A stretch of 28,113 nt of DNA, taken from positions 1 to 28,113 of IMG/VR virus record IMGVR_UViG_3300048828_000145, one strand, 5' to 3'. The stretch's first letter is position 1; the number at the start of each line of letters is the position of its first letter. The notes beneath the pieces were generated by a model. The model was not told the DNA's origin and did not search any database. It saw only the letters and a list, made by a program, of their open reading frames with translations. The position numbers and the translations under genes are program-made. The stretch comes from a virus (taxonomy: Duplodnaviria; Caudoviricetes). Positions 1 to 28,113 of this stretch are shown here, in pieces.

Positions 1-1
1 G

Positions 2-139
2 GCTGAGACAGATTACTTTGCGTTGACTGATGTAACGATGGACGCTGCGATGACGAGTTATCGTCAGGCTTTGCGTGACATTACAGATCATGCAAACTTT
101 CCTAATCTGGACGACGCTGACTGGCCCGCAAAGCCTTAA
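2..139 (+). CDS. Tail fibre assembly chaperone, 3' part (5'-truncated)
   Basis: Frame 2 reads AETDYFALTDVTMDAAMTSYRQALRDITDHANFPNLDDADWPAKP*; the YRQALRDI...WPxKP end is typical of phage tail assembly chaperones. Confidence 0.8.
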   Translation, partial: AETDYFALTDVTMDAAMTSYRQALRDITDHANFPNLDDADWPAKP

Positions 140-154
140 AGGGGGAGAAGGCAC

Positions 155-1633
155 ATGCCGTTAATCCCGCTAAAACTCCCCGCTGGCCAGTACCGCAACG
201 GCACTGACCTTATGTCTCAGGGCCGCTGGCGGGACATTAACCTCGTCCGTTGGCATGAGGATGCTCTGCGCCCTGTGGGCGGATGGCGGCAGCGTTCATC
301 TGTTGATCTGAACGGCGTTGTCCGATCCATGATTGCGTGGGAAGAAAATGACGGATTGCGTCAAGTGGCGGCTGGAACGTACAATAACTTGTACGTCATC
401 AACGCAAACGGCACCGCGACTGACATTACTCCCGCTGGCTTAACCGCTGGGCGCATTGACGCAAATATTAATACAGCATACGGCGGCGGGTTTTACGGCA
501 ACGAAGAATACGGCTTGCCACGCGCTGACACTGAAACCATCCTTCCGGCTACAACTTGGTCACTAGAAAACTGGGGTGAATACCTGCTGGCTATGTCATA
601 CGATGACGGCAAGCTATACGAGTGGCAGGGTGACGTTTTGACTGACGCCGCGCTGATCGCAAACGCTCCCACAGATTGCACTGGCATGATGGTCACGGAG
701 GAGCGCTTTGTTGTGTGCTTCGGCGCAGGCGGCGATCCGCGCAAGGTGCAGTGGTCGGATCAGGAAGATAACACAACTTGGACGCCCGCTGCCACAAACC
801 AAGCTGGTGACATAAATCTGCAAACTAACGGTGTTATTTTGGCTGGGTTACGCACACGCGGCCAGTCGCTTATTCTGACCACAGAAGACGCTCACACATT
901 AACGTATTCCGGCCCACCATTTGTGTATGGTGTAGAGCGCGTCGGCACCTCCTGTGGGCTTGTGGCGGCCCGTGCGGCGGCTTCTGTTGACAATGGCGTG
1001 ATTTGGATGGGATTGCGTGGCTTCTTTATTTACTCTGGCGGCAGGGTCCAGAGCGTCCCGTGTGACGTGGCTGACTATGTGTTCAGCGACATCAACAAGG
1101 ATCAGCGCTCCAAGGTGTCTTGCGTAGTCAACAGCGCTTGGAACGAAATTTGGTGGTTTTACCCCAGCGCAGACAGCCTTGAGTGCAATCGCTACGTTGC
1201 CTATGACTTTGTAGAAAACATCTGGATCACAGGCGAAATGGATCGCACCGCTGGCGTTGATCGCGGCGTGTTCCGTTACCCAATGTTCATTGCAAGCGAT
1301 GGTGAGCTATACGAGCATGAGATCGGCTATAGCTACGGCTCAAGCACTCCCTATGCCGAAACCGGGCCTATTTCTATTGGGTCTGGCGACAACCTAATGA
1401 ACGTTGTTGAGCTTATCCCAGACGAGAAAACTCAGGGCGATGTGACTGCCACGTTTAAAACACGCTTTTATCCAAATGGCGATGAAAGCGAATACGGTCC
1501 TTTCAACATGAGCAACCCCACTTCGGTTCGCTTCCAAGGTCGTCAGGTGCGTATGCGGGTTGAGGGTAGCGTTGCGACGGATTGGCGTGTTGGCATTATG
1601 CGGCTTGATGCGCGGCAGGGCGGGCGGCGATGA
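155..1633 (+). CDS. Virion tail hub / packaged DNA stabilization protein (P22 gp10-like)
   Basis: 492 aa, beta-propeller-like composition (VQWSDQEDNTTW, EIWWFYPS); GGGGGAGAAGG RBS; lies upstream of ejection genes. Confidence 0.75.
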   Translation: MPLIPLKLPAGQYRNGTDLMSQGRWRDINLVRWHEDALRPVGGWRQRSSVDLNGVVRSMIAWEENDGLRQVAAGTYNNLYVINANGTATDITPAGLTAGRIDANINTAYGGGFYGNEEYGLPRADTETILPATTWSLENWGEYLLAMSYDDGKLYEWQGDVLTDAALIANAPTDCTGMMVTEERFVVCFGAGGDPRKVQWSDQEDNTTWTPAATNQAGDINLQTNGVILAGLRTRGQSLILTTEDAHTLTYSGPPFVYGVERVGTSCGLVAARAAASVDNGVIWMGLRGFFIYSGGRVQSVPCDVADYVFSDINKDQRSKVSCVVNSAWNEIWWFYPSADSLECNRYVAYDFVENIWITGEMDRTAGVDRGVFRYPMFIASDGELYEHEIGYSYGSSTPYAETGPISIGSGDNLMNVVELIPDEKTQGDVTATFKTRFYPNGDESEYGPFNMSNPTSVRFQGRQVRMRVEGSVATDWRVGIMRLDARQGGRR

Positions 1634-2277
1634 GAGTTGTCCCGCCAATCACCTTTGACCTATCAGCGTGGGCGGAAAATATGCGCCGCTACCTTGGCAA
1701 AGCTCTAAACCAGCTTGACGCCAAAGACGCGTCCGTGTCGGCGGCAGAGGATGGCATTTTGCTGTGGGATCGGATTAACGGCTACCCGGTTGTCTCAAAG
1801 AACGGTGAGTGGGTGCAAGTTGTTTTGGAGGACGGCAAGTATTCCGGGGCAGTGACAGCTGACCAAACTGCCGCGTCCATAAACACAGCTTACGCTTTGA
1901 CCTACACTTCCAGCATCGCTGACGGTATTGCTAACGGCACTCCAGCCTCTCGCATTGTGTTTGATGAGGCTGGTCAGTATATGATTAGCTTTTCTGCGCA
2001 GATTGCATCGACATCAAGCTCAACTGTAAACTTCTGGTTTTGGCCACGGATAAATGGCTCTGACGTTACCGGGTCAACAATGAAAAATGCACTACACCAA
2101 AACGGGTCTGTTTTAGTTGTGTCGCGCTCTGCAATATTTGAGCTTAACGCTGGAGACTACCTTGAAGCTATGTGGGCAGTAGACAACACCAGTGGTTTTC
2201 TTGACGCAACAGCCGCAACTGCATTTGCGCCTGCCGCGCCAGCTTCAACGATAGCAATTACGAGGTTGCATGGATGA
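1630..2277 (+). CDS. Putative virion structural protein with beta-rich (C1q/jelly-roll-like) C-terminus
   Basis: ATGA overlap with the gp10-like gene; GQYMISFSAQI...LNAGDYLEAMW pattern. Confidence 0.55.
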   Translation: MRVVPPITFDLSAWAENMRRYLGKALNQLDAKDASVSAAEDGILLWDRINGYPVVSKNGEWVQVVLEDGKYSGAVTADQTAASINTAYALTYTSSIADGIANGTPASRIVFDEAGQYMISFSAQIASTSSSTVNFWFWPRINGSDVTGSTMKNALHQNGSVLVVSRSAIFELNAGDYLEAMWAVDNTSGFLDATAATAFAPAAPASTIAITRLHG

Positions 2278-2741
2278 CCAGTGAAAACGTCATAAAAGTC
2301 AGCTTTGAGCCGCAGCAAGATCCTATGGTGGAAATGTTCGCCGTTTTGCCGGAGAACCTTCCATCGGTTATAGATGACGCGCGGCGCTTTATAGCCATGT
2401 CCACCGCGCGCCAGGACAATGTAAACGCCGATCACATCATACAAGACCTCTATGATGGCATGTCCCTTCTCTGGATGGTTTACGTCGACGGCACCCCAAT
2501 GGCGTCCGTCGTCACTTGCATTCTGCACCACCCGCTGCGGCGCAATATGAAGATTGAGTGGATGGGCGGGGAGGACATGCACCTCTGGGCCGGCGAGGCT
2601 CTGGCCACTTTGACAAAAATAGCGAAAGAAGCTAAAATGGACGCGATTGAGACTGACGGTCGCAAGGGGTTTGCGAAATACGCAGAAGCGGCTTCCTTTC
2701 GTGAAACGCGCAGGCATTATGAGATGGAGCTGAGCCAATGA
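2274..2741 (+). CDS. GNAT-fold acetyltransferase-like protein
   Basis: 155 aa, translationally coupled; IETDGRKGF motif; usual podovirus position before ejection proteins. Confidence 0.5.
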   Translation: MTSENVIKVSFEPQQDPMVEMFAVLPENLPSVIDDARRFIAMSTARQDNVNADHIIQDLYDGMSLLWMVYVDGTPMASVVTCILHHPLRRNMKIEWMGGEDMHLWAGEALATLTKIAKEAKMDAIETDGRKGFAKYAEAASFRETRRHYEMELSQ

Positions 2742-4582
2742 GTTCAACTAAGACGCAAGAAACTAAGCTGCCTGAGTGGCAAGAAGACTTCATCCGCGAG
2801 CAGATCCTGCCGCGCGGCGTTGAAATCGCCGAAACTGAATACACCCCATACGAAGGCGATCTGATCGCCGGCATGACGCCACTGCAAGAGCAGGCGCTGT
2901 CCGGCTTTGGCAGCTTAGACACGGGTGGGGAAACTTACGAAAAAGCGATTGGCGTCCAGCAGGGGCTCTCCAGCTTCGCCCCGGCCGCCATGTCCGCCGC
3001 CACAGCCGTCCCGGCCTCCACATACGGCGGAGCAACTGTTGCTGACACTCCGTCATACGGCGGAGCAACTGTTGCTGACACTCCGTCATACGGCGGAGCA
3101 ACTGTTGCTGACACTCCGTCATACGGCGGAGCAACTGTTGCTGACACCGCGGCATACGGCGGAGCAACCGTTGCGGACACAGCCGCATACGGCGGCGCAA
3201 CGATCAGCCCGATAGAGCGCGCCAGAGCCGCTCAGCTTGGCGAAGTTGAGCGAATGCAGGGCGTCGGCGCTGTTCGATCTGCGCGCGCACCAGGGCAGAT
3301 CGGGGTCGACACGCTGGCGAGGACAGACCTCGATCCGTATTTGTCGCCATACACTCAGAACGTGATTGAGCTTGGCCAGCAGGACATCGAGCGTCAGCGT
3401 CAGATGGCGTCTAACACGCTCGCCGCACAGGCGGAAGCTGCCGGCGCCTTTGGCGGATCGCGTCAGGCTGTTCAGGAAGGTGTCTTGGCAGGAGAGGCTG
3501 TACGCCAAGCCGGAGCTCTGTCCGCTCAGCAGAGGCAGCAGGCGTTTACGCAGGCACTCCAGTCTGGTCAGTTTGACATTGGCAACGTGCAGCAGGCTCG
3601 TGCATTGCAGTCGGGTCAGCAAATGACCGCTGAGACACTTGGCCAGCAGGCAAGAGAAGCTGCCGCAAACCGCGATCAGGCGGCACGCGCCGGCAACATG
3701 GCGGCGGCAAACCAGTTCGCTCAGCAGCAAGCACAGCTCGAGCAGCAAGCGACGCTGGCTAATCAGGCAGCGTTCAACGCAAGGGCGAAAGCCCAGGCGC
3801 AACTTACTCAGCAAGCTGGACTAGCAGCGGCCCAACAGGCTGCGGCACGCGCATCGCAGCAGGCTGGGCTGACGCAAGCCGCTGGACTAACAGCGGCCCA
3901 GCAGGCTGCGGCACGCGCATCGCAGCAGGCTGGGTTGACGCAAGCCGCTGGACTAACAGCGGCCCAACAGGCTGCGGCACGCGCATCACAGCAGGCTGGG
4001 TTGACGCAAGCCGCTGGACTAACAGCGGCCCAACAGGATGCGGCACGCGCATCGCAGCAGGCTGGGTTGACGCAAGCCGCTGGACTAACAGCGGCCCAAC
4101 AGGATGCGGCACGCGCATCACAGCAGGCTGGGTTGACGCAAGCCGCTGGCTTATCCAATCAGGCCGCTCTAAATCAAGCGATACAGGCAGAGGCGGCGCG
4201 CCAGCAGGCGGCAAACGTAGCCAACTTCCAAGGCCAGTTTCAGGCCGCTGGCATTCAGTCCGGCGCTGCCAACGCAATGGCCGGCCTGGCGGGGCAGCAA
4301 TTGCAATCGGAGCTCGCTGGCCTCGGCGCGCAGATGTCTGCCGGAGAGCAGGAGCGCGCCCTGGAGCAAGCTCAATTGCAGGCTGATTACGCGATGTTCC
4401 AAGAGCAGCAGGCGTATCCACTTTCGCAGCTTAACGCGCTTCTGGCCGCGGGATCCGGCATCCCGGCGGGTCTCGGGACCACTACAACCCGCGATCCGTT
4501 TGGCGGGTTGTCGGCGTTTGGAAGCCTCTTGGGCGGAGTGGGCGCTGTCGGTAGAGGCGGCGGCTTTGGCGCTCTTTTTTAG
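2738..4582 (+). CDS. Internal virion / DNA ejection (pilot) protein with tandem repeats
   Basis: Ala/Gln/Gly-rich 614 aa; YLSPYTQNVI and AGAFGGSRQAV motifs; Gly-rich hydrophobic C-terminus; synteny. Confidence 0.7.
   Translation: MSSTKTQETKLPEWQEDFIREQILPRGVEIAETEYTPYEGDLIAGMTPLQEQALSGFGSLDTGGETYEKAIGVQQGLSSFAPAAMSAATAVPASTYGGATVADTPSYGGATVADTPSYGGATVADTPSYGGATVADTAAYGGATVADTAAYGGATISPIERARAAQLGEVERMQGVGAVRSARAPGQIGVDTLARTDLDPYLSPYTQNVIELGQQDIERQRQMASNTLAAQAEAAGAFGGSRQAVQEGVLAGEAVRQAGALSAQQRQQAFTQALQSGQFDIGNVQQARALQSGQQMTAETLGQQAREAAANRDQAARAGNMAAANQFAQQQAQLEQQATLANQAAFNARAKAQAQLTQQAGLAAAQQAAARASQQAGLTQAAGLTAAQQAAARASQQAGLTQAAGLTAAQQAAARASQQAGLTQAAGLTAAQQDAARASQQAGLTQAAGLTAAQQDAARASQQAGLTQAAGLSNQAALNQAIQAEAARQQAANVANFQGQFQAAGIQSGAANAMAGLAGQQLQSELAGLGAQMSAGEQERALEQAQLQADYAMFQEQQAYPLSQLNALLAAGSGIPAGLGTTTTRDPFGGLSAFGSLLGGVGAVGRGGGFGALF
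3023..3202 (+). repeat. In-frame 33-bp tandem repeat (YGGATVADTPS/AA), 5 full copies plus 1 partial
   Basis: Units start at 3023, 3056, 3089, 3122, 3155, 3188. Confidence 0.95.
3815..4150 (+). repeat. In-frame 66-bp tandem repeat (AGLTAAQQ[A/D]AARASQQAGLTQA), 5 copies
   Basis: Units start at 3815, 3881, 3947, 4013, 4079. Confidence 0.95.
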
Positions 4583-4604
4583 ATAAGAGGATTGGACGAT
4601 AGAC

Positions 4605-5723
4605 ATGGAACCTTACTTTTTAACACAAGAAGACATCGACAAGCTGCTCGCCGCCGGCGGATCTGGCGCCATGCCGGGTGAGGAGGCAACGCCTGAAGAC
4701 TTGCGGCTTCTAGGTATTTCGCCGCAGCCAGCCCCAACAGCAACAGACGATGGAAGCCCCGGCGGCAACCCGGCAGTCGATCCTACGCCCGTTGCTGCGC
4801 CCGTCACTACGCCTGCCGCAAGCGGCGCAGCAACGCTCCAGCAGCTTCTGGCACCCCAGACGGCCACGCCGACAGATCCATACGAAAACCTATCTAAAAC
4901 TCAGCGCCGGATGCTGGCGTTTGCCGGTCTTTCGGATGCGGGGGCGGCATTGCAAGGAAGGCAGGGAACGAGTGTCGACAGCTTGATGGGCCGCTTCAAC
5001 GAGCAGGCCGACATGCAGCGCAAGGCTACGGCGGCGCAGGCTCGGCAACAGATGTTGCAAGGTCTTATTGGCCCCGGCGCTGCGGGCGGAGACCCGCAGG
5101 CTCGCATCCAGCAGCTTCTCAACATGGCAATGGTAAACCCGAGCATGGCGCCGGCAATCGCGTTGCAGGTTAAGCAGATCCAAGACCAGCTAAAGGCATC
5201 CACGGGCGCGCTGGGCAAGTCCTCACAGGCAGGCACTCAGCTTGAAGACGTTAATGCTTTGCTTAATATGATAGACGAAGACCCAAGCCTAACCACAGGC
5301 ATAATGGGGTCACTCCTTAGCTACATCCCCGGCACCGGCGCGAATATCGCTGAAGGCTTGGCTACTACTTTAAGGTCAAACCTTGCACTTCAAGCGCTGA
5401 AGGATTTGAAGGCAACAGGCGCGACGATGGGTGCGCTTAACGCAACAGAATTTACCGCTCTGGAGACTGAATTAACTCAGCTTGATTTATCTAAGGGGCC
5501 GCAAACGTCTAAAAGAGCTCTAAAGAGAATTCAGACAAAGTACCAAAACCTTGTCGCAGACGCGTTTAGAGACGCCGAGGAGCAGGCGAACGCTGGAAAC
5601 CCTATAGGGCAAAGAACGCTTGAAGGCTTGAACAGGATATTTGGCGGCAAGCCAGAGTGGACTGAAAGCGCGGGTCCAGTCGTTCCGTCAGGCGGCTCAA
5701 CAGATCCACTGAACATTTTATAA
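4605..5723 (+). CDS. Putative internal virion / ejection protein 2
   Basis: 372 aa helical Ala/Gln-rich; LKATGATMGALNATEF motif; position in ejection cluster. Confidence 0.6.
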   Translation: MEPYFLTQEDIDKLLAAGGSGAMPGEEATPEDLRLLGISPQPAPTATDDGSPGGNPAVDPTPVAAPVTTPAASGAATLQQLLAPQTATPTDPYENLSKTQRRMLAFAGLSDAGAALQGRQGTSVDSLMGRFNEQADMQRKATAAQARQQMLQGLIGPGAAGGDPQARIQQLLNMAMVNPSMAPAIALQVKQIQDQLKASTGALGKSSQAGTQLEDVNALLNMIDEDPSLTTGIMGSLLSYIPGTGANIAEGLATTLRSNLALQALKDLKATGATMGALNATEFTALETELTQLDLSKGPQTSKRALKRIQTKYQNLVADAFRDAEEQANAGNPIGQRTLEGLNRIFGGKPEWTESAGPVVPSGGSTDPLNIL

Positions 5724-5735
5724 TAGGGTACAAGC

Positions 5736-8081
5736 ATGGCCTCCATACAAGAAATCCGCAGCAAATACCCTCAGTATGACCAGCTGAGTGACGAAGAGCT
5801 TGCACGGGCGCTTCACGGCAAGTTCTATTCAGACATGGATTTCGGCGATTTCTCAACTAGGATCGGACTGGCTCCCGCTCAAGAGGCTCCGACGATCCCA
5901 GAAGGTTCCACGCTCCTAAAGCAGTACCCGGACGGCGGTTACATCACGCAAGACCGTAAGACGCGTAGGATGAATTATGTCAATCCGAATGACGCTTATG
6001 TGACCGCCGATCAAGGCACAATTACCAGCATCATGCGTGAAGGCGGGAACGCTGCAAAAGTTGTAAAAGGCGAAATGTCCCGCGACGTAGTCGGCGAGGG
6101 TTTTACGACGATGGCCAGCATGTTTGGCAAAGGTGTTCCGTTTGCTCGCGGCTATGTTGAGCCAGCAATGGCCAAAGTCAGCGAGTTTGCTGGGCAGTTT
6201 ACGGGGACACCGGCTGTCAGCGAAGAAACTATCCGCGCCGCCATAGGATCGCAGGAGGCAGAGCTTCCCGGTTTAACCACCGCTGGTCGCCTCGCGACTG
6301 GTGCGGCTCTTGGCGTGGCGTCTGGCGCCGACCGCCTTATCAACGCGCCAACGCGCATTGGGCGAGCCGCTCAAGCTGTTGGCTATGGGGCAGGCATTGG
6401 CGGCGCTGAAGGCGCTATTGCGGGCTACGGTGAGGGTGGATTGCCGGGAGCAGTAGAGCAGGCACAAACCGGCGCCCAATTTGGAGGCATTTTTGGCGCG
6501 GTTGCGCCTGTGGTCGGGTCAATCGTCGGAGGCGTGAGCCGCCTCAGAGCCGAAATGCCATTCCGCTCTGACATTAACAAGATCGGCGCCAAAGGTGACG
6601 CTCGAAAGCTGATAAAAGACGCCGTAGAGGCTGACGGCGTTGGGGCCACAGCTGCGGCAAACACGCCTTACGGAAACATAGCAACTCTCGGCCCGAATAT
6701 GTCAAACCTTCTTGACGTCGTTGCGAACACTCCGGGCAAGGGTGCGGCAGTGGTGCGGTCAAACCTCAATGAGACATCTCTGGCCGCGTCACAAGATTTG
6801 TCGAGAACGCTAGACGACGTTCTTGGCGAGGTTACGGCCGGCAAGATTGGCCAGAAAGCCGACATCATGGCGGACACCGCCGAGGCGCGCCGCGAGCTGT
6901 ACGGCAGCGCATACACGTCCGAAATAATCCCCGGGAAAGAAGCCTCTGACACTGTGCTTGACCTGTACACTCGGGTCATCCCAGAAGACCTCACCGGCGC
7001 CACCACACTGATGCGTGAGGCCGGCGGAGAGTTTAGCTACATGGTTCCGACGCGCGTCAGCGAAGAACAGGCAAACAAGATACTGAAAAGCGCAGACGGC
7101 GTGAACATAACTTACGACGTCGACGGGAACTACATCGCCATGCGGACGCCTACGGTCGAGACGCTGGACTACGTCACGCGTCGCCTGCACAGCCGGGCCC
7201 AAGAGCTCAAGCGATCTGGCGACATCGAAGGATACCGCTCAAAGACTGCGCTGGCAATTCAGATGCGCAATGCGCTTGACGAAGTCAGCCCAGACTACGG
7301 CGCTGCTCGCGCTGCCGGCAAGGACGCTATAGACCAGAAAATTGCGGCGGACATTGGCACAGACTTGCTGAGCCCGTCGGTGACGCGCGAAGAAGTCCAG
7401 ATCGCACTGGACGTCATGGGTCCGACCGAGCTGAAGCAAGTCAGAACTGCGTTGAGAAACCGTTTAGACGAGATTGCTGCAAACGCGAAAATCAACCCTT
7501 CCAAGCGCACCGACGCCGAGGTGGTTGAGGCGCTTGCCCAGCTGAAGGCGATGAATACTCGAGCTGTGGCCACAAAGATGCAGATGGTTCTGGGTGACGT
7601 CGGCTTCGAGAAGATGTCGAACAAGATCCGAGAAGCCAGCGACGCCATGATTATGGCAGCATCTGTTGCTCAAAACTCGAAAACAGCAATACGTCAGGCG
7701 GTTCAGAAGCGCTTTGAGGAGCTAATCACCCCGACGATGGGCGAGCGCATTGGCCAGCAAGGATTGCTGGGCGCGCCGACCGCGATGGCGTCGGACCTAT
7801 TGCTGTCTGGAGGCGGTCAGGCGGATCGCATCCGCGGCGCTCAAGAGCAGCTGGCGCCCATCTTATCACGCCGCATGACACCAGACGACTTGATGCGCCA
7901 GGCTCAAGCTATGGAGCGTGCAGCTCCTGGCATACAGGCAGCCAGAGAAACTGGAGAGGCGGCCCGGAGTAACGTCATAAGTGGACTACTCGGCACGGGC
8001 ATGTCAGCGCAGGCTGCCGGCGTTCAGCCCCCAATCGACCCCTCTCAGGATCTGTTAAGGCTTCTCGCCGGCCCCCGCTAA
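5736..8081 (+). CDS. Putative large internal virion / ejection protein 3
   Basis: 781 aa; N-terminal IRSKYPQYDQLSDEELARALHGKFYSDM motif; Gly/Ala-rich membrane-like segments. Confidence 0.6.
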   Translation: MASIQEIRSKYPQYDQLSDEELARALHGKFYSDMDFGDFSTRIGLAPAQEAPTIPEGSTLLKQYPDGGYITQDRKTRRMNYVNPNDAYVTADQGTITSIMREGGNAAKVVKGEMSRDVVGEGFTTMASMFGKGVPFARGYVEPAMAKVSEFAGQFTGTPAVSEETIRAAIGSQEAELPGLTTAGRLATGAALGVASGADRLINAPTRIGRAAQAVGYGAGIGGAEGAIAGYGEGGLPGAVEQAQTGAQFGGIFGAVAPVVGSIVGGVSRLRAEMPFRSDINKIGAKGDARKLIKDAVEADGVGATAAANTPYGNIATLGPNMSNLLDVVANTPGKGAAVVRSNLNETSLAASQDLSRTLDDVLGEVTAGKIGQKADIMADTAEARRELYGSAYTSEIIPGKEASDTVLDLYTRVIPEDLTGATTLMREAGGEFSYMVPTRVSEEQANKILKSADGVNITYDVDGNYIAMRTPTVETLDYVTRRLHSRAQELKRSGDIEGYRSKTALAIQMRNALDEVSPDYGAARAAGKDAIDQKIAADIGTDLLSPSVTREEVQIALDVMGPTELKQVRTALRNRLDEIAANAKINPSKRTDAEVVEALAQLKAMNTRAVATKMQMVLGDVGFEKMSNKIREASDAMIMAASVAQNSKTAIRQAVQKRFEELITPTMGERIGQQGLLGAPTAMASDLLLSGGGQADRIRGAQEQLAPILSRRMTPDDLMRQAQAMERAAPGIQAARETGEAARSNVISGLLGTGMSAQAAGVQPPIDPSQDLLRLLAGPR

Positions 8082-8084
8082 CCG

Positions 8085-8285
8085 CTACTTCTTAGCAGCC
8101 TTCTTAGGCGCGGCCTTCTTTGGCTGCGTCTCAAGCGCGTCTGCGGCTGCGCGGTGCAGCTGGGCCGACTGCTCTTGGATGATGGTGGCCGCCTGCTCGC
8201 AGAATTTAAACAGCGCCATGATGTTTGTAACGCGGTGCGGGTTGTTGAGATTGCGCACCAGTTCCTTTGTGTCGTCGTCTAGCAT
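8085..8285 (-). CDS. Small hypothetical protein with Lys/Ala-rich tail
   Basis: GGAGG RBS before ATG at 8285; ends PKKAAPKKAAKK. Confidence 0.7.
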   Translation of the reverse strand: MLDDDTKELVRNLNNPHRVTNIMALFKFCEQAATIIQEQSAQLHRAAADALETQPKKAAPKKAAKK

Positions 8286-8312
8286 GTGATCCTCCATAAA
8301 TTTCACTCTGGC

Positions 8313-8341
8313 AGCCTATAACATTTTTTTCTGTTTGTGAA
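8313..8341 (-). promoter_or_regulatory. Putative sigma70 promoter for the 8285 gene
   Basis: Minus strand TTCACA-17 bp-TAGGCT. Confidence 0.45.
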
Positions 8342-8351
8342 CATTTTGTGC

Positions 8352-8383
8352 TTGCAAGGGTGCGGCGTTAGCCCTATGTTAAC
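8352..8383 (+). promoter_or_regulatory. Putative sigma70 early promoter with overlapping CtrA-like box
   Basis: TTGCAA (8352)-17 bp-TATGTT (8375); TTAG-N7-TTAAC at 8368-8383. Confidence 0.55.
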
Positions 8384-8412
8384 AATATACACAGAAACAA
8401 AGGAACACGGAA

Positions 8413-8640
8413 ATGCAAGCCAACGAGATAAAAACATTAGAGATCAATAAGCTAAACAAGTCACAACGCGCTGCCATGAAGTCTTTGTGGAACGGGCGCA
8501 AGATCGGCATGATTATTGTCAATGATGTTCTCGGGAATAATTACCCAACTGTCCAAGTTAAAGATGACGCCAACCTGTGGCTGTCGGTTCAGCTTGGCCC
8601 TAGAGGCGCTGTTTACTCTAAGCGTTTTGAAAAAGTTTAA
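8413..8640 (+). CDS. Hypothetical early protein
   Basis: 75 aa ORF with AAGGA RBS, directly after promoter. Confidence 0.7.
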   Translation: MQANEIKTLEINKLNKSQRAAMKSLWNGRKIGMIIVNDVLGNNYPTVQVKDDANLWLSVQLGPRGAVYSKRFEKV

Positions 8641-8685
8641 CCGACCGGGGGCCACGCGCCCCCACAAACAAAGAAGGAGAGCATC

Positions 8686-9222
8686 ATGCTCAAAGAAATA
8701 ACGACAACCTATGCTGGCGATCATCACGCATTCGCCGTTTTGACTGACACCTTCGAGCAGGCGTATGTGCCAAACTCAGTAGTGTCATCCATCAAGCTCG
8801 AGGTCGGCAGAACGTACCGCGCCGGCGTCGTTGAGAACCGCCACGACCCCAAAGGCCAAACGCCTTGGTTCGTCACGTTCATCGAGGGCTCTGACTTTGG
8901 CCTGCGCGATAAGCTGAAAGATGCTCTCGAAACAATGCCACCCGCTGAAGCTCCGATCACTCCAGAGTGGGATCCGTTTGCCGAGCCAGAGAAGGCGCCG
9001 GCGGAGCTCGTGCGCGAAGCTGTTGACGCAATGAACGGCGAGCCGTTTCTAGCGAGCGAAGTGGCCGATATCACCGGCCTAAAGCACAATCAGGCCAGCA
9101 CATGCTTGAACAATATGTTTATAAAAGGTGAGCTCTCATGCGCCAAGATATACAGGAGCGCCGCCCAGGCGAGATCTACGCAAACCGTTTGGTGCGAAAC
9201 TGTTGAAAGGCTCCTCAAATGA
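8686..9222 (+). CDS. Hypothetical protein; possible N-terminal OB-like and C-terminal winged-HTH domain
   Basis: AAGGAG RBS; PFLASEVADITGLKHNQASTCLNNM resembles wHTH. Confidence 0.6.
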   Translation: MLKEITTTYAGDHHAFAVLTDTFEQAYVPNSVVSSIKLEVGRTYRAGVVENRHDPKGQTPWFVTFIEGSDFGLRDKLKDALETMPPAEAPITPEWDPFAEPEKAPAELVREAVDAMNGEPFLASEVADITGLKHNQASTCLNNMFIKGELSCAKIYRSAAQARSTQTVWCETVERLLK

Positions 9223-9368
9223 TGCCGACAAAGCAAGACTGGGCGATCCTGATCGCCTGGACGTCACTCTGCGGGCTGTTGATCGCCTGCACCGTGGCCG
9301 CTAATGTAACTGATGAAACAATGCGCCCAAAGGCGCGACCAACACACTGGGAGACCACACATGGCTAA
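9219..9368 (+). CDS. Small membrane protein (49 aa, not in ORF track)
   Basis: ATGA overlap; MMPTKQDWAILIAWTSLCGLLIACTVAANV... one TM segment; fills the operon gap. Confidence 0.6.
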   Translation: MMPTKQDWAILIAWTSLCGLLIACTVAANVTDETMRPKARPTHWETTHG

Positions 9369-9654
9369 CAACTACTCACGCTCCGACATCCTTGACATGG
9401 CGAGCGAATGCATCACGAGAGATCGGGCTGCGACGCACGGCGATATGGAGGAAAACTTCTCGACGATTGCGGCTTATTGGAGCATCCACTTGGGGGTCGA
9501 GGTGACCGCCGTAGATTGCGCAATTATGTGCGGGCAGATAAAGCTCGCTCGCCTCAAGTCTAACGCCGCCCACGCCGACAACTGGGTGGATCTGGTCGGA
9601 TACGCTGCCTGCGGCGGTGAGCTGGCCGCTGAGCGCCCGGAGGGTTCGACATGA
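9361..9654 (+). CDS. DUF6378-like phage protein
   Basis: DRAATHG..ENFSTIAAYWS..KLARLK..HADNWVDLVGYAA; GGGAG RBS favours start at 9361. Confidence 0.75.
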   Translation: MANNYSRSDILDMASECITRDRAATHGDMEENFSTIAAYWSIHLGVEVTAVDCAIMCGQIKLARLKSNAAHADNWVDLVGYAACGGELAAERPEGST

Positions 9655-9863
9655 GCGAAGCATGGGCAGCCATATTACCGAGGCTGGTAGCGTGCCCTGA
9701 GTGCCACGGTGAGGGCACTATAGAGGAAGGGTACGCATACCCTCACAACGCGGGCCGCGACATCGGTGAAATCATCATGGAGACCGTATCGTGTCCAGAG
9801 TGCGGCGGCATGGGCGAGATCCCGCCGCCTGAGGAAGAAGAGGAAGAGGAGGAAGACGAATGA
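9651..9863 (+). CDS. Zinc-finger protein (DnaJ-like CxxCxGxG x2) with acidic tail
   Basis: CPECHGEG and CPECGGMG; C-terminal poly-Glu. Confidence 0.75.
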   Translation: MSEAWAAILPRLVACPECHGEGTIEEGYAYPHNAGRDIGEIIMETVSCPECGGMGEIPPPEEEEEEEEDE

Positions 9864-10627
9864 AGTATGACCCGGAGGCGCTCACGCGCCACGTCATCGA
9901 CTGCGCGGAGCAGGGCATGTCCCAGGCCGACGTGGCAGACTTGCTGCGCGTGTCGCGCTCAACAGTCCACCGCATCACCAAAAAGCTAAGCATCAAACTG
10001 GAAAGGAAGCCCCGTGAATACGGACCAAACTCAGATCATTATCGGGCGCCTCGAGCGGATAACGAGCATCATGCTGGCGGAGCAGAAGACGGCGATGCGG
10101 CCCAACCTCAAGCAGCGTCTGGAGGAAGTCCAAGCCCTGTTAGACGCACTAAGGCGCGCGACCAGCGTGAAGCCGCAGAGCGACTGAAGAAGAAGCTGGA
10201 GGGCGTCACGGATAAGCATGAACGGTACGAGATCACATATGCCCACTGCGTTTGGGAATACGAGCAGTCTATGTATCGGGCGGGCAAGCGTGACCCGCTG
10301 CCGTCTGGCCCGCGTAGGCCGCTGACAACCTCACCGTCAATGCTGATTGCCGCTGAGAAGATGAAACAGCACAGCATCGACCAAGGGAACCGCCTGTTCT
10401 CGCTAATACCTTACGACCAGCGCGTGACTGCCGCAGAGGCCGCAGAGCTTCTGGGCGAGAGCGTACCGCGCACATCAAGCTATCTTAAAAAGATGTGGGA
10501 GGCTGACAAGATATACCGCGTGCGCGACTTGGTGGAGGTTCCGGGTTGCACTAAACGTCAGTGGCGCTGGGTGTTCAGTAAGCAGCCAATCAAGGCGCTA
10601 TCCAACTACTTTGAGGATGACGAGTGA
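9860..10627 (+). CDS. DNA-binding protein with N-terminal HTH and C-terminal winged HTH
   Basis: GMSQADVADLLRVSRSTVHR; VTAAEAAELLGESVPRTSSYLKKM. Confidence 0.75.
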   Translation: MKYDPEALTRHVIDCAEQGMSQADVADLLRVSRSTVHRITKKLSIKLERKPREYGPNSDHYRAPRADNEHHAGGAEDGDAAQPQAASGGSPSPVRRTKARDQREAAERLKKKLEGVTDKHERYEITYAHCVWEYEQSMYRAGKRDPLPSGPRRPLTTSPSMLIAAEKMKQHSIDQGNRLFSLIPYDQRVTAAEAAELLGESVPRTSSYLKKMWEADKIYRVRDLVEVPGCTKRQWRWVFSKQPIKALSNYFEDDE

Positions 10628-10737
10628 TGGATGACAAGGAAATAGAACGCATGATAAACGCAGCCGGTCTGATTGGAGCCATCTTTGGCTTCGTCGCTGG
10701 CGCTGGCCTGATGGCTATGGTGGGTATTATATTCTAG
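10627..10737 (+). CDS. Small membrane peptide (36 aa, not in ORF track)
   Basis: TGATG overlap, GAGG RBS; MDDKEIERMINAAGLIGAIFGFVAGAGLMAMVGIIF. Confidence 0.55.
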   Translation: MDDKEIERMINAAGLIGAIFGFVAGAGLMAMVGIIF

Positions 10738-10854
10738 TAATCGTGCGGGTGGTCGTGGGAATGATTGGCGCATTCGGAGCACGTTAACCAACAAACAATA
10801 TGCTGAACCACCCGCTCAAACTTTCTACGCAAGCTCACACATGGGCGCAAGATA

Positions 10855-11238
10855 CTATTTGAAACTGTTCAGAGTTTTTTGCATCGACTGGCTCTCGTTT
10901 AGAAATTCCGCCTCTGAAACATACGTTGTCGTCTTGAGGATTTCGTCGCCCCGACGAAAGACTACAGCGTCAAGATCCACAGCGACAAAGGCGTAAACGT
11001 CTGACCGAGGCCCGCTCCTCTTAGCTGTGTAGAATTTGTACCTTCTGCCCACCCCATGCGTCTTGCTGGCGCTCTTTACCTGCAACGTTAGAGTGCGTTC
11101 ATACATTTGTATATACGCGTCGTGGTCCCTGATTTGGCACAGGGTGCAGAGATAACCAGCAAGCGAAAGGCGGGCGAGTGCTAAATGCTCGCCCGCTCTG
11201 CCTACTGCCGCGCTGGCCTTCTGATCTTGGACCCGCAC
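10855..11238 (-). CDS. PD-(D/E)XK family endonuclease
   Basis: GRAGEHLA...D...LQVKS...DVYAFV pattern. Confidence 0.7.
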   Translation of the reverse strand: MRVQDQKASAAVGRAGEHLALARLSLAGYLCTLCQIRDHDAYIQMYERTLTLQVKSASKTHGVGRRYKFYTAKRSGPRSDVYAFVAVDLDAVVFRRGDEILKTTTYVSEAEFLNESQSMQKTLNSFK

Positions 11239-11251
11239 TTAGCTAAGTGGA

Positions 11252-11878
11252 CTAGGTCAACAGCCAGGTGTGGATCTTGCGCGTCTCGTTGATCCGCTGC
11301 TCCAGCCCGTGATACCCGCCATTCACCTTACGCGTGATGCGCTTGATAACGTCATCGCCAACGCCATCGTCCGCAATGGCGAATAGGCCGTTCTTCTGGA
11401 AAAACCATAGAGCCGTCTCAAACGCATACTCGTCAGCCAGTTTCGACGGGTACTCAAGAACCTCTGGCAATTTCATATCCGACGCAAAAGCCTTGACGTT
11501 TGACTTGCCGGTCAGCTGCAAGAAGCCTTTTCCAGAAAATGCAAAACCGTCACCACTTGCCTCGTCGCCATTCCCCATGCGGCTTGAGTAAACCTTGTTT
11601 GCCAGACCCTGCGGGTTCTTGGCATAGGGCTCGGCGCTCTCAACTGTAGGGAAGCGCGACGGCCAGACAGCCTGGATGCGCTCAGGGGTTGAGTAGTACA
11701 GCCCCTCTGTCGTGCGCTTAAACCCGCCACTCTCGTGATGAGACTGGCCCAGAAGGTGCGCGCCGCGATTAGGCGACAGGTCGTAGTGCTTGGCGATTGC
11801 TCTGGCCGTATTCGGGCCAAACGCGCCATCGGCTGAAACCCCAATCTTGGATTGGAGCAGCTTCATTGCTTCACTCAT
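11252..11878 (-). CDS. Endolysin, glycoside hydrolase family 19, with short N-terminal PG-binding motif
   Basis: ADGAFGPNT; HESGGF; GKGFLQLTGK; ITRKVNGGYHGLEQR. Confidence 0.9.
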   Translation of the reverse strand: MSEAMKLLQSKIGVSADGAFGPNTARAIAKHYDLSPNRGAHLLGQSHHESGGFKRTTEGLYYSTPERIQAVWPSRFPTVESAEPYAKNPQGLANKVYSSRMGNGDEASGDGFAFSGKGFLQLTGKSNVKAFASDMKLPEVLEYPSKLADEYAFETALWFFQKNGLFAIADDGVGDDVIKRITRKVNGGYHGLEQRINETRKIHTWLLT

Positions 11879-12036
11879 TTTTTAGCCTTTTTCTTAGCTG
11901 GCTTCTTAGCCGTCTTGGCAGCCGCTTTAAATGCACCGGCCGTTGGCGCTCCTTTGCTGCCGGGTTTGCGCATTTTCTCACCGCTTCCGGCTTTAATGCG
12001 CGCACGCTTTTTCGCGATGTTTTTGTAAAGTGACAT
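11875..12036 (-). CDS. Small very basic protein (53 aa)
   Basis: AGGAG RBS before ATG 12036; MSLYKNIAKKRARIKAGSGEKMRKPGSKGAPT... Confidence 0.75.
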   Translation of the reverse strand: MSLYKNIAKKRARIKAGSGEKMRKPGSKGAPTAGAFKAAAKTAKKPAKKKAKK

Positions 12037-12047
12037 CTCAGCACTCC

Positions 12048-12158
12048 TTACGCCATTTTGATTTTTACGCTCTTCTTGCAAGCGCCGGCGGCGGTGCAGA
12101 GTGACTTGGACTTACAGCCTGGGCATGGCTTGAAGCCTGATTTGTTACCGTATTTCAT
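12048..12158 (-). CDS. Tiny basic Cys-rich protein (36 aa, not in ORF track)
   Basis: GAGG RBS; MKYGNKSGFKPCPGCKSKSLCTAAGACKKSVKIKMA. Confidence 0.6.
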   Translation of the reverse strand: MKYGNKSGFKPCPGCKSKSLCTAAGACKKSVKIKMA

Positions 12159-12159
12159 G

Positions 12160-12414
12160 TTATGACCTCTTCGATTTAGTGCCGGAGCATTTCCAGCGCT
12201 TGCGTGAAAGATTTAGCGGGCTGTTTGGATCAGCCGCCGCCTTTGGAAACTTCTTTTTCTGCGCGGCTGAGCGTGCGCAGTATGCGTCACCCTTCTTGGT
12301 GCCGGGCTTGACCCGGGGGCCACCGCCCTTTGCCTTGCCAGCTTGACCGTAACTGACTTTACGTCCGCTGGATGTAACTTTAACTCGGGCTTTACCCTTC
12401 GATGGTGCCGCCAT
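12160..12414 (-). CDS. Basic phage protein (DUF6321-like)
   Basis: YCARS...DPNSPLNLSRKRWKC motif; TAATG overlap with the holin stop. Confidence 0.65.
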   Translation of the reverse strand: MAAPSKGKARVKVTSSGRKVSYGQAGKAKGGGPRVKPGTKKGDAYCARSAAQKKKFPKAAADPNSPLNLSRKRWKCSGTKSKRS

Positions 12415-12758
12415 TACCTCTTCAACCCCTTTACTGTGCGTATGCCAAAGCTCGCCGCAATGCTTGCATACATTGCCCACTGGAACCACTGCGGCGCGGC
12501 GTCCAGATTAGCGAAGCCCTGAGCCATGTAAGGCTGTATGCCCGGTATGAAGCTACCCAGCACAATGGCGATGAAGGCCACTGTCCACGCCTCATCCTTC
12601 CACGAATTATTGCTGGCCTCAATGGCGGCTTGCTCCCAGCTAATTTCACCCGTGGCGATTTTCATCTTGGTCTCAGCCTCAGCTTTCTTCACGGCAGTCT
12701 TGCCGTCGATGTAGCTTGCCGCAAGGCCGCCGAGTGATCCGATTATCTGACCGATCAT
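12414..12758 (-). CDS. Putative holin (3-TM, GTA-holin-like)
   Basis: SWKDEAWTV plus TM segments and SIAASFGIR C-terminus; upstream of the endolysin. Confidence 0.65.
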   Translation of the reverse strand: MIGQIIGSLGGLAASYIDGKTAVKKAEAETKMKIATGEISWEQAAIEASNNSWKDEAWTVAFIAIVLGSFIPGIQPYMAQGFANLDAAPQWFQWAMYASIAASFGIRTVKGLKR

Positions 12759-13000
12759 TTGTCATACCTCTCTTCATGCACTATCTTGGTGGGCGTTACA
12801 GTGGTCTTTGACTCCTTACCCATCCAGATGCCAAAGCAGCCTGTAAGAGCGCCCATACAGACGCTGACAAGCCCTGATTGGGCAACGCTGGGATCATCTA
12901 GCCCCATGAACCAATGCACCGCCTGATAGGTCAGCACAGTGACCGCCAGCATCATCAGACGCGGCAGTATTTTCCAATCATCTAAAACTGTTTGTGCCAT
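12755..13000 (-). CDS. Two-TM membrane protein, lysis-cassette associated
   Basis: WKILPRLMM...PSVAQSGLVSVCMGALTGCFGIWMGKE. Confidence 0.7.
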   Translation of the reverse strand: MAQTVLDDWKILPRLMMLAVTVLTYQAVHWFMGLDDPSVAQSGLVSVCMGALTGCFGIWMGKESKTTVTPTKIVHEERYDK

Positions 13001-13127
13001 TCAGCTTCCTACCTTCCTGCAAAAGCAACAGAACTTCTTTAAACTCTCGACCGGATCGCGCAGCCAAGCCTTCAATTATTAGTTCAAGGTTCTGATCGAA
13101 CAATCGTATGATCTCTGCGTCTTTCAT
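12978..13127 (-). CDS. Small hypothetical protein (49 aa, not in ORF track)
   Basis: ATG directly follows the upstream TAG; MKDAEIIRLFDQNLELIIEGLAARSGREFKEV... Confidence 0.55.
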   Translation of the reverse strand: MKDAEIIRLFDQNLELIIEGLAARSGREFKEVLLLLQEGRKLNGTNSFR

Positions 13128-13595
13128 CTACCATCGTCCTTGCTGCTTACCGATGAGCCACAGGGTGGCAATCAACCCAGCGATACCCGCCAGCACGATG
13201 ATACCGCCGACCACCCACATGATTATAGCCTCTTTGATTTCGGCCTGACGATACGCAGTCTTCTTGCGCTGCGCTCTGATCTTGCGGAGCGTGTCTTTAT
13301 ACTCTTCCAGACCTTGAGGCCCATGCTGGTACATGATGATTGTCTCGATTTCTTTCTTCATCGCCTGCAAGCGTTTCTGAGCGGAGAACGCGTCAATTGC
13401 AGCTTGCTCTGCGGAGCCAGTCAGAGACGCAAACACACCCGGATTTTTTGCCTTCTCAGCCGCGTAATTCACATCCGACACTGCACCAGCAAATTTGCTT
13501 AATGCGCCTGAAGCGTCCCTGCCAGCGGCTATCAACGACTTGGCATTGTTCACGGCGCTGGCCGCAATGGCTATGGCGGAGATTGGGTCAATCAT
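13128..13595 (-). CDS. Hypothetical membrane-anchored coiled-coil protein
   Basis: MIDPISAIA N-terminus; C-terminal TM; coupled in operon. Confidence 0.75.
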   Translation of the reverse strand: MIDPISAIAIAASAVNNAKSLIAAGRDASGALSKFAGAVSDVNYAAEKAKNPGVFASLTGSAEQAAIDAFSAQKRLQAMKKEIETIIMYQHGPQGLEEYKDTLRKIRAQRKKTAYRQAEIKEAIIMWVVGGIIVLAGIAGLIATLWLIGKQQGRW

Positions 13596-13777
13596 GCTTC
13601 TGCAAACCTCTTTGGGCAGATATATCGCGGCGGCACGCTGTACTTGCGGTCATACCATTGGCCTTTGCTAATCTTCGTCTGGCCGCACTCGTAATAACAA
13701 GATTTGACCAGCACATTACCTGCGCCCTGTATCCAAGCATGTCCGAAACTTACAAAGACCAAAGCGCAAAGCATCAT
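13592..13777 (-). CDS. Small Cys-containing, possibly exported protein
   Basis: 61 aa; ATGA overlaps on both sides; hydrophobic N-terminus. Confidence 0.6.
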   Translation of the reverse strand: MMLCALVFVSFGHAWIQGAGNVLVKSCYYECGQTKISKGQWYDRKYSVPPRYICPKRFAEA

Positions 13778-13998
13778 TTTCTCTCTATCAAGCGGTCTAT
13801 TTTGGCGTCGAGCCCATCCAGCCGCGTCATCACCCTGTTCATCTGGTCGGAGCTGTCCGCCTTGGTGATGTATTCCTCACGCGTGCGATTGATGAGGATC
13901 TGTAACCGCGTGATCTCATTCGTCCACGACTTAACCCAGAAGCCAATGCCTGTAACAACGATTGATAGTAGTCCGCTCCACATAACGTCAGCTTCCAT
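13774..13998 (-). CDS. Small TM plus coiled-coil protein, first gene of the lysis cassette
   Basis: GGAG RBS before ATG 13998; TM followed by RTREEYITK...LDAKIDRL. Confidence 0.7.
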   Translation of the reverse strand: MEADVMWSGLLSIVVTGIGFWVKSWTNEITRLQILINRTREEYITKADSSDQMNRVMTRLDGLDAKIDRLIERK

Positions 13999-14120
13999 TT
14001 TAAACTCCACTTTATTCTGGCGCATATTAACACGGCGACGATAGAAAAGAAATATCTCGGTAACACCTTGACCCCTGCCCTCATTCTGTTAACTCTGTAC
14101 AAACAAATGGAGGGACTACC

Positions 14121-14291
14121 GTGAAACATGAGTTGAAGCAAATCGGGCCGCGCATTCGAGCTGATATAGCGCAGATGCTGAAAGAGCAGTGCGCAAGTCA
14201 GCGCGTCAGCGCGTCACTGACGATAGAGCGACTGATCGTCGATCATCTCAAAAAGGGTGGGTATGTTGTCGAAGATTACGATCGGTATTGA
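14121..14291 (+). CDS. Putative ribbon-helix-helix (Arc-like) regulator (56 aa, not in ORF track)
   Basis: GGAGG RBS, GTG start; MKHELKQIGPRIRADIAQMLKEQCASQRVSASLTIERLIVDHLKK. Confidence 0.65.
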   Translation: MKHELKQIGPRIRADIAQMLKEQCASQRVSASLTIERLIVDHLKKGGYVVEDYDRY

Positions 14292-14721
14292 TCCCGGCTA
14301 TCGCACCGGCGGCGTCGCATTACTGGGCGACAACTTCGCCGAGGTGCACGACCTGCCGGTCTACACTGAAGGTGGCGTCGACGTGATCGCGCTGCTCGAC
14401 ATCATAAACAGCGCCGGCCCTGTGGAGCACATTTGGCTGGAAAAACAACAGGCTATGCCTAAGCAGGGCGTGGTTTCAGTGTTCAAGCTGGGTTTCGCCT
14501 ACGGCCAAATCTTAACGACTGCCGCTTTATCTGGCCACCCGTACAGCGAAGTGCGGCCCGCCAAGTGGAAGTCGAGCATGAATTTGCCAAAGGATAAGGA
14601 CGCCGCACGCCGGCAGGCGCAGCAGTGGTTCCCAGATCTGGCGTTGAGACTGAAGCGCAAGAAAGACGAACACCGTGCCGAGAGTTTACTCATCGCCGCG
14701 TATGGAAGGGGAGAGAAATGA
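14263..14721 (+). CDS. ruvC: RuvC-like Holliday junction resolvase
   Basis: IGIDPG, IWLEKQ, FKLGFAYG, VRPAKWK, RAESLLIA motifs. Confidence 0.85.
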   Translation: MLSKITIGIDPGYRTGGVALLGDNFAEVHDLPVYTEGGVDVIALLDIINSAGPVEHIWLEKQQAMPKQGVVSVFKLGFAYGQILTTAALSGHPYSEVRPAKWKSSMNLPKDKDAARRQAQQWFPDLALRLKRKKDEHRAESLLIAAYGRGEK

Positions 14722-14939
14722 GTTATATTGTGGCCGTCGTTAAAGACGGGAAGACGTGCATTGAGATTGACGGGGTCTACTTCAACACCGAGGGGCTCAA
14801 TGATCTAGCCGAATACATGCTTTGGAAGCACGACCAACATGGAGACCTTGGGTACAAAGCGCATGTGCTAGAGATCAAGAAAACTTTTGATGAAGTTAAC
14901 CGTGAAGTCGTGTCGGAGATTTTGGCGGGCAAAAGATGA
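14718..14939 (+). CDS. Hypothetical protein (73 aa)
   Basis: ATGA overlaps on both sides; GGGGAG RBS. Confidence 0.65.
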   Translation: MSYIVAVVKDGKTCIEIDGVYFNTEGLNDLAEYMLWKHDQHGDLGYKAHVLEIKKTFDEVNREVVSEILAGKR

Positions 14940-15730
14940 CCGTAAAACTTGACATGACAAACGAGGCGTATCACTTCGAGCCGTCGCTCAGCGCCAGCGG
15001 CGCCAAGAAGATCGCGCTGGGCTCGCCGGCTGAGTTTAAATATGGCGAGTTCAAGAGCAACCCAGCCTTCGACGTCGGCACGGCTACGCACACTCTGGTA
15101 TTCGAGCCGCAGCACGCGGAAAGCGTGTGGTGCGGGCCCGAGACACGCCGCGGGCTCGACTGGAAGCGCAAGAAGCTCGAAGCTGAAGAGGCTGGGGCGC
15201 TGCTGCTGACGGAGGCAGATTACCGACTGGCCGCTGACATGGCGGAGGCGGTGCGCTCAAATCGTGCAGCCGCGGAGCTGCTCAGCGGCGACCTTGTGTG
15301 CGAGGCCAGTATATTCAGCAAAGATCCGTCAACAGGCGTCGACATGCGGTGCCGCCCGGACGGTTGGCGCCGTGACATTGGCGCGCTGATAGATCTCAAG
15401 ACGACTATTGCGTCTGACCCCGAGGGCTTTGCAAAGCAATGCGCAAACCTCGGGTATCATATACAGGATATGTTTTACCGCCGGTGCATGGAAAATGCCG
15501 GCTTTGAGATAGACCGCTTCTGCTTCATAGCGGTGCAAAAGACGCGTCCACACCTAGTGGGCGTGTATGAATTGGACTGGGCCAGCCTGGACGAAGGGAA
15601 GGCCGCAGTGCAGTACGCTCTCGAGAAATATCGCAAGGCGAGCGAGAGCAACGAGTGGGGTTACGACTTTGGGGACTTGAAAACGATCCAAATTCCGCGC
15701 TACTCATTTAAGTTCAGTCAGATTGACTGA
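14936..15730 (+). CDS. RecE/exonuclease VIII-like PD-(D/E)XK exonuclease (DUF3799-like)
   Basis: LSASG, GTATHTLVFEP, RCRPD, IDLKTT, GYHIQ motifs. Confidence 0.85.
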   Translation: MTVKLDMTNEAYHFEPSLSASGAKKIALGSPAEFKYGEFKSNPAFDVGTATHTLVFEPQHAESVWCGPETRRGLDWKRKKLEAEEAGALLLTEADYRLAADMAEAVRSNRAAAELLSGDLVCEASIFSKDPSTGVDMRCRPDGWRRDIGALIDLKTTIASDPEGFAKQCANLGYHIQDMFYRRCMENAGFEIDRFCFIAVQKTRPHLVGVYELDWASLDEGKAAVQYALEKYRKASESNEWGYDFGDLKTIQIPRYSFKFSQID

Positions 15731-15761
15731 GAAACGGCAACCATAGTCTAGGAGACAACAT

Positions 15762-16349
15762 ATGCCAATATCATTCGGATCAGGTTCAGAGGGTTCTGGG
15801 AGCTCACTATTCATACGATCAAATTTACCGCAAAACCGTTGGTGGGTTAAGACGGAGGCCGGCGACGAGAACATCGATATGTCTCGCGGCTTCGCGGTGG
15901 ACATCAAAAGCGTACAGTTCGGCTGGCTGCACATCGACATCGGCGTGCGTGACTGGCAGCCTTGGCCGTCACCCTCCGAGCAGATCCCGCGCCCAAGCGA
16001 GGTCTACAAGCAGGGCTTCGAGGTTAAGTGCTGGCTGGTCGACGGTCGTGAGGCGTCGTTCAGCGGCAACTCGTATGGCCTCGGCCAGTTCATCGCCAAG
16101 CTGTACAATCAGGCTGAGCAGGCTCCCGAGTTTGCAACGCAGATCCCAATCGTGCAGGTCACAAGCTCAACGCCAATCGTGATCGGCAAGGGCACGTCAT
16201 ACGACGTGGGCTTTAACATCTCGAAGTGGATCAACCGCCCAGAGAACGGCGCTGAACATTCGGCGGCGGCAGCGGCACCCGCAATGGCGCCCGCACCGGC
16301 TCCGGCTCCGGCCGCAGCTCCGGCAGCCGATAATAACTTCGGTTTCTGA
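15762..16349 (+). CDS. Putative ssDNA-binding/annealing protein
   Basis: Between exonuclease and primase; Pro/Ala linker and aromatic C-terminus (DNNFGF); AGGAG RBS. Confidence 0.55.
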   Translation: MPISFGSGSEGSGSSLFIRSNLPQNRWWVKTEAGDENIDMSRGFAVDIKSVQFGWLHIDIGVRDWQPWPSPSEQIPRPSEVYKQGFEVKCWLVDGREASFSGNSYGLGQFIAKLYNQAEQAPEFATQIPIVQVTSSTPIVIGKGTSYDVGFNISKWINRPENGAEHSAAAAAPAMAPAPAPAPAAAPAADNNFGF

Positions 16350-16397
16350 TAACGTGGCCGCCTGCCTCGGTGGGCGGCCAAACAAAGGGGTGGGAAG

Positions 16398-18593
16398 ATG
16401 AGCGAGAGATACTTCAGTAAGGTAGCGGAGAGCGCAGTGGCCGACGTGGCCGGTGCGATCAAGGGAAGCCGCAACGAGATTTTAAACAAGGCCGCATTCA
16501 GCCTGGGCCGCCACGCGCACATGGCGCCGGCAAACCTGGACGCGGCGCTAATGGAGCTGCACAGCGCGGCCAAGAACATGGGCCTGCAAGATCACGAGAT
16601 CAAGGCGACAATCGGCAGCGGATTTAAGCGCGGCGGCGACAGCCCGAAAGAGCTCGAAAACTCCGACGCGCTGCCGTACACGCCGTCAGAGTTCGAGCGC
16701 CTGATGACGCGACTGGCCGCCAAGGAAGTGCTGGCGCGTGACGACGAAAGCCGCGCGGACAAGATGCGCAAGGCGCGCGAGATCTGGGAGCGGGGCGTTA
16801 CAATTTCGCGTGACAATGTCGACGCCGTGCGTCCGGCGCTGCTCTACCTCAACTCGCGGGGTCTGAGAGCCAGTACAGCCTCGCATGCGGCGCGGTTTAG
16901 CCCGAATATATACGACGGCCCCGCGATCATGTTTCCCGCGCTCAGTCCAAGCGGAGAAGTGTGCGGCGTGCAGAGCGTGCTGCTCACAGCCGAGGGCCAG
17001 AAGCGAGAGCACAACGGGATCAGCAAATACAGCCGCGGCGTGATCGCCGGCAACGTCATGCGCATCGGCGACGAGCACGAGGGCGGCGTCATCATCATGG
17101 CCGAGGGGCCAGAGGATGCGCTGAGCGTCTACCAGGCGGTCGGCGACGAGGCTACAGTCGTGTGCACGTTTGGCAAGGCTGGCATGTCAACATACCCGGT
17201 GCCGCGCGCATCCGACGTGACGATCTGCGCCGACCCCGATCTCGACGTGGATGCGGTGGCCGACGTGCTGCGCGGCGACGGCAGCACGGACGTGCACGTC
17301 GTGCGCTTCGACATGCTTGGCGTCGACGGCGTGAAGGACGCAAACGACTACCTGCGCGAGACGTCCGCCGAAAAATTGCGTGAGGCATTGGCGCTGGCAA
17401 AGCCGGTCGCGCAGGTGCAGGCCGAGATCGCGCAGTCAGAGCGCAGCTACCCGACGCCATACGATCCAATCGACCCGGCGAGCATACCGGCGCGGCGCTG
17501 GATTTACGGCCAGCACTACATCCGCTCAAACGTGTCCGTGCTGGCATCGGCTGGCGGCGTGGGCAAGACGTCTATGCAGATCGTGGAGGCGCTGGCAATA
17601 TGCACCGGCAGGCCGCTGCTCGGTGAGCCCGTGCACGAGACGTGCAATTGCTGGATAATTAATTTAGAGGATCCGCTCGAGGAGCTTCAACGCAGGGTCG
17701 CGGCGGCGATGATGCACTACAACGTCACGGCAGACGAAATCCGGGGCAAGCTATTCCTAGATGCGGGCCGAGACATGAACATCATATTCGCCAGGCAGGA
17801 CCGCGAGGGCATCACCGTCGACGACGCGCTGGTCGACTACCTGACGGCCAAGATTTCGGAAAACAGCATCGGGCTGGTCTCGATCGACCCGTGGGTTGCT
17901 GCTACAGCCGTGGGAGAGAATGATAATGTCGCAATGAACGCCGCCGTCGGGGCTGTGCGTGCCGTGTGTGACGTTACAGACTGCGCGGCGTCCCTAGTTC
18001 ACCACATACGCAAGGGCAACGGCGACGACGCCACGGTCGACAGCATACGGGGAGCGGGCAGCCTTATCGGCGCAGCCCGTGCAGCGCGCGTCATCAACCG
18101 CGTGTCTCAGGAGGACGCGCTCAAGCTGGGCGTGTCAGAGACTGAGGCGCTGGGCATATTCCGGGTAGACGACGGCAAGTCTAACATGGCGCCGCCGGCA
18201 GCGAAGGCAGTGTACAGGCGCATGGTCGGCGTGCAGCTGCCAAACAAAGAATATGTGGGTGTGGCTGAGCAGTTTTCCATGCCTGACCTCTTCGACGGGG
18301 TGAGCGCCAAGGACGCGATGAAGGTGCAGCGTGACGTCGGGCAGTGCGCCCAGCGCGGCGAGTTTATGCGCCAGAACCCGCAGGCAAAGAACTGGGTGGG
18401 CAACATCGTGGCGCTGCACCTCGACCTGGACGTGGATAAGAAGCACGAGAAGGCCAAGATCAACGCGATCGTCAAGAAGTGGATCGAGACAGACGTGCTG
18501 CGCATCGAGCGCGAGAAAGACTTGCGCACCGGGCGTGACGTGCCGGTGGTGGTCGTGGGCGAGTGGATCACTGGCGAGGAGGCCGGCCTGTGA
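16398..18593 (+). CDS. Primase-helicase (TOPRIM plus AAA_25/RepA-like helicase)
   Basis: AEGPEDALS, ICADPD, KDANDYL; Walker A AGGVGKT; VSIDP; LVHHIRK; RGAGSL. Confidence 0.9.
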   Translation: MSERYFSKVAESAVADVAGAIKGSRNEILNKAAFSLGRHAHMAPANLDAALMELHSAAKNMGLQDHEIKATIGSGFKRGGDSPKELENSDALPYTPSEFERLMTRLAAKEVLARDDESRADKMRKAREIWERGVTISRDNVDAVRPALLYLNSRGLRASTASHAARFSPNIYDGPAIMFPALSPSGEVCGVQSVLLTAEGQKREHNGISKYSRGVIAGNVMRIGDEHEGGVIIMAEGPEDALSVYQAVGDEATVVCTFGKAGMSTYPVPRASDVTICADPDLDVDAVADVLRGDGSTDVHVVRFDMLGVDGVKDANDYLRETSAEKLREALALAKPVAQVQAEIAQSERSYPTPYDPIDPASIPARRWIYGQHYIRSNVSVLASAGGVGKTSMQIVEALAICTGRPLLGEPVHETCNCWIINLEDPLEELQRRVAAAMMHYNVTADEIRGKLFLDAGRDMNIIFARQDREGITVDDALVDYLTAKISENSIGLVSIDPWVAATAVGENDNVAMNAAVGAVRAVCDVTDCAASLVHHIRKGNGDDATVDSIRGAGSLIGAARAARVINRVSQEDALKLGVSETEALGIFRVDDGKSNMAPPAAKAVYRRMVGVQLPNKEYVGVAEQFSMPDLFDGVSAKDAMKVQRDVGQCAQRGEFMRQNPQAKNWVGNIVALHLDLDVDKKHEKAKINAIVKKWIETDVLRIEREKDLRTGRDVPVVVVGEWITGEEAGL

Positions 18594-18841
18594 CGGAATT
18601 CGATGACAAGGCGGCAATGGACCTCGAGGACGAGGATCTCATCATGGCGATCTACTGGTCCGACATATTCCGGGCATGCGCCATCGAGTTTGAGCCTGGC
18701 CTCATGCAGCCGCGCACCGTCGAGGAGCGGATGCGCGTGCAGGAGATTATCGTGGCGACCATGCAGTGCCTGGAGCACGCATTGGTGCGCCTCGACGACC
18801 AGATGGTGGAGGTGCGCAGTGGTGCGGAGTTGTTGCATTAA
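18590..18841 (+). CDS. Hypothetical protein (83 aa)
   Basis: GTGA overlap with the primase stop; GAGGAGG RBS. Confidence 0.65.
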   Translation: MTEFDDKAAMDLEDEDLIMAIYWSDIFRACAIEFEPGLMQPRTVEERMRVQEIIVATMQCLEHALVRLDDQMVEVRSGAELLH

Positions 18842-18845
18842 TGCT

Positions 18846-18982
18846 TCCACACTCACCACACTTGTGGTGTGGGGAGGTGTGGAGAGTGTGGAGAATAAGG
18901 CCATTTCACGTTCCACACCACCACCCCCTATTGTATAGGGTGGTGTGGTGTGGTGTGTGGTGGCGTTTTGAATTGGGTGTGG
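18846..18982. repeat. GTGTGG/CCACAC repeat cluster with inverted repeats; candidate replication origin
   Basis: 7 GTGTGG and 3 CCACAC copies in about 136 bp of intergenic DNA. Confidence 0.6.
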
Positions 18983-19013
18983 TTAACATTGGCAATGGAG
19001 GGGGAGTAGTATC

Positions 19014-19619
19014 ATGGCAACGAAGGTGAGTGGGAAAGCAAAGGCGGGATATGCGAAGGCGCGTAAAGACCGTGGGACGTTTGAGACTGGCACACAGAGC
19101 AAGCCGATCTCGAGGCAGGTCGATGGTCAGCTGGCGCCGTTAGATCGTAAGGCGCGTGAGAAGACGCTGAAGTGGGGCGACAGTCTGCCGGGTCTCGTGA
19201 GCCCTGAGCTCGCTGGACGCTTTGAGGCGGCGTATGACGCGCTGCGGGCGAAGGTGGAAGCGGATGACGTCGTGGCGGTCAACCAGATTGCGACGCAGCT
19301 GATACGCGCCTGGGACGTGCTGGAAGCGGAGGCGGAGGCTAACGGGCATCAGCCGGTGGGTCGGCACGCATACTGCATCGAGATCGCCAGCGGTAACATC
19401 GTGTGCATCGCGCTGCACGACGCGGCCGGCATAAGGCGTGAACATCCAGAGTGGTTGGTGTATGATATGATCGACGCAGCAATCGTGCTCGGGAACAACT
19501 TTAGCAGCGAGTTCATCCAGAAGACGCTGGAGAAGTTTCCCGAGGCAAAGGTGACGCGGTGCATCGGACCAGCGAACAGCACGTTTGACGCTGAGCTGGG
19601 CGACGAGATACCGTTTTGA
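19014..19619 (+). CDS. Hypothetical protein ending in SSB-like tail (GDEIPF)
   Basis: 201 aa; strong GGAGGGGGAG RBS. Confidence 0.75.
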   Translation: MATKVSGKAKAGYAKARKDRGTFETGTQSKPISRQVDGQLAPLDRKAREKTLKWGDSLPGLVSPELAGRFEAAYDALRAKVEADDVVAVNQIATQLIRAWDVLEAEAEANGHQPVGRHAYCIEIASGNIVCIALHDAAGIRREHPEWLVYDMIDAAIVLGNNFSSEFIQKTLEKFPEAKVTRCIGPANSTFDAELGDEIPF

Positions 19620-19633
19620 GAGGAGACGTTTAG

Positions 19634-20089
19634 ATGGGTGCAATTGGCAAGGCTAAGATGGCAGCGCTGGAAGCTGCTGGCGAGGACGAGATCTTCGGCA
19701 TGATCGCGGCGGGCAAGAACGCGTCCGACGTGATCGCTCATTACGATGTGGGCTGGAACCTGTTTCACAAGTGGATCGCGTCCGGCGAGGGCAGAGCTCA
19801 GCGCTACGACGAGGCCAAGCAGATGGCTGGTCACTACTACGCTTCGCAGGCGCAGAAGATTGCAGACGAGATCCACCAGCACGAGGCGAGCGTCAACAGC
19901 GCGAAGCTGGCGGTCGACGTGCTGAAGTGGAAGGCGGCGAAAGCGTCGCCCGAGTATGACACGAGGCAGCGTGACGTCGCGATCAACATCAGCGTGAACG
20001 ACCTGCACGCGCAGGCAGCGCAGCTGCTCAACAGCGTTGGCGGCGACGTCATCGAGGGCGAGGCAGTCGAGGTGGAGGATGACGATTGA
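19634..20089 (+). CDS. terS: Terminase small subunit (Sf6 gp1-like)
   Basis: N-terminal HTH; RYDEAK...AKLAVDVLKWKAAKASPEY; upstream of terL. Confidence 0.75.
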   Translation: MGAIGKAKMAALEAAGEDEIFGMIAAGKNASDVIAHYDVGWNLFHKWIASGEGRAQRYDEAKQMAGHYYASQAQKIADEIHQHEASVNSAKLAVDVLKWKAAKASPEYDTRQRDVAINISVNDLHAQAAQLLNSVGGDVIEGEAVEVEDDD

Positions 20090-20258
20090 GCGCGAAAACG
20101 CACATCGACGCAGCGTTGCAGGCGCGTGCGCGCGTGACATCATCGCGCCGATCCGTCAACAATGTGCCACAATTGGGCACTTTCGGGCGTGCAAATGTGG
20201 CAGAAGTAAGGCATAAGCTGGGCAAAATAGCTAAGTCGCTGAGTTGCAACGATATTAA

Positions 20259-20286
20259 ATTTAACATAATACACATTATGACACTT
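20259..20286 (-). other. dif-like XerC/XerD recombination site
   Basis: Minus strand AAGTGTCATAA-TGTGTA-TTATGTTAAAT versus E. coli dif GGTGCGCATAA-TGTATA-TTATGTTAAAT. Confidence 0.8.
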
Positions 20287-20430
20287 TCGCCCGCTCCGAC
20301 GCCAAATCTCCGGCGAGATCCGCGTTTGACCCCCCCCCTCTCAGATCTCGGGCGGGTGCAAATGCCAATGTCCCCCTCACGCACCCCGAGAAAAATTTTC
20401 CACAAATTCACGCCACAGGAGTGTTAACAC

Positions 20431-21852
20431 ATGAACGCCCCCAGCCCCCAAGATAACCCGTTTCTGAAGTTGATGCGCCGCTACCGCGATGATCCGGTGC
20501 GCTTCTCCCAGGAGGTCATTGGCATCGAGCCCGACGAGTGGCAGGTTGAGCTGTTGGACGCGATCGCCGCCCCAGCGGTGCGCCGCGTATCCGTCAGATC
20601 TGGCCACGGCGTCGGCAAGTCCACGGGCGTCGCCATGGCGGCCATCTGGCACGTCTTGATGCGGTATCCGAGCAAGACGGTGGTCACGGCCCCCACGTCC
20701 GCGCAGCTGTTTGACGCGTGTTTCGCGGAGATGAAGAACGTGGCCAAGCGGCTGAAGCCGCCGTTCAACAATTTGCTGGAGATCAAGTCGGATCGGATCG
20801 AGCTCAAGAGCGCGCCCGAGAGCACGTTTATTTCGTGTCGGACGTCGAGGTCGGAGCAGCCGGAAGCCTTGGCTGGGGTTCACAGCGAGAACGTGTTGCT
20901 GCTGGCGGATGAGGCCAGCGGTATCCCGGAGGCCGTTTTTGAGGCTGCCTCGGGCTCGATGTCCGGCCACAGCGCCACGACGGTGCTGACGGGCAACCCG
21001 ACGCGTAATACTGGCTTCTTTTACGACACCCACACGCGGCTGCGGGATGACTGGTACACGATGCACGTCTCCTGCGTTGATAGCCCGCGCGTGTCCGAGG
21101 ATTTCGTCAAGGACATGGAGCGCCGGTACGGTGAGGACAGCCCGGCGTTTCATGTTCGCGTCTTGGGCAACTTTCCGCCGTCTGAGGAGGACACGGTGAT
21201 CCCGGTCGCGTTGGTTGAGCACGCGTTTAACAACGAGGTGAAGGTGCACGAGGACACGGCGGGCGTCTGGGGCTTAGATGTGGCGCGTCAGGGGGATGAC
21301 AGCAGCGTGCTGTGCAAGCGCCAGGGGCCGGTGGTGCACCCGCTGACTGTGTGGCGCAACTTGGACCTGATGCAGCTGTCCGGCGCTGTGAAGGCGGAAT
21401 ACGATGCGGCGCCCCCGTCAAAGCGCCCCGTTGAGATCATCGTCGACAGCAACGGCTTTGGCGCCGGGGTGTTGGATCGTTTGCGGGAGTTGGGGTTGCC
21501 GGCGCGTGGCTTGAACGTGTCTGAGCGCGCTATGGCGAAGCAGACGTATTTGAACCTGCGCGCGGAGCTGTGGTTCAAGTGCAAGGCGTGGCTTGAGAAT
21601 ATGGATGTGTCGCTGCCCAAGGATGACGCGCTGTATTCGGAGCTTGTGGCGCCGCGTTACATGTTTACGTCGTCTGGCAAGATCCAGGTTGAGAGCAAGG
21701 ACAGCATGAAAAAGCGCGGCGTGCGATCTCCCGACCGCGCCGACGCGCTGTGCTTAGCTTTGGCCAATGACCACACGACCATGGCCTACGGGACGTCGGC
21801 CAGCGGCTCCTGGGGGAAGCCGCTGAAGCGTGGTATTCGCGGGGTGGTTTAG
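20431..21852 (+). CDS. terL: Terminase large subunit
   Basis: RSGHGVGKS Walker A; LLADEASG Walker B; GNPTR; GLDVARQGDD and SPDRADA nuclease motifs. Confidence 0.95.
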   Translation: MNAPSPQDNPFLKLMRRYRDDPVRFSQEVIGIEPDEWQVELLDAIAAPAVRRVSVRSGHGVGKSTGVAMAAIWHVLMRYPSKTVVTAPTSAQLFDACFAEMKNVAKRLKPPFNNLLEIKSDRIELKSAPESTFISCRTSRSEQPEALAGVHSENVLLLADEASGIPEAVFEAASGSMSGHSATTVLTGNPTRNTGFFYDTHTRLRDDWYTMHVSCVDSPRVSEDFVKDMERRYGEDSPAFHVRVLGNFPPSEEDTVIPVALVEHAFNNEVKVHEDTAGVWGLDVARQGDDSSVLCKRQGPVVHPLTVWRNLDLMQLSGAVKAEYDAAPPSKRPVEIIVDSNGFGAGVLDRLRELGLPARGLNVSERAMAKQTYLNLRAELWFKCKAWLENMDVSLPKDDALYSELVAPRYMFTSSGKIQVESKDSMKKRGVRSPDRADALCLALANDHTTMAYGTSASGSWGKPLKRGIRGVV

Positions 21853-22469
21853 GCGTTCTCGACCTGATCGACGAGCATCTGGCCATTTTCGACCCACTGC
21901 TCGAGAGTGAGGTCTTTGAGGCGCGGTTGGTCGACGTCGAGAAATGCGACGACTTGGTCTTTAATCCTGCCGGTGGCCATGTAGTGGAGTGTCAGGTTTG
22001 TGCCTGGCTCCTTGAGGTATACGAAACGCCACGCCACTTTCATGTATGCCGGCGCCGACTTTGGCGGGTTTTCGTTCTTGACCCTCATCATTTCGAGGTT
22101 TGGGCACCCGATTGCGTCGAGTATGAGGTCGCGCGTCAGGCGCTTTGGCTTGGGCATGTATTTCGCCTTTGCGGTCTCCCACTCTTGTAGGCTTACGTTC
22201 AACTCCCGCGCCTCGCTCGAAAACGGCGTCTCTGACGGCGATATAGCGTTAATGACGTCTGACAAGTCTCTGCGCGTCTGGCGCTCTTGCTCGATCCGCG
22301 CCGCGACGTTTCGCTTGGCCTCTTGGACCTCCGCATAGTTGAGCTCCTGCGCCAGCCCCTTGGCGAGCTCAAGCGCCTCCGCCGACTTCTGCTCGGTGTT
22401 GGCGGTGATTGCGAGGTACAGGCCCAGCTCGACGGCTTCCTGCGTGTTTTGTGGTGTGTTGTTGTGCAT
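21849..22469 (-). CDS. Mosaic accessory protein containing a capsid-like segment
   Basis: GGGAG RBS favours start at 22469; internal RRDLSDVINAISPSETPFSS...QEWET. Confidence 0.7.
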   Translation of the reverse strand: MHNNTPQNTQEAVELGLYLAITANTEQKSAEALELAKGLAQELNYAEVQEAKRNVAARIEQERQTRRDLSDVINAISPSETPFSSEARELNVSLQEWETAKAKYMPKPKRLTRDLILDAIGCPNLEMMRVKNENPPKSAPAYMKVAWRFVYLKEPGTNLTLHYMATGRIKDQVVAFLDVDQPRLKDLTLEQWVENGQMLVDQVENA

Positions 22470-22513
22470 TTTCATTCTCCCGGTTGTGGGGAGCCGGAGC
22501 TCCCCGTGTTGTG

Positions 22514-22774
22514 TTAAACAATGTCGCACGGCTTGTGCAGCTCACCATTGTGCATCACGCGGCGGATCGCGGCGGAGGCGTTACCCATTGACTTGACCCA
22601 TGCGTGGGCAAGGTCGCCAGCGTGACCGAGGTCGTCAGCGTCAAGCTCAACGAAACGATCAGCAACATTCATGTCGCTGGATGTTTCAACATGGACAACA
22701 AACGCTGGCTTGCGATCGACCATGCGACCTTGAGCAGCCTCGGATGAAAGCAGAAAAGAAAGAGAATGTGCCAT
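22514..22774 (-). CDS. Hypothetical early protein (86 aa)
   Basis: GGAGG RBS before ATG 22774; downstream of a promoter. Confidence 0.7.
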   Translation of the reverse strand: MAHSLSFLLSSEAAQGRMVDRKPAFVVHVETSSDMNVADRFVELDADDLGHAGDLAHAWVKSMGNASAAIRRVMHNGELHKPCDIV

Positions 22775-22824
22775 AGGAACCTCCATATCGGCGTGCGTTG
22801 GCGGGATTGCCTCGGCTATATCAG

Positions 22825-22855
22825 TTAAACTAATGTTAACATCTACAGACTACAA
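22825..22855 (-). promoter_or_regulatory. Putative sigma70 promoter overlapped by a full CtrA box
   Basis: Minus strand TTGTAG-17 bp-TAGTTT; TTAA-ACTAATG-TTAAC at 22825-22840. Confidence 0.6.
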
Positions 22856-22909
22856 CCCCTAAAATGCAAAAAACTGGCCTCCGGCAAACTTTTTTGTTAT
22901 CCTGCGCCT

Positions 22910-22990
22910 GTTAGCGGCTACCCTCCCACCCAGCCGTTGAGCTTTCTGGCTCCCCCGCGCGCTTGGTTCTTCCCCCAGGTGCGCGGGGTT
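22910..22990 (+). ncRNA. Candidate two-hairpin small RNA with CU-rich loops
   Basis: Hairpins 22911-22940 and 22953-22988; extended -10 TGtTATCCT at 22895-22903. Confidence 0.4.
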
Positions 22991-23017
22991 ACACTGAAGG
23001 CGGGTTTGGTGTATTAT
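22989..23017 (+). promoter_or_regulatory. Putative promoter for the 23073 gene
   Basis: TTACAC-17 bp-TATTAT. Confidence 0.4.
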
Positions 23018-23072
23018 TGTGGGAAGAGGGCTTAAATAAGCGCATGTGCGCAAATAACATCGGGGGCATCAC

Positions 23073-23615
23073 ATGCCGGGCAGTGACTTTAGAAACTTAA
23101 TGGCGCAGAGCGAGAGCAGCGGCAACTACGGCATCCTGACCGACGCCGGCGGCGGCGACATGGTTGCAGGCGCGTACCAGTTCGGCGACCCACGCCTAAA
23201 AGATTTCATGGATGACACGGGCGAGAAGTTCACCCGCGAAGACTTCCTCGCCAGCCCGGAGCTACAAGAGCGCGTCATGAACTGGCACGAGCAGGACGTC
23301 GTGGACTACGCCATGGAGAATGGCTTGGACCGCTTCTTCGGCCAGGAGATCAAGGGCGTCCCGGTGGATATGTCGGCAGTCGTCGGCATGGCCCACCTCG
23401 GCGGCCGTAAGGGGATGCGCGACTTCCTCGAGAGCGGCGGAGAGTTGGACAAGAAGGACAAGTTCGGCACGTTTATTTCGGATTACGGCAGGAAGTTTTC
23501 CGGCCAGAGCCTGTACAGCGAGACGCCACCCCGCCCGCGTATGCGCCCGCAGGGTTTACTGCCGCCTGAGACGTCACCGCGGCCAGTGGCTCGTCCGCAG
23601 GGTTTACTCGGCTAA
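23073..23615 (+). CDS. Lysozyme-like / lytic transglycosylase-fold protein
   Basis: AQSESSGNY (catalytic ES), GAYQF, FLASPELQE, AHLGG; Pro/Arg-rich tail. Confidence 0.7.
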   Translation: MPGSDFRNLMAQSESSGNYGILTDAGGGDMVAGAYQFGDPRLKDFMDDTGEKFTREDFLASPELQERVMNWHEQDVVDYAMENGLDRFFGQEIKGVPVDMSAVVGMAHLGGRKGMRDFLESGGELDKKDKFGTFISDYGRKFSGQSLYSETPPRPRMRPQGLLPPETSPRPVARPQGLLG

Positions 23616-24943
23616 TGGCAGGTTACGAGCAATACGTCCCGCCGGGACTACGCGGCCCGCTCAGAGACCTATTCGGCATGGCCCGCGTGACAGGCGAGGG
23701 CGGCGCCGGCATCCTGCGCGCAGTCCAAGAGGATCCGCTGGCAGTCAACAAGGCGATCGGCGAGAGTATGATCGGCGGCATCCAGTCTATGGCCACCGAC
23801 CCAGTCGGCACCGTGCGGGGCGTCGTCAGCGACGCCGCCGGCACCGTCCAGCGCGCGCTGACGAATACGGCGGTGGACTACCTGCCGGAGGGCGTGACGC
23901 TCTCCACCGCGACGCCCGAGCAACTCAAGATGGCCAACGACGCGCGGTACGCTGACCTGGCGTCAACCGCTGCTATGGCAGTCCCCGGAGCTAAGGCATT
24001 GAGAACAGGCGCAAAAGCGGCAGCGTCTTCTCTGGGCGCAAGGTCTCTGGGAAATCAGGCCGCGTCTGCATACATGATCGGGCAGAAGCTCCAAGACGTC
24101 GAAGGCTACAAGGGCGCGATTGGTAAGCCCAGTAAAGTCAAAATGCCTTCTGGGGAGAGTTACGACGCCCGCCCTGTGAGCCAGATCGAAGAGGCCGCAA
24201 AGTCTTACATGAAAGCTCAGAACATGGATGTTTCTGGGTTTTCCGAGTATCCCGCCTTCAGCGAAGAGCGCGCAAGGCTGATCGCAGCTGCTTATGACAT
24301 GATGCAGCACGACCCCACTGGTCCTGCCGTCAAGCGAGCATATGACGCCATGATCGAAGAGACGATGGGTCAGTACAAGGCGCTAAAAGACGCCGGTGTT
24401 GAGTTTAAGTTCCTGAAGGAAGGTATGGATGACCCTTACGCGGCATCTCCGGCGATGGGCTATCAGGACATCGTTGAGAACGGCAAATTGTGGGTTTATC
24501 CAACTGACTTCGGGTTCGGCACGAACACATCTTTTGATGCGGCTGAAAACCCACTGCTAAAAGGCGTCGGCAGGGTCGGCGATAAGAGCGACGCCGTAGC
24601 CAATGACGCTTTCAGAGCCGTGCACGATGCTTTCGGGCATTTTGGCTCCGGCAATCCGTTCTTTAGGCGTCAAGGCGAGGAGCGGGCTTTTCTGGAGCAC
24701 TCTCGGATGTATTCGCCTGACGCCATAGGCGCCATGACGTCTGAAACTAGAGGTCAGAATAGCTGGCTTAACTCGGGCCCGTTTGGAATGTCTAATAGAA
24801 CTGCAAACACCTCTGACACTGTCTTTGCCGATCAAAAGTCTGGACTTATGCCGTCTTGGACTAGCGATCCGCTTGGTATGCCAGATCCAGATGAAACCAA
24901 GTCACTTCTAAGGTACATCGAGAACCAAAAATGGCAAAAATAG
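23615..24943 (+). CDS. Large hypothetical protein with putative zincin-like C-terminal domain
   Basis: TAATG coupling; FRAVHDAFGH...GEERAF...SETRGQNSW. Confidence 0.6.
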   Translation: MAGYEQYVPPGLRGPLRDLFGMARVTGEGGAGILRAVQEDPLAVNKAIGESMIGGIQSMATDPVGTVRGVVSDAAGTVQRALTNTAVDYLPEGVTLSTATPEQLKMANDARYADLASTAAMAVPGAKALRTGAKAAASSLGARSLGNQAASAYMIGQKLQDVEGYKGAIGKPSKVKMPSGESYDARPVSQIEEAAKSYMKAQNMDVSGFSEYPAFSEERARLIAAAYDMMQHDPTGPAVKRAYDAMIEETMGQYKALKDAGVEFKFLKEGMDDPYAASPAMGYQDIVENGKLWVYPTDFGFGTNTSFDAAENPLLKGVGRVGDKSDAVANDAFRAVHDAFGHFGSGNPFFRRQGEERAFLEHSRMYSPDAIGAMTSETRGQNSWLNSGPFGMSNRTANTSDTVFADQKSGLMPSWTSDPLGMPDPDETKSLLRYIENQKWQK

Positions 24944-25059
24944 CGGGTGGCCTGGGTCACAGGCCGACAGCAAATCTGGCAGACCTAGAAGACGAGTTGG
25001 AGCGTAAGGCGCAACAAGATGCGCGCGAGTTTGAGAAGGCGAAAAAAGATGGACTATGA
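24931..25059 (+). CDS. Small charged protein (42 aa, not in ORF track)
   Basis: MAKIAGGLGHRPTANLADLEDELERKAQQDAREFEKAKKDGL; bridges the 23615 gene and the portal; weak RBS. Confidence 0.35.
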   Translation: MAKIAGGLGHRPTANLADLEDELERKAQQDAREFEKAKKDGL

Positions 25060-27172
25060 GATAAACGAAATGGCCTCCGAGCTCGAGGCTGAACTGAACC
25101 CGGACGTCATGGACGATCAGGAGCTGCAAGGCATCGTCGGCAACGAGATCGACGACGCTATAGACTTCATCGACAACTGGATCTCCCCGATCCGCGCCAC
25201 GGCGACGCAATACTACCGGGGCGAGCCGTTTGGCGACGAGGAAGAGGGCCGCAGCCAAGTTGTCAGCATGGACGTGCGGGATACCGTACAGGCGATCATG
25301 CCGTCCCTCATGCGCATCTTTAACGGATCCGACCGCACCGTCGAATACGTCCCGCAAAACGCGGAGGACGTGCCGGCGGCAAAGCAGGCCACCGAGTACG
25401 CCAACTTCATCATCAATCGCGACAACCGCGGCTTCCTGGAGATGCACAGCGCATTCATGGACGCGCTGGTGCGCAAGGTCGGCATCCTCAAGTGTTACTG
25501 GGAAGACAAGACCGAGTTTGACACAATCGAGTACACCGGCATCGACGACACCGCCCTGGCGGCACTCATGGCTGACCCAGCCGCCGAGGTTGACATTACC
25601 GTGAGCACGCCGGTCGGCGAGCCGCAGATCGACCCTACGACTGGCCAGATCATCATGCCTCCCATGTCACACGACCTGCGCGTCACCTACACCCGGCCAG
25701 ACGGACGCGTGAAGGTGGAGGCTCTACCGCCGGAGGAGTTCCTGATCTCCCGCGAGGCTAAATCCGTCGAGGAAGCCGAATACGTTGCGCATCGCCGCAT
25801 CGTGACCGTGTCGGAGCTTGTAGCTATGGGCTACGATTACGACGAGGTCTACAACCTGTCATCGACCCACGACGACATGGACACCAACGTCGAGCGCAAC
25901 ACGCGCAACCCGGCATTATCAAACGACATGAATTCGCGCCAAGACCCGGCGATGCGTAAGGTTCTATACGTTGAGAACTACATCCGCGTAGACTACGACG
26001 GTGACGGCATCGCCGAGCTGCGCAAGATCTGCACCGGTGGAGATGGCAACGTCATTCTCAACAACGAGCCGTGCGACATGGCGCCCTTCGCCACACTATG
26101 CCCAGACCCCGAGCCGCACGACTTTTTCGGCATGTCCGTCGCCGACACCGTGATGGACATCCAACGCATCAAGTCAGTCGTCATGCGCAACTCGCTGGAC
26201 AGCCTAAGCCTCAGTATTCACCCGAGAATTGCTGTTGTCGAAGGCATGGTGAACATGGACGATGCTATGAATGTAGAGGTCGGATCAATCGTCCGTCAGC
26301 GCGCTCCGGGCTCGATCCAGCAGCTCACCGTGCCGTTTGTCGGCCAGCAGGCATTCCCGGTCCTGAACTACATGGACGAGGTCAAGGAGGCTCGCACAGG
26401 CATCTCCAAGGCGTCCATGGGTTTAGACGCCGGCGCCCTACAGTCGAGCACCGCAACCGCCGTGGCAGCCACTGTGAGCGCCGCACAGCAGCACATTGAG
26501 ATGATTGCCAGGGTATTCGCTGAAACCGGCGTTAAGCGCCTGTACGAGCTTGTCCTGTACAACATCACCACGCACCAGGACAAGGCGCGGATGATCCGCT
26601 TGAACAACGACTTCGTCGAAATGGACCCACGGGTCTGGAACGCGAATATGGATGTCTCTGTCAACGTAGCCCTGGGCCGCGGGACTGACACTGAGCGGAT
26701 GATGATGCTGCGCCAGATCGGCGAGATGCAGAAGGAAGCCATGTCGACTATGGGGCCGCAGAACCCGCTGACCGACATCTCCAAGCTGAGCAACACGCTC
26801 AAGGAGATGACGTCGCTGGCCGGCTTCAAGGACACGTCGCAGTTCTGGAGTGATCCTGCGAAGTTCCAGCCGCCACCATCAGACAACAAGCCAGACATCA
26901 ACGAGCAGCTGATCCAGGTGCAGATCCAGCAGATACAGGCGGACATGCAGAAGAAGGCGGCAGACCTTCAGCTGAAGCGCGAGCAGATGATGATGGAAGA
27001 CGACCGCAAGCGCGACGAGCTCGAGGCCGACATCCGCGTCAAGGCGGAGGAGCTGAAGGCGAAGTACGGCACGCAGCTTGACGTCGCCCAGATCCGGGCC
27101 GACATGGCGATCAACCGCGAAGTGATGAAGGCGCAGGCCGACATAATCACGGAGGCGACGCGTGAAGACTAA
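25049..27172 (+). CDS. Portal protein (P22/SU10-like)
   Basis: YYRGEPFGDEEEGRSQVVSMDVRD; PHDFFGMS; C-terminal coiled-coil barrel; start at 25049 preferred. Confidence 0.9.
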   Translation: MDYEINEMASELEAELNPDVMDDQELQGIVGNEIDDAIDFIDNWISPIRATATQYYRGEPFGDEEEGRSQVVSMDVRDTVQAIMPSLMRIFNGSDRTVEYVPQNAEDVPAAKQATEYANFIINRDNRGFLEMHSAFMDALVRKVGILKCYWEDKTEFDTIEYTGIDDTALAALMADPAAEVDITVSTPVGEPQIDPTTGQIIMPPMSHDLRVTYTRPDGRVKVEALPPEEFLISREAKSVEEAEYVAHRRIVTVSELVAMGYDYDEVYNLSSTHDDMDTNVERNTRNPALSNDMNSRQDPAMRKVLYVENYIRVDYDGDGIAELRKICTGGDGNVILNNEPCDMAPFATLCPDPEPHDFFGMSVADTVMDIQRIKSVVMRNSLDSLSLSIHPRIAVVEGMVNMDDAMNVEVGSIVRQRAPGSIQQLTVPFVGQQAFPVLNYMDEVKEARTGISKASMGLDAGALQSSTATAVAATVSAAQQHIEMIARVFAETGVKRLYELVLYNITTHQDKARMIRLNNDFVEMDPRVWNANMDVSVNVALGRGTDTERMMMLRQIGEMQKEAMSTMGPQNPLTDISKLSNTLKEMTSLAGFKDTSQFWSDPAKFQPPPSDNKPDINEQLIQVQIQQIQADMQKKAADLQLKREQMMMEDDRKRDELEADIRVKAEELKAKYGTQLDVAQIRADMAINREVMKAQADIITEATRED

Positions 27173-27407
27173 GCAGCAGATCATCACAGACGGCAAGCAG
27201 GCGGAGCGCCTGCTCGCTGACACAGATTTGCTTCGGTTCCTTGAGGAAGCCGAGGCGGATTGCTGGACGCAGTTTAAGGCAACTGGCCCCAGTGACACCG
27301 ACGGCCGAGAGGCTGTTTACATGAAGTTGCGCGGAATTGACATGGTTCGCCAGTCGCTGCGCAGCATGGTTGATAACGCTACTATTGAAATGAAGATGAA
27401 AAAGTAG
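27162..27407 (+). CDS. Small head-module protein
   Basis: GGAGG RBS, GTG start; between portal and scaffold. Confidence 0.7.
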   Translation: MKTKQQIITDGKQAERLLADTDLLRFLEEAEADCWTQFKATGPSDTDGREAVYMKLRGIDMVRQSLRSMVDNATIEMKMKK

Positions 27408-27427
27408 CATAATAGAGGAAGAAAGAG

Positions 27428-28113
27428 ATGTCAGACAACAGCACCCCGCAAGGGACTGACCTGTACAGCGCTCAGAATGCAATCAGAAGTATGCTCACGC
27501 CCCAAGAGGATAACGTGACGACGGACGATGCGCTTGAGGCAGAAGCCGCGCAAGTGGAAGAAGCCGAAATGCCGAATGGCCAAGAGGACGAGTATGAGGC
27601 GCAAGCTGATAACTCTGCCGTTGAGGGGTCTGAAAGCGATCTGGACGACGAAGGCGACGATGACGGTGACCAATATGGATCTCTTGATTTGTCCACGACC
27701 ATTGAGGTTGATGGCGAAGAGATAACCCTTGAGGAGCTGCGCAGCGGACACCTACGGCAGAAGGACTACACGCGAAAAACTCAAGAGCTCGCCGAAAACC
27801 GAAAGGCTATGGAAGCGCAGTATCAGGAGATTGAGCGTGAGCGTGCTGAATATGCGCAACTACTGCCGGCAATGGCAGAGCGCATCCAACAGGCAGCGGA
27901 ACAGGAGCCGGACTGGGACACTCTGTATGACACAGACCCCGTGATGGCAGCGAAGGCAGAACGCCAGTGGCGGAAGGAACAGGAGGCGCGCACCGCGCAA
28001 CTTCAGGCCGTCCAAGCTGAGCAGCAAAGAATGCAGCAGATTGCAGCGCAGAAGCAACAGCAGATGCAGCAATCGTATTTGGAGCAGCAGCGTCATATCT
28101 TGCCTGACATCAT
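27428..28113 (+). CDS. Capsid scaffolding protein (3'-truncated, not in ORF track)
   Basis: MSDNSTPQGTDL..., acidic N-terminus, VDGEEITLEELRSGHLRQKDYTRKTQELAE motif; open to window end. Confidence 0.85.
   Translation, partial: MSDNSTPQGTDLYSAQNAIRSMLTPQEDNVTTDDALEAEAAQVEEAEMPNGQEDEYEAQADNSAVEGSESDLDDEGDDDGDQYGSLDLSTTIEVDGEEITLEELRSGHLRQKDYTRKTQELAENRKAMEAQYQEIERERAEYAQLLPAMAERIQQAAEQEPDWDTLYDTDPVMAAKAERQWRKEQEARTAQLQAVQAEQQRMQQIAAQKQQQMQQSYLEQQRHILPDI

Follow-up and report, generated by a model that had tools for sequence, protein, structure and literature searches.

The window, by which we mean the whole stretch of 28,113 nucleotides analysed here, is a partial podophage genome coding for an SU10 portal, an ejection protein, a primase, an exonuclease VIII and a Holliday junction resolvase, and its relatives form a family of marine podophages with genomes of approximately 37 kb. 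Parts of the window are present in 20 public runs, nearly all of seawater or marine origin, and more than half of its words were found in two of them. A 28-mer resembling the XerC/D recombination site dif is located in the gap between the two terminase genes (341 bp, 20090-20430). The relevant features are listed below.

14257..14721, plus strand: phage Holliday junction resolvase (phrog_1770, E 2.5e-27)
19634..20089, plus strand: terS, terminase small subunit, 151 aa (phrog_1482, E 4.5e-14; Pfam Sf6_terminase, E 3.7e-12)
20090..20430, no strand: terS-terL non-coding gap, 341 bp, aligned across 18 sequences; putative right part of a direct terminal repeat, as judged from phiM5
20232..20244, plus strand: degenerate IHF-like box with 2 mismatches in the window, its start 27 bp left of the 28-mer
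20259..20269, minus strand: XerD-type arm TTATGTTAAAT, identical to the E. coli dif arm
20270..20275, minus strand: 6-bp central region TGTGTA, diverse, with a fixed last base
20276..20286, minus strand: XerC-type arm AAGTGTCATAA, variable in its outer six bases but with a conserved inner CATAA
20330..20358, plus strand: poly-C run, then a G-rich arm, in an order kept across the family, phiM5 and C72C1
20381..20399, plus strand: GCACCC motif and A/T tract, compared with the repeat end of phiM5
20431..21852, plus strand: terL, terminase large subunit, 473 aa (phrog_2, E 1.5e-42; 52% identical to phiM5 terL)
25019..27172, plus strand: SU10-type portal, a podophage marker (Pfam SU10_portal, E 7.4e-210)

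Directly after terL lies a variable island (window 21849-23053) of small minus-strand ORFs, which differs among near-identical relatives. A second variable stretch follows just past the primase gene (18563-19030), with alignments of close relatives breaking near 18588. The 201-aa ORF directly before terS (19014-19619) belongs to no known family and gave unnamed viral clusters (<0.9) in the Atlas.

The plus strand of the window reads ATTTAACATAATACACATTATGACACTT at 20259-20286, corresponding to AAGTGTCATAA-TGTGTA-TTATGTTAAAT on the minus strand, i.e. an 11-bp arm, a 6-bp centre and a second 11-bp arm. Comparison with dif of E. coli MG1655, taken from the table in the supplement of PMC3025954, revealed identity at 11/11 positions of the XerD arm, 5/6 of the spacer and 5/11 of the XerC arm, the latter being the inner CATAA only. 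This confirms the layout given in an earlier, sequence-only reading of the locus (11-6-11 with an exact XerD arm, a spacer differing by one base and a retained CATAA). No second match with up to two mismatches exists in the window, and 100 shuffles gave a mean of 0.01. The position in an AT-rich patch of a gap of roughly 340 bp was also described correctly: the two 20-bp blocks over the 28-mer contain 85% and 65% AT, compared to mostly 25-60% elsewhere in the gap, with one A/T tract block at 75%. Hairpin folding and a promoter scan of the gap gave no strong signal, and folding of the poly-C/G-rich element did not exceed that of shuffled sequences (z -0.75). The predicted box left of the 28-mer, a degenerate match to the IHF consensus, has 0-1 mismatches in some relatives. 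It is present with at most one mismatch in 12 of 54 unique contexts versus 1.4% of 6090 background windows, mostly at an offset of 26-27 bp from the 28-mer and once at 37 bp.

Conservation was analysed in viral loci that have a related terL, of which the best 80 of 367 were selected (79-99% identity, many near-duplicates); eight were dropped because they start too near terL. The site is kept in 71 of the remaining 72 loci; it occurs in one copy on the minus strand, 80-260 bp before terL, and no match elsewhere was found in the 497,732 bases of the terL-selected loci. A second, overlapping set was selected by terS (best 80 of 294 loci). Here, all 68 loci reaching terL carry the site, 65 with up to two mismatches (64 on the minus strand, one on the plus strand) and three with three mismatches, two of which are inverted. 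The other 12 loci end in or just past the gap, eight after the site and four before it. Altogether the site is inverted in three relatives (L340:2094-2121, L341, L342), which share a palindromic TATATA spacer and still have the IHF-like box on the terS side, left of the site. C72C1 (44% terL identity) likewise has the site between terS and terL, flanked by the same motifs. The one loss concerns L022, close to L021 and L023, where the site is missing from the terS-terL gap and several short repeats are present instead; this record is 72% complete and gave no tyrosine integrase match. Nor was the site found in the stretches retrieved for three Manatee Spring relatives (around terL) and for DSL-LC05 (around terS). 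In the wider portal lineage, phiEco32 lacks it within its first 4 kb and LUZ24 within its last 3 kb.

Nucleotide diversity was determined for 12 near sequences chosen by terL (≥97% identity) and not by the motif. For the XerD arm it amounts to 0.015; in the XerC arm it is 0 for the inner five bases and 0.36 for the outer six, compared to about 0.10 for the remainder of the gap and 0.12 for third positions of terL. The XerD arm is thus more conserved than the XerC arm, with the inner XerC bases conserved most, as in the core sites of the dif type, for which a fixed XerD arm, inner XerC arm and 6-bp centre have been described (PMC2731167). The centre behaves differently: chromosomal dif spacers are conserved within species (PMC2731167), whereas eight spacers occur in the 20 contexts of the window's clade. 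Among the 335 overlapping 6-mers of the gap is as diverse as the spacer, which reaches 0.44 in the 12 near sequences. Pooling 88 unique contexts yielded 54 different 28-mers with 33 spacers, and the last spacer base is A in 88/88 contexts, although this position was left free in the search pattern. Spacer diversity exceeds that of the flanks in the window's clade (0.41 vs. 0.12) and falls below it in a second clade of 28 contexts (0.04 vs. 0.19; TGTCGA in 24). The spacer pattern is therefore lineage-specific and hypervariability is not general. The spacer deviates from the surrounding sequence in either large clade; this suggests that its bases matter, as would be expected from strand exchange.

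The sequence-only reading had further suggested that the phage, having no visible integrase, may lysogenise by means of the site, or resolve circular dimers with host Xer. A conserved XerC/D-type site and the lack of an integrase were borne out, while lysogeny at host dif was not. No integrase or recombinase family matched any of 41 window ORFs (chosen from 147 listed), and none of 16 records of relatives (completeness of at least 90% in 12 cases) contains a tyrosine integrase or resolvase (PF00589, PF00239). The closest relative with the same 28-mer has no match to PF00589 in its whole record; the part of it that is absent from the window comprises the capsid and unannotated genes (12 ORFs). 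FtsK-gamma and DUF3653 did not match in the 16 relative records either. Taken together, these comparisons support the 28-mer as a conserved and selected XerC/D-type site in an integrase-free family of tailed phages.

Integrated forms were sought at several levels. All 15 metagenome loci are collinear with the window across the site, with phage sequence on both sides, and 19 viral loci were compared as well. Those among them reaching beyond the site are likewise collinear and without a junction, so that no break within the 28-mer was seen in either set. The scan of 185,579 genomes (one per species) revealed no prophage and a single hit. This hit was rejected as a prophage, since the matching stretch, on a 17-kb contig of an Opitutae MAG, is of phage sequence only and its site is unbroken. 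No joint at the site was present among the matches listed for contigs of four runs on 18500-23000, bearing in mind that contigs drop rare forms, and unitig ends at 20360 fit length variants of the poly-C run. Both triplets flanking the spacer centre vary within the window's clade.

The site may nevertheless be read as an attP, through which XerCD would integrate the phage at host dif as in the integrative mobile elements exploiting Xer (IMEX), leaving terS and terL at opposite ends of the prophage. This would fit the lack of an integrase in the 16 records, while phiM5 has an integrase and no site. Furthermore, VGJ-phi requires homology on the XerC side only (PMC5357621), the TGT triplet of the window is the common gammaproteobacterial spacer sequence on that side, and one clade conserves its spacer. 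Against this stand the missing junctions in the 15 metagenome loci and the viral loci extending past the site, the genome scan with its one phage-only contig (with one genome per species, a thin sample), and the XerC-side triplets, which vary within the near-identical clade of the window (TGT, TCC, CCG, TAC, GCG, CCT). The same design is moreover found in rV5-like phages, the repeat of which is in 0/5,426 E. coli genomes. Integration at host dif is thus unsupported, and we regard it as quite improbable; the reading is only weakened, because attachment sites of gokushoviruses vary in spacer and still integrate via XerCD (PMC7062461).

The XerD arm matches 234 entries of the dif table, with gamma-, beta- and alphaproteobacteria and Bacteroidetes among the matches listed, and did not single out a host. 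Opitutae are not supported as host, since the match is a phage-only contig and no other exact site is present in the MAG. The terL homologues carry no host names. The phiM5 lineage has been linked to SAR116 phages (PMC10386132), which is a host lead only, and SAR116 has no entry in the dif table. The host is presumably a proteobacterium with a matching XerD arm.

The distribution of the motif was surveyed in 80 loci with an exact match, drawn at random from 121 found in 8 of 64 IMG/VR parts, and 115 flanking ORFs were scanned (119 chosen, four duplicates dropped). In at least 23 of the 80 loci terS or terL adjoins the motif, and four of these 23 belong to the window's family. The terminase-adjoining motifs occur in both orientations and sometimes upstream of terS. 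Spacers ending in TATA are found in 0/23 terminase neighbours versus 20/57 other loci, which include inovirus-like elements (Fisher p 4e-4; loci not independent). Selection for spacers that avoid the host spacer is not claimed, because at this GC content a TATA end would be rare even among neutral spacers. From the sampled parts we estimate that about 1000 IMG/VR stretches carry the exact motif; together with 5063 terL proteins matching at E ≤ 1e-100 this suggests that the design is common in the sea. Two further short blastn queries returned mostly rV5-like phages, microviruses and probable chance matches in coding DNA.

Several single loci deserve mention. In two tailed-phage-like loci (L159:1201-1222, L181:1201-1222) the site has the canonical spacer TGTATA and lies next to an Rz-like spanin, the site of L159 being equal to E. 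coli dif; they are possibly tailed prophages at or beside host dif. At L122:1201-1222 a dif-like site with the spacer GCACCA lies between terL and the portal gene, a position unlike that in the window's family. One shared 28-mer was found in L111, L114, L160 and L188 (each 1201-1222). It is located in the terS-terL gap of one phage, ahead of terS in two others and ahead of an HNH gene in the fourth, which suggests that the end module is mobile as a whole. Dif-like sites also occur in gene-poor stretches of Pseudoalteromonas phage H101 (L238:2502) and Rheinheimera phage Barba3A (L242:2501), and L132 and L133 represent one low-GC viral contig with two dif-like sites about 1.8 kb apart, resembling a pdif module.

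The sequence-only reading did not take the genome ends into account. The closest cultured relative with a named host is phiM5, the terL of which is 52% identical to that of the window. Its genome has an exact end repeat of 357 bp, the left copy of which stops 35 bp before the annotated terL. The repeat boundary follows the poly-C/G-rich element and lies one base before GCACCC, which is followed by an A tract. In the window and most relatives the same boundary elements are present in the same order (20330-20399 of the window). Furthermore, the phiM5 repeat covers most of a short ORF which shares only the VIEGEAV motif with terS of the window and represents a putative terS. PhiM5 itself lacks the site and has an integrase. 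According to this comparison the terS-terL gap is probably a genome end with a terminal repeat spanning the 28-mer, and this one relative with 52% identity places the predicted right end near 20380, at a distance of about 95 bp from the site. If the gap is such an end, the likely Xer substrate would be the phage's two terminal copies and not the host chromosome.

Contig ends were also considered as evidence for a terminus, as 7 of 36 loci stop within 260 bp right of the site versus four in the next 1240 bp, and 5 of 80 loci begin about 35 bp or less from the terL start. This clustering was set aside, since poly-C/G runs break assemblies and explain it equally well. In one case a public contig (G014, L108:1-31) ends just before the GCACCC of its relatives, where the boundary of the phiM5 repeat would fall; its end carries a tail which we take to be adapter-like. 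Linkage among 13 unique near genomes (207 SNPs) showed r2 values of 0.11-0.24 throughout and no drop at the site, an analysis with little power to locate a crossover hotspot or a terminus.

Six relatives assemble as closed circles, with end overlaps (59-123 bp in the three measured) that are not at the gap. Genomes with terminal repeats can also assemble as circles. These circles fit an alternative, in which the site is not at a genome end and XerCD resolves dimers or catenanes of circular phage DNA, formed in replication or in a plasmid-like carrier state, as at cer, psi and pdif. The single site per genome and the free spacer agree with this, and the phased IHF-like box could be an accessory element. 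However, the 41 window ORFs include none named as a gene for partition or plasmid replication, and the links to terminase genes (23/80) and to end repeats would be surprising for a site that could lie anywhere, so that we consider dimer resolution unlikely.

Sites at genome ends were found in cultured phages unrelated to the window's family. EdH4, Hena1, RpY2, RpT1 and p2137 were reached by short blastn with the site and do not represent a survey; in the five opened end-aligned records, which were thus reached through the motif, the site is less than 300 bp from an end (5/5). The rV5-like myophage EdH4 has an end repeat of 459 bp with E. coli-identical arms and the spacer TGGGTA at both ends, and this repeat, which matches 120 phage records, is the one absent from the 5,426 E. 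coli genomes. The rV5-like phage Hena1 has an annotated end repeat of 519 bp, with E. coli-identical arms and the spacer GGTGTA at both ends. Sites at both ends are also present in the T7-like Ralstonia phages RpY2, with a near-exact repeat of about 237 bp, and RpT1, while the site of p2137 lies 125 bp from the genome start. In these three the XerD arm is identical to that of R. solanacearum dif and the spacers differ from its TTTATC.

These phages bear on the proposal that the motif is bound by a phage protein, e.g. the terminase, or is a relic, its likeness to dif being due to convergence. Such an origin would agree with the constant vicinity of packaging genes in the window's family and with the loss in some relatives (L022). 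It is hardly compatible with an asymmetric pattern that fits the conservation profile of dif (PMC2731167), nor with the fact that phages with unrelated terminases carry arms matching the dif sites of their own hosts, and appears highly improbable.

We favour, with a probability of about one half, the explanation that the 28-mer is part of a direct terminal repeat and that host XerCD joins the two copies, giving a circle or concatemer. All steps of this mechanism are inferred. The injected linear DNA would carry two identical sites in direct repeat, one per end, which would be synapsed by XerCD, perhaps aided by a bend at the IHF-like box. Strand exchange would then close the circle or join genomes head to tail, thereby restoring the adjacency of terS and terL and providing replication and packaging with the circular or concatemeric DNA they require. 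One exchange by XerC might suffice if the phage resolvase (14257..14721) or replication completed it, in which case FtsK would not be needed, by analogy with cer (PMC5357621). As the two partners would be identical, the reaction would work whatever the spacer and the orientation, and a non-host spacer would limit recombination with the host chromosome. End-joining by Xer is probably a non-essential helper route beside homologous recombination of the repeat. The 28-mer would work like a self-recombining Xer site.

As a tentative generalisation, which may well prove too broad, at least three unrelated integrase-free lineages (marine phiM5-related podophages, rV5-like myophages and T7-like Ralstonia phages) could have independently placed a dif with host-type arms and non-host spacer in a terminal repeat. 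XerCD would circularise or concatemerise their genomes, and the spacer would serve as a self-identity code against the chromosome and co-infecting relatives.

KOPS-type motifs, the sequence of which may differ in the phage's host, occur once in the window and one to five times in each of five relatives, with no clear convergence on the site. The strongest evidence against an essential role of Xer comes from LL12, an rV5-like phage carrying the site: in a screen of 3,985 Keio knockouts six genes were required, all for LPS (PMC7229145). The word xer is absent from the main text and one supplement of this paper, and the screen indicates that XerCD is not essential there at the plating threshold of about 20-fold.

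The result obtained with LL12 would also be expected if XerCD or a recruited factor merely bound near the end, where it might shield or organise the end, recruit topoisomerase IV or be titrated away from the host chromosome, without any strand exchange; xer mutants are not among the blocking knockouts named in the screen (PMC7229145). Conserved arms with a varying spacer, the lack of an activator, of KOPS convergence and of a crossover signal point in the same direction. Nevertheless, mere binding does not account for the preserved 6-bp spacing or the invariant last spacer base (A in 88/88 contexts), and a passive linker should drift with its flanks, whereas the spacer is far more or far less diverse than these. 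We therefore judge binding alone rather unlikely, and return to joining of the terminal copies as the preferred explanation.

If true, joining by XerCD would add a host-run step to the ways in which linear phage genomes become circles or concatemers, and would be a third way in which mobile elements exploit Xer, after integration and the resolution of plasmid multimers. Hijacking of Xer is known from filamentous phages, small tailless phages, islands and plasmids. None of the titles and abstracts returned by a search of the literature, which covered open-access records and left most subscription papers uncovered, dealt with dif sites next to terminases or within the terminal repeats of tailed phages. 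It also follows as a caution that a dif-like site need not signal lysogeny in metagenomic phages or in rV5-like therapy candidates.

Compared to known systems, the site shares with chromosomal dif of the XerCD/FtsK system of Proteobacteria the 11-6-11 layout, an XerD arm equal to that of E. coli and many others, the inner XerC arm, a low-GC intergenic position and the single copy. It differs in being located on a phage, in a spacer that varies within a near-identical clade and in showing no clear convergence of KOPS. With the attP of IMEX (CTX-phi, VGJ-phi, TLC-phi, enterogokushoviruses, GGI) it has in common the combination of an integrase-free element and a dif-like site. Unlike these, the window represents a tailed dsDNA phage, no integrated form of which was found, and its site is tied to terminase genes and probably lies in a terminal repeat. 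Elements of the TLC-phi type are further set apart by DUF3653, a domain putatively linked to the TLC activator XafT, which had no match in the 16 relative records.

Plasmid Xer sites (cer, psi, pdif) resemble the 28-mer as self-self sites in which the spacer is unlike that of the host and an accessory element may lie alongside, but the substrate proposed for the 28-mer is a linear genome or concatemer. Its candidate accessory element is an IHF-like box, found about 27 bp away and mostly on the XerD side, and differs from the PepA/ArgR region of about 180 bp described for plasmid sites (PMC5357621). The Vequintavirinae EdH4 and Hena1 and the Serkorvirus-like T7 relatives RpY2 and RpT1 share with the window host-type arms in a dif-like site, in their case with a non-host spacer and located 80-290 bp from a genome end. 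Like the window they have no tyrosine integrase, as searched in EdH4 and Hena1 and as annotated in RpY2 and RpT1. Their repeats are visible in the records, whereas that of the window is predicted, and the rV5-like repeat examined is not beside terminase genes. A further parallel is loxP/Cre of P1, a recombination site within the terminal redundancy that joins the ends of the injected DNA; in the window's phage, which encodes no phage recombinase, this task would be carried out by the two-protein recombinase XerCD of the host.

Follow-up and report, generated by a model that had tools for sequence, protein, structure and literature searches.

The accessory protein P0001 appears, from sequence comparison, to carry a real, widespread and selected module of capsid origin. 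This 34-residue module (M; 22173..22274, minus strand; residues 66-99 of P0001) reads as it had been given in the preliminary description, and its homology to the N-terminal arm of SU10-type major capsid proteins (MCPs), at MCP residues ~17-52, is well supported. Tentatively, we favour the explanation that M is a captured and selected MCP-arm motif that either decoys a host protein reading the corresponding motif of the capsid or competes for it.

The window, i.e. the whole 28,113-nucleotide stretch that was analysed, represents a linear 28-kb virus with a CheckV completeness of 76%, whose large terminase (terL; 20431..21852, plus strand) had its closest cultured match with a named host in phage phiM5 (52%). 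P0001 (21849..22469, minus strand) encodes a mosaic protein of 206 aa with the architecture A-M-B; its frame is open, a GGAG ribosome-binding site is located 8 nt 5' of the ATG, and its stop codon overlaps that of the convergent terL gene. It is the last gene of a variable cassette that sits on the opposite strand between terL and the structural genes and comprises an 86-aa ORF (22514..22774, minus strand), whose place in relatives is taken by other small genes, a GC-rich inverted repeat (22485..22508) just 5' of the P0001 ribosome-binding site, and P0001. The same arrangement was found in nearly all family loci that reached a neighbour, with the remaining small cassette genes differing (71 loci were compared, several of which were the same contig counted twice), whilst in another lineage (two loci) the gene was placed among replication-region genes. 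A similar GC-rich motif was present in 41 of the 71 family loci, with up to three per locus, and this recurring hairpin may therefore mark boundaries within the cassette or help genes to be exchanged. Gene context suggests that P0001 is expressed early; the separate promoter that had been proposed for it was not recovered, as a sigma-70 promoter scan gave no minus-strand site. In RNA sequencing runs, contigs of relatives were the only material obtained.

The cassette region (21852-23070) was hypervariable even inside single samples, with many joints and loose ends, and in some relatives an HNH-related gene was inserted between the P0001 homologue and terL (L001 9244-9675; L002 10630-11061). 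A second polymorphic slot was seen 5' of the portal gene, where a 442-aa gene (23615-24943) had a constant N-terminus and unrelated C-terminal halves across relatives (417-589 aa). Elsewhere in the window, a 614-aa, Ala/Gln-rich protein (2738-4582) with two tandem peptide repeat sets (about 12 and 19 residues) probably functions in ejection or inside the virion.

The capsid type of the phage was fixed by its portal (25019..27172, plus strand), which matched PF23899 (E 7e-210) and is of the SU10 type, in agreement with what had been expected from this gene. The scaffold gene runs off the end of the record and the phage's own MCP lies beyond the contig end; the MCP used for comparison was therefore taken from a 96%-identical relative (L002). 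In relatives the true MCP follows the scaffold, as a full-length gene on the same strand as the portal and scaffold. P0001, on the opposite strand beside terL, is not itself an MCP.

The proposed likeness of M to the N-terminal region of SU10 (formerly DUF5309) MCPs was borne out by several searches. A profile of 32 M copies, when run against 1.84 billion proteins, gave 24 matches at E<=1e-3. Five of these belonged to the family; of the other 19, 17 were SU10 MCPs or fragments of them, in each case aligned over the N-terminal arm (best E 8.3e-6), one was a repeat artefact and one an unrelated carrier. In a second database, 95 matches consisted of 79 family members and 16 other proteins, all 16 of which carried PF17236. 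A tblastn search of 50,697 phage records returned 17 matches (E<=10, best E 0.04), and every one of these fell within an annotated capsid, head or DUF5309 gene. SU10_MCP was the sole Pfam family matched by the 32 copies (13 of the 32 at E<=0.1), and the top match of the M profile in the PDB was the MCP 9ny2_A (residues 17-51, E 0.009). Significance against SU10 MCPs was therefore reached with the 32-copy profile, whereas single copies stayed below the curated Pfam cut-off: E was 0.045 for the whole protein and 0.0066 for a 38-aa piece, and scores of 13.7-16.4 bits, covering positions 10-45 of the ~292-position PF17236 model only, compared with a cut-off of 24.1 bits. A profile-profile match between M and MCPs was not counted because four of its six MCPs had been picked through M.

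M carries the MCP N-terminal-arm signature R-E-D-L...I..I-S-P..T-P-F...W, except that position 2 is not E. It shares with SU10-type MCPs (PF17236; PDB 9ny2 and 7z45; the phiM5 MCP) seven invariant residues (R, L, I, P, T, P and F), all of them within an 18-aa conserved core (22221..22274, minus strand; R..L...I...SP..TPF), and the downstream Trp. It differs from them in that only 34 of ~320 residues are present, fused to unrelated carriers and incapable of forming the HK97 fold, in that two to four residues are missing ahead of the Trp (two in the window's M, between the TPF motif and the Trp), and in that two acidic positions, which were invariant across 24 aligned MCPs, are relaxed.

At the DNA level, a blastn search against cultured phages gave no match that could be the donor of M. 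One exact match to a degenerate pattern was considered as a donor and proved to be an ordinary MCP, and an additional pattern scan matched four contigs, all of them known family contigs. The capture was thus either old or made from an unsampled donor; convergent mimicry in place of capture is formally still conceivable. The unrelated carrier matched by the profile, P0095, is a 113-aa singleton on a 1.1-kb contig; its residues 54-83 hold a motif resembling M, in which the distance to the Trp is shortened in the same way, and it is possibly an independent carrier or an independent capture.

Homologues of the flanking domains were surveyed for the insert, as had been suggested. In a whole-protein search, M was found in 71 of 89 family proteins, as an internal segment or as a C-terminal tail. 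The 71 were distributed between the architectures A-M-B (37), A-B-M (16), A'-B-M (9), B-M (4), A'-B-M-B (2), A-M (2) and B-M-B (1), where some of the 89 proteins may be cut by contig ends. M therefore does lie between two domains in the window, as had been described, but it is not a one-off insertion; it appears to be a mobile capsid-like module that has been shuffled between carriers, most often in an internal or C-terminal position. The window's A-M-B form may derive from a B-M-B duplication through loss of the first B. As M occurs on A alone, on B alone, on A-B, on A'-B, between A and B and between two copies of B, it is unlikely to be part of the fold of any single carrier.

Carrier domain A (22278..22469, minus strand), a predicted three-helix domain without a family match, is exchangeable with the unrelated domain A'. 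Carrier domain B (21858..22163, minus strand) is predicted to consist of a helix, a beta-sheet and a helix with a hypervariable middle, and at least four unrelated middle segments were observed within its constant ends. Foldseek found no PDB match for the fold of B, the best VIA Z was 5.6, and there was no Atlas match. Weak profile matches to B, with a similar predicted fold, were obtained for phrog_9154, phrog_23727 and the BFVD entries A0A6J5NMK3 and A0A0F6WD43; these are stand-alone, uncharacterised phage proteins of 56-91 aa, a length that cannot accommodate A, B and M at once. In AlphaFold2 models the last helix of the carrier continued through the first half of M, and confidence was low from SPxxTPF onward (pLDDT 45-72); packing of this motif against a carrier was predicted for neither of the two.

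Conservation of M was concentrated in the residues that it shares with MCPs. Among 68 M segments, which were picked by position from the whole-protein search and in which R1 and L4 served as anchors and were not counted, S12 was present in 67 and P13, T16, P17 and F18 in all 68. These columns are also invariant in MCPs, and P, T, P and F are kept even in a distant SU10 protein. The two acidic positions of the MCPs were not kept, with position 2 occupied by R, L, S, I or K in 67 of 68 copies and position 15 by K in 20 of 68. All 10 shortened copies that lacked the Trp, their second half being missing, retained SPxxTPF. An insert peculiar to this genome and free of purifying selection, which would have counted against the earlier proposal, is accordingly contradicted by a module that is widespread and by a P-x-x-T-P-F motif that was invariant in 68 of 68 segments.

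At the nucleotide level, pooled pairwise dN/dS for the M core was 0.42 (31 distinct cores; bootstrap 0.19-0.77), with 0.02 at the seven MCP-invariant columns versus 0.66 at the other 11. For comparison, values were 0.33-0.52 for carriers A and B, 0.06 for terL and 0.11 for the own-type MCP, so that M as a whole was no more constrained than its carriers and far less than a real MCP. The DNA set was assembled in part by means of SPxxTPF patterns and a filter for the motif, and its pairs are not independent of one another owing to recombination; the dN/dS contrast is therefore overstated, and the residue counts in the protein segments are less biased. Constraint on DNA or RNA was considered as a cause of the conservation and rejected, as the mean folding z was 0.2 on both strands and one of 31 copies was below -2 on each. 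In the alternative frames, three of five were stopped in 29-31 of the 31 copies and two were mostly open.

These data also bear on whether M is an old recombination relic that now serves as a generic structural or stabilizing tail (a helix extension and cap), with its capsid origin incidental. This explanation, to which we give a rather low probability, is in keeping with the dispensability of M (18 of 89 proteins lacked it), with the partial duplication or truncation of some copies, with an overall dN/dS equal to that of the carriers and with the location of the gene in a recombination hot spot where joints are frequent even in single samples. One Thr codon was identical in 34 of 34 copies, and part of the invariance may thus reflect recent shared ancestry. 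Against a relic, four of the invariant residues do vary synonymously at the codon level, the same residues are retained on unrelated carriers in both terminal and internal positions and coincide with MCP-invariant columns, and a stabilizing tail accords poorly with a motif not predicted to pack on either carrier. The purely neutral recombination scar that had been left open is disfavoured by the spread and conservation of M.

M did not follow the capsid of the phage that carries it. The M core of the window shared 14 of 18 residues with the MCP of Sinorhizobium phage phiM5 versus 10-11 of 18 with MCPs of its own clade (the four cultured MCPs in this comparison having been chosen through M). 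Thus, of the earlier proposal that a capsid fragment had been captured, the capsid origin is supported, but M is no copy of the own-clade capsid. In own-clade MCPs, T16 was kept in 50 of 71 and F18 in 58 of 71 (71 of 80 loci had a readable arm, which was located through downstream residues), whereas M varies at neither position. An M that does not track its own capsid and yet is invariant points to an external, conserved partner.

Within the TPF motif of the own-clade MCPs, V replaced T in 19 of 71 and L replaced F in 11 of 71 (e.g. L104, L105, L158 and L171; residues ~16-33), a variation that could represent escape from something that reads the motif. An inverse relationship between the presence of M and an altered own-capsid motif was also considered. 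Two complete genomes without M have V for T in their own-capsid motif, but the relationship was broken when the portal was used as a proxy for the own-capsid motif type: one M-carrying contig had a portal 99% identical to that of an altered-motif type, and one M-less contig a portal 100% identical to that of an intact-motif type.

The mismatch between M and the own capsid weighs in different directions on two further explanations. It speaks against M being a tag that recruits its carrier into the phage's own procapsid via the own scaffold or MCP, as does the position of the gene, which is encoded antiparallel to the structural genes and in another lineage lies within the replication region. 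A tag would agree with the homology of M to the arm, which in HK97-fold phages is directed towards the inside of the procapsid (PMC9965877; PMC9958956), but we regard this explanation as improbable. By the same mismatch, M might be a dominant-negative assembly inhibitor of co-infecting SU10-type phages, which would block the docking site of the arm on the MCP or titrate scaffold whilst sparing the diverged capsid of its own phage. M keeps the MCP-invariant hydrophobic and SPxxTPF residues and is closer to the MCP of other phages than to its own. In phage P22, the N-arm of the coat protein binds the C-terminal helix-loop-helix of the scaffold (PMC9965877), and the scaffolds of the phages studied here end in an element that looks similar by eye. 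SaPI CpmB provides a precedent in which short mimicry of an assembly protein works (PMC12409344): like Rcm, it is small, has a short motif in common with a protein of morphogenesis, and competes at the capsid. The SaPI proteins differ from M in that satellites encode them and the scaffold is what they mimic; M is the product of a phage gene, and what it copies is the capsid protein itself.

Other features make such inhibition an unlikely role, if a somewhat less unlikely one than that of a relic. The two MCP-invariant acidic residues are lost in M, whereas P22 scaffold binding uses acidic residues, and this loss argues against scaffold binding. Own-clade MCPs keep most of the motif, which implies a risk of self-poisoning, and no significant equivalence between M and P22 was detected by sequence alignment (P 0.09). 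When M was modelled in complex with the last 36 residues of the scaffold from a relative, the score was 0.02 against a mark of 0.32, which counts neither way.

A portable, selected and dispensable motif that does not follow its own capsid is most simply understood as a motif that binds an external partner, and the decoy that we favour gives this partner a place in host defence. P0001 would be made before capsid synthesis, with M displayed where a carrier helix ends and its SPxxTPF turn left accessible. M would then bind a defence sensor that reads the motif, by a logic like that of Lit/Gol or CapRel, or a host factor monitored by such a sensor, and would leave the sensor untriggered, so that later capsid synthesis would escape notice. 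As would be expected of an accessory decoy, the gene is non-essential and patchily distributed and the mimic motif is conserved; the patchiness of M (71 of 89) and the two complete genomes whose carrier lacks it fit an accessory gene in an arms race. On the other side, whether M is present does not depend on the own-capsid motif being intact or altered. One might also have expected a decoy to look like the capsid of its own phage; M is more like the capsids of others, which counts against this explanation.

The T4 Gol peptide, which we take to be residues 94-122 of gp23, was compared with M by hhalign and by a sliding profile over the Gol region, and no match was found. There are precedents for the proposed sensing. 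Lit and CapRel sense the MCP via short motifs (10.64898/2026.01.04.697583); EF-Tu is bound by Gol, a 29-residue peptide of T4 gp23 (PMC3014915), and CapRel binds the MCP directly. In T4 Gol/Lit and CapRel-SJ46, defence is triggered when a short piece of the capsid contacts a protein of the host, EF-Tu or CapRel. Gol differs from M in that it belongs to a real capsid protein and activates defence, whereas M is encoded apart from the capsid, by an accessory gene. Within gp23, Gol falls in the first quarter (PMC3014915), and the N-arm follows a 25-residue N-fist after residue 65 (PMC9958956); together, these positions suggest that the part of the HK97 fold to which M corresponds is probably also that of Gol. 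Avs7, Avs8 and Avs10 are described as recognizing the whole HK97 fold, and escape from Thoeris as mapping to the P-loop and E-loop; a peptide such as M would thus not decoy these systems.

A literature search, whose coverage excluded most subscription papers, found no published case of a phage-encoded capsid-fragment decoy (the sources used for comparison also included PMC12578639, PMC9712102, PMC13728456 and 10.1101/2024.04.22.590561). Mimicry of structural proteins is already known, and a phage-encoded, capsid-derived copy on accessory carriers would, judged from sequence, be a new variant of it. More speculatively, and with less confidence than for the decoy role of M itself, phages may recurrently capture capsid motifs that are read by immunity as portable decoy tags on early proteins, with M as the SU10 instance of such 'self-antigen decoys' and with an as yet undescribed host sensor for SPxxTPF.

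Immune systems are commonly triggered by capsid proteins, which cannot easily be mutated. If the interpretation is true, a separately encoded and selected copy of the most conserved capsid motif would represent either a new way of evading sensing or a new weapon between phages. M marks an 18-residue epitope as bait, and could be used to identify a host protein that reads the capsid; as bait, it also bears on whether the arm of the HK97 fold generally binds a host factor, as has been proposed for T4 Gol.
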